In this document: positions 1 through 64,000 of the stretch, piece after piece
Position numbering within the stretch: position 1 is the stretch's first letter
How the letters are laid out: every line of letters starts with the position of its first letter
From: Polymyxa betae A26-41
Taxonomy: Eukaryota; Protista; Endomyxa: Phytomyxea
Assembly (NCBI GenBank): GCA_003693705.1
Contig: RBZT01000337.1
Span: 1-64,000 of the forward strand
Length of the DNA stretch: 64,000 nucleotides
Direction of reading: 5' to 3'
The notes under the pieces: generated by a model
Told to the model about the DNA's origin: nothing
What the model saw: the letters and a program-made list of their open reading frames with translations, nothing else
Database searches by the model: none
Translations under genes and position numbers: made by a program

Positions 1-3000
1 ATCCGCTCACTCTGCTACACCCAAAAAATCAACTGCTCACGCTGCTTCAACCAAGAAGTCAGGCACTCATGCTGCTACGGTTAAGCATTCCACGCGTAAG
101 CAAACTTCAGGCCATGCCAGTACATCATCGAAGGCAATTTCCTCAGGTCTGTTGGAATTGAGAAGCCTTCTGCAAACTTGTTAACTAAATTTCTTGTGCA
201 GGATCGCTTAATATCAGTTCATCAGCGCCCTTACCATCCGTGGTGAGCACACAGAATGCTACTTATTCCCCATCGTCTTCACTTTCCTCGAAGATCAGCA
301 GTTCCAAACTCTCCAACAGCAGTTTGTTGTCATCTCCAACGTCATCAATGTCGTCAGGAAATGCTACCTCTATTCCATCATCTTTAGTATCTTTAACAAA
401 TAGCTCTATCAAACCTTCGAATAGCGCATGGAACTCATCTCCAACGTCAACGAGCAATGCTACATATATACCATCGCCCTCAGCCTATAGCACTATCAAA
501 CCCTCTAACAACACGCAGCCATCATCGCCAACAACGAAGCCTACAGGAAATGTAACCTACATCCCAGGGCCTTCGGCTTCTGGAAGTAACAATTTCATAC
601 CATCGAATGGCACACACGCCTCCTCCCCAACGTCATCAAAAAATGCTACGTATATTCCGTCGCCCTCAGCTTATAACACTATCAAACCCTCTAACAGCTC
701 GCAGCCATCATCTCCAACAACGAAGCCTACAGGAAATGCTACCTACATGCCAGGGCCTTCGGCTTCTGGAAATAACAATTTTATACTATTGAATGGCACT
801 CACGCCACCTCCCCAACGTCATCAAAAAATGCTACATATATTCCGTCGCCCTCAGCTTATAACACTATCAAACCCTTTAACAACTCGCAACCATTATCTC
901 CAACAACGAAGCCAGGAAATGCTACCTACATGCCAGGGCCTTCGGCTTCTGGAAATAACAATTTCATACCATTGAATGGCACACACGCCTCATCACCATC
1001 GTCAGCAAAAAATGGAACATTATTTCCGTCGCCCTCAGCTTTTAACACCATCAAACCCTTTAACAACTCGCAGCCATCATCTCCAACAACGAAACCTACA
1101 GGAAGTGCTACCTACATCCCACCGTCTTCGGCTCTTGGAAGTAACAATTTCATACCCATAAATGGCACATGGTCGCCGACCATCATCGGGACCTCACCTC
1201 CTTCCCCGCCCAACTATAATCGTCGCTATTCACGTGCTGACTCTTTCGATTTATGCTTACTGTGTGTGAACAATTCGACCAATGGGACTGTACTCCTGAC
1301 GAATTGGATGAACGAGTTCAAAGGCCTCTTACCCGATTTCGTTTTGATCGTGTCGCGTTTGGCTAACGTTCCGCTTGATCAAGCTCTTGATAGGACCAAA
1401 AAGTTGCATCTGAGCTTGAACTATTTGGCACAGTCTGGCAGCTTGCAGCACAAATCGTTCCCTACTCTCAAGTACCTGTTAGAAATGAATGCTCAATATC
1501 GAAATGATGGCCTTTACGGATCCATTGCCCAGATTTTCTTCCAATTTATAATTGCTCCTCGTTACCGGTCATGTTCTCAGAAAGGTATTCATTTAGCGGT
1601 TTTGTTTCCAACATCTAGTTCAATTGTTATAGGATTTCCAACATGCGGTCTTAGCAATGGCAACTTATTCGACCCCACCAGTTGTTTATTGAGTAATCAT
1701 AGTTATGTTACCAAAGCTCAGTATTTGAATGATATCATTCATGGGACATTATCCTCTCCAGTTCTGTCACATTTCAATAAGAATAAGGTCAGTTCATTAT
1801 TTATCGGGGTCATAAATTCCTAATGCTAAGTGCGCATTTCAGGTTCGGAAAGATCTAAGTGATATCCTGAACAATAACAAGTTCAACGGATCCGAAATTG
1901 TTGATCATGATACCTTCCCTGAAGCTGACTGGATTCAGTCAGAGCTTCAACGCCTTCAACGTAAGGATTATCAGGAGTTGGGATGATTTATCTGACATAT
2001 TTGTAGTTGGAAACGCATCTATAGTGAGTCGTGCCTGGAATGATAGTCTGACCATGCAAGAACGTAGATACTGTGGTCCCAGTTCCACGTTCCAGCCTGT
2101 ACATTATCGGGAATATTTGTAAGGAGCTATAGCACATTCTCTATAAGATTGACCATCTGATTATATTGTTCGCTGACAGGAACGATACTGAGCTCGCTAA
2201 TCCGGTTTCGAAAGACCATATTCTCCAATGTTTGCAATCACGACCAATCGATCAAATTCGATATGATGTGGAACGGTCACTTCTATTCTTAATCAAGGAT
2301 GTAAAGTCTATTCCTGTTGAGAATGCTATTCGAGCTGTTGACGCCTATCTCGGAAGTAACTTAATACGGGCTCTTGACATTGCTGATTTCGCAAACTCGA
2401 CAAAGCTGGCATCGCAGCTTGATCACAGTCTTTTGTCAAGTCAAAATGCTACGTTTATTGCCAGCCGGCTGCTTCCTGTTTTGGCGTCCTCTTGCTATAT
2501 AATCAGAAAGTACCCAGCTGTTGCGAGTCCCATTTTGTCATTGAAACCTTTTCCATCCCCTACCCAGCCTGGTTATATGTTTCTGCAAGAAATTTCTTCT
2601 GAAATCATTTCCAAGTCGGCGGCATACTTCAGCCTCAGCAAGGAGAACACCATGGAATTGCCAAAATATGGAATCAGCCCGGACGTCTTCAATCGATCCA
2701 GTCATTTGATGTCGTCTCTGATGGCTTCATACATGAATACTGAGGAAACGATATCACATCTGGCGCTTCCATCTGTGCTTGAATGCATTCGTCTGCTGAC
2801 TGATGCCAATCCCCCCGTTCATCCTCTCATTGCTGCGGTATTCTGTGGTGAATTTTATCCATTTATCTTGCAGCTTACGGTAAGACATCCACATCACTGT
2901 AATTGTTACTGATTTGCTTTAAACTTAGGGACAAAATGTTGCTGATTTTCATCCTTCCTCTGAGCTCTGTATGCCACCAATGCCGGGCAATCAGCTGGTA

Positions 3001-6000
3001 TCACAGCTGCTAACTATTACATCGGGTAATGTTCGCCGAATTATCAATGGAAATATTCCTGTTCCAATCGAGAACTATCAAATTATGGCTCCAAATCCTC
3101 AAAGCTGCAATCTGACTAGATCGTCAAGCAGACTGACCGATGCTTTATCTTGCTCGTTGCGGTATCTTACCTCTAAGCCCGACATTGTAAAATCTTTTGG
3201 ATTGAAGTTACATTCGTTTCATTCGTTGTTTTCCAGCTCCATGTTACGATCCCAAGTGCGAGCGCCATCAAATGGCTGGTTACTGATTATGGCTTAAATG
3301 CTACAGAAATCGGGACCCTGACATTGGCTTATGACATGACTCTGAATCAGCTGTCACTTGGCTGCAGTGATGCTCGCGCTAATATGAATCCACACACATG
3401 GTTGTTTGCATGCAAATTTTCGGTGATCGCAGCTGAACTAATGTTCCTATAGTGTCGATACGAATAGATTTGCCAACTCCACAATGGGGACCGTTTCTCT
3501 GTTCAGCGGTAACCAGCGGAACGCCCTGAAAGCAATGTTCGTTATATGCTGGTAATCCTGGTATAAAATGCTAAAAAATTGTCCATTCAGGTTGGAATCG
3601 ATTTCCCCTTTCCCTGTGCCGAATTCCAATCGACTTCCTTCGAAAATGAACATGGCATTGCGGCTGGTGACAATGTCGCCTTCCTTCACAATGGACGTTG
3701 CGATGAACGCCAGCTCGATGATTTGGAGCAACTGGAACCAAATCGCAATTCCTTGTGAAAACCCTCAACCGTATGTTTCTGGATTGTTTTTACATTTAGC
3801 CTCTAACCTAATTCAAAAGCCCAAACACAAATGGACCTTTCCAGCCTCCCACGAATGGTCCTTTCCCCTCGAATGGTCCTTTCACGAATGGTCCTTTCCC
3901 CTCGAATGGTCCTTTCACGAATGGTCCTTTCCAGCCTCCAACGAATGTTCCTTCCCCAATAAGGTATCCTGTTTCGCGTTTTGACGGCCTTAGTATCTGT
4001 GCATTCTGCATGAATCTGACTGATATGACTGGAAACGACTTCTTCAATCGGCTTGAACAGCAACTCAACAGCACACTTCCAGCGCTAATGACGTTATTCG
4101 ATAATGAACCCATTTTCTCGCGCTCGAATCGAACCTATATCGATGCAGCTCGCCAGCAGCTCAGGAATGATTTTTCATACTTGCGAAACAATCTGCCTAT
4201 CGATTTACATCGAACAATTCCAAGCCAGAACTCTATCATGCAAGCTTTCTACTCCTCTCGTCCTCAACCACTTTCGCTGGATGATCGAAAGTTACTGGAT
4301 GCGTATGGAGAGGTGGTCGGTACTTTGTACCAAAGTCTGTCTGCGCGCTATTCACAATGCAGATCTAAAGGTAGGGCTTTCGACATTGAAATATGGCACT
4401 TTATCTTACTTTGGATAGGGTTTCCAACCTGTGGAAACCACCCTGGAAGTTTCTTCGATCCCACCACCTGTTTGTTGGCTGATGCGGCGCGAAGAAATTC
4501 GGTCCACAGTGTCACTCGGGGTCAATACCTTGACCGAATCATTAATGGCACGTTGGTGTTTCTACAAGAGCAATCCATCAACAATTCTTCAGTAAGTTCT
4601 TAAGGATGCATGTTCATAAACATTTTGTCAATCATTTTTATCTGCAGATTTTAGCCGGGCTGAAGGCGGCCTTGAAACAGAACAAGTTCGGGGTTGACTC
4701 AAACCACATCATTGACCGTTTCGAATTTCCTGAAGGCGACTGGATTGAGCAGGAGCTCCGACTGAGACAATGTAAGTTACCGATGATTGCCGATGAAATT
4801 GACATTTATTGTTGATTAGCACCATACGCAAAGGCTGTTGCTAATGCATGGAGTCGTCAACTGGCGATCTTTGATCAACAATTCTGCCTTGGTATCGTTG
4901 ACCCGAACATCATGTTCAAACCTGTTAATATTACGTCATTGTAATGTTCATCTGTTTGCGAGCTCAAAAACTGAATATTTTTAAGATTCAATAACTATCT
5001 CATTTCACCTGGATATAACACCCGTCAATGTTTGCGAGCAGTAGGGAGGGATCGACTTCGGGAGCAGATGGAGACCTATTTGCTCTCATCATTGTCTCAC
5101 CACACGTTACCCGGCATTGTTATTGGCAACGCCATTCGATCCGTCGATTCGTTTCTTTCCAAGCAATATGATTCTTTGGCAAATTTATCACTGAACGTTG
5201 GACCATTTCCCACTGTCAGTCAGATTTCAGTTTCTCTGAACTCATCATCGCTTCCTCTTTCGTCTGCATCCATTGTCGCCCAACAGTTTATGACGCTGAT
5301 GGCATCAACTTGCTCCTGGCGTGACCGAAATATCACACTGGGTGATCCAATTATGTACCGCGCATCCAACGTTTCTGATGTCGCAAAATACGTTCGCAAA
5401 ACGATATGGACAAAAATTGATGCGATTAAGCACCTGGTGCCTGTGTTTGCCTTTACCGAACTCGAGGACGGTTTTCGGCCTGAGGAACTGAACACGACGT
5501 CAGCTATCTGGTCGAGTATGTTGAGCTATATGGATAATTCTGATGCCTCAATCGCTACTTTGTCCTTACCATCAGCTGCTGATTGCATGCAGACGATCAA
5601 CGCTAAAACATTGCAGAAACCACTCAATCCTTACACTGTGGCTCTTTTCTGTACCGAATTGGCGTCTGCCATTGCATCAGGAGCAAATCAGCGAGACGCG
5701 CTGCCTATTGATGCTTTACAGCCCTCAGTTCAGCTCTGCTTACCGCCGGATTTGACACCTGTGCAGTTTTACAACAAAGTCGTCAATATTGCTGCTCAAG
5801 TTCAATCAAACATTTTATCTGGTCATATCAATGTCCCAATGGATCAGCAAAACAATTTCCCAATGCCCAGTAATCAACCATGGCCATCATCCTTCCCTCC
5901 CATGGGACCAATGCCAAGTAATAGCTGGTCGCCAATGGGTTCATTCTCTCCTACTCCTGCGCCAAGCGCCAGCTGGTCGCCAATGGGCTCATTCTTTCCT

Positions 6001-9000
6001 ACTCCTGCGCCAAGTGCCAGCTGGTCGCCAATGGGCTCGTTCTCGCCTACTCCTGCTCCTATGGGACCAGCACCATCCCCGAGCTTGTCGCCAAAGAGCC
6101 CGTCCTCTGCCACACCCTCTTCTGCTTTGTTCTCACAATCTATGCATAACCCTTCCTCGTTCCAGCAACCAACTGGAATGAACTCGTTTCTGCCGTTCCC
6201 GTCGAGCCAGAAACCCTTGCAATCCAATAGTCCATCTTCATTTTCGCAAGGCTCTTCGTTTACACCCTCGCCGATGGGTGGTCACACCCCTCCTCCCTTT
6301 GTCCAACAGAGCATGGCACCAACCGTCGGTGTTCCAGCCTATTGTGCTTTGGGTCAAACGCAAGCATCTCGATACGATGGTGCATTGCGGTGCGTTTTGA
6401 AATTTATTACTACATCTCCAGAACTGGTGGGTTTCATTGACTTTGCTCATATCTTTCTCATGAACTCATCACCTTGACAGCGTCACTTAATCATCCCTGG
6501 CGCTGATTCTATGAAATCCACACTCTATTCATATGGGCTACGAATGGATGAAATTAGTGCTGTAATATACTCCTATCAGGCAGCTGTATATCGGCTGGGA
6601 GCTGGATGTGTATATCTACCATCATTGCGTGAGACTGATCCTCTTTGGTAAGTTTGACATTTTTCTATTGATCTGATTCTCAACATTGCTTTCAGCCTCA
6701 AGATCGATCGGTTCTCATTTGCCAATAAGACAATGGCGCTGTTGCCGCCGTATTACGATTTCGGTCAACGCACTGTAATCTCAAACCTGTAACCTCAAAC
6801 GCCTACTTTTTTTTACATTCTCAACTGCATCCAGGCTGAGTTCTATTAGCCGTCAACTTGTTGATCCAGTCATGATAAAAGCTTTGCTACCGGAATCCCT
6901 TTTAGGGATCGGATTGCTAACAGCGTCACCTGGGTTGACTTTCGATGTTGCTGCTAATGCCAGTACCAGCATTTGGCAAATTTGGCGACAATTCGGAATC
7001 GACAGCTGTTTCAGTAATTTACCAGCGATGTAACATTTTGGAGTTTAACCCTTTATGTTTGTGAATAGTCAATTTAGGTCTCCTGCGCCACCTGTCTCAA
7101 ATGGTCCGATTGATCTGTGTCTGAATGTGTTCTCCAATGACATGTTCATTGGCTACACAATGAATGGCTTAGCAGCTGCACAATTCAGTCTTGGTAAATC
7201 CGATTTTCTCACAACTGAAGCCAATTCCAACCCGATGTCTGCAGGCTTCAACCTTGATCTATCTGCTGTTTCTCCGATTGTCTCCAGTGTTCTCAGCGTA
7301 CAGCTGTGGGCATTTGACTCTATCTTCCACCTAAGACGAAGCCGATTACCCTCTATAGATAATCTATCGTTGAGGTTTGGTCCTGATCTGAACGGGGATC
7401 GGACCAAAATGGGCAAAGTTGCTACACTAGTTGCGAAATCCTGGTCGATGATCCCAGAAGCACCATGTAACTCATTGTAAGCACAATTGCTTCTCAAATC
7501 TTGAGCTATCTAATGCTTAACTGAAGGCCAACATTTACTAATCCTCCGTTCCAACAACCGAAGCTTTGTTTCGCTGTGATGCCCACAAGTGACTTCATCT
7601 CGGCGACTGTTAACCAACTGTCGTCAATGATGATTCGAACGGGTTCTGTCGGTGTGGAAGATCCTGTTGCCGCAGCAAATTTCATGGGCAACTGGCTGCA
7701 AACTCAGCCGTATATCAAGCCTTTCCTCGCGCAAGGTAAATTCAAAACTGTATCTTTTTGATGGCGTTTTTGAGTCGTGCTGCTCAGGTCAATTCTACCT
7801 GTCTCCTGATCAAATTCCGCCTCCCGAACAAATATGGCAGTCATTTCAGCAAATGAACTTCACTAAAGACGCCGCCTCTACGATGACTGTATCGCTGTTC
7901 TTGACATGGGGATCAATGAGACAATCGGCATGTTTGAACTCGGCCCCGCCCGTCGTCTTCTACTGCTACATGTTCCCATTAGGAATTATACCGACCACAG
8001 GAATGCAACTTCCGTCCGGTTTGATCTTCGTTAACAACAAGGTTAGTTCTGGATGGTCAAATTCTGCTCATGATTGTAACTTGATTTCTAGATACCTTTG
8101 GAGTTGGCTCAGACTACACTAAATCAGGCTCTACCTGGTCTATTGAGCAATATTGGCGACGCCTTCAAAGTCAAAGACAATCTCCTTCCCTCCATTGACA
8201 CGTTAAGGAACGCATTTATGCCTCTTCTCGCTAACAATCAAACCCGGGCAAGTTCTCTAGCTGAAGCTGTCAATTTCATCTGGCGCAATCAGCCTCGCGC
8301 CGATTGCTCTACGCCGATTGGGTCTCCCCAGCAACTCACACAGCGGCCAGTTCAGCAGGTACCTGGAACTCTCCTCTTTTGCTTCTTATACTGAGCCTGT
8401 ATCTGCTTTAGCTGAATTTATGCGAAGTCCTTTCGGTTTCGGTGTACAAGCGGACATTGGGACGGTTAGCATTATCTTTGCAGGCAGAAACCTCGCTCGC
8501 TTCAGTTGCCTTGACCCCCTCACAAGCTTTGACATTTATTATGCAAGGAATACGACATCTTAACAACAACCAGTAAGCTCTGATCATGGTCACATTATGT
8601 TATGTTTTAACCGAGGTGACAGGTTCTTCTATTCCTCAATGCTGCCTGCGAAGGAAATATTCTTCGCTCAGAACGGCGCGACCTTGTCACAATCCGCTGT
8701 TTTATGGGGTTTGTTGTCAGATACATGGCAATCCATGGCGAACGATTGTCGAAAGTAAGCGCTCAACACCGATTTACATTAGATCGCTGAATCGGCTCCG
8801 TAGCTTATCACCCCTGAGCAATCCAGTTTCAGGCAGATTAGATGTGTCATATGGGGATTATTGCTTCAGCGATGATACCGGTCTTTCCTTCGTTCTTTCC
8901 ACCAAATCAAAACTGTTAGAGAAACTGACCTACGATATCCCCAATGTTGTCGCCTATGCCAACTCAATCGGTGGCAACTTGGATCCAGGAAGCACCCAAT

Positions 9001-12000
9001 TGATGTTCTCGAATGCCGTTAACAATGTCGTCAATGTTCTTCACTCATATAGTCTGGATGTCAATCAGGCATTAACGCAAGGCAACTATCTTCCAAATGA
9101 AGAACAAATGTACTATGCTCTTCTGAACGATATGGCTTCGGGCTCGGACAAACCAGACATCAAAGTTGCCGAGTTTGTCGCGAATCGCGTATGGGTTGTT
9201 TGGAACGAAAAGATTGCTGCCTGCAATGCTGTAAAAACCAAAAAGCAATTAGTCGAATCAAGCCCGCAAATCATCAAGTTACGGGTCGATGAAGCCGGAA
9301 TCAACTTCGCTCGTCTTACGATTGCCTTCAACGCCAGTATCGACCCATTCTCTAATGCGACAATTATTCCGCAGCCAATGATTCGCTATATAGCGTTTTA
9401 TGCTAACCAATCACGAATGTTCCTTGACAAGCCTATGGAGTCATCGTCGTGGATAACACCAGCTATTGGGTTCTGCAATCAAGCCAACTGCTCAGGTTTG
9501 TACGCTTTAAACACATGATTGATTCTTTGGCTAAATCTATTCTCAACAGTTTCTCAATTCGGTTTGAAAGACTCGACCACATACCAGATCTGCCTGAAAC
9601 TACGAAACCAATTTTCGGGAGTGGAATCAAACTCGACTTGCACTGAGATGGCAACCCGAATTGATCCTAATTCGTGCCGAGCTCCCATTTTGGCAGCTAG
9701 CAATCTTTGCAGCTCCGTCACCGGTGGAATTACCGTCTCCAGCAACAGCTTCGATGCCGGTAGTCAGTATCAAATGCTCAGTAACATTCTGTGCCATCGT
9801 GCTCCGGTTCCTTGTATGCAAGCCTTGGTCAACGTCTCGACCTGTATGGATCCACAACGCGATCCTTTGGCGCGTCTCATTCAAGACGATTGCACGGCTG
9901 CTCTTAATCTGCCATTGAACCAACCGTGTGAGATTGTCACAGCCCTGAACGCCACGTATTTCGCTCACTCTTGCAATAACCTGGGGATGCGATTCTCTTT
10001 TATTTGCCAACAAGTTGTTGCATGGCAATCATCTATGGCTCAGGCGTGCTCGACGTCCGCCTGCAATGTGACTCGATCATTCACTGATGTTTGCTCATCT
10101 CCATATCCGGTTGCCTCCTGTTCACCACAATGTCGTGACTCTATGAGAATTCATGCCGAATCTTGTATCGATCCGAAGATGCAGCTTGCAACTGGCAATA
10201 CGTTAACCGATCTAAGAGCAATCGTAAGCTGTGCGAGTATTCTTTCATCCATTGACTGATAACTTTTAGCGACAACGTCTGTCACAAGCGACAGTTGATT
10301 GTGATTTCAACTGCAGCCCGGGCCGAGTCGCATCGGTACTATCAAAATGTTTGATCACGGGAAGCACGTTTCCCATGGGCACGCCATGCTCTGCTTCATG
10401 TGCTACTGAGCTCGACCAATATTTGAACAGATGCGGCCGAAACTTGTTTGCATCTATCGGAATGTCTCAAAGCAGCGTAAGTGACAGTTTGTGGCTAGTT
10501 TCTTAAAAAAAAATTGAAACTCGACAGGTTTTGGCGTTCCAAAGCAAATGTGCAAGTGATAACGCTCTGGTGAATGTTCCAACCCCTGTACTTCAACCGA
10601 TATCTGGGACGATCTTGAGCTGGAATCCCATCAGCAATCCATCGCCCATCTTTTTCACTATTTTTAAAGGAAATTCTGATGGAATGGTGTCACAACTGAA
10701 TCCAGTACCGCTGTTCGGGGTAAACCAGTTCAATCTGGCCAATCTGATCCCGAATGGCAACACTGTTCATCTATTTGTTGTGGCGTCGTATAGATCTCAG
10801 TCTGGAACAATGTCATACAGTATACCATCATCAACTGTTACCTACACAGCACCAAAACTATCTGCTCTACAGCCTGCTCCTCTTTATGTCTTATCACGTT
10901 CATCATCATCAGCTATTATCGCTTTGAATGGTCTAGCTCCTGATGCTGACAACATTGTGGTTCGTGTTCTTCATACTCAGTCAGGCTCCTATCGGGTAAA
11001 CGTCTATTTCTTGGTCTCTAATTGCATCTTGCTGATTCTTATGTGTACAGGATATTATTATGCAGAATACGGGATCGATGAAGCTCACCATAGACTCTCT
11101 ATCACCACTAACGACGTATTCCATTCGCTGGCGATTCGATACAGCAACGATGGATTTGTCGCCTTTCTCAATGGAAACCAGATTCACCACATTCAGTATC
11201 GCTCCTGATACGCTGTCGCAAATCTCGGTTGCATCATGCTCATCTTCATCGTGCATAATTTCCATCACAACACCTGCTGTGGCTTCTGGCGGTGGTGCTC
11301 TTAAGAGCTGTCGACTGAACGTTGGCTCGTCTCTCGCTTTCGGATTCCCTTGTACAACTCCCTCGACGACAATGAACCTTACAATACCTCAGCTGACTCC
11401 ATCAACATCCTATTCAATTCAAGGATTTGTTCGAGACATCTACGACGTTGACAGCTCTGGATCTAGCACTGTTGTTGCGACAACATCTGCCAAGCTTGCG
11501 GCTGTGACTTCTTTCCAAGCTGCAGATCCCACCAATCGAGATAACGCCTACGGAGTGGGAGACACGCTTACAATCGACTTTGACAGCAATGCACAGAACA
11601 CTGTCCCCTATATCTATTCTATTGTTCCAAATACTGGACTCATTGGACGGCTCTACAGCAATTTGTCAGTGTCGACTTCTTGGCCCTTACAAACTCGTGT
11701 CATTCTGACGGCTACGGGAGCACCATTCGATGTCGTACCTCTTCCTGCTCAGTCTTGTTCTTCATCAACACCGCAACAAATCGGCAGTCCTCCAACACAG
11801 GCCTGTATCACATTAGGCGGTAACTTTGGTGAATATGTTCCGACTCTGGTAATTATTTTCTTCCTGTTTGGTAGAGCTCACTGACTGCTTGAACAGCCTC
11901 AAACAACTCGTGTGAACGTTGATAGCACCAAAGTATATCTGTTCAGTAACAGTGTTGTATCCCTCTATCAAGGAACTGTCGCCTTGTTGAAGTTTCTGGC

Positions 12001-15000
12001 TTTCTCATCCAGTTCGAAAGTGACTGGGCATCTACCAACAACAATGTTGAATGTTAATGCAGTTACAAGGTCTGTGTTGCTCCTGCAGGTTTTTTTAACC
12101 ATTAACCGAATCTTGATTTCAGTAACGGTATTCTCATGTATGGCGCCTCAACTGCATCACAATTGTCGTTTTCGGTGAAGGCGTCACAACTGATATCGCA
12201 GCTGAAAGAGTTGAAGTACACTGGCAAGAAACGCTTCCGCGGATCAGATGCCATCAAAATCACAGTTACAAGCCAGAATGGCAATACTCTCGCTTCTATC
12301 AATGTTGCTATGTTTGTGGTCCAAGTCAAAGTATGTCAACTTATCTATACTTCAAGTTTCGTGTGCTGATCGCTAATAGGAACAACCATCCATCAACATG
12401 ACCACGACGGCAAAATACAAAGCGAATCGCTGGGTGAATCTGGCACCGATTCAGGTTGACGCCTATGACGCCGAGAACGGAATCGTCGAGGTTTGATGAA
12501 ACTTTCTGCTGCGAGCAACATCATTCATTGTTGATCGTTTCAGGTCCAATTGGTCGCTAATGAGGCTGATCAGACACTGCCTGCTGGAACTCGCAACGCC
12601 AGAATCAAGTTCGTTTCCAGCAACCGAAATTCGACGGTGACATACGCGCCTTCTTTCGGCACCGAATCTCGACAGGTTGTCTTTGCTGTGAGTCTTGATA
12701 TAGCGACTGTGCTGAATTGGAACACAGCTGATCGTTCGCGGACCTCTCGCCGATGTTCAAACGGCCTTGGGAGGAATCGCCTTCCAGACCACCGAATATG
12801 GAGCTGTGATTCGTAACGGTCTTAGTGTTCAGATTCAAGATATATTCTCAAACGTTCCAACCTACAAAGATATTGCACGAAGTGCTTTGCTGATCAACTT
12901 GGATCCGGCCTGTGATGAAGCATTGCCTTCAACATTACTCTCGGCACAATTCGCTTTCATTGGCCAGAAGATTGCTGTAGAGCTCACTTTCAATGGTGAC
13001 ACGTCTCTTATTTATGACCTCTGGGCTGTCATTAACTTCGTGGCTGTAGGAACGACTGGCCTGCAAGCTCGTCAAACTGTCGATTGTGCTTTGGTAATAA
13101 GAGCTCAATCTCTGTCATTGCTTGGTCGAAATCCGGCATGTAAGGCGACCAGCACATCTTCTATGGAAGTGGTTCTTGGAGATTCATGGTCAGCCTCTAT
13201 CAATGATACAATTAGCATTGTGCCACGATCATTACGAATATGTGCAACTGGCGATGCGTTCGCACAAGGACAAGCTGTCCTCACCGCTCCCAGCGAGATC
13301 CGACGTCCTTCTATTCAATCTATTGTGGGAGCTACAAATCTGGCCTCAGGACAAGATCTAAGACTCACCGCTTATGCTATCAATGGATTCGGTCGAGCAT
13401 TTACATGTTACTGGACAGCTACCAATTATCTCGTTATCACTCCTGATCCTCGTGGTTCATGCTCGGTTACGGTCAGAAAACCGCTACACCTTTCCAACAG
13501 TTATTAATGGTTATTTCTGCAGGCGTTATCTAGCAATATGAACGCGGGTGATTCATATTCTATCAGCTGTATTGTGAAGAACGCATTCGGTCAAGCCAGT
13601 TTAGAGAAAGTTCTGAACGTCAACGTGGCAAGTGATCCAGTTCCCATTGTTTATGCTGTTGGTAGCACCGATATCAGTGTTATGAGAAACTCGCCATCCT
13701 TTACTTTGAAGGTCGGATCTGATGTTCCATTCAAGCAAGCCGTTTATACATGGGCTGGAAGCTCGTTGCCATCATCTGCTCAAGATCGGCGTAACTTCAT
13801 AACGGTGCAGCCGTCAACATTGACGGTTGGAGCCACCTATTCATGGTCATGTTTTGTATCTCGAGGCCGAGTTAATAATTCAGTGGCATTCTCTGTCACG
13901 GTTGCATCATCGCCTTTAATCGCAACTATAGCGGGAGGGCTGAAGCGACAGATTTTCGCCAATTACGCCCTTCTTCTGGATGGCTCCAAGAGTACCGATC
14001 CGGATGTTGGTTCTAACTCAGCACTGAGCTTCAACTGGGACGTATTTGATGAAGTTGGAGATGCTGCAACTAATCCATCCGGGGCTTCTTTGACACTGCC
14101 CTCTACTTCGACTTTATCTTTACCAGGACAATCATTAAATCCAGGTAAGCGAATGATCTCTCTCTCATCAAAGGTGTCTAATATTTCTTTCAGGACTGTA
14201 CAGCGTTTACTTGACAGTAACTGATGATAATACCGGTCGATCTGAATCAGCTCAGACCCTGTTGGAAATTGTGTCATCGCCAATTCCAAAGGTCACGATT
14301 CTTGGGGCTCCTGGTCGAATCAATCCGTCCAGTTCGGTCTCGGCTATGGCCAGCACTGTTATTGTTCAAAATGATGGTATGGATGATATTCTAGCGCAAT
14401 GGATTAGAACTTATATTTGGGATATCTAGGCAGTGAGATTCCAGGCTGGCAAATGACATGCTCATATAGCTGGACAATGCAGGGTCAATCAACAAGTGGA
14501 CAAAGTGTTCCTATTGGATTTGGTCAGACTATGTGTATCGGTGGTGCAGCTTGTCGTCCGTTTGTGTTCTCCAGGTTTGTTATACTACTGGATATACTAC
14601 CACCATTTGCTAAATAGCTGTTAGTGGTGATTTGGTTCGGTTCACTGCAACTGTCTCATGCGATGGATTATCTGCAGCAGCTATTGCTTACTTCGATACC
14701 GCTGTCAACTCACCTCCATCAACTGGATCTTTATTACTATCTGCTAGCAATGTGACAAGTGATACACCTGTTACTCTTACTGCTGCTAATTGGTTGGATG
14801 ATACCACACTTCAGCTCAGATACACCTTTGGGTCAGTATTCCCGCAAGGCTCTTGCTCTTATCTAATGAGTGTTTTATAGATTCTTCAAATTACTTCCTG
14901 CTACTGGAACTTTCCAGCGCGTTATTGTTAGCTCTCTTTCAACACAGCCAACCGCATCAGTTATCTGTCCTGCTGGACGTTGTGTTGTTTTCGTACAAAT

Positions 15001-17344
15001 CTTCGATGATGAAGGTGCCTACACGGAAGTAACCGGGACCGTCATGTCTCTACCAGCGGTGAAAGAATCCTCTGCCATTGTTTATGCTGGGTCTGAATAC
15101 CGAGTCATTAGGTTGTTACATTGCAGAATGTCATTGAACGTATCGCTAATGCAACATGTGACGTCATTATGAATATGGTGACGACTGTCAATTCTAACGA
15201 TACTCTCGTTACGATTCAGCTGAACAAGGCGTTCAGTGCATGTCAGACATCAGTAAGCCCAAGTGTCATGTTGGATAGTACATTGGGAATGCCAGTATCA
15301 CCAACACTCACCGCTACCGAAAGCAAAGGTCGGTCTTTTGAAAACCTATCGTGCGCTCTTTCACTGAAAAATTCTAATGTTTAGCAATTCTATCGAACGC
15401 CGTCAACATTGTAAATGAACTCGATCCGGATGTTCGCTACAAGCTATTCCTTATGTTCGATCAATATGCTACATCCAGCTCTCTATCCAACCAACGTCGA
15501 CTGTTGGCGATTACTTCGAATCCAGATACAAGCTGTCAGTTCATCCAAACAATCTCGCTCGGTCGTCTCATTTATGCTTTTTTCAGTGTTTGATCGATTT
15601 TCAAACGGTGTTGCTGTAATTAAGGCTCAAAGTTCATCTTTGACATTACCAGATCAGGTAAACGATTACGAGTTTGTTTCCGGGTAATGTTCTGATTTGT
15701 TGTTAATAGTATGATTTCTTCCCCGCTTATGCAAACTCGTCCACAACAACCCGTCGATTCCTAGCTCGTACAAATCCGCGCTCATACACATTCAATGTAG
15801 CAGCGATGTTCTCTTCGAGTCCATCTTATTCGTTCACCATTAACATTCCTTCTGCTTTCTACCAACAAAACAGAGCGGATGATGCCATGCTTTGGGGAAT
15901 TGCGGAAATCAACAATGATTTCACTCAGAGTAAGCTGACCTATTCTCAACATTTGCGAGTTTATGCTCATATTTATCAGGTATTGCAAATACCCCAGATC
16001 TGGTTGCACCAGTATCTCCTGTTGTTCAGTTCGGTGTCATGAACCCTAATTTCGCTCTAATCACTGAAACACCATCATCTCCAGTCATCATCAATTTCCC
16101 ATTATCAGGGTCGACATGTACATCATTGCCATGTTATGTTGAATGTCGTCAATTCCTCAACTCGACACGAAACTGGAATGTAACCAGCACTGTTGTCACC
16201 ATGAATCAGACACAATTGACTCAAGTAAGGCTCTCCATTCTATTGGAAATGCAACCGAAATTAAGATAGTTATTAGGTCAGCTGTGCTGTGTCATCATCA
16301 ACTGGATTTGTTGCAGTATACAAAACTGTTTCAAGTTCATCGTCGGCACCACTATCTGTAAAGTCTTCAAACTCAACATCAAACGCTACGAAATCAACCA
16401 CACGAACAAGCCCAGCTACCATTCCACAAGCTTCAGTATTGGAAGGTCCAACACCAGCGCCTTCATTCAGTCAATATATAACGACGACTCACGCTCCTGT
16501 TCAAGCTCTAGCAGTTACATTGCGGCTTATGCTCAACTTTACTCAAGTCAATGCTGCTTTTACATCGTTCGCCACATCATTTGCGAACTCAATATCAACT
16601 GCCATTGGTATTCCTGCAAGTCGTATCAAAGTTATTTCCATATCTGAAGGTATGCTCTCGGTTAGATAGTGGATTTTGCATGTAATGACTTTGGTTCCAG
16701 GAAGCGTTATCGTCAGATTCGTAATTTTGCCAGATGTTACATCGTCATTATCTCCTTCGGACGTACTGCAACAGATCACAAATCAATTGCAAGATCCAAA
16801 CAGTGCCTTGCGAAGTGACACAAGTTTGAACGTTGATTCCAACTTCACCCCGATTTCAGATACGGTTATTGATTGTGGTGACGGGACTTGGAGATCATCT
16901 TGTACGGGGTCATCACCAGCACCAACCCCAGCTCCTACTGCACAAGACACAGCAAAAGGTTTAAATCCGGGAGCAATAGCTGGTATTGTCATCGCTTCGG
17001 TCGCCTTCATCGGAATTGTCATTATACTTTTACGACGAATGCGACGACGTCGTCTTGCTCGAAAACTAATTGAAGAGCCTCCTGCCCAAATGGCGCCAAA
17101 CCCCATTCTATATGTTCAACAATCACCTGTTGGTATTCAACCAGTAATGCCTCAGGCTGTAGGTGTTGGTCAAGGAATGTTTGTTGGTTCCCAACCTGCA
17201 TTCCCGGTTATGCAATCTAATCCCGTTCTTGCATATCCTGTTTTGCAACCCAATATGGCTGTTGGCGTTCCAGTAGGACAGTCACCGGCTGCACTTTATG
17301 TGGCTCAACAGGTACCGGCACCAAATCAGCAACCCAATCAATGA
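1..17344 (+). CDS. Giant multi-exon (~40-45 introns) single-pass type I membrane protein, polycystin/REJ-like adhesion receptor; 5' end outside window
   Basis: The junctions I checked join + strand exons in frame through ~50-nt GT-AG introns (e.g. 147-201, 6789-6834, 7030-7078, 16650-16700), and there is no intergenic gap. REJ signature LLDGSKSTDPD...FNW (~13970) and VNSPPSTGSL...AANWLDD...LRYTF (~14705). FN3-like repeats ~10580-11480. SEA-like domain ~16510-16830. TM AIAGIVIASVAFIGIVIILL followed by RRMRRRR (~16973-17055). Stop at 17344. Confidence 0.8.
440..1170 (+). repeat. Coding tandem repeat, ~186 nt (61-62 aa) x ~4, Ser/Thr/Pro/Asn-rich mucin-like
   Basis: Unit NATYIPSPSAY(N/S)TIKPSNxxQPSSPTTKPTGNxTYxPGPSASGxNNFIxxNGTHAxSPTSSK recurs at ~456, 642, 828 and 1011. 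Confidence 0.95.
3829..3955 (+). repeat. Coding micro-repeat (NGPF)n linker
   Basis: aatggtcctttc units. The frame continuous with the 4010 ORF reads TNGPFQPPTNGPFPSNGPFTNGPFPSNGPFTNGPFQPP. Confidence 0.85.
5923..6066 (+). repeat. Coding tandem repeat 48 nt x3 (SWSPMGSFSPTPAPSA)
   Basis: agctggtcgccaatggg... repeated at 48-nt spacing. Confidence 0.95.
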
Positions 17345-17739
17345 GTCCTTTCTATCATCAAACACTCAATAAATGACTTTTTCGTTTGTGAATGATTGGA
17401 GTGTGAAGTTCTATCCATAGGCTTGAATCAGTTTGAATTAATGAATGCTTCTTGTCAAAAAAGCCAGCGCAGCTGCCGCCAAATCAAAATGTGATTGCTC
17501 CGATTCCGCATGCTCTTCGTGGAAAAGAATATCATATCTCGAGATATTCCATTCATTGCGAGTTGACTTGGAGCAAAATGTCAGAATTATATACTCACGA
17601 AATGGCAAGCAATGAATGGGCGATCAATCACCAAGGATATCGTGAGCGCCTAATCGGATTGCATCTCGGATTGAACGTAAATTAACTCGTGAGGTTGACA
17701 CCACCACCAAATATCCTCCAGGTTTTTGAAGCATATTTA

Positions 17740-19760
17740 TTATTTGCAAAGTTCCTGTAACTTCTTCAGTCCTGGAACCGTAGAGAAATCAACCTTCTTC
17801 AATGACTTCTTAACGGCAGCGCGGATGTCAGGACGAGATTCCACCAGAGGAACCAAGATCCAAACAGCTCGTGATTTCAATATAGCTTGCAAATTGGTTA
17901 AGCAGAAATCAGTGAACACTGGATGCATTAATGATTGCGAGGAAGTACAGAGAGACTTGAAAACACGATGGGCGACTGGATGGGCAATAAGGTGCTCTCC
18001 GTCTAAATCTGTGGAATACCAAATTTAGCAATTAATGAGAATGCCTGTTAGAATACGAACCTGTTAAATCCCCCTGAGATAAGCAAGATACCAAGGCTTC
18101 GAGATAGTCCTTTGCTGCATCCTGTACATCATCGTTCATCTCCATTGCACATTTCAAGCAGTTCTCAAACAATCCCGATAACGAACGATCACGTAACATA
18201 TTCTGGAAATAAATCAGAAAACAGCCACATCAATGAGATATCCACTTACACTAGCTAATAGGAAATTATCTTTCAATGTGGAGATCATTGCTGGAACGAA
18301 ATGCTTCAGGTTATCGTTCCGTCGAACATCGTCTGATTTCTTGCTCATCGACTCAACAGTCTTCAAGATGCCACGTTCTGCAGGTGTAAAATATCGAGCT
18401 TGACCAGGTGCAATAACTTGCAGTAGGACTTTACTTCCAGCAGGTGATTGCATTAAATCACAGATCTCTGGTAATAGTTCATTAATGACACATTTCTGTA
18501 GCATGACCGCATCATCAATAATCGTTAAAGCCTTGGCTACAGCCAAATATCCCTAAACAATAAATGACTTTAAATTCGATTTCCTACGACTATGTATGAA
18601 TACATACATCACTGTCTTTGGCCATGATGACAACTTGGCCTTTCCACGACTTGATAATCGTTTTACGAAGTTTCGGGGTCGAATAGTCCAGCATAATGCA
18701 AGTAGCAATAACCCCATCAAGTGTAGCACATATCTGTAGAGTATGATCTTTCAAGGATTCAATTAACGATTCTCGATCAGTGACATTCGTTAGATAATGT
18801 CGTAACAATGTATGAAACAATGATAGTTGCATAGTTCCTTTAGCAATGCATTTATCAAGGAACATGCGAACTTCTCCTAACAGAGTATCACGTTTTTTTT
18901 CATCCAGTGATTGTAATAGTTCTGGCAATGAAGGTGCCGGTTTTGAAGTATCACGAAAGACACTGTTGTAGAATTAGTTGCTTAAAGGGTGTCAAGAAAT
19001 CCAATGGTACGAACCTGTGTTCTTTACCATAGAATTCAAACAATAGATCATTCTTCTGGTTGGAATTGCAAGCTGATCTCCAGGCGAGGTCAACAATCTT
19101 AAATGCGACCCGATGTTTGCAGAGTCGGGCGATATTTCCTTTCAGCTCAGAGATGATCTGCGCCTGGATTGAACGGGATCCATAACGAAGGATCTTTAAG
19201 ATAACATGATAACCATACTGGTTCATGCATAACTCCAATACATGCCTAACAGTCAATCAGATATCTACAAGATGCTGCCAGTGCATTAAGATACCCTTTT
19301 AAGCCTTCAGCGATAACGATTCGTTGGGCGTCACTACCATATTTGATACAGGACTGAATCAAACGGCTGACGTCGTGCTTCAGGCAGATCTGATTGATCA
19401 ACGAGCTAATCTCTCTTAAGACCGCCTCGACACGATTGATACGTTCCTCGGGAGAAGCGTTTTTGATCGATTCCGAGCCCCAAGCAACACGTGCTGCAGT
19501 AATCACATTGTTGTGAAGGCGACGAGATTTCCGTTCCCGTAACAAAGCTTTCTGAGTACTGCGGTTAGAGCTGGATTTTCGTTTATCACCGGCTTTGGTT
19601 TCAGGGTCTTCAGCGTCCAGCGAATTGTCTTCGTCTTGTTCTTCAACTTCTTCTACTAGAGACCAATTTAACACATTGCTGGCTCATGAGCTGAAGACAA
19701 AGTACCTTCCGAAGGAATAGATCCTTCGTCAGAATCCTCAATAAGTTCGATTTTCGCCAT
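17740..19760 (-). CDS. PUF6: Pumilio homology domain family member 6 / PUM3 (Puf6, CPL domain), multi-exon
   Basis: Acidic/basic N-terminus. KHDVSRLIQSCIKYGS, QYGYHVILKILRYG, EFYG, KLRKTIIKSWKG and IIDDAVMLQK motifs are typical of Puf6/PUM3. ATG at 19760. Confidence 0.88.
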
Positions 19761-20834
19761 TTGTCGGAAAAGAAAATCGTCAAACTTTGGAAGTCCCTGA
19801 TTTTCCAAATTCTCCAGGTGCAAGATCCCAGATCAATTCAATCACGCAGTCCGTACAATTGTTTTTATTGCCGTCGCGGCAACCTTTTAGGCAAAAACTT
19901 GAATTTCAGTCCAAAATTTAGAGGTCGCGAAGCTTTTTTTATAAATTTTTCGTTATTGACAACGGAAGACAACGGAATTGTCCGATGGGGTTTCTTCGCT
20001 GCATGACCCACTGCAAACCGCCATCTTTCACCATAAACATCGATAAAACGATCTGAAATTTAAGCGAAGCGCCGTACTGTCGGTAAGGAAACCGATAGTG
20101 CTCGAGAAACCACCCAGTTCAACCCTGTCCAGGAGCGTAGATGTTTTTCGCTGACGCTTGTTCAGATGTCAAGAAGACGGAGCGACATGAAAGTGTTGCG
20201 GCGTCATCAGCTGGGTCTCACTCTCACAGCAACAAGGTCCCACCCATTGCATGGAGGAGGCTGCGCAACAACAAGGTACCACCCACCCATGACCCATTTT
20301 ATGGAGAAGGAATCCTCATACGCTGAGGGCTGCACTGGAGGCTGCGCGTGAGGCTCCGCACTGTTGAATTCTGATTTTCCGTGCATGTATAAATAGATGG
20401 CCGCGGCGGTATGTACTGCATCTTTGTAGAAAATTTGGTTTTCTGTTTTTTTTCTACCGAATGTACTTAAGATTAAAATCGTACTGTAGCCTGTCAACTG
20501 GACAACACTAAACGCAAATACATGATAACAGTCATTGATTTACACTTTTTGGCATTATCAGATTGTCAGCATCAAAGCCAGTTCGGGCGATATTCGAAAG
20601 TTATCAGTTCACCATTGACAGGTTTCTTCATCTCCGCCTAATCGAAAACGAGTATCCAAAACGAGTGAAAGTACAGAATGATTGAGAATTCCATTACTTG
20701 ATGTGACAGAAGTGCTCTTGCTTGCTTGCGGACTGTTGGGCCTACGATAACAGTAGGCTGCGACCGACAAGTCGTGGTGCTGTAGAGGGTGACTACTGGT
20801 TGGAGAGGGAGGCCTTCACATTTCTCATGGCTAA

Positions 20835-22094
20835 ATGGCCCAGCCTAATGATGATGTCAGTTTAGTCGAGTTAGTCCATTTGTGGTTGTGTAATCAGGGC
20901 TGACCAGCGTAGGCAGTTCCATGCCCTGAAGAAGGTTCGCGAGCAGGCTCAGGCGGAATTCGAGAAATCCGAGCAAACGATTCGAAAATTGCTGAATGTG
21001 CTGGATGGTCGGATGGTCGAATATTGTTCAGAGCGGTTTCGTCTGACATAGGGGTTAGAGACGGACTCGAAAGGCATCACGGCTTTGTATGCGACCGATG
21101 CAATGCGGCGACAGTTCCTGTCAGCTTTCGGAACGTCTACTGATGAGTTCAGGTTAGACTTATAAGAGTATTTTTTCGAATTATAACTGTTTAGACATGC
21201 TGCTTCACTAGCAAGTCGTTTGCAGTCTTTCATACAAAGCAAAACCTCATCGCGACAACGTAAATTGCACTTTGCTATCACATAAGATTCTGATCTATTT
21301 GTACAGCCCGAATGGCTTCCAGAGTGCATCCGCCACGTCCATATGGGACTCCTGTTATTCGAGCTTCAGAAGAGTGCGCTTCCTTCGTTGAGGTTGACGT
21401 GATCTGATACGTTCACAGTGACATATGGACCCATAAACCCAGCGCGCCTTTTGAACCTGGATCTCAGGTCGCTGCACTTATAGACGAGTTTTCAGAACCG
21501 AATTTATGGATACTTGCTCAAATAAGATCATTCGATCATGAGCGCTGCCGATACACAGTTATCGATAATGAAACTGACGTTGCAGATGGGATTGTGCATC
21601 CAGAATCGGCAAAGTCTCTTTTCCTTTGCTTTTAATCGCAATGTTCTGATAAGTTCACAGGAACTATCTCGTTGATTGTGACAGGGTTTTATTGCTGCCA
21701 TCGCTATCTAATATTCCGGTTATATCCCGTCATGACTTTCGAAAGGACGAATGCGTTTTAGCCATTTTCCCGCAAACCACTGTTTTCTATCCTGCTACTG
21801 TAGTATCAGGGCCCAAAAAGGTCTTGTGTTGTACTAGTATAATTGTGGATTGCATCAACATTGCAGTTGTCGTAGGGTTATTATGTATTGCAATTCGCTG
21901 ATGACGAATGCAATCAGCGCCGAATATCTAGTGCTCACGTTGTTCCTCTGCCTGTATTGCACCAAAAAAATTTAGGAATGTTTTCTCTTATTTTTCATTT
22001 AATAGGCCCGGTATTACAATGCAGTCGACAAGGTTTCAATCTGAATACTTGCCTGATTAAGCCGTCATTTTATATCTCTAATCCATACTTGTAA
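20835..22094 (+). CDS. SGF29: SAGA-associated factor 29 (tandem Tudor), multi-exon; ends approximate
   Basis: N-terminal coiled coil, then FEPGSQVAAL...WILAQI...RYTVID and FRKDECVLAIFPQTTVFYPATVV...YYVLQFADDE. Confidence 0.85.
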
Positions 22095-22119
22095 ATTTGT
22101 CAACATAATGTATTATTAA

Positions 22120-25100
22120 TCAATCGCCCAATGGTCTTGGGTCAAGTTTCAGTTCTCGAATAGACTTCTCTTCAGTATCTTTCATCAAACTCGATGCGCA
22201 ATCGTTGGTTTGTCGCAGAGGTTTATCGTTTACCTCTTCAGCTATTTCTGGATAATCAATTACGTCTGTGAGTCTGGATTGATCATTGACTCCCTGCGAA
22301 ATGCCTGCAATTAAAGAATGATATCATTATGAATTCGTAAATGAGGGGATTATATTATACCAGAATCCAGCTGTGATTTGGGTTTAACAGATTTCGCAGT
22401 TACTTCGATCTGAATGCTCTCGTTGTTTAACTGGATGCTATTTCTCAGTGTCCCACCTCGTGCCATCATTATCGATCGCCTTTTCTCTCCGCGTTCTTTG
22501 ACCAGCTTTTCTATTGGTGCCAGAATTTCTTTATACAGATTAGACTAGCGCAAACTGGATTGTAATCACAATACCTGGAGCAAATGAAAGAAATTTTTGG
22601 AACGAATCATGAGAGATTGTTAAGAACAAGCACGGCGTAAGTGTAGCCACAGTAGCGTTTCTAAATTTTCGACTCTGTTCATAAAACGATAAAGGAATAA
22701 CGGTTGTAGCGCATTACCTTGGCTTAACAGGATTTAGTAAGGCTGCTTCACCAAAGAACTCCCCGACTGATAGCGTTCCAATTTCCATTCCCTGATGTGT
22801 TACCTTTATACTATATCAAATACATGTCACAGGAAAACACGGATTTGATGTTACCTGGACTGTCCCGTTCAAAATTAAATATAAATGGTCGCCTTCATCG
22901 CCTTCTGAGAAAACAGCAACATCTTTCTCCATAGATTTATACACCAACAGTGACGCCAGAAGCTCCTTTTTTGACCACTGTTTTTTCAAAAGATTACTGA
23001 TTGGAGTAATTCGTATCTGGAGGAGAACATACAGGCTTGTTTTCGCGAAGAGCATCGAATAACTTGAATTTCTTGAGTGTGCCAACCGTTCTCCTCAGGA
23101 TTAATGACGTGAATGTTTCTGTCAATTCGGGAGCTATCTTTCGCAAACGTGTAAAGGCATGATACGATAACGAGCATAACAAACAATTGTCCACGCCTAA
23201 TAAGCAGCCAGTTGCACTTAATTCACTCAAACGCTTAACGAGCAGGAATCGCTTACAAGTAATTGTAGCTGTCCGAGGTGTGTCCAGAATAAGAGAAATT
23301 TCGCCAAACCAGTCATCGGCTTTAAGTGTTCCCAACGCAATCGTGTCGTATTCGTTAAGGATTGTTACTTTAAGTTTCCCTGTGCCAGCAATGTCTGAGA
23401 CAGTGGCTTTTTATGAACTATTGGATTACCTTCGACGACAATATAGAAAGTACGATCCATATCGCCCTCACGGCAAACAACTTCACCGGCTTGACATTCG
23501 CGGAACTGAAATAATAGTCCCAATAAAGAAATCTTAGACCACTGATTGCTAACAATTAGCGCCAATGTGCAATTATTTTTGAAACCATACAGGCTTATTT
23601 TCTTTGAGTCCAGAGAAGAATGCTAGCCTTGAAAGCCACGTTGAGTTGCGTAAGTTGACAGTTTGGTCGACACGGCGGGCGAACTCTGGGGCAAATTCGC
23701 TGAATCTCGGATAGTTTGTTATTGGCAACCTAATCACAGTTGATGAATGATGTTCAGCAACAATAAAAAAGGATCTGAACTTCATAAGCAATGTTTTTTC
23801 GATTGTAGTCACCGTACTGGTAAATGATTTACCAATATCGCCAAACCAATCATTCTTGTCCAGGCGATTGCCGCTCTCAGGGTCTGAGTCCATACCAATT
23901 CCCGATGAGACTGACACCTTCAGTAGCAAATTCAAATTCGGCAAAGCATCTAGCAGTGACAAAAAGTACCGATCCGGAAACGATATGGTATATTCCAGTA
24001 GATGGTTCACCTACTTTATAGACCTGAGTAGTTTCAGGGAATTCTTCGAACTAAAACTATTTAGATACCAGTCAATCAGCATGCTAAGGGAATCTACCTG
24101 AAACAGGGACGCGAATTTAAATAGTCGATCCTGATCGAACTGCACAAGTGGACCAATTTCTTTGACCTACGTCCTCTTCATTTTGTATGCAGAGAATCGA
24201 TCAACAAGCTGAACCTTCAAATTGGCGAAGTATGGTAGGACTTTGAGAACATCGGCAACAGTTGTCAACATAGAATTTATGTAGTCTGGATGGGTTTGCA
24301 AAGAGGGTAGGATGCGTATAAATTTGAGAAAACTGTCTTTGGGAATAAAAGCAAATGTTGATGGTCTTATCGTGTATGCATTCAGTATATGACTGCAGCG
24401 GTTTGTCATGTAATAACAACCTGGATAAAATGTGTATGTGATTTCAACAGACGGAATGAGTTTGGAAAGCATACCGGCAATGCCGCCACGATTTAGTGTT
24501 GAAAGTGGAGTTTCGACTCCTTCAGGCGAGCGGTACGAAAATCTTACTGCCCCTTCAATGATAATATAGGCACCTTCAGCAACAGATCCCTAAGGGATAA
24601 TGATTATTCTGATAAAATTACTCAGTAGTGTTTTGTACTTGTGCCCATATTTGTTCATGCTCTTGAAAGACAACCGCTCGCATCATAGTTAACGCCTGAT
24701 CAGAAAAGGACCACTGAGCTCAATATCAGACATGTAAGTTGCCACATACAAAGCAGATCTCGGAATCATTGAGTGGCTGGAAAATTGGCAGCTCTTTGAG
24801 GATAGCAATCTTTGACTTAACTGAAGCTGATCCCCATGCGGCAGTGATACCCTTTTTGTGCTAATTCGTAATATCAGTATGCATATATCCCTAAACGAAG
24901 CTATTTACAGCTTTCATAGAAGCGCCTCCTGATGGCTTCGCTTCAGTTTGACTTTCTTCGTCTTTTTCTGATCTAGGAGGAGTCTAATTCATGATGTGTG
25001 AATGGCTTTATGCCATAAGATACCTTTGAGAATCCTCGTCATGTTCGGATCCCATAGAGTCTTTGAGATGACTTATGCATTCCGGGACAATCCTGCAGAC

Positions 25101-27849
25101 ACCAAATAAGCTACTGTGCAATAACATCACGTGCGCCTACTTGGCAAACTTGTCGAATTGGTTTTTGTGTACAGTCAAAAACAGGCAGCTAGACGTCGTT
25201 ATGTATGTGGCACTGCTATGAGCATCATTAATTAACGCAGCAGTCCCAATAGATGACCCTGAAACGGATCTTAGAAAGTTGATTTACAGACGCGGTCGTA
25301 AATGTTACCTGAGCGCAATGTCTCCACAATATGTCCATCGATTGATTTATCCACAGTGCCACTAGATAAGAGATAAATAGCCTCAAATGCTTGACCCTGC
25401 TGTACAAGGACAGCGTCCTTCTTCTCAGGCTGGTACTGCATGATCGCAGCAAGCAATTCCAGCTTTGACCACTACCAAATTTAAGGAATCCATATTCTCA
25501 CAGAATGTGAAACATACAGGTTTGTTTTCTTTAACATGCCGGAATAGTTCGAACCGCTGAAGAGCATTACTAGTTCTAAGCCGATCAGTTAAGATACCAT
25601 AGAGATACTGGCGGGATAGCATCTACCGATGCAAGATCAAACTATTGAAGCTCTCCGACAGCTCTGGGGCGATATTGCTAAATGCTCTGAATGATTTTTG
25701 ATCAAGAACACAGAACAAGGTATCAGTCAAGCATGTAACAGTAGCAGTACGCGGTGAATCCAGCAACAATGAAATTTCCCCAAACCATTGCCCTGTAACG
25801 AAAATTCAAGTCAGCATTTGGGTTTCCTGATCACGAGATAGAATAGTGCAACCTGATCCCAGCTCTTCCACTGTTATATCAGAGTCGATGGTTGGATCAT
25901 AGACATGAACCGAGCAGAGCCCGTTCGCAATGATGTAGAAACCGATGCTATATTCGCCTTCTCGGCAAACAATGTCGCCGGCTGCCATTTGCTGGAATCG
26001 GAACAGGTTACCGAGCAAGGCAAGTTTGGACCACTAATTGGTACAGTTATTAAGTCGTCGCCATATTGTGTATATCGAGTGGTAAGACCACATACCGGCT
26101 TGTTTTCTTTAATTTTGGCAAAGAATGGCATCGACCGAAGCTGCTCAGCCGTCCGAACGCTGAGATTTGCCTGAATTGCACTCTGCAGCTCAGGAGCACA
26201 CTGAAAAGACTATCAGTGTATGTAGCTATGTTTTACGTTTAATGTCCTTACTTCACTGAACTTGACGAAATCTTGACGATCGAGACGCAGCAACATCGTT
26301 CGTGCCATGCTAGTAGCGGTGACGGTACATAGAGGAGACTGACCCAGTAAGGCATCCTCCCCAAACCACTTGCCGTTGTCCAAAATGTTTAATTCTATTG
26401 GCGGTTCTGAAAGCTGTAAGCCCTTTGGAAAGAATGGCCTATGAGAATACTACCTGAATCTGTTGGACCTTGGCTCCAGAGCCGAACCTTTCCTGGATTT
26501 TTGAATAAGCTTACGGTTAGTAATCACGTAATCGGAAGTTTACCTTCAAAGATAATGTAGAAGGAGTCGGCGGCTTGACCTTGCTGAAATATATCCTGGC
26601 CTTCGGCAGTCTCGACATAACGGAACATCGATGAAAGCAAGCTAAGCTTCTCCTCATCGAAACTTTTAACCAGCCCTCCATGTTTCTGCTTTACTTGAAG
26701 TGGAGAGAAGAAAGGAATCGTTTTCAGCCGTATAGATGTACGCTGTGTCAGTGACTGCTCTAATCGTTCCCTTATTCGTGAATCGCCATTCTCAAGATAA
26801 TCTGCTCGGATTTGAGTTAAATGTCAAGTCAGATGTCGGGCATTAGCGCATACGGTTGAAATCCTTTTTGTGAAGTGAAAGGCATTGAGTGTTGTCTAGA
26901 ATGGTGGTGATTGTGGCTCCTTGTTTCACAGAGCTTAGCAGCGACATCTACTATTCTGTCAAAAACCGATAAGCAATTCGAAGTGGAATTTACTTCTCCG
27001 AAGTACGATGGGCTTTTTAGTACTCCCAGGTGAATACCGTTTGAAGTTATAGACACTCCTCCATTTCGAATCACATAAAACTGTTCCCCTAACATAGTAC
27101 ATTCAGTAGTGCAACCTCAATTCAAGCAGTTTGTTCACCAAGCTCGCCCTGTTGTAAGATAACAGTCCCAGCTTTAGAAAACAACGCGTCCTTAAAGAAA
27201 GACGACAGCCTGCAGTGGCGTCAAAACCGGGGCCATTTGCTAAATGAAAGGTGACCGTTGTAATTCGACGTCGGAGACACCATGGAAGAACGGAGATCGA
27301 CGAAGCAAGAGGATGCGTTCGAATAACCCCGATGTTAATGTGACGAGTTTCGGGACATCTCTGTCCCTCTTTTTAAAACTTTGATGTTTTAGGGGATCCT
27401 CGGGAGTAGTTTGTGGGTGTGGAGCCACTTCGTTCGTGTTCTACGAGGCAACTAGATTCAGTTGATAGATAGGAAATGACGCCGCTATGATCACCTGCTC
27501 TCCTCGCTTCAGAACGGATTTAATTTTGTTCGGTATCATCATCCACTTTGGTTGTCCTGATTCTGAAATATCTTCCGGTTTTGCCGATTTCTTCACAGTT
27601 GCTACAAATATAAATTCGAGTCTAACGGATCTTCGATATGGATTTCATACCTCGCAGTTTCACCCCAACATCGACGGAGACTGAGATTTTACCCGAATCG
27701 GAGCTTGCAGCATGCGAATCGATCGCCTAAAAGCAATTGTAATTTCTATTATGGGCTTCGAACGCCAAGAAACAAAGCATAAACAATGCCTAAAATATAG
27801 ATATCCCGAGGACCATTTTTGAGTTAATCCTTTTGAAGATACTCTTCAT
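22120..27849 (-). CDS. Protein with eight tandem cyclic-nucleotide-binding (CNB) domains, multi-exon
   Basis: Repeated CNB motifs: LxxxPFF; (Q/E)G(E/D)xxxxFY(I/V)IxxG; FGEISLLLDSPRTAT (~25740-25785); FGEISLILDTPRTAT (~23265-23310); FGEAALL (~22735-22760). Probable start MKSIFKRINSKM at 27849, stop TGA at 22120-22122. Confidence 0.85.
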
Positions 27850-28899
27850 TGTTGCTGTTTGAGGCGTTTGCCGTCAAAAGCAGGATCAAAACCGTCGAAG
27901 CCGATCCAGAACTAGCACGCCACGAAAATCAAGCCAACCAGGATAATACACAGATCGGACGTTGCTAATTGAGGTAGATATTTGCTGGGTCGAGGGCACG
28001 ATCCTGGTCTGCGATCTATTTTCTATTAAGAGACTTTTTATTCGATAGCTGTCAAGGCATCTCAGCACAGCTTTCTAAACCAGTGAGTACAAGAACCTAA
28101 AAACCGCCTATGATGAATGGGTGTCGTGGATTGCACTAATGCGAGACAAAGCATACGATCAGGCACAGCTGCGGCAGATAGCTTTCAGATTGGTTACGTG
28201 TGAGTTCATAGAATGTAGAACGAGATGACACCAGGTAAATTCAGAACTTCACCGCTATGATCGGCCCAAATTTCTGTGAGATTCGGGTTTCCTAACCCAC
28301 ACAAAGTCTATGAAATGTTATTACACTGGAGAATTAGCTACGATGCATAGTCAGAGTTACCAGGTGCAATTATTCTAACAATGAACAAGTTAATGTCATA
28401 GCACGTATTGGCAGTTGATGCAGAAAAAGGTAGCCATCGTGAAACCAATCATGGTGTATCTGGTCGTAAGGGTTTAGGGTTTACAACTCCGGATATCGGA
28501 CGCTCTCAAGATTCAGTTGGCATTTCAGATGCGGACTTGCACCCATCATCCCATCTGAACTCAATCGCCAATGATGAGAAGTTTGTTCCATCGCGATCCT
28601 GCTTCGCAGGGGCAGATCTGTTCTATACGCTGCCATTCGGCTGCATATATAGTAATCGCCCCGCAAGCAATGACGATGAAAAGGCGACACTGAGGCATCA
28701 CTTTACTACAGAAATCAGCAGAAAGATTATGAGAATCTCATCACCGAAGCTCTCGAGTGGCATCTCAAAAATTCGTAAACGCACGTCCATCTCCGATTAA
28801 TAAAACTTTTGGATGTATGTAGCTCTTCATCAACTGAACGATGATCATCCGTCAACCCCGACGATTGCTCTATGAGATTGCATTAGCGTTCTTTCAATC

Positions 28900-29850
28900 G
28901 AAGGCATGACATCATCTCTCCTTTAATGGAATGCTGTCTTCCTAAAGCAATCGCTAATCTTAGTCTTTGTTAATGGATATTGCCAGTAATTCACGAGCTC
29001 ATCCCAAGATGCTGATTTAGATTTGGAAAACTTGCACCGAATGGGACCGATTTTGAGCAATGCTTATAAAAGCGCATTTCGTCAAGTTGTTTATGAGATA
29101 TGAACTTCCTGTATGATACGACAATTATGGCCGCTCTGTCCACAGCTTTTGCCATTGTCGTATTCTGTGAATAACATATAATCAAAAGGTGTCATATTCG
29201 GTGCCATTTCTCTTAACATATGGACTTATCTTCACGTTTCTTTTTATGAGCGATTAGCTTTCGCCTCTCCAGTACTTTTTTGAAAGATTATCATGACACT
29301 GCTGTTATGCATGAACGAGTCTGCTGTACACAGAATGCTTCAGCCTGATGAGCTTCATTACAGAAACATGGTTTCAACCACTCTAAACGACCTCCAAAAT
29401 GAATTCCACAACTGGATAATTTCCAAGTTTGTTGACTACCGGCAGTCAGAATCATCGATTAAGACGCTGTTGATAACTGGCAGTAAAACGTTTTTTCGGT
29501 ACCATCACTATCAATTGTTCAAACTGTTTAAATGCAGAGCGATTTCAACTGAGATTTCACTCTCAGAAGAGCGATTACTCTTTGGGAACAAACTGGTACT
29601 CGGCAGCGGCAACGTGAAGGCTAAGCTCGGGGAGCGATGCATTGTCATGGGAGCAACGCCAAATTAAAATGATGATTGGACGGCGATTGTCTTCTGAAAG
29701 GTCGTAGCCATCATGGAATGGAATGGAATCGTCTAGTTTAATTAAAGGGCGCTGCTGCCACTTTCAGCACGAGCAGCTAATTCCAAACTTATCAGAATTA
29801 CACCCAGTGAATGTAGCCATTCTTGAGTAAACAGCTCTTTAAAAATTCGA
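28900..29850 (-). pseudogene. Degraded coding relic, possibly a transposon remnant
   Basis: Short reading segments broken by stops, including a zinc-knuckle-like SCGQSGHNCR (~29115-29150) and a basic stretch KVLERRKLIAHKKKRED. No intact ORF. Confidence 0.25.
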
Positions 29851-30181
29851 GCTTAAACATTCACAATTCAGGCGATCACGCTCTACCTATACGAACACCG
29901 CAAATGGGAACATATTTGGTTTCACTGAAGCTCGACAAAATCTGAATTTCTTCGAACGTGCTGTCGCCATTAATTGGAATACATTCTGGAGGAAGACATC
30001 GCCTTCAGGCGAAATTCCTTTTGCACTTTTTTCTTCGGTTGTACTGTATTGGCCTATTGGGTTTACCTAACAGAGTACCTATTAACAGACTACTCAGTAC
30101 ATTGTCACCGTGATTAACTAAATCGCCGCTCTTTAAACATTCATTCTGCTCCACCCAACTGAACTGATCTCGTTGTCGAAA

Positions 30182-31490
30182 ATGGAGTCATCCGTTGTGA
30201 TGTCGGTTTTGGACCGCTTACAGCGGGTACCATGGCTATTCGTTCGTCGTGTATCAGTCGTGAAGCTGACGGTCTTTAGGTGTCTCGTAATGCCGAGAAG
30301 ACGTTAGCTTTGGAATGCAGAAATCTGCAGTCAAAGCTTGAAAGTTTACCAACGGATCTGGAAGACAAGATCAGGGCTCTTCAATCTGTTGCCGATTCCA
30401 TCGACGATATGAATCGGAAAATAACAGAATGCAACAATGCCAAAGACAAGATGATAACTGTGTGCAAGAAACGGCTTCGATTTCTAAACGATGGCTGCCA
30501 AAATGACCCCGAACGTTTATTAGATTGGTTGTTATGCGATTATCTCAGCAGGAGAGGATTCTTGCAATCCGCCAAGAACTTGGCATCGTTATCGGAGCTC
30601 ACCGATTTGACTGACATAAACATCTATGAACAGCATCGTCAAATTCTGCTTGCCCTAAACAATCACAATACGGAACCAGCTCTACGATGGTGCCAAGCTA
30701 ACAAGTCGCGACTTCAAGCTGGTCAAAGTCCTTTGGAGTTTAATCTTCGTTTGCGTGATTTCGTCGGATTGGTAATGAAACGCGATTTTGCTGGAGCTAT
30801 TAGATACGTTAAAAGTCATATGTTGGCTGAATTTGAAAACCACAATGCTGTATTAAAACGGCATCTTGGCCTGGTTGCCTTTTACCACCAATCAGTATCA
30901 GGCGGCCATCAGTTATATGCTGACCTGTAAACATGTCCATTTTCCTGTATTTATTCTTGATTGAAATTGTCGTAGGTTGGATGATTCTTGTTGGAAAACC
31001 GTTCGTATCATGTTCAGCCAAGAATTCTTCCAAGTTCACAGTATAACATTCGTTGATTTTGAAGATTCTATTACTGATGAACTTATCAGAACTCTCTCCT
31101 GATCCTCAATTAGATCTGTATTTAAAGACTGGACTCTGTGCCTTGAAAAGTCGGTCCTGCGGAACGCCAAACAAAAGCATAAGCGACTGTCCTGTAATAG
31201 ATGCATTGCAGCAAAACTGTAAATCTAACCACATAAAGGTCTGCTCCCAGGACGTGGTTGAGCTGGCGGCCAAGCTCAAAGGAGCTCCAAAAACTATCTC
31301 CTGCTTGGTGTGCCGACTAACTGGTGACGTCATGGATGAATCCAATCCACCTATGGTTGTCCCAAACGGGCAGGTATATAGCAGAGCGGGATTATACTCA
31401 CTGGCGCTGATGAACGGTGGTGATATTCTCTGTCCTGAAACAGGAACCAATTATAATCTATCGGACTGCAAAAACGTTTTCGTTCTCTAG
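30182..31490 (+). CDS. MAEA: CTLH/GID E3 ligase subunit MAEA / Gid9 (Fyv10)
   Basis: LisH (LDWLLCDYLSRRGFLQSAKNLA), CTLH (ALRWCQANKSRL...LEFNLRL), CRA, and the degenerate RING CPVC...SCLVCRLTGDVMDESNPPMVVPNGQVYS...CPETG. Confidence 0.88.
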
Positions 31491-31542
31491 AATTGAATGT
31501 AAATTTATTTAATCACAATCCTCTGTTTAGAAGAAAAGGCAT

Positions 31543-32340
31543 CTAGTACTGGGCCGATAACAAGGTCTGGACACTCAGGCAGTGTAAAGGCGTTGAACCA
31601 CAGAATCCTCGGGCAGAGCAGCATTCGCCGGTTGAGCATCCAGCCCATCCGACCTGTGGACCACAACGTCCATCAGGTCGTACTGGAGCCCATCCTGACT
31701 TGGGTGGACCTTGGTTAATGCTCGATACCAAGGCCTGCATATCGGCACGTGGCACCAAAGGATACTGGCGCGGGCAAGACACGAGCTGGAGATCTTCGAA
31801 GCTAATCACAGCGGCGTTTGGAAGCGCCGGAATGACGAACGTGATCGCTTGTAGGCGTCCGTTGAACCAGTCACGTGCCATTGTTGGAAAATCAGTCAGA
31901 GGGATGCGGACGAACGTATCTTGACCGTTCAACGGATTATACGATGATAAGCGAACGCTGGCAGTCTTATTCGCCATACCACCACATCCGCTCGTTCCTG
32001 TCTCTAAGATGATCGACATGTCAATACCAGCAGGTACTTGAACACGGAAAGACAGCAATGTCTCGACATCGGACTCGGGAGGAATCGACAGGCAAGAAGC
32101 CCCGTTTGTTAGCGATGTGGTGAAGGCAACGGGTTCACCTGGTGCCGAACTGATTTGCAGTCGGGAGTTGACGATGGCGGCCCGGCCACCAATCACAGCT
32201 TGAGGTAGACTAAGCGCATTGGTCGTTAGCGATGATGGGCCGCCGTTAAATGAGTTGATAACGAGACGTCGAGTCTGCGCCAAAGCGCTTTCACTCAGGA
32301 ACAACGCGACGATCGCGATCACAACGATGGCCACACGCAT
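31543..32340 (-). CDS. Secreted protein with beta-rich domain and C-terminal hevein/CBM18 chitin-binding domain; intronless
   Basis: Signal peptide MRVAIVVIAIVALFLSESALA (ATG 32340). C-terminal DGRCGPQVGWAGCSTGECCSARGFCGSTPLHC matches the hevein consensus. Confidence 0.85.
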   Translation of the reverse strand: MRVAIVVIAIVALFLSESALAQTRRLVINSFNGGPSSLTTNALSLPQAVIGGRAAIVNSRLQISSAPGEPVAFTTSLTNGASCLSIPPESDVETLLSFRVQVPAGIDMSIILETGTSGCGGMANKTASVRLSSYNPLNGQDTFVRIPLTDFPTMARDWFNGRLQAITFVIPALPNAAVISFEDLQLVSCPRQYPLVPRADMQALVSSINQGPPKSGWAPVRPDGRCGPQVGWAGCSTGECCSARGFCGSTPLHCLSVQTLLSAQY

Positions 32341-33021
32341 AGAGCCTTTAGAAATGATTTGGATTATTAAATATGGCTCAAGGTGTCGGAGTAGGAACAG
32401 ATCACATCCCACATTCTGACTCAATACAACTTGAGTCAATATAGTCATGATTCAACTGGGTGAATTAGTCATGATTGGATCCTCCAGTGATCTGATCGAA
32501 TCAAGCAGCAACGGAATGCGTTGATGTTGGTCTAAGTCGAACTCCTTCAATAACATTTGCTGATCTAGACTTGTTTCAATAAAATAAGAAGGTCCCTTCT
32601 CACCCTTTCAAGCCAGCAAAATTCCTGGTAAACAATATCACAATCTATTTTCAAAATTTTCACGAGATCTGACTGAGGGAGGTCATTACAAAGTTATCAA
32701 AACCTGTTAATGGGTCAATGTTCCTTAGCAGGATCTACTGGTAGTAAACTACAGACCTTTAGGGTTTATTACCCTGAGATTGTACAAGTAAATATTGAAT
32801 GCATGCCAATGTACCAGCGCATTCATTAGAGCTGATCAATTAACGTCAAAGGGGAAACTACTGCCCCGACGAACTGATCGGTGAGTCTTTGTGGCAATCT
32901 CTGCTTTAAATATGAGATGATTGCTCAAAGATATAATTAATACACACGAATCTTCGTTATATCTTTGAGCAATCGTCTCAAGTTTGAACGAGAGATTGCC
33001 ACAAGAAGTGATACCCGCCCC

Positions 33022-34933
33022 ATGATCCATGCAATCATGAACGGCCGAGCGCAACAATTGCATAAACTTGATCGGCCGCGAACGGCGAAAAGTCGAAGTA
33101 GGGAGGATCTGGGTTTCTGCGTTGAGCTGCTGCCTTCCGACTCCATTGCTCAGCTGCCATCTGCGATTAGCTGATGCTGGTCCAGGAGCCGGAGGATCGG
33201 CCTTGGGTCGATGCTCTGTTGGCGGTCATCTCCGATACCGAGCTGAATCTCTGCCCTGCCGATACTCTGTCCTATTGTCGATATTATCATCTGCCAACCG
33301 GGGCTTTCGACTTGGTCGCTGTTGACGCCCTGCTTCGTGCTATGGCCAGGAGGATAGCAGCCACTTCCAGAGTACGCTTTCACATATTGCTTTCTGCTAT
33401 CTTTACACTGCTTTTAAGGTTGCTGCCTATTTGGTCTATTTCCACCAATCACTCAAGTTCCCAATCACGGCTGCTTTGTCTTCGTTGGCAGGAGAATCGC
33501 CTTCTACGGCTGTACGAACAGCATCATTTCTGCTACAAGATTCAGAATCGCCTGCAGACTTCCTACAAGATCCCGATCATATTTTAAAGTGGATTTTTCT
33601 TGAAAGCGGCCCGAATGATTTTCGCAACCTATCGTCGATATTCCGAACTTTTGTAAAGCACTTCAAGCATGCTGTTAAGCTACGTTCTGAGTGCAATTAC
33701 TGGATGGAGGTCGTCCTTACTAAGATGCCTCTGCTGCCGGGCGAGCGTCTTGAAGCTGTCACCTTGATTGGAACGGCTGTCACTGGTTGGCGAGACGCCC
33801 CTGAAATAATGTATGAGCAGCTGTACTACCTGGTTCTCTATGTAAAGTCGAACTTTGGCGATGGGGCTGTACGCCTGTTTCTGGATCAGATTCAATATGA
33901 CCAACGAATTGGTCTGGACCCTCGTCTGATCCTGCCTAATAACAGTCATCTGCTGATCAGAATGCCGCCCTGTGACTCGGATTTCTTTCAGGAACTCCCA
34001 ACACATCATCAGATCATTTTTGTCGATTCGATGGAAAGTCTCCAACGTGCTGCTTCGATCCTATTGAGCGCTGATATAGTTGGGCTTGATACTGAAACTA
34101 AACCCGTCTTCAGGAAAGGTAATCTCTATTTTCTTGTTCTATTCGAGTGGTCAATTCGTGCTGTTAAGGAGGAAAACCGAACCCAGTTGCTCTGCTGCAA
34201 ATATCCTCTCGAGAGCACAGTTTTATCTTCGATCTTCTTTATTTTGGGGATAGGACAAGTTTGGTTCACTACCACCATTCCCGCGACGTGATGTTTTCGG
34301 TTTTCGCCACACTCTTTCTCGATCCCTGCATATTAAAAGTAGGGATGCAATTTGGTCAGGTCTGTCTGATCCTGCATCGAGTTCTTTTCATAACTAAGAT
34401 ATTCCTAGGATTTGCAGCAGTTATACCACAATTACCCTGATCCATGTTTCGCCCGAATGGAAGCATATTTGGAAGTTACCGATCTGTTTCATTATATTTT
34501 TGAAGGTTAGATCGGCTGAGGACGATCAACGAAGGTCACTTAAAAGATTGATAGGATATTCGTTACCGTCTTTGAAGAAGCTGGTTCGCTATTGCACAGG
34601 GATGAAGTTGAATAAAACATGTCAGCGATCAGATTGGTCTCGAAGGCCATTGAATGTGAAACAACTATCGTATGCTGCTCTAGATGCTCATGTACGGTCT
34701 AGTGGATCTTCTCGCTATGGATTATTTAAGCATTTGAAACTTAGGTACTTATCAGCATTGCTGAGACATTGTTTTTCCAAGGAGAAGCCCGCGAACAGCA
34801 AGATTATGGTCTACATGAGAGTCTACATATCAAGTCGATTTCGGGAATTAACCCAAAACAGAAAGCGCCTCCTGTCGAATCATTAGAAGAGCCACCACCT
34901 TCGCACCGAGAGCGACGCCCATCGGATGTATAA
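33022..34933 (+). CDS. DEDDy 3'-5' exonuclease, EXD3/MUT-7/WRN-exo family, multi-exon
   Basis: ExoI VGLDTETKP, spliced NPVALLQIS, ILKVG, SLKKLV...LNKTCQRSDWSRRPLNVKQLSYAALDA (ExoIII). Confidence 0.82.
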
Positions 34934-35143
34934 GCCTTATTGTAATATTATCTAAAATAGTATATTAAACTGCCTCTATGTCAATTGTATTGGTCAGCTC
35001 AGTCCAAATTTGAATCTAAATTGTCATGTATTGTGAGGTTTCTGCGCCATCTGACAATGCGTTGTCGGGAGGCTTTACGTTTCGGAGTTGGTCTAATTCG
35101 TATCAGAGGCGTAGCTAGGCCATAATCATAGTTACTCGGGTGT

Positions 35144-38100
35144 ATGGAGCAGGTCAAACTGCTGCTTAAGAACCCAGGTTCATATCGTATTTGGCTGTGT
35201 TTGAATCGGGTCATAATATGATAGGTCAGATGCCAAAGCTAAGGCTCAGGGGTTGGATCAGGTTGCCAACCTAATAGGCACTCTGCCCTTCCACGTAAAG
35301 CTTCACCTATGCACTGGGTGTGTTTCTCAGCCTGTTAATAGGCCGACGATCCTTCTGCAATAGCAATTATCAAGTTGCTTCGGGAAATACTGAAAGGCAA
35401 TAATGCCAAGGTATTTTCCCGAGATTTGTCGCACCAACTTATTGAAGTAATATTGTTTAGATCACCCAGATGGCGTTAAAAGTGCTGTCAGACTTAGTTC
35501 GTAAACACGGTGTCGACTCGAGGAAGTATTTCGACAGCATCTGTGAACCTGGTTTGGCACGCCGGCAGCTGCCTTAATTGTTCGTGATTGGTATTGGTAG
35601 TGATCGAGCGGCTTGGAGACAACAAGACAGCTGTACGGCACGAGGCTATCGGCCTATATATGCAATTTATTCAGTGTATGGGCGATATGGATTACGCTTG
35701 GACTCGTCTACAGCAGCAAAGCATTCAGACAAAGTTGTATTCAGCCTGAGCGTCTTTCCAATTCTCAGCAAACTTTGCAGGAACGGGCATGTACGGCATT
35801 CTGCGTTAATTTGCTATCTACAAAGCGTGGAGAAAGTTGGGCTGAATTTCGTTCCAGTGACACCCGTTATCCCGTACGTTCTAAATCTCTTAGACGATCA
35901 GGTGCGAAACGAGTTTAAGCGTTGCACAAGTTTCTGATGCAGTTTAGTTGCCGGCTGTTCGAGAGGAATGTATTCGCTGTCTGACGATATTCTACCGTTA
36001 TATCGGTCCGGATTTCCACATCTTCTTAACTCAGAGCGCCGGCCTTCGTTCGGCCCACTTAAAAACCGTCCAACAAATGATCGAGGTCATAGAGATTTCT
36101 TCCGCCCAAAAGTCGTTCTCATTTGTTTATTGTCAGAAAACGATCCCGGTTCCTGAAATTGAGCGCATTCCCATTGATTGGAGCCGTGTTCCAATGAAAG
36201 CCGCCGTCATGGGCATCGTCCCCAAACCGTAAACAATTTTTTTTCGGATTAGCCATTTTCTCTTTCCCCTCATGGAAATCGTTTTAATAACATATAATAG
36301 CTCAACAAATGAGATTGGTTCGCCTGATTTGTCGAGTGAGATCGTCCCGATATTGATTACGACGGAATCCGACCTGGAGACGGAAATGGACCAGATCGTT
36401 GATGTAATCAAAGACTGTAAAAGCCATTGGCAGGTCGCTGGATGGCAATGTCACTGTCGGTGGCTTCATCTTCGTTTCAGGATCGGGTCGGAGCGCTGCG
36501 GAAATTGGGCGGTCTAGCACTCGGGCCAGCACGGCGCTTGCCAAGTTTCGCCTCGCAGCTGCGCCGGTCCCTACCGGGGATGATCGTCCAAGCCAACGAA
36601 CTCCGGTCGGCTGTTGCCAAGGTAATGAATGGTATTTGCATAACATGTATATTTTCCGATTTTTTTTTTGCTTGATCGATTCCCTTATTGAAGATTCCAG
36701 GAGACGTGCATGGTCGTCGCATTTCTATCGCGAACGTTGGGAAATGAATTCTCTTTAGTTACCGATGCGATCTTGCCTGAATTCCTCCGATTAACTATCT
36801 CCAGTATTCAGGTTGGACTACTGCATATCTGGTCGTACTGATTGTGGTTAACTCGGTGCTCAGGTTGTTGCAGACGCCGCCGACCAATGCATCCGGACAA
36901 TCCTCAAATACAGCAAGGTATGGACGTTTGTGTCTTTGTTTTTGCGTTTTTTGTCGGAAATTCACTCATGAACGTTAGGTTCAGAACGCTATTCGGAAAA
37001 TAATTGATTTTGCCCGCGGCAAGAACCCTTCCCTGAGAGCAACTGCCACGGTACCGAGTGCTCACCAGAGATCAAACGGAAATTTGGTGAAGCTAAACGG
37101 TCACCAGGAATATCTGGCGCTGTTGTTATCGTCGACTGCGGTCGATATTTTGGAGCGCTATTCCGAATCTATACTGGACCAGATCCGATATTCGTTGACG
37201 GATGCCAACGAAAACGCGCGACTCGCTGCCCGAGCTTGTTATTGGGCACTGCGGTCTCATTGGCCTCAACGCGCCCAACAACTTTACGATAGTCTCGATT
37301 CAGGTTTCTCCTTAACTCATGAACACGTTCATCTATGTGCTGAATACAGGTTTAGGCGTTCAAAAGGTTTTGCTACAATCGGCTCCTGAAAATTCTACTC
37401 AGAGGCCAGCACAAAAGGCGCGACGACGCTCGAAGCTTGTCTCGCCGCCTATTGTATCAATATCTTTGTTTTGCCTTGCCCTTAGCTGATGTCGTCTGTT
37501 GATCAGAATACGACTGTAAAAGACAAAGACCACGATGTCGACAAAGAACAAAAAGATCCAAACACTCGAACATTGGAAGGAGACGCACCTAGCCAGGATA
37601 ACATAGAGATGTTATCAACTCGTAATGCTCTTCACCGTTACCTACCTTCGGTTGGCGGAGCTGTTCGCATCGCCCGATCGGATCCGGACGACCAATTAAA
37701 TGGCAACTCGGTCGGTGACACTGTGGCCTTTGACTCACTTTTTTAACTTGGCCGGCAGAATTCAGCCCAGATCGTTGAACGACGCGTCCAGCTCCCTGCT
37801 GAGGTTTTCTGTTAGGGATGCGTATTCTTGGAATTAAAATGTGTCTAGCGTGTGTCCAGTGCCCGCCATCTAAATCACGAGCGACCTTCCATCAGTTCCG
37901 TTGATGAGGTGAAAGCGATGTGCGGTTCGAGAGATTGGAACGAACGTCATATCGCATTCGAATATCTGGCAACTAATGTGCCTTTGCTTTGTGACGACGA
38001 TACCAACCAAATTGTGGATATATTCCGCTCGCATATTAACGATAGGAACCCGAAGGTTGGATAAGTGATTCTTACGAACAGGCATTTGTGAACATGATGT

Positions 38101-39900
38101 GCTCAGGTGGCAATTGCGTGTTTGTCGGCTCTGGGCTCATATCTTTCTAACTCGAGTTCGAATGTTATCCCACGTTATGTGACCCTCTTGCAAAGTTTAA
38201 TGTTCGCACAATTGGATACAAACCAGCAGGTTTGGGGTTTATTTCGCGCTGTAAGTGAATAATTTCATGGCTTCAGATCCGGCATGCAGCCGAAGACGCT
38301 ATCAATCACCTTTACCAGTCTTGCGGTAATTCATCAAAAGTCTTATTTGCTTGACTAACGTTTTTTCTTGTAGACGTTAATGATCTCATCAACGAATTGT
38401 TGCAAATTGCTCAATCAAAAATGGTGAAACTTCAGGACTTGGCTCTGCAGGTAATATTATGAAGATCGTTTTCTTTTGTTTAAACTTGATTTAAGGCCGT
38501 GATAAGGATCAGTGAATCGAGGAAAATCGAACTGCAGCAATGTCTTAGAAACAGCCAACATATGCAGCTGGCGATCTGTAAACTTCAGCCGTTGCTCACA
38601 ACGCGACGTCCTAGTTGTAAAATTCTCAGGTAATGTCAGTCCGAATTTCGTACTGTCGTCGTATAAGAGATCGTTGTAGCGATATTATCCAGATTATTTC
38701 GGATTACGCCCCAGACGCGTTCGAGCGCCACATAAAGCAGCTGTCGAATCCAGATCGGGCGATGATTGACAAGATGAGATCGGTCCCTGATTCGTCCATA
38801 AAAGGTTAATTTTCGAACGAGTCTGTCCGTTGCAATAATTCTGAAATTTTACTCAGGAAGTGATTCGTTTCCAGCCGATTCAAAGCCGGCGACGACTGTC
38901 TCAAAGTCGACCGATATCGTTGTCGTACAAGATCTTGACGATTGCCTTTCCCGTGATAACCGCGAATTAGAGCCGCTGCCAGATGAGGTTGATGAGGATT
39001 CGCATTCGGCGGATGCGGCCTCGGATTGCTCCAAATTTTACGAGTCATCGGACGATTCGAGAACCATAGCCAAGTTGACTGATGAATTGAATAAGCCTTA
39101 TCTTACACAAAAGAAAGTTTTGCATGTACCGCTCCAAATCTGTGCGAAATTGTCTCTCTGAACATTTGACCTAAAGGTTCTTCGAGATATAAGCGTATAT
39201 GTCGGCATCAATGCAGCGCCTTACCATGTGATGGAAATGAAAATGCTGCTGGAAGCGATCTTGAAAGTTTTGAAAAAGTTCAACTCGCGCCACGAAATTC
39301 ATGTCGATGTCGCCCATATCCTTTTCACACTACTCACGCATAACTCGATTCGACAGCTGATTGGTCCATGCTATGCAATAGTATTTGATTGCCTGTTTTG
39401 TTTACAGCAAGTTGATCGGATTTCGGTTTTTGAAGCTGCTGCGGACGCCTTCGATTTCGCCGATTGCGTCGGGGTCATCGAATCGAAACTGTCCGATCCT
39501 GAGACGCCAAAAAAGGATCTGGTTACTACGATCGAGTTCATCTCATATTCGGTAAGGTTACAACTTCATTCAATTTGGAAGACTCAAGATTTGGAATAGT
39601 TCCTTTCAACGCAAAGAGACCCGTCGATATTCAGATGGGCTTTCGATCGGTTAGTCCCGTTGCTGCCTCCAATGCTCAAACATAAAGTTTGTACCGTAAA
39701 ACGTATGACATTATCATGCTAAATTAATATAGGACATCGATGTGAGAAAAGCCTGCGTGTTTTGTATTATCGACTTGTATTCGGAGCTTAATGCCGATTA
39801 TCTGTCGAGTCTCTGGCCGCTCTTGGAACCTGTTCAGCGGAAGCTGCTGCGAGTATTCATTGATAAGCGAGGACTGCCTGCCCCACTCATTGATGTGTAA
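35144..39900 (+). CDS. CLASP: CLIP-associating protein (CLASP; TOG/HEAT microtubule regulator), multi-exon
   Basis: TOG motifs ERLGDNKTAVRHEA, LLDDQLPAVREE, WQDRVGALRKL, ELRSAVAKETC and DANENARLAARACYW. C-terminal DIDVRKACVFCII (CLIP-interaction domain). Confidence 0.82.
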
Positions 39901-40415
39901 TACAAAGTATCCATTGTTTAACTGTGATTTCGCCAGATTTACATAGAGTGAATAGTCAACAGTAGTCAACGTCAAAAATGTCCCATCAGTGCCATACACT
40001 TTTGACAAGTCATATTTCAATCCACATAAACGTTAAAGCTGTGATTTATTTCTCATTAAGTTTTGAGTCAGCATGTATTATCCACTGTCAAATCAAATGC
40101 AATATGAATGTTAGCAATAATTTCAAATTCCAGAGCAAATTAAATAACACTCATGCTATGCAGTTATAAAAGGCATCCTGTCTTTCGTAATCTGATTTTG
40201 CTAAACAGGCATAAGAAATGTACCGAATTCGGTTCTTTAACCAAGTTCGAATGTCATTTTGTCAAAATTGTAGTACCAGAATCACCAGATCTGTACGTTG
40301 ATGTAGACTGTATTAACGTTGCGCAGCGACTGCCTCAATGGGGCTTCGCCACCTCTGCTGACTGCTCTCCTCATATTCATTAGGCTAATGGCATTCCGGT
40401 GATTGGTTCTTCAGA

Positions 40416-42825
40416 ATGATGCTGAACGCCGAGCTGCAGGTGCTGCTGGACGGCCTGCGTTCGGCTCCTCAGGATCAGTTCGAGCTGTCCCAGTTCGTGC
40501 GACAATGCCGCCAGGTCGCCCCGGTGACGGCGCTGTCCGATTGGATGGCTCAGCATGGTAACAAACTGCAGCATGAGCTAGTCCAGTTGCTGAATAACGA
40601 TTTCGAACATTATATATCGTTATCGGCTAGCCTTCAGGGCACCGAACAAATTGTAATGTGATCAAATAGTTTGCATTCCAGCTAGATGCTGATACTGCAG
40701 AAGGTTGAAAATATTCTTAGCCCAGTATTCAGCATTCGAGAGCAGTTGTTGTCATGTTTTGTAACGGTCTGTAAAGACTATACAGACATCGAAATGCTAT
40801 TAGACGAACAGGCTAAAGCTCAACGAACTCGAAATCAGTTGATTTCGAATTTGCCGGTCTCTGTTTCTGATTCAGTTACTGGTACACAATGGTTATGTAA
40901 AGTGCAAGATTTACTAACCATTCAGCAGACTTTAAAGTTGGAGGCATTGAACGGCAAGCGAGACTCGCCGTTTTTAGGAATAACATTACGTTTGAGTTAA
41001 AACGCGATATGCAGAACCATCTCATTCGCTTATTGTCAACTGAAGCAGCTCCGGACCGTTTCGAAACTGCCTCGATCTTTCGTGCATTCTCTCGTAGGAC
41101 AGTAATCCAATGTCCCCGGTATTACCATTTATTTTTGCCTTAGTTTGCAACTTACAAGACCTGGCTGTTGACTGCTGCAAGAACTTTGTTATCTCTCAGC
41201 TTTCTAGCTCCAGTATGATGTGTACCTCTGTGATTGATTGTGTCTTACATGTCAGATGGTCTTCTGGACATTCCCGAACTGCTCTGCTGCCAAAAAACAT
41301 TATCGATTGCGTCCCGCTGTGCCTTTCTTGACAGCGCATCGTCATATCGCTACATGACTCTCCTCCGCTCTTTTTTCTCAGGGCTAATTCAACTCATCAA
41401 TTGCGAGAACTCGAAATCAGTTTTCTCAACAGCCAACCCTGCACAATTTCATCGGAATTATACCGCTTATATGCGTATGCTGAACTATTTGGAGACCCTG
41501 CAATCAGGAATATCCATTGATAGTCAAGTTGTGGCTATTACCTCACAGTAATAATGATTTATTTCTACTATACCATTATACCTACGATATTCTTGCAGAT
41601 TTAAACCAGAACTGTATTTCAGATTGCGATTCCAAGGTATAGTCATGCGCTTGGAAAGTGGATTGCTGGAGCCTCTCAAGTTTTGTGAAAACTCGCCTTC
41701 TGAACACATGCCTGCGGTGTCTCTCAATGTTTCAACCGTAGTCTGCAATCTCGCTTATTCATGCTTCAATGGCGATGTCTTCATTGAGGGGCTAGCGGCC
41801 CGATTCTTTTCTCTTTGCATGCAGGTTGGGATTCGTACGACTTCTTTCACCTTTAGTTTAACGTCGATCAGATTCTCTACAGGTTTGCTTCTTATATCTC
41901 AAGTCTGCTGGAAGCCAAGAAGGATTCGGCGCTTTTCTTAACGCTGGCTGCCGACGTTGATCTTGTTTCATCGTGGGTTGAATCTGCTCTGAAACATCAT
42001 TGCACGGCTCGGCTTGTTAAAGGTGTCCAGGATAGTCACGTGTTTGTTCACTTTGTTGATTCTTCATTAGATCGATCAATGTCGGAGGAGGTGTCCTCCT
42101 TGATTGATTTCGAATTTCATTCACATGCTAAAAAACTAATGTCATTTCCAGAAGTAAATCGTCTTCTCCAGGCAGGGATGTTGCTCAATACTTTCTCTAG
42201 ATCTTAAAGCAAGCGACTGTTAATTCTGTCGTACAATTATGTGAAACTGCACTCGGTATTGGATCTTGTAGTAATTCAACGTGAGCTGATGATGACCACA
42301 GAAGCCGTCCCAAGGATTAAGGCTTTATATCGAATGAGCGGGCATAAACAGCCTGATGCGCCATTAGAATACGTCCAACAGGTTGTGGCTCCTTTGAAAG
42401 AGGCGGTTTCGCAGGTCCACTTTTTTCATAACAGCTTTCGTTTCTTTGCTCATTCCCGGTTGCCCTCAGGTTCACGCAAAGAGCGAACGCGATTCGTTGG
42501 GTAGTCATGCAATCCGTTTTGTATCTGCATCGTACAGCAAACAATGCGCCAAGTTGCTCGAAGTGATGTTACAAACGGAGTCGTCATTAAGAAAATTCGG
42601 AAACACTACTGGCAGTAATGCCCTCGCAAACTCCTCAATGAGGATATCTCAACAGGTATTTTTTTGCTCCCTACTTAGGCATACAATGATTACTGTAATT
42701 AGTTGAGAATGGATGTTGAGGAATATCGACGATTGTTAAAACAAATTGCTAACGGTGCATCTTGGGGTATTGATGAATCCGTAGACGAAATCCTGCAGAT
42801 AATTGATAAATCGATTGTGTCGTAA
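40416..42825 (+). CDS. COG2: Conserved oligomeric Golgi complex subunit 2, multi-exon
   Basis: N-terminal FVRQCR...LQHELVQLLNNDFEHYISLSASLQG, FSTANPAQFHRNY, LYFRLRFQ, IKALYRMSGHKQP and ESSLRK. Confidence 0.8.
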
Positions 42826-43057
42826 TAAGAATAGTCTCTGATTCGGTTTCGTTTGAATCTTTATACGTAACTAAACAGGACCGCTGGTCCCAGTTGGTCC
42901 CCAGTCCGGGACCCATACGGCCATGCCAAATCAGGGTGATATTTGCAAATTATTTTCGAATATCATTTCCGGTCCAGTAACTTGTAAAAGTCCGTGGCGG
43001 ATTCGGATGTGATCATGTGAAACCATTCCGATTTTGTGCTTGTCAAACTCCAGCAAA

Positions 43058-44227
43058 ATGGAACAGCAGTTAGCTGAAATCGTTCCCTTCTTATCTCTCT
43101 CTCACCGTCCCGAAGTCAGGCTTCAGGTGCATTCTTAATAGTATTTTTCTATTTTTTAAACTGAAGGTTTTCAGGCTCTTCAAATTGTGGAAGGGCTTAC
43201 AGCTACCCCTGGACTTGAATTGTTATTGACTGCCCATGGGGCTATACCTTTCCTGGTACGGATGATTGGAGACGAGACTTTCTGCCAGCGTGCATTGAAC
43301 TCTCTCATTAATCTATTTGGGTCTTCTGTCGAAGCTCGCCAGAAAGCTTTGGAGGTCGAGGTTGTAGAGCGCCTCATGGATTTGCTTCGTAGCAGCAAAA
43401 CTAATGTCGAGTTAGCTGTAATGGCCTTAGTTAACTTAACAGTTGAAAAACTAGCTTGTACAATTCTGTTACAAGAAGGCACCAAAATTCAAGGATTATA
43501 TCTTCGACGTTTGATGCAGTTTTGGACGTATGGTGGTTTACTGTTTATCATATTTGTTACTAATTATTTGTCAGAGGCAATATGGTGCCAGATGTTTTAG
43601 TGAATGTGACACAAAACCCAATCGGAAGAGATCTTTTAATGCAGCCCGCTATGGAACTTCTTCTTAATGTTGCAAACGATCTCGCATCCACCAGCTCCAT
43701 CAGAAGGCGTTCGGTTTTAAGATTGATTCATAATTTAGCATTCGATATCAAATACCATGATGAATTGCTATCAGAGCGAGTTCTTGTGCCATTATTGCTG
43801 CCTTTGGTCGGACCAGAACCGATGCAAGACAAAGATACTGTCGGAATGTGATCTGAATTCGCCATCATATGCCCTGCATCGCTAACGTAATTTAAACAGG
43901 TTGCCGCAAATAGCTGCAGCAATATCAACCGATAGGAAGCGGGATTCAGATCGGGAGTCCAGGATGCTTACTGTTCAGGTTGGCTGAATAGGACACTGAC
44001 TGAGCCTTGTTAATGTTTTCCAGATTCTAGGCATGTTTTTGAAAATTCATAAATCCAGAAAATACTTGAAGCAGATCCAACTGTATCCAATTCTTCGTGA
44101 CCTGCATCTCAGTGAAAACGAGAGGGACGAAGAGATGACCGGCGCTATTGAAGAATTGATCCCATATCTGGTCGCCGACGATCCGCTCGATAGACCGAAA
44201 GCCAAGATCGAAGAAGTCCTGGACTAA
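43058..44227 (+). CDS. HGH1: HGH1 (FAM203) eEF2 chaperone, multi-exon
   Basis: MEQQLAEIVPFLS..RPEVR, LVNVTQ..GR, RRRSVLRLIHNLAFD, LLLPLVGPE, RKRDSD and LYPILRDLHLSE. Confidence 0.82.
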
Positions 44228-44471
44228 ATAAACTGATAACGTACATAGGCTGTGATCTTATTAAAATGAATATAAATGCAATAAGAAGAAGTGCATATAG
44301 AATTACAGATGTAAAAAGTACAGACAGTCAACTGAGGACATATAATATTCTGATATAAAGGGTAACATAAGTTTGTTATTAAATGAAGTATCCCTGTCGT
44401 TGTGATTGAAAAGAATTCAACATATTGGTGTACTAGATAGAGGTCCGCGAGATCTTCCAGCCCATCCCAGC

Positions 44472-45462
44472 ATGAGTGATGACGAATCCGAATACGAAGT
44501 CAAACAGTTCCGCGACAGAACCTGATACCGACGTGTTTACTGTGGTGTCTAGGTGGAAGATATAATCGGCGAGAAGACCGACCGGCGGGGCAAGAAGTTT
44601 TATAAGGTTCCAGCCAGATTACAATATTAGAATGACCAGTTTCCTGACTGATTTTCTTAGGTTAAATGGCTTGGATAGTATGTAGTCGATTTTCTTCTGT
44701 AGATTCGTGAATCGTGATTCGTTGGCTGTTTAGTGCTATAAATGAAGCGTCTTGGGTTGCATCGGAAGATATGCACTGTCCCGAGATTCTTGAGAAATGG
44801 AATAGTGGAAGAAGCCAAAAGACTTCATCCATTCAATCCCGGAAAAGGTCACGTTCATCATTAACCACTTCCAAAAGATCGGCACCCAAAGAAAAACGCT
44901 CTCGAAACTCTCCTAGTACTACAAAATCGACGTCTCGTCATGTAAAAGAAGGGCTAACTCCAAAAAAAGAAACAAGTTCTCGATCTGTTAGTAATACTCC
45001 ATTACAGCCAGCTTCAGAAAGAAGCCGTGTCAAAACCAAGAAATCGCAGTCGTCAGAGATCTCGAATGAAAAGCGATCCACAAATGGGTTGTTGTCAAAA
45101 AAGGCAGTTTCAGATGCTACCACTCAGAACGCCGATATAGACGACGATGAAGACAATCTCTCCCAACTGGAAGAAAAATGTCAGCGTTTGATTTGTAAAT
45201 TCAGCTGCAGGGTTTTTCTAATATTGGTTTAGACGCCTATCAAAAGTCCAAACACGCATCGGAGAGGGCAAAACGCTTAGCACTAGAAGACAAATTAAGA
45301 AAGCTAAATGACCGTTACGATAAAGTGAAGAGGGAGATCGCCATGATCAAATTCAATCAGCAATTAGCAGGCATTAGATCGTCGGCAGGCGTGGCTCCAA
45401 GCTCAGATTCTGACAACGAAGTATCAGACGAAGAATCCGAATCTTCAACATCCATTAACTAA
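44472..45462 (+). CDS. Chromodomain protein with basic disordered hinge and C-terminal coiled coil
   Basis: Spliced MSDDESEYE|VEDIIGEKTDRRGKKFYK|VKWLGY|AINEASWVASEDMHCPEILEKW is a chromodomain with an aromatic cage. Confidence 0.8.
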
Positions 45463-45488
45463 TATCAACAGCGACAATAAATAAGATT

Positions 45489-46092
45489 TCATTCAGGCCG
45501 ATCTTCTAACGCCCTGATTTTGTCCATTAGCTGGTGATCGATATCGGTCATCTTATAAGCATCAGACTGGTATTTGGCTCGTACAGATGCCATGAAAGAC
45601 GTGCTTGTTAGGTAATCTGAAATCTTCGAACGAATCGGGACCAACCAGGAACTAATCGCTGCTACCCGATCAGAACTATGAGACTGAAATGCTTCACGAA
45701 CGACTTCAGATCGCGGCATCATTGATTCAATACGAAAGCGGCATTCATGCAACTATACATCTTATTTCAAAACACTTTTGGAAATGGGAAATTGATCGTA
45801 CAGACGTAACATCCAGAGCCCGGGCAATGAAGGCAACAGTAGCAGCACCGGATACACTAACAATAACCTATCCGAAATAAATGATTGTATTGCCCAACCT
45901 CTCCGACCATACAGTACTATATGCTAAGGCTCGAAATGCAACCGACGCCGCATCAGGTGATAGGCGGATCTTGGATCGTTTCACCCCATAGACAACCCCA
46001 AAGGTTAATGACGCTATTCCTCCGAAGAATGTAGCTGTGGAACCCAGACCAAGTGTCAGCCAAGAAGGCGACTTTGGATCTGGAGTGGTCAT
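45489..46092 (-). CDS. Small membrane protein, TMEM242/DUF1358-like
   Basis: Two hydrophobic segments (ATFFGGIASLTFGVVYG; AFRALAYSTVIVSVSGAATVAFIARALDV) resembling the TMEM242 pattern. Confidence 0.5.
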
Positions 46093-46366
46093 GGACAAAA
46101 GTCGAGTCAAAGGTGGGAGGCGCAGCCCGCCCAATGATTGATTTCGTCTCCCATTTCTATGCATATCATTCCTATGATCATGATCGCTATCTGCTAGACA
46201 AGGACATTTCGCAAATAGTTTCTTCGCCAACTGACCAGACAGACAGGAACATTTTTGATAAGCTGAGATGTAATTGATCAGTTGCCAGAATTTGCAGAAT
46301 TCAGTGGCTCGCGTTCCTTATGCAGTAGAGCGACATGGAGCAAAATAAGTATGTTCAGGAGTTTAT

Positions 46367-47040
46367 TTACAGAACCATGATACCAGCTGCAAGGAGGATG
46401 GCCATTGCGATGCTTGGCAGTATCATGCTTGAAAGAGCAGAAGAGCTTTGGCTGGAAGTGCTGTCGGAAGCTGGAGCCGGTGCCGGCGCCGTAGCTATGA
46501 TAGGGACAGTGTCGGTGGTGGTAGTCGTGATGCCGGTCGTGGTGGTGGCTCCTCCAGCTGGAGCATTCGTTCCAGCGTGGTATCCAATGAATTTTGTGGC
46601 GTCAACGTTCTTGATTTCACATCGTCCATCGTTCAAGCTGCAGGTAGAGCCGTTAAGGATGTTCTGATTGCACCACTCGTTGGGATTAGGTTGGTTCCTG
46701 CATACGTCCTGTTGGTCAATAGATCCGTCCAACGTTCGCGAGCAAATATAGTCTCCTGCATCCTGTTGTGCTTTGAATGCATCAGTTGAGCTAGGACCAG
46801 TTCAGAAAATACATTTGCTATGGCTAAATGAGCATTACCCACAAAATCCGAACTTGGTGCAGAAATTGATACGGCCTAAACCGTCATCGTTCCAAGGGCA
46901 TCTGCACCAATTGATCACTATTTAGTAAGAAAGATCCGATCAACCGACGCCTTATTTCCAAAGCATGGACCGCATCGTGCAATTTCTTGAGCATTAGCGA
47001 TCAATGAGACGACGGCGACAACTGCAAGGTACTTGTACAT
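46367..47040 (-). CDS. Secreted Cys-rich, probably GPI-anchored protein with a degenerate hevein-like N-terminal domain (3 exons)
   Basis: Signal peptide MYKYLAVVAVVSLIANA. Spliced RCGPCFGNKACPWNDDGLGRINFCTKFGFCGSTDAF. Thr/Ala/Pro stalk. Ser-rich omega region and hydrophobic end ILPSIAMAILLAAGIMVL. Confidence 0.75.
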
Positions 47041-47312
47041 GTTATGGAGCCTCCGATGAGTAAAAGAGTTGTAAGAGTTCGAAACCGGCTTTGACAATGA
47101 CACAGTTCGCCTTAGATCTGCAGAGTTCAACCATGATGGCGCGTGCCAATGAACGTGTTTCGATGGGGCACAAGCACAAGGCCGTCATACTGGTGTACGG
47201 ATCAATGCACGCGTCCGTTCCAGATGAAATGACGCCAATGACACACCGAAGGGAGCACTTTCCAGAAAAGTAGACTTCGATCCAAGAATCAACTTTATTG
47301 GATTGGGATTTT

Positions 47313-50300
47313 TCAAGCAAAATACGATGGAGCCACTATGGCCTCATTCACCGCGGTCAATTGCTCTTCAGTAAACTTCTCTTTATCAATGTGCCATGTA
47401 TCTTGATGGGTTCTTTTGAATTCAGTGAATAACTTCTGGACAGTCCCACCTAAAAGCAATTCATCAATCGCAATTAATACATCATAAGATATAATTCAGA
47501 CCGATAGGAGGGGAATCATAGATAAACTGAGAACAAAAAGCTAGAATCTCAGGCATCCACTCTGGGACCCGATACGGCTCGCTTCTCAACAATGCTGTTA
47601 GAGCAAGAACCGCAGCATGCTTAGATACTGCAGACGATGGAGATTTCGATTCGGCCATGAACCTAAGTTAAAAGTTACAAAATCGACCAGAACACCAGTA
47701 CCGTCAAGTTACTTTCGGGAGAACCGCTTTATCGAAATTAGAGGTTGAGCACATGATAAAAAACCAGTCAACAGCTTAGATGCGGTCTCACGGCACTCAA
47801 TGCGACTGTTTCCTAAAGAAAATGTCAACAATCGCGGAGGATTGGATAAAGTCAGAACCTAGCAGTTTTTCATATGTAGCTAAGATCGATTTCACTTTTG
47901 GAACATCAAGCTTGAACAAATGGCGGATTACTAAAGTTGAGAAGAACGTTATGGCAGATGAATGAGAATGGAATGATAAAGATTCATCGTCGATGATTTT
48001 AATGCAAATGTTCATAAGCTCTTGTAACTCAGCGTCCTATAATGAAGAATAACTAGGAGAGAAGTGGTATTGATTACACTAACGTTGAAGTTCGACCAAG
48101 CTATAGACACAAGGCAGTGTTTGGCAAGGGCAGCAGTCTCAGCATTGGGATGATGGCAGGAACTGATAACTATTCCAGCAAGTCGGATTGTGACCTTACT
48201 TGTGTAGCAGGGCTCCCCGATATTGCAGCAAAAAACAACCCAGTATAGTACCTTAGGAGAATAATCAGAGACACATTAGGTTTGAATTGACGAAAAACGT
48301 ACAGTCTCTAAAACTGAAACCAATTCTGAATCGGATTCCTGCCAATCCTTGGCAATAGCCGGTTTAAGAATGTTTTCGTAGGAGTCGATAATTAGATTGA
48401 TTGAGCTAAGAGAACCGTCATCAAATCCAGGACGGTATTTGTTACGCAAGACAAAGCATAAGATCCGAGAAACTTCTTGACGAATCTGCAAAACGAGTCA
48501 CTTGAGCGATACGAAGGATCAATTATGATGTGCCTGAGTGAAAGGGCTATGCAGCAAATTAGGATTCTTCGAAAGTCTTGAAGATATATTTCCTGAAAAA
48601 AAAACAATTCAGATCTGTGGCAACAGGCACACCAGATACCAAGTACGATTTAGTAAAGGAGACCGCCAAGCAAACTCAACCATAATGGCTTGAAGAAATA
48701 ACAGCCATTTGAATGTATGCGAAGGAGAAAATTTAGCGGAAGCAGTATCATCAACTAGGGCTTCATCTGCGACAACGGAGACTAGCCAGGGCAACCGTTT
48801 TGGATCCATATCTGTGCACACATAACGTACAGCAGAGCTCCTAGAAATTTTTGATTAGACTCAGTCCGTAGCCATAACAAGCTACAAACCAGTCTTTGAC
48901 GGCATCTGATGGACATTTATCAAGCCCCTTGGCTAAAAGTTGGGACAGTTGAGCATGATATTGATCAAGCAAACTTGCCGACCAGTATTTAGAAGAACCT
49001 CCAACCCCAGCGAAAATCTTTTTCACGAGTCAAAAAGCATAAACCAAAAGATAAAAACCAACCTCCGAAGCGGTGATATGGGATTCGCGGAAGTTATGGG
49101 CAGACTGATTTCTTTCCAGTAGCTGAAGCGCACAGCTTATGAATTGTTCAATCAATTCTGGACAGTGGCAGCAGAGACCTGGCAGATGAGATAATTCAAA
49201 GTGCACGTTTATGCAACGAAGTTGAAAGACCTTGGATTAAAACCACATGCTCAAACATCATGGTGTCATGTACAGAAAGGAAAGTGGTCTTGGGCCAGCA
49301 AAGACGATTGCTCATTAGTTCATGTATGCTTGCAGCAATTAAATCCCCTGCCCCCGTACGACCTAATTACCGGTATCAAACAAATATCATAATCCGAGAG
49401 ACTTTGCAACAACCTTTTGTGGCGCCAGAAGTGTTTAACTTTGGGTGATCTTCTTCCAAAGCAGATATAAAATTTTTGAAGAAATCGGAATGGGTATTTC
49501 GAATCGCGATTATCCATTCTGGCGGAAGGAGAGAAGATGATTTTGTGGACCCTGAACATTTGAAAGCGGTAGCTTTTGACTCAGGAACCCAGCCGGAGTC
49601 ATTGGAATCGAAGAATAATTCTTGTTTAACCATAAGCAATGAAAACGTTTGGAGAACATTGGATCGCACCAGAACTTAGATCGGAAAGCGTGACAGTTGA
49701 AGGGGCCCCAGTAATTACATCAGCGAATTTAACGATTCGATCTGAGGAGGTCGGGAACGTTGTAAATATATTTGCAAGCGCAGATATGCAGATACGACGT
49801 AGCGGAACAAAATCCGATAGACAGTGTTTCCAGAAGAAATTAAGCAGTCCTAAGGAAGGGTTCACATCAGACCTTAACGCATAAAGGAGGAAGCGAGCGG
49901 CAGCTAATTGCGATCTCCAGTGAGAGATTTTTCCTTCTTCATTTTCTGATATTTCAAGAAGCTGATGACACAGCAACGTGTATGACTATGTAGGCAACAT
50001 CATTAACACGTATGACAACCGAAAATGGTAAACCTGGAGCTCATTTGCAAGAAGAACTGGGAGGCGGTGTAAACGGTCAGCGAAGGCACAGAAAAACTCT
50101 ACAATAAGCAATCAGATTAATGTGACAACATAATATTATGGACCAACCAATGATAGCAGCTTGGACAAGATCGTCATGGTGATGGGAACTGTCGCAGATT
50201 GCAATCATTACTGGTCGAACCAAATCCCAACTGGATGCAGTCCACTACACAAAATTAGAAACCGGTTGGTAATTCTTCAATAGCTTACTGATAAGAAATG

Positions 50301-53300
50301 CCGATTACGAAGGCACTCAATGGCTCCAAGAACAGTTTTGTCTGACATGTCATGCGAACGGATGATTTCAGTGAAAGAATTAACCATTTGGCTCCGAAGA
50401 AATTTGAAGTTTCCGCAAGCTAGTGCTAACGTATTCGAGCTAACAGAACGGACAGAAGAGAAATCAAGTAGGCAAGACCATCGGACAAAATCAATAAGCT
50501 GAGAGACTTGAGAAGTAAACGAGAGGAACTGGCGCCCAAGATGAAACTGAAACATAATTAGATCAGAAAAACAAATCAAACATTAGACAACCGATTGTAG
50601 ATATCGAATGAACGTCTGCTCGACTAAAAGTGCTCGCATTATACAACGTTTTCCTGATTCAAACTCTTTTTGAGAACGAACTGCATATCGATTGGAAGCA
50701 GCAGTTTGCTCAAGAGAGTTTTCAGAAATCACCACCGCTACGGAACAAGAGTTAAATCACTCATAAGTAATACGCCAACAGACGACAACTACCATTTAGG
50801 AGCTGGTTTGAAAGTGATATAAGAACGCTCCAAAGCTCCGGTTTTGTGCTCTGAATTTTATCTTGGGATGCCCTGAAAAAAGTGGATACATGAACGATCA
50901 TGTTGGTAAACCAAACACGAAGATTGACATCTCCAATCTATACAGAAAACTAAGAAGAACATCAATAGATTGGAGAATTGAGACTTTGACAACAAACGGT
51001 TCAAAGACCCGAAGTGGCTCACATTTCAAAGTGACTGGATTTTTATGGAGCACTTCTCCTGCGACAGACATCAGCAGATATAATTCCTTCTATTTCGATT
51101 ACCAGAGAAATCGCCAGCAACGCACAGACATCCTTCCAAAACAGCGCGAACATTCATTAGTTGATTGATAATTTCTTCGATAGAAACCGACGACAGGTCT
51201 CCAAGCAAGGCAGAGCCACAGGTTGTAACAATATGAGAGCATGCCTTTTGTGCAGTTTCACATTCTTCTAGCGACGGTCGGTGCCAAACGACATCCTTAT
51301 TATGTTCTTAACCAAATTAGCAATTATCATGCTTAAGAGAGGGAGTCTACCTTGATCTTTGTCACCCTCAGCAAACTCGCCCCAGATTTGCCAGTGCTTC
51401 CAAGTAGAACATTCCCATGCGGAAGGCGAATACGGACGGTATCTGGAGTGATAGCGTTGAGTCGCTGAGTCTTTCGAAAAATATCTTACTCAGTAGGATA
51501 TACAGAAGTTAATGCCATCAACGTATTCCGCATCAGTTTTCGACCCATTTTCCTGACACCTTTGCTTTCGTTGGAAACTGCCAAACTGAAGACAGAAGTA
51601 ATTTGATCAACATATGGAAGGAGATGGACGCCACCAGATTCTCGAACTGAGCACGCAGCCAAATATAAAAACCATTCAAGTTGTTCTCCAGCCAATCCAT
51701 TAAAAAAACTTAGATTGGAAGAATTATTTCCTGTCCAGTCGACAGTCATTTAGCACTGACTATTACAAGATCTTCAAAACATTTCAATACCTGGACCAAT
51801 AATCTTGTGAATTAAAGGCAATGTTAGATGTTGGAAGGTTTGTTCAGGGTAACCTAACGAAGCGACTCTCACGAGGACCCCAAAGTATTTCCGGGAATTC
51901 AACTGGGTATTATCAATCAGGAACGAATACAGGAATTGAACGCAAGAAAGATGCGAAGACGAAGACAAGCTACAGAAGAAAGGCCTGCACGTTCGGTACA
52001 AAATGCGAGTAAGGCCTTGATCACGATCTGAAATATCACATTAGACAATAATCCAAAAAGAGCGAAACAGCATACGGCTAGTCTTTTCGACTGCATCAAA
52101 ATGTTTCAAAACATTGCAAATTTTCTCTAAAAATGCCAGACTCCATCTAGGCATGAGTTAGTACGAATAAAATGGATAACAAAGCAATACTCTGGAAACC
52201 CGATAGTGGCATGGCGAGCCTCCTCTTCCTCGTCACTGTCGGTCATTTGGTCTTTCCCTTCAACAAGTGGGATCCTATTACGAGCGTCATGGTAATCACT
52301 CATGAATCATGACGTCCTGACATGTAGAAAATCATTCCAATTAAGGATAAAGCTGATATCGACTTTAACAGATTGATTCCATCAAAGCATTCTAAAGCAG
52401 CCCATAATATGCCATTCAAGTGCTGAAGGCAGGTCGATTCAGAAAAAAGCACAGGGGGCTACACGCGTTTGTACCTGAGCCCCAGCGGGGTAAATTCGTC
52501 GATTGAATAGCGGATGACAAACTGCAGCTAAAAGACCCAAGCTTGACAAAGTACGATTCGATTCAGATGTCGCCTCCAAATTCAATTTGGCATCGGCCAA
52601 TATTTGAGGGAATATTTTGAAAGGAACTATGTAGCCTAACAAATTTTAACAGCAGAAAATGAGAAAAGGATAAGTGTACTTAAGTGCTTTAAGCAATCTT
52701 GAGCACAAAGAACCATAGAGGACCTGGAATATACAGCATCATTGGCAATAGGAAAAACAACGTCGTAGAAACTGTTGACGACGTTCTCTGAAAGAGGACG
52801 ACCAGATCGATGCAACTAAAAGCAGAGTCAACTAGGGTAAGTGTGGAATTCTCAGAGGTATACGCTCCAATGAAGCTTGGCGAAATATCGAGAAACAAAT
52901 GATAAAAAATCTGCCAGCCTGATGATGGCTCAGAGACTCGAATCATTAGAGAGAAAACTGTTACGGTGCCGTCCACGCCCCCGTATTTGATGGGTGAAAA
53001 AAGGTGGATGTTGTTTGAAAGAATCTCTGCAAAAGTACTATGGCTTGTTGTGACTCGTTCCTGATATTATAAACGACGAATTTCGCCATGAACCTAACAA
53101 TACTTTTAAATGATATGAAGCAGAATCGCAAAAGCCGGACCTCGACAAAGCGTTAACTGGAAGTACCCAATCCAATTCCTTGGGCCACACTTTTTGGGAT
53201 GAACGAGACTCTGCAATCCCTGCAGCTCCATCAACTGAAAGAGGAAGATGCTGTAAAAACCAATGAAAGCATAAAGGCAGATATTGCTCCAAATCGACTT

Positions 53301-54309
53301 TCTTATTGAGATAATCGTGCTTGGCAGTTCGTGACAAAGCTGATAGCACGCAAGTGACCACTTTAGAGCAAGGGTCGATTCTAGTTGTTTGCTCAACTAG
53401 CTTTGGAATCCAGTTGCTAGCAGAATTATCGACAGGACTGACAAAGTTCAGTAACTGCAAATTTCAATTGTTTGGAAAGATGCTTACAGGAAGAGGTGTA
53501 GTATCAAAAAATTAATATGGTACGAAAGATTGTGGGGGCTTCCTCCATTGGACCAGAGCTTTTCCGTTAATTCCGATGCGGAGCCGGGAGGAAAGAACCG
53601 CTTTCCCCGAGCGATAGCTTTTATGATAGACTCGCGATGAGCTCGAATAACACCATGTCCTCCGAAGCTTGGATTACAATCCATCGTAATGTGAATATCA
53701 TTAAAACGTTGAAAAAGGGGCCGCCAGTCAACAGGATTTATCGCACTGCAACGTCGGAAGCGGCGCCAAAGAATAGATAGACAAGTCAATATCTGGCTTT
53801 GTAAGGGAAGATGCAAGAGCGAAGGACGCTGTAAAGCTGACATTAAAGACGAACAAAGAATCGACACTTGCTTAGGTTCAAGTTTACAACGAGTTTCTGT
53901 ATCAAGCTCAGAGAAAACCTGCTACATGTGAATCGAATTGACCTAAAATCAACAGAAGGTATCGGATAGATAACAAGGCATCATCGACCGAGTCTACATT
54001 CCAGAACTCGGGTTGCGTGATGGCCTCAGCGATGCTGCTGAGCACCAGGACGGACCGATCAGGATAAGGCCCATTGAGGTGCATGTTTTTTTGGGCACCA
54101 TCAAATGACATTATCGTAATGAAAATGGCAGGTTCTGTGCCTGCAAGTGCAACGTCCTTTGTTTGAGACAGTTGATAGGGCACTATGTAACATAAAGCAG
54201 GAGCCCGCGCAAACAGTCATTCATTTCTTTCCAGAGTTTTTTCAAGATTGACTTGCTTCATCAAATCACATGTTACAGTAGAGTAACAACTCATTCACTA
54301 TTCATCCAT
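47313..54309 (-). CDS. PSME4: Proteasome activator PA200/PSME4/Blm10, multi-exon; 5' end approximate
   Basis: Large HEAT protein. DWRPLF, LECFDGINLLKS, WHRPSLEE, LRHAAVLALTALLRSEPYRVPEWMP and C-terminal FTEFKRTHQDTWHIDKEKFTEEQL...SYFA* (YYA-type proteasome-docking end). Confidence 0.9.
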
Positions 54310-54519
54310 GATATTAACCAAAAGAACGGATTCGACATTTCCAATTGTCGGTAAAGCAGTTATCACCTGACTATGAATTATGCCAGTCTCTGTTTTTTCT
54401 GGCCATCGAATCCAAATCATACAATGGTCAGAGAAAGAAAACGTTTTTTAAAAAGCTGCATCTGAGCGTGGTAGCTTTCTGATAAAAACTGTTTATGCTC
54501 AATATCTTACGGTATAATA

Positions 54520-55500
54520 CCGTTTTTTTATATGCAGGTGAGAATTGTGTTTGGGTAGAATCAATATTAATGAGTCTGTCATATATTCTACGGACTCCGA
54601 AATAATTAACCCCCTTCTAGGCTGTGGACGGACCATCTACATCTCTCCTTTGCTAGATCACGTACAGTCTGTAAATTGTCTGCCAGACTGCAACGACATT
54701 AGCTGTGGTAAGTCATCAGATGACAACAACATTTCACATGATTATACTTTTTATTTATGGAATCTCGTTAATCGTGATTACTCTGTGATGACCATTTAAC
54801 TATGAAAACGCTTTCTCCTTTCTTTGTCTATGCTCATTTTCTCGAAGTCCTGATTTCTTCTTCGTATAGGGTTCACATTCCGATCTGTGCTGTTGGCACT
54901 TTGCTGCCTTTTGAACTTAATTTCATAATAATACAACTGCATTATTATCACATAAATTTGATTTGCGTTGACAAGCAGCAGCTTTTATTCGATCTGGTAT
55001 GATGTTTGCTATACTGTATTCAAGAGTACTTTACGCGTAGGCATTTTTCCATTCCGACGTCGTACAGTAGAGCAGCGGTAAATTCAGTCTATCTAACATG
55101 TCACTACCGATTCAGCAGGTTTGTGAGCTTTAACAGGGGGCTTTGCTGAAGCTTTGTTTAGGAGCTGGACACATATCGCCGTCAAAATGCATGGTCGATC
55201 CATAATTGGAAAGGTAAGTCAGAAGACCCACATCAAAACCGCCAAGGCTCAAACAAATACAAATCTATAGGGTTAATTGTCGGGTTTCTTTCTGGAAACT
55301 ATATTTCAGCGAAACTTCCTCGGTCTGTTCCACTGGGCATACGGCTTGTGCCTTTGTTTTCTTTTACAATTGCCGGAATATATTTTGACGACGCCACCAT
55401 GAAAGAGAAGTTTCAAGAAGGCAGTAAGATAGATCGGCAGATATTATGCCAAACTAAACACTGATATAATAGGAAAAGAACATGTAACCATGAAGCAGTA
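54520..55500 (+). pseudogene. Possible degraded multi-exon membrane-protein gene
   Basis: Clear splice-like signals (gtaagt...ctatag; gtaaga...aatag) flank hydrophobic segments such as GLIVGFLSGNYISAKLP...LVPLFSFTIAGIYF, but the frames do not join cleanly. Confidence 0.25.
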
Positions 55501-56672
55501 AGACAATTATAAACCAATTGCGAAGCAAACTGTTGCTTTTTTTTGCTACAACCGCTTCTAAATTTGATAAACAGCCTTTATCCACATTGAAGTGATAGAG
55601 GGTCTGGACGGCAGCCCGACCGCACCAGAATTTGATATGAGTTTTTCAGAAAATGTACCATCAAAGGTTCCAGATAAACTTGTTCTAATTCAAGTCAGGC
55701 TCAAATCATAATCAGCATGCCACATTTTTATGTAAATGGAGGGATATTTGGGAATATGACTGGGGAAACAATTGAAAATAAAATACTGTGTTAATTTGTA
55801 TGAGAAGTGGAACACCCCAGGCGGAAATGAGGTATTGTATTCAGTCTCGGTTTAACGACACGTAGTTAGACGATTACTTTATGTTCTCCTCAAATATCAT
55901 AATAACATTATAATTGAGACAGAGGAAGCGCCATAATGACGACGCTACCACGACATAAGAAGTTTGATAAGGAAATTGATTTATGGATCTGGAATGAAAT
56001 CACAAGTAGGATGCAATAGTTATGTAGATGCGGGTGCTATGATGTAACCACAAATTCGCCCAATTGATTACAGATATTAGAATTGGCGTGTTGGATATAG
56101 CGAAGAAGGACACCAGGTCGTTGGAGCTTGGGATAATGATGTCCATTTTGTTCGGAGCGTCATTACTACTTTTAAGCAATCGCCTAACGCAATCGTTGGT
56201 GAGTCAAGTCAGTTTAAAAAATAGTCTGATCGTTTTGGCGTTTTGAATATGGTCCCGGCATTTGTGGAGACAGCAACACTTTTCAGCATGCAGATGGTTG
56301 ACTCTAGTAAATAGTCTACTGGTGAATTGCAAATCTATTCTTGATGACCTTCCAATCACATTCCAGGTCCTACCTTTTTCCAGAAGTACCGATATTACGT
56401 AATACATAAAAAATTATTATTAATAAATGCCGGTGCTGAATTTTTTTTTGGTACATCGGACAGTCCAGAAAAGTAGATGGCTGATGGCGTGGCCTCTTGT
56501 ATGCGATGAAAGGAATGGAAGAGTTCAAACTAGAAGGCTGGTCTCCATTGTATACAGCTAGGTCGCAGCCATCTCACGATACATTCAGAGTCGACCTAAG
56601 ACCAGCATATCCATAATCGTGCTGACGAGCTCACAGTAGTCGTTTGTCTTCAGTTTGCTGCAGCTGTAAAAG

Positions 56673-58874
56673 ATGTGGCATTCATTCTTGCGAGCTTCTG
56701 CCGCATGGAATCGCAATCTTGTCGTGGCTGCCACGGTCGGGTCGACTTTGGCTGCGTCTTGGGCCTTCCCTCGATTTGCCGATGCCTGTGGCATTGTCGC
56801 CTATGTAGGCAAAGAACCCAAAGATCCGGCTGTCAAATATCTATTGGAGGGGCTGACCATTTTACAAAATCGGGGATATGATTCCTGTGGTGTCGCAACT
56901 ATCAATTCTAAGAAAGAGATTATTACGACGAAGTTCGCCAGCGCCGATTCTACCAGCGATTCCATCAAATTACTTTCAACCGCTGCACCTCCTTTGCATG
57001 AGGGTAATCCAGTTGGGATTGCCCATACAAGGTGGGCCACGCATGGAGGGAAGACAGATGCAAATGCACACCCGCACTCTGACGCTAAGAACCGAATCGC
57101 TCTTGTTCACAATGGAACTATCGAAAATGCTAACGAGTTGAAGCAAGAACTAAAGGAGCTCGGATTGCCATTCAAATCTGATACCGATAGTGAAGTCATC
57201 GCTGTTCTCATTGGGCGCTACTTAGACGAAGGGTTGGAAACAATGGACGCTGTGAAAAAAGCTTTATCGCGACTTCATGGTACATGGGGGCTGTGTATTC
57301 TGGATACGGCTCATCCCGACCGAATCATCGCCGCCCGAAACGGCTCCCCGCTTGTCGTCGGAATCGCTGAAGGCCGGATGTTTCTTGGCAGCGAGTTTTC
57401 TTCGTTTGGACGATATACCAATCAGTACATTCCACTTCGCGATGGTGAAGTTGCTGTTGTCGAAGCGGGTGCCGTTTCACTTGATAAGTCCCGTCAAGAA
57501 AGCGCTCCAAAGACTGATGATATTTTACTTTCTCCAGCACCTTATGCGCATTGGACAATTAGAGAAGTCAGATATTGTTGTTTGCTTAGAGAATCGGAAG
57601 GCTGATTTATCTCGCAGATAAATGAGCAACCTGAAGCCATCTCTCGCGCACTTGGTTATGGTGGCCGTATGCACCGAGGACGTGTCAAACTTGGTGGACT
57701 TCAAGCTAAGCAAGAGACATTAGCCAAAATTAATCATTTGGTTATCGCAGCCTGTGGAACTAGTCTGTTCGCTTCGCAATATGGTGCTGCTATTATGCGA
57801 TATCTTAATGCATTTGATTCGGTCCAGACCGTCGATGCAGCAGAAATGATCCAAGATTCGCTGCCTGCTCAAGGCGGAGGGTTATTAGTTGTTTCTCAAT
57901 CGGGTGAAACTAAAGATGTGCACCGAGCGGTGCTGCTTGCAGCAGAGAATGAACTTCCGCGATTTTCAGTCATAAACAGTGTTGGCTCGTTGATTGCTAG
58001 AACTACCAAGTGTGGTGTCTACATCAATGCTGGCCGTGAGCATGCCGTTGCTTCCACAAAAGCATTTGTCACTCAAGTATGCCCAAATGCAAATGCCTTC
58101 TAAAGTCGTTGATTGTAATGTAGGTTGTCGTGATGTGTCTCATTGCAGGATGGTTTGCTCAGCTTCGGGATCGACCTGAATCTAAGCAAAGAATTGACGA
58201 AGTGTTGGAATCGCTTCATAAGCTCCCAGTTTATTGCGGAATTACCTTGAAATCAAATCCTCACATTTCTGAGATTGCTTCCAAGATCAAAAATGCAAAA
58301 CATATGTTTGTTCTGGGTCGTGGATTTTCGGAATCGATTGCCAGAGAAGGGGCTCTTAAGATCAAGGAAATTACATATATTCATGCTGAGGTAAATATTC
58401 CTTTTTAATTTACAGGAGCTGCCTATGTTGAATTGTAGGGATACCCTGGTGGTGCGTTGAAACATGGGCCGTTTGCTTTGATTGAGAAGGACACTCCTAT
58501 TATTCTGATTATTCCTAATGATGAAAATGCTGCTTTGATGCGGACAGCTGCTGAGGTAAACTCCAACATGTCTCACGATTCACGTACTGAAGGCTTTTTA
58601 GGAAGTACGAGCTAGAGGTGCCCGCACTATAATTATCACAGATAACGAGAAGATTGCCGATCATATTGCTGACGAGGTGATACTAATTCCTGAGAATGGC
58701 CCGCTGACTGCGTTAATGGCAGCTGTTCCGTTGCAGCAGCTCGCTTGTGAGTATTTGCGCGTATACTCCATGTATGGTGCTGAGCTAGTTTTTCTCTTAG
58801 ACGAACTAGCAATTCAACGCGGTATTGATCCGGATAAGCCTAAGAATCTGGCAAAGGCTGTCACTGTTGATTGA
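56673..58874 (+). CDS. GFAT: Glutamine:fructose-6-phosphate amidotransferase (GFAT/GlmS) with 38-aa N-terminal presequence, multi-exon
   Basis: CGIVAY...[70 protein letters not shown] and [11 protein letters not shown]. Confidence 0.95.
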
Positions 58875-58947
58875 AATTACCTTATTGTTCGATAGCGTGT
58901 CTGTAAAATACGACAGTAGATCTCTGACGCCCATAAACTGATTGTTT

Positions 58948-60118
58948 TTATACTTTATTTATGGGTAACAGTATTGGAGGTAGCCTTATTACCTCGCGTA
59001 TTTTTTCTAAAGTCTGCCTAGCTTTGTCTTTTCTGGCGAATGCAGTATTTGCCTCTTGTCGACTCTTCAGCAGCGTACTGTTTCTGGGACTGATCGAGTG
59101 GTTCAAACGTGTCGTTCGTTGAACAAAATGACAATTTTGATCAAAAGTTAACAAGACCTGAACCAATTGCTGTACCGGTTGAACTGTTTCAATCTTCTAC
59201 GAGAATTTCAGAAGTTAACATTTGTATCCATTTTGCTGGGCATTACCATCCGAGCGCTTGATGGATCTTTCCTCGCTGATAAGCACAAAGATGGAAACTG
59301 CTCAACTAGAGAAACCACCCTTAGCAATGCATTCGAAAAGGACATCAAACAAAATGCCTCGTCTAGTAGGATGTGTTTTTGATAACGACTTCTTCCTGCG
59401 TTTTTGCTTCGCCTGAACAGCAATTCTTGGTGTAAGTTTAGCGATATGTGTCAATGGAATCAGAGGACGTGCTTGACCGCCAATCCCTCTTGGACCGTAG
59501 TTTAACATATTGCAAAGGCTGATGAAACTCAGGAGTACCTTAGCTGCATTTTGGCGTTCGTTACAAATGCTGCATGGAACGAAGATGAAGGATATTCCGC
59601 ATTCTTATCAGCAGCTGCTTCGTTGTAAGGAAAGTGACGTCTCTCTAAATGCTCGCCAAGTTTTGTCGGTTCACGATCTTGGCTGTCTAATACAAAGGTC
59701 TGGATGTCACTAATTCTCAAAGGCCGTCATTGTTGCATGTATCACCTTGCTGCGGCTGCAAAGGTCTTTTGTGTGGAAGTCGCAGTAATAAGGGTCCATC
59801 GACAATCATCAACGTAGTCGTTCAATATCAAGATTTGCTTCTCTATCAGGATATTTTCTGATTCACTTTAGCGATCCATTGAAAAAGAGATCTTTGGCGT
59901 TTGCACATCGCTTGGTCTTCGCCTGATACGAATATTTATCTTTGACGACTTTGAATGGACATTAAAGCAGCTCTGCTTGAATGAAAAAACTTAAGGCCCT
60001 TCAAATTGACGTATGGCCAAAATAAAGGCGTTCTAAATCTGCATTGCTCAAAACAGTTTTGTATGTCTACAAGAATGGTTGACAAAATTTCCAAATATTT
60101 CTGCTTTGGTAAAGTCAT
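58948..60118 (-). pseudogene. Hypothetical multi-exon gene or pseudogene
   Basis: Exon-like segments with splice signals. The best frame in the second exon contains an in-frame TAA (59868-59870). No recognisable domain. Confidence 0.3.
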
Positions 60119-60219
60119 TGGCGAAATTTGAGCCTGTTGAACAGGACAAACTAATAAGCGACAAAGTCAGTTGCAAATTGTTATAGGTCGAATTTGTTTA
60201 ATATCAGACAGAGCAACAT

Positions 60220-60588
60220 TTATTCGTCCTCGACGTTGACGGTCTGTTGGTTCTTGAAGTTCTCGCAGGGCACGTAGGTCACCAGAGTGTACAGTTTCTG
60301 TTTGGCGTTCTCGTCTTCATTGCGCTTGCGGTGCAAGCGAACCCGGACACGGTAGACGACATTACGGATGCCTTTCGACCATACGTGTTTGTTCAGGTCA
60401 GCATCAATACGAACATCTTCGGTTTTCATCTGTTTCATGGCGAATTCGCGAATGGCCTTGATAGCTCGCGGAGCACGCTTTTTAAAGGAGGTGCCATGAA
60501 TACGTTTGTGGATGTTAATCGTGTATTCACGGGTGACGATGTCGGCAGCGCGGGTCGGCTTGCGCTCAGCTTTGGTAGCCTTGACCAT
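60220..60588 (-). CDS. RPL31: 60S ribosomal protein L31 (eL31), intronless CDS
   Basis: [33 protein letters not shown]...[28 protein letters not shown]. Confidence 0.98.
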
Positions 60589-60933
60589 GGTTGCAGATTT
60601 TGTCAACGACAATTACCTTCGTCTGAGAGCGCAGTCCGCGACGGAGTCCAGATCAGCTGATAATAGCGCCATTCAATATATTGACCCAACACATCTAAAA
60701 ATCCTGCTTTCTTTTCTTCTGGTTAAACTTTCAGAAGTCTGTTCTTTCGAGATTTGATCACTGAAGATGATAACGATTGATTATCAAATAAACACTAGGT
60801 CTCACATAGTACCTTTCCAATTATTGTATTTGTATGAATATTATTCAATGAATTACTGTAACTATCGTATTAGGCAGAGAGCAGTGGGATTCCAAGTAAA
60901 TATAGTAGTTGCATGGTATATATACAATGGATA

Positions 60934-63900
60934 TCAGGAATCGCCTGGGTTATATTCCAGTCTGTCCATGAAGGCTGAATGTACCCGAACGACATTACGC
61001 AAAAGTAATGCAGGTTCTGCTGAGTTCGATCCGATCTCAGCTATCATCGACAGAAAAAAATCTGGCAATCGGTCGCGATTCAGGTATTCGCTGAGCTGGG
61101 AAACTTGCTCTTCTGAGTCAAGAATTGGAGGGTCATCACGGGCCACGTCGTAGTCGAAATCAAAGCAAATCTGTTCCTTTTTCTTTTTCGTTTTGGAGGC
61201 GCCGAGGAACCCACGACAAGATTCAGCTCCACAAAGACATTTTGTCATCGCCAGTCCAATTCTTTCGAAATTATAGTCCATGGTGACTTCAGTGCCTTTT
61301 GGAAGATCTCGTAGAGAGAAAATCCCGATTCGAGGCGACCCACGAACCGACCATTTCTGGGTCTCGCACGATGGTTCACAGCTGTGATTACAGAATCGAC
61401 CAATATTGCCTCGTCTCGTAGCATCGATGATGATGTTGTTGTAGAGCGACAGAAGATAAAAGTGTTTTTCGGCACGATATTCATTCCGACATCGATCTTT
61501 ACAAGTTTGAAAATCAACAAGCTGCAAAATGTAATTTAAGTAAAAAGATGAGAATAAACATCAAATCCAACCTCTCCGACATACTCAATCATAAGATCAC
61601 CTTGACGAACATCCTGTGCAAGTACAAGACCCCAGCCTTTTTCTCCCATCTGTAATCGATTAATGAAAGAAAATTCATGCTAGTGACACGAACATATTCA
61701 ACAGTCAGTTTCGCCCACTGCCGTTTTTGAAATCTTTGGTTCGTGCAGCGATCTCCTAGTTTGCATTGATCCGGCTCGCATTCTACATGCGTTAGACGAT
61801 TGATGCAACAAGAACCGCAACCAGGTGCAATCTCAACAGGGCATTCACAGTCTAGAATCTCATCACCGCCGGCATATTCAGGCAGGATGGTTGTTGGCAA
61901 ACAAATGTCTGTATAAGCGAAGTCATTCAGAGATACGGTCTGAGATGCTGAGATAAATATTACTTCTGTTGATAATGAAAAACGGAGGCGGATTGTTGAC
62001 AAAAGTTCCAGTTTTCCGGAGACCATCCAATTCGATCTCGGATAATCTGCCTTGAGCCATAGAAAATGGCAATTTGAATTCGGTCTGGTCATTCAGCATC
62101 TCAGCACCACCACTTAACGGAAGTGGCAAGACTAATGTCAGAGATCAGCAAACAAGAGGATAAAAGAACCTAAAGTAAGCCTTACGATCGCGGGTTTTGT
62201 TTCGTGGAAACACGAGATCGCAATATAGACCTTTGTTAGTGGTACTGGAAGAGGAGGAAGGGAAGGAGAGTAACTGGACCCCGATTCTGCCTTTAGCATA
62301 GCGAATATAGAGAAAATTGGACCCAGCTTCCTCTTCAGTAATCTCGCCTTCGGTGAAGCTCGCAGCACCAACGAGCTCTTCGCTAACTGTTGGAATCTCA
62401 TCGTTCACACTTGGAGATGACTCGTCTTCGACATCCACAGAATCCAGTTTAGGGAGTTTGCTATCTGATCTATAAGCGACGAGCCTGGCGGGACGAAGGT
62501 TGACCCGAGTTGATGGTGTTGAATAAACAGGTCGAACAAGGGGCCTCCTTGGGCGATGATTTTCATCCAAACGGGGAATAGCTGTTGACGTAAGCACAGG
62601 GGCGCGCATCTGAAACTTGGTTTTTGATAAAATGGCTTCTTTTTCAGCTGCAGATAGAAGTCGTTTAACCGGAATCTGAGAATTAATTGATGCTTCTGTA
62701 CCCAAACTTGGGGCTGTCGAATTAGAGTTTTCTGGCGATCCAGAATTATTTTCAATGGAATCCAATTCTTTAGAGGTTAAATTGGCCCAAGGGACATCAG
62801 CCAATTTCCATTCTGTTTGCTGTGCAGATCCCCAAGAATCAGAAACCCGGCGTTCATTGTCTGAGCCCCAGATGAACGATTTGAGAAAAGGGGCTCGGCG
62901 AGAGTGGAAAGGTCGATGCCGACTAAAACTTTCGAAAGTTTCGCCTTGAGCCCGTCCATGGTCAATTTCCATTGATTGGCTTGGAGCACGTTTAGAGTTT
63001 TGAGATTGAAATCCATTCTTGGAGTTCCAGTGGCGCTTTCCCCAAAAAGCAGCGTTATTACAATCGGATTGCCATCGTCGCTTGAAAAACAGCTCATTGA
63101 GAAGGGAACTTTCAGCTCCAAAGAAGCATCGCTCGCATTTACAAGGCATCAGGCAAACACTCGGAATGCGTGTTTTACGAGATGCTTTATCGCTTGAAGA
63201 CAGTTCGGGGCAAAAAATATCTTGAGAAGTTGTTTTCAAAGATGTAATCTCAATACCTCGCATAGGGCAAGCTAGTACAGTTTCTTCGTGCTTTAGGTCG
63301 TTCCCTTCTAAACCAGGAGCTTTCTGAACAAGATGGGTTTCGGATGCAATAATATCACAATTAGATCCTGAGACAAACGGTCCGTGGATAGGTGCAGACT
63401 CAATATCTTGCAAAGAGCAGACTGATAAACCAGGATCTTCCTGTAATGGATGGAATTCGGATTGCATAGCAATAGAATGAGACTCTGGGTTGAGCGGTAG
63501 GTGGACAGCCTGAGAGTCGTCAGCTGGTTCATGATGGCATTGAAAATCGAGTGAAGCCTTGACAAATTCAATAACTTCCGCTGGGTAAAGCGATTGGTCA
63601 TCACAGGTAGTTGTCTGTGTATCTAACTGCTCCCGGCAAATACGTTTGCCTTCAATAGCATTAACGTTAGCGAGAAGATTGTCCGGAGCTGGACATTCAC
63701 AGTCATGTTGCTCTGGAATCGGTCCAGTGGGGATAGATGAATGGACGGCATTCGAATCTTTCTGCAAGGTTTCAGATTTTAAGTTCAGTCCGGGAGAAAT
63801 CCCAAACAGTATACGATTCCGGTTAATACGAGATTTCCCGAGCACAACACGAGAACGTGTATTCTCAGAAGGGCTACGATGGCCACCCCGCTGAGTTTTG

Positions 63901-64000
63901 TTGGGGTCCTCAAGATAATGAGCTTTTCGTTCAGGGAAGATTTCGTGAAGCTTCTCTTCGTCTGAAAAAGCAGCAGGTCGAGATTTAGCGCTGTGGCCTA
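60934..64000 (-). CDS. Set2/ASH1-family histone H3K36 methyltransferase (AWS-SET-postSET); 5' end at or beyond window edge
   Basis: AWS CECP...CGSCCINRLTHVEC...CTNQRFQK. SET IDATRRGNIGRFCNHSCEP...EVTMDYNF. Post-SET CLCGAESCRGFL. The long disordered N-terminal exon is open to the edge. Confidence 0.88.

Follow-up and report, generated by a model that had tools for sequence, protein, structure and literature searches.

Bases 2-17344 of the window, a 64,000-nucleotide stretch of a Polymyxa betae A26-41 contig, are best read as one gene, predicted from its letters to encode a membrane glycoprotein of type I that is at least 5,038 residues long. Taken jointly with the layout and mode of action proposed below, we consider this reading probable. 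The features of the gene, all on the + strand, are as follows.

2-146, +: exon 1 (partial), with His/Lys/Ser/Thr-rich repeats (30-nt period at 5-61, Tandem Repeats Finder)
202-1205, +: mucin-like region rich in S, T, P and N; a 62-aa unit is repeated in tandem four times at 434-1169 (composition, Tandem Repeats Finder)
1206-3770, +: block A, helical and Cys-capped, from the last part of exon 2 through exon 9 (pairs with block B)
3820-7029, +: block B, exons 10-16 (pairs with block A)
3848-3932, +: NGPF repeat linker within block B
5923-6056, +: P/S-rich insert with 16-aa repeats, within block B
7078-9495, +: further region, exons 17-23, no recognised family (Pfam, exon comparison)
9550-10476, +: Cys-rich block, 293 residues of which 23 are Cys (composition)
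10528-11848, +: FN3-like beta region, exons 26-27 (Pfam fn3 below cut-off)
11897-13471, +: conserved region before REJ, exons 28-32 (conservation in contig L006)
13523-15328, +: REJ module, exons 33-38 (Pfam PF02010)
15385-16321, +: post-REJ region with terminal GPS-like motif (motif reading)
16322-16468, +: Ser/Thr-rich linker
16469-16918, +: SEA-like / KIAA0319-C-like module (paralogue alignment, paralogue model)
16970-17032, +: single transmembrane (TM) helix (Kyte-Doolittle hydropathy)
17033-17344, +: stop-transfer of poly-Arg (17033-17053), then a cytoplasmic tail rich in P/Q/V/G, with the stop codon at 17342-17344

A splice model based on dynamic programming and trained on the same region whose exons it joins resolves window positions 2-17341 (+) into one stop-free frame of 44 exons and 43 introns, giving a spliced product of 15,114 nt, or 5,038 codons, before the first stop at 17342-17344. 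All 43 introns are GT-AG and measure 39-83 nt (median 51), with a donor consensus of AAG|GTAAGT and an acceptor made of a T-rich tract followed by CAG. As a control, the + strand scored +1083 with 13% intronic sequence, against -606 with 89 introns for the - strand and -952 for a shuffle. Sequence searches used single exons or open pieces as queries, with the joined translation serving for length, hydropathy, composition and coordinates only. A retrained matrix proposed an optional in-frame 44th intron of 48 nt (4371-4418), which was rejected because residues of the paralogous block align across the site. The N-terminus is missing because the gene runs off the contig start: window base 1 lies inside exon 1, placing the start codon and signal peptide outside the sequence, and no other contig of the assembly, searched by DNA and by protein, carried a continuation. 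Downstream of the gene, the next ORFs are on the - strand, from 18214.

Two further lines of evidence support the gene model, one of which is a set of colinear exon matches in a GC-rich relative (contig L006). In tblastn searches, 14 exons among 24-42 match L006 in colinear order. Exons 26, 27 and 29-36 (ten) fall within L006 2389-6426, mostly inside a single 1,287-aa ORF (P0001); exon 28 has no match in L006, and the end of exon 23 aligns weakly (E 0.011). At its end the L006 gene is like the window gene, with poly-Arg and a short tail, and the membrane-adjacent module is absent from it altogether. The other line is an internal duplication of exons 2-9 in exons 10-16. Blocks A and B align at E 3e-18 and E 2e-12, and the small exons 3, 4, 7, 8 and 9 have their partners in exons 11, 12, 14, 15 and 16 (z 4-14), an exon-by-exon correspondence that bears out the duplicated helical region proposed by an earlier, sequence-only reading of this DNA. 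That reading had also taken some 40 ORF fragments to be spliced into one continuous gene, in agreement with the splice model and its controls, the L006 colinearity and the duplicated exon pairs. The joining of exons 17-23, where exon 17 resembles exon 20 (z 10.1), is a prediction of the splice model alone. No Pfam family was found in blocks A and B or in exons 17-23, and an Atlas feature search with the helical module returned chance-level rows only, with no relatives. Block B has no further copy in this genome; its predicted structure is all-alpha, but the confidence is low (pLDDT 50.8) and did not warrant a fold search. The helical 40% of the protein is an orphan.

At the outer end, S+T+P make up 51% of the first 250 residues, which carry 14 N-x-S/T sequons, and Tandem Repeats Finder reports a period of 186 in 4.0 copies at 88% match. 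Composition and these four 62-aa repeats confirm that the N-terminal part is mucin-like, and the protein combines the two features by which transmembrane mucins are recognised, Pro/Thr/Ser-rich tandem repeats and one TM. Composition likewise upholds the Cys-rich block, which is conserved in L006 (E 4e-20) and matches no Pfam family above cut-off. The region of exons 26-27 is conserved as well (E 9e-43); its proposed FN3 identity is partly sustained, in that Pfam fn3 (PF00041) matches both the window (17.5 bits, E 0.0047) and P0001 (21.8 bits, E 2.2e-4), but both scores are below the cut-off of 25, and hhalign was not significant. Exons 28-32 match no Pfam family, and exons 29-32 are colinear in L006 with E values down to 8e-53.

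The REJ module is real. The profile check by which the earlier REJ claim could be judged gave a PF02010 match of 53 bits (E 2.8e-14, profile positions 44-176), above the Pfam gathering cut-off of 25, and a six-frame search gave 50.1 bits; a second REJ piece at 14641-14853 matches profile positions 289-359 (E 7e-4). The GPS-like motif that ends the post-REJ region is interrupted by an intron (16225-16276), its last part being 16277-16321, and has Ser-Ser at the His-Leu position of GPS. Pfam GPS (PF01825) has no match in the window and matches two other loci of the genome. The motif aligns in the expected register both with the GPS of C892 (BLASTP E 0.31, weak) and with four canonical GPS regions (hhalign E 0.39, not significant), and an Atlas feature search based on a language model gave, for the L006 counterpart of this region, one lead (0.92) to GPS clusters.

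The module beside the membrane is split by a phase-1 intron (16650-16700), whose split codon, G|GA, gives the Gly of a hairpin reading G|SVIV. At least 23 copies of this module family are present in the genome, and 22 paralogues, all intronless, can be aligned with both halves of the window copy. The window copy alone reads G|SVIV; the 22 paralogues are without G-S, and the window hairpin is 3-4 residues shorter than theirs. Because the S-x-hydrophobic pattern after the hairpin is common to the whole family, all that sets the window copy apart is the Gly and the short loop. In cleaving SEA domains (MUC1), G|SVVV is the site of cleavage. Run over every part of the genome one exon at a time, with the window copy as halves, Pfam SEA (PF01390) had no match at E<=10, nor did it match any of 24 module sequences, two of which match PF23620 weakly (E 3e-4); the module family profile matched no PDB sequence. 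For exon 44 and the L006 C-terminal ORF, no homologous proteins were found. The fold was modelled on the intronless paralogue L014, not on the window's split copy, and the model (pLDDT 94) has a beta-alpha-beta-beta-alpha-beta, ferredoxin-like fold. Among its top structural matches are the SEA domains of MUC16, TMPRSS6 and GPR126, dystroglycan, cadherin MAD and IA-2. Alignment to MUC16 SEA gave Z 8.0, 7.5 and 7.3 (rmsd 3.2-3.7 over 99-109 residues), where the tool counts Z 7-8.5 as middling and a Z <8 may reflect a common arrangement. With the same model, KIAA0319 proteins filled four of ten rows of a shape search, and Foldseek returned generic ferredoxin-like folds only, with no SEA. The SEA domain of the sequence-only reading survives as a resemblance of the paralogue fold to MUC16 SEA and fails by sequence, where neither Pfam SEA nor the family profile against PDB matches anything; the module is a member of a lineage-specific family whose modelled fold is SEA-like.

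Among the 5,038 residues, the only 19-residue stretch with a Kyte-Doolittle mean >=1.6 (peak 3.07) is the TM, followed by the poly-Arg sequence RRMRRRR and a tail of 103 residues that holds no known domain. Pfam searches of every open piece of the gene found no PLAT, PKD_channel or other such family. Hydropathy and Pfam thus agree with the predicted single TM, poly-Arg, short P/Q/V/G-rich tail and missing PLAT and channel part, and the PLAT domain with 11 TM or a channel-like part that marks polycystin-1 was not found. To call the lack of a channel unusual was an overstatement, as single-pass REJ proteins are already in public data: the missing channel part is not unique, since in P0015, P0017, P0035 and P0085 a region matching REJ is likewise accompanied by one TM-like segment.

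Several other explanations can be set against this account. If the region held more than one gene, such as one for a secreted mucin/helical protein and, next to it, another for a separate REJ receptor, it would be understandable that no counterpart of the N-terminal half can be detected in L006 beyond the end of exon 23, and the gene model does come from sequence only. We consider such a split quite unlikely, since the largest gap between coding pieces is 83 nt with GT-AG sites at every gap, in-frame stops number zero, a second strongly hydrophobic segment is absent, and the first bases of L006 are still open same-strand coding, upstream of the Cys-rich block. Still harder to credit, indeed barely conceivable, is a receptor of the polycystin-1 type, with a PLAT and channel-like part that were missed or lie further on. 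REJ followed by a GPS-like site is indeed the order of a polycystin ectodomain, but the stop falls 103 residues past the sole TM, the next ORFs run on the opposite strand, the L006 relative ends alike, and no piece holds a PLAT or channel family.

A much closer contest concerns the module, which could be no more than a structural stalk, similar in type to the C-terminal part of KIAA0319, in a protein that stays a single chain, the G-S of its hairpin being coincidental. The absence of G-S from the 22 paralogous copies, the PF23620 matches of two of the 24 members, the KIAA0319 share of the shape search, the failure of Pfam SEA and the fact that the L006 relative manages without the module all point this way; the alignment of MUC16 SEA domains over about a hundred residues, the shortened hairpin of the window copy and the match of G-S-V-I-V to the G|SVVV cleavage site point the other way. 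We regard the stalk as a realistic possibility, though one that we lean against.

Our preferred reading, a single-pass receptor whose SEA-like module may be cleaved, suggests the following layout. Outermost would stand a heavily glycosylated mucin brush, and next a fast-evolving, probably alpha-helical, disulfide-capped spacer of ~2,400 residues that arose partly from internal duplication. Further inwards would come the Cys-rich block and the FN3-like and REJ beta modules, then a GPS-like site that has decayed and has probably lost its cutting activity, and at the membrane a SEA-like domain that may cleave itself at its tight G|SVIV hairpin. Such a protein would be a long adhesion or coat molecule, its outer chain held non-covalently and releasable under force, like a transmembrane mucin, and its mode of action would not be that of a channel-coupled polycystin. 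It is conceivable, if rather doubtful, that in this lineage the GPS self-cutting of a REJ receptor decayed and that the receptor gained, beside the membrane, a copy from the lineage-specific module family which alone evolved a SEA-type self-cutting hairpin, one mechanical 'fuse' being replaced by another of independent origin.

Polymyxa betae is a root parasite of sugar beet. To our knowledge, plasmodiophorids cannot be cultured without a host, and hardly any of the molecules on their surface are known. A giant protein with parts recognisable from adhesion and shedding offers a concrete candidate for the coat of the zoospore or plasmodium, and at least 23 receptors with a common membrane-adjacent module give a handle on the parasite's surface repertoire. 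The gene is also a non-animal case of REJ, a GPS-like remnant and a SEA-like module in a single chain and, should the cleavage prove true, would bear on the origin of self-cutting membrane-proximal domains.

Compared with known systems, the protein shares with polycystin-1, PKDREJ and sea-urchin REJ proteins a very large ectodomain that contains a REJ domain (PF02010) and, after it, a motif with Cys at the place of GPS. It differs from polycystin-1 and PKDREJ in having one TM rather than 11, and from polycystin-1-type proteins in that PLAT, PKD repeats, lectin and LRR parts were not found in it and that the GPS His-Leu of its motif is replaced, leaving the site unrecognised by the profile. The single TM recalls the single-TM form of suREJ1 reportedly described by Moy et al. 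(1996). In the public protein library, P0017 combines FN3, REJ and one TM-like segment, and P0035 REJ, GPS and one TM-like segment; Pfam confirms REJ in P0015, P0017 and P0035, while P0085 is known by its REJ-exon match only. These four proteins are shorter (1,600-3,200 residues), reach at most about 34% identity to the window REJ exon, and show neither the mucin part, the helical blocks nor the membrane-adjacent module. P0002 was rejected as a relative, being an unrelated 64-aa repeat protein, and neither a metagenome scan nor PDB sequence searches gave matches. With KIAA0319 and KIAA0319L (the AAV receptor) the protein shares beta modules of the PKD/REJ kind, a similar-shaped domain beside the membrane (TM-score 0.53-0.56) and one TM. 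It departs from them in having no K319L-type PKD or MANSC match; window pieces matched no PKD-type domain at E<=0.1, and of the K319L-type PKD plus PF23620 that define the family, only PF23620 was reached, weakly and in two paralogues. MUC1 and MUC16 resemble it in the S/T/P-rich tandem-repeat tip, the beta-alpha-beta-beta-alpha-beta fold predicted for its domain beside the membrane, adjoining one TM, and the G|S-V-[VI]-V hairpin; unlike theirs, its module has no sequence-profile relation to SEA, and its mucin and SEA-like parts lie over 3,500 residues apart, with other domains between them. The architecture is an unusual mix of known parts on one membrane anchor.

Window 1-17344 is, on the + strand, a chain of stop-free pieces that switches frame from piece to piece across short gaps opening with 5′ GT and closing with 3′ AG. 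Our exon model, obtained by dynamic programming trained on the codon usage of the same region and next on its splice sites, predicts 44 exons and 43 introns (39-83 nt, median 51), with the consensus AAG/GTAAGT at the donor and CAG after a T-rich tract at the acceptor. The predicted coding sequence spans 15,114 nt, or 5,038 codons, up to a first stop at 17342-17344. The model scored +1083 on the + strand, compared to -606 on the opposite strand (forced, 89 introns) and -952 for a shuffle, so that the single spliced reading frame proposed in the sequence-only reading holds as a prediction. An optional in-frame 48-nt intron at 4371-4418, within exon 10, appeared only with retrained splice matrices; it was rejected and the count kept at 43 because residues of the paralogous block align across this stretch, which argues that it is coding. 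Exon 1 contains the first base of the contig (C804) and no other contig of the assembly continues it upstream, so that the model lacks its N-terminus and the protein must count at least 5,038 residues. The nearest sizeable ORFs 3′ of the gene lie on the minus strand, from 18214. Searches were run by single exon or open piece, the joined translation serving solely for length, hydropathy, composition and coordinates.

A full HMMER search with exon 33 against 1.84 billion representatives returned one close relative, a 1,287-aa ORF (P0001, 46% identity) on L006, a 16-kb contig of 68% GC from a public run. By tblastn, exons 24, 26, 27, 29-36, 38, 41 and 42 are colinear on L006. Matches to exons 26, 27 and 29-36 fall within L006 2389-6426, which is mostly the single P0001 ORF, thereby supporting the introns between those exons. 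Alignment shows that exons 2-9 (block A) and 10-16 (block B) arose by an old duplication and share their exon boundaries (large exons, E 3e-18 and 2e-12; small exon pairs, z 9-14, with 4.3 for the exon 8/15 pair). For exons 17-23 the basis is the splice model, joined at the end of exon 23 by a weak alignment to L006 (E 0.011).

The N-terminal side begins with a His/Lys-rich stub and a part whose composition agrees with the proposed mucin (S+T+P 51%, 14 sequons within 250 residues, 62-aa repeats x 4). The next region is:

1206-9495, + strand: predicted-helical region of about 2,400 residues, comprising duplicated blocks A and B plus a third stretch

This region matched no Pfam family, its Atlas feature search returned only chance-level rows, and the blocks have no other match within the Polymyxa betae genome. 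An AlphaFold model from a two-sequence input was all-alpha at low confidence (pLDDT 50.8), and 'helical' is therefore a prediction; of the proposed helical repeats, the duplication stands. Linkers of block B also carry perfect or near-perfect coding repeats of 33 nt (NGPF-type, 3848-3932) and 48 nt (SWSPMGSFSPTPAPSA-type, 5923-6056). In the block A/B alignments neither has a counterpart in the paralogous block A exons, and both are likely recent expansions.

The Cys-rich block was confirmed, with 23 Cys among 293 residues, and L006 conserves it. REJ is confirmed by Pfam: it scores 53 bits (cut-off 25), and a second piece matches farther down the profile. FN3 fared less well: Pfam scores were below cut-off in both the window gene and its relative, and hhalign comparison gave no support, although related library proteins have true FN3 upstream of REJ.

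The proposed GPS-like site reads C-x-x-F/W...W...C-x-x-S-S-S-T-x-F, and L006 shows the same pattern with S-L-S-T at the corresponding place. In alignment it keeps register with the Pfam-certified GPS of a paralogue, a second REJ gene on contig C892 (E 0.31), and with four canonical GPS regions (E 0.39), but neither alignment is significant, and Pfam GPS matched two other loci of the genome and not this site. As a lead only, a language-model search placed the L006 region nearest GPS clusters (score 0.92, 18/30 hits). Both genes miss the His-Leu of cleaving GPS sites; should the window site be a GPS, it would probably not cleave.

The proposed SEA domain may hold as a fold type. Pfam SEA has no match anywhere in the genome, and by sequence the module appears to fall outside that family. 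Its two halves, one closing exon 43 and the other opening exon 44, each align to an intronless module of roughly 130 aa present in at least 23 other genome places (loci L014-L038, often clustered):

C872 (34.8-50.4 kb), C244, C841, C857, C459, C121: module paralogues
C675, C598, C390, C255, C132, C955: module paralogues, continued

In the paralogues checked, the order is a SUEL-lectin or CUB head, an S/T-rich stalk, the module and a single TM, which suggests a large family of lectin-type surface receptors, each with one membrane pass. A paralogue modelled from a 24-row alignment gave beta-alpha-beta-beta-alpha-beta plus one strand (pLDDT 94, pTM 0.86). In an exhaustive structural comparison the highest Z went to the Trop2 C-domain (8.5, though at rmsd 6.6). 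MUC16 SEA came next at Z 8.0, 7.5 and 7.3, with rmsd 3.2-3.7 across 99-109 residues, ahead of CELSR1, SorCS2, TMPRSS6, dystroglycan, the membrane-adjacent domains of cadherin-23 and protocadherin-15, IA-2 and GPR126. Based on these matches, we tentatively assign the modelled fold to the SEA-like membrane-adjacent type. Foldseek returned generic ferredoxin-like folds alone; KIAA0319 proteins took 4 of 10 rows in an Atlas shape search (TM-score 0.53-0.56), and two module paralogues reached the Pfam KIAA0319 C-terminal domain (E 3e-4). Alone among the copies, that of the window has a beta2-beta3 hairpin shortened by 3-4 residues relative to every paralogue; it reads G-S-V-I-V, with the Gly codon split by a phase-1 intron (16650-16700).

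The sole segment with a Kyte-Doolittle mean of at least 1.6 is the TM at 16970-17032, followed by RRMRRRR and a P/Q/V/G-rich tail without family hit. The anchor is as proposed, the tail having 103 residues rather than about 95. The relative has an ending of the same kind:

L006:7186-8181, + strand: GPS-like site, S/T/P linker, TM, basic run, P/Q tail

Here the linker leads straight to the TM and the module is absent, so either the Polymyxa line gained it or the relative lost it.

The second REJ gene of the genome (C892:15300-27960, minus strand; loci L001, L004, L005) contains repeats of some 300 aa each, a complete REJ match (81 and 67 bits) and an EGF domain, followed by a GPS at Pfam level with H-A-T in place of H-L-T. 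About 5 kb past its end, with other ORFs between, candidate ORF pieces (C892:9852-10722, minus strand) resemble, by reading, an ion-transport (voltage-gated-like) channel. Another unusual anchoring mode for the REJ module is seen in the library protein P0018 (2,119 aa; REJ, EGF, TSP1 repeats and a tetraspanin-type four-TM end).

The window gene indeed ends without a channel part, but this is neither unusual nor new, since a REJ-type region with a single TM-like segment already occurs in library proteins P0015, P0017 (with FN3), P0035 (with GPS) and P0085; REJ is Pfam-confirmed in the first three, and P0085 was recognised solely because it matched the REJ exon. We found no paper in the literature joining REJ with SEA. 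We infer an adhesion or coat molecule that may be shed in a force-dependent manner. What sets it apart is its size, the orphan predicted-helical 40%, and the joining, in one protein, of a mucin tip and REJ with a decayed GPS-like site and a SEA-like module that bears a cleavage-type motif.
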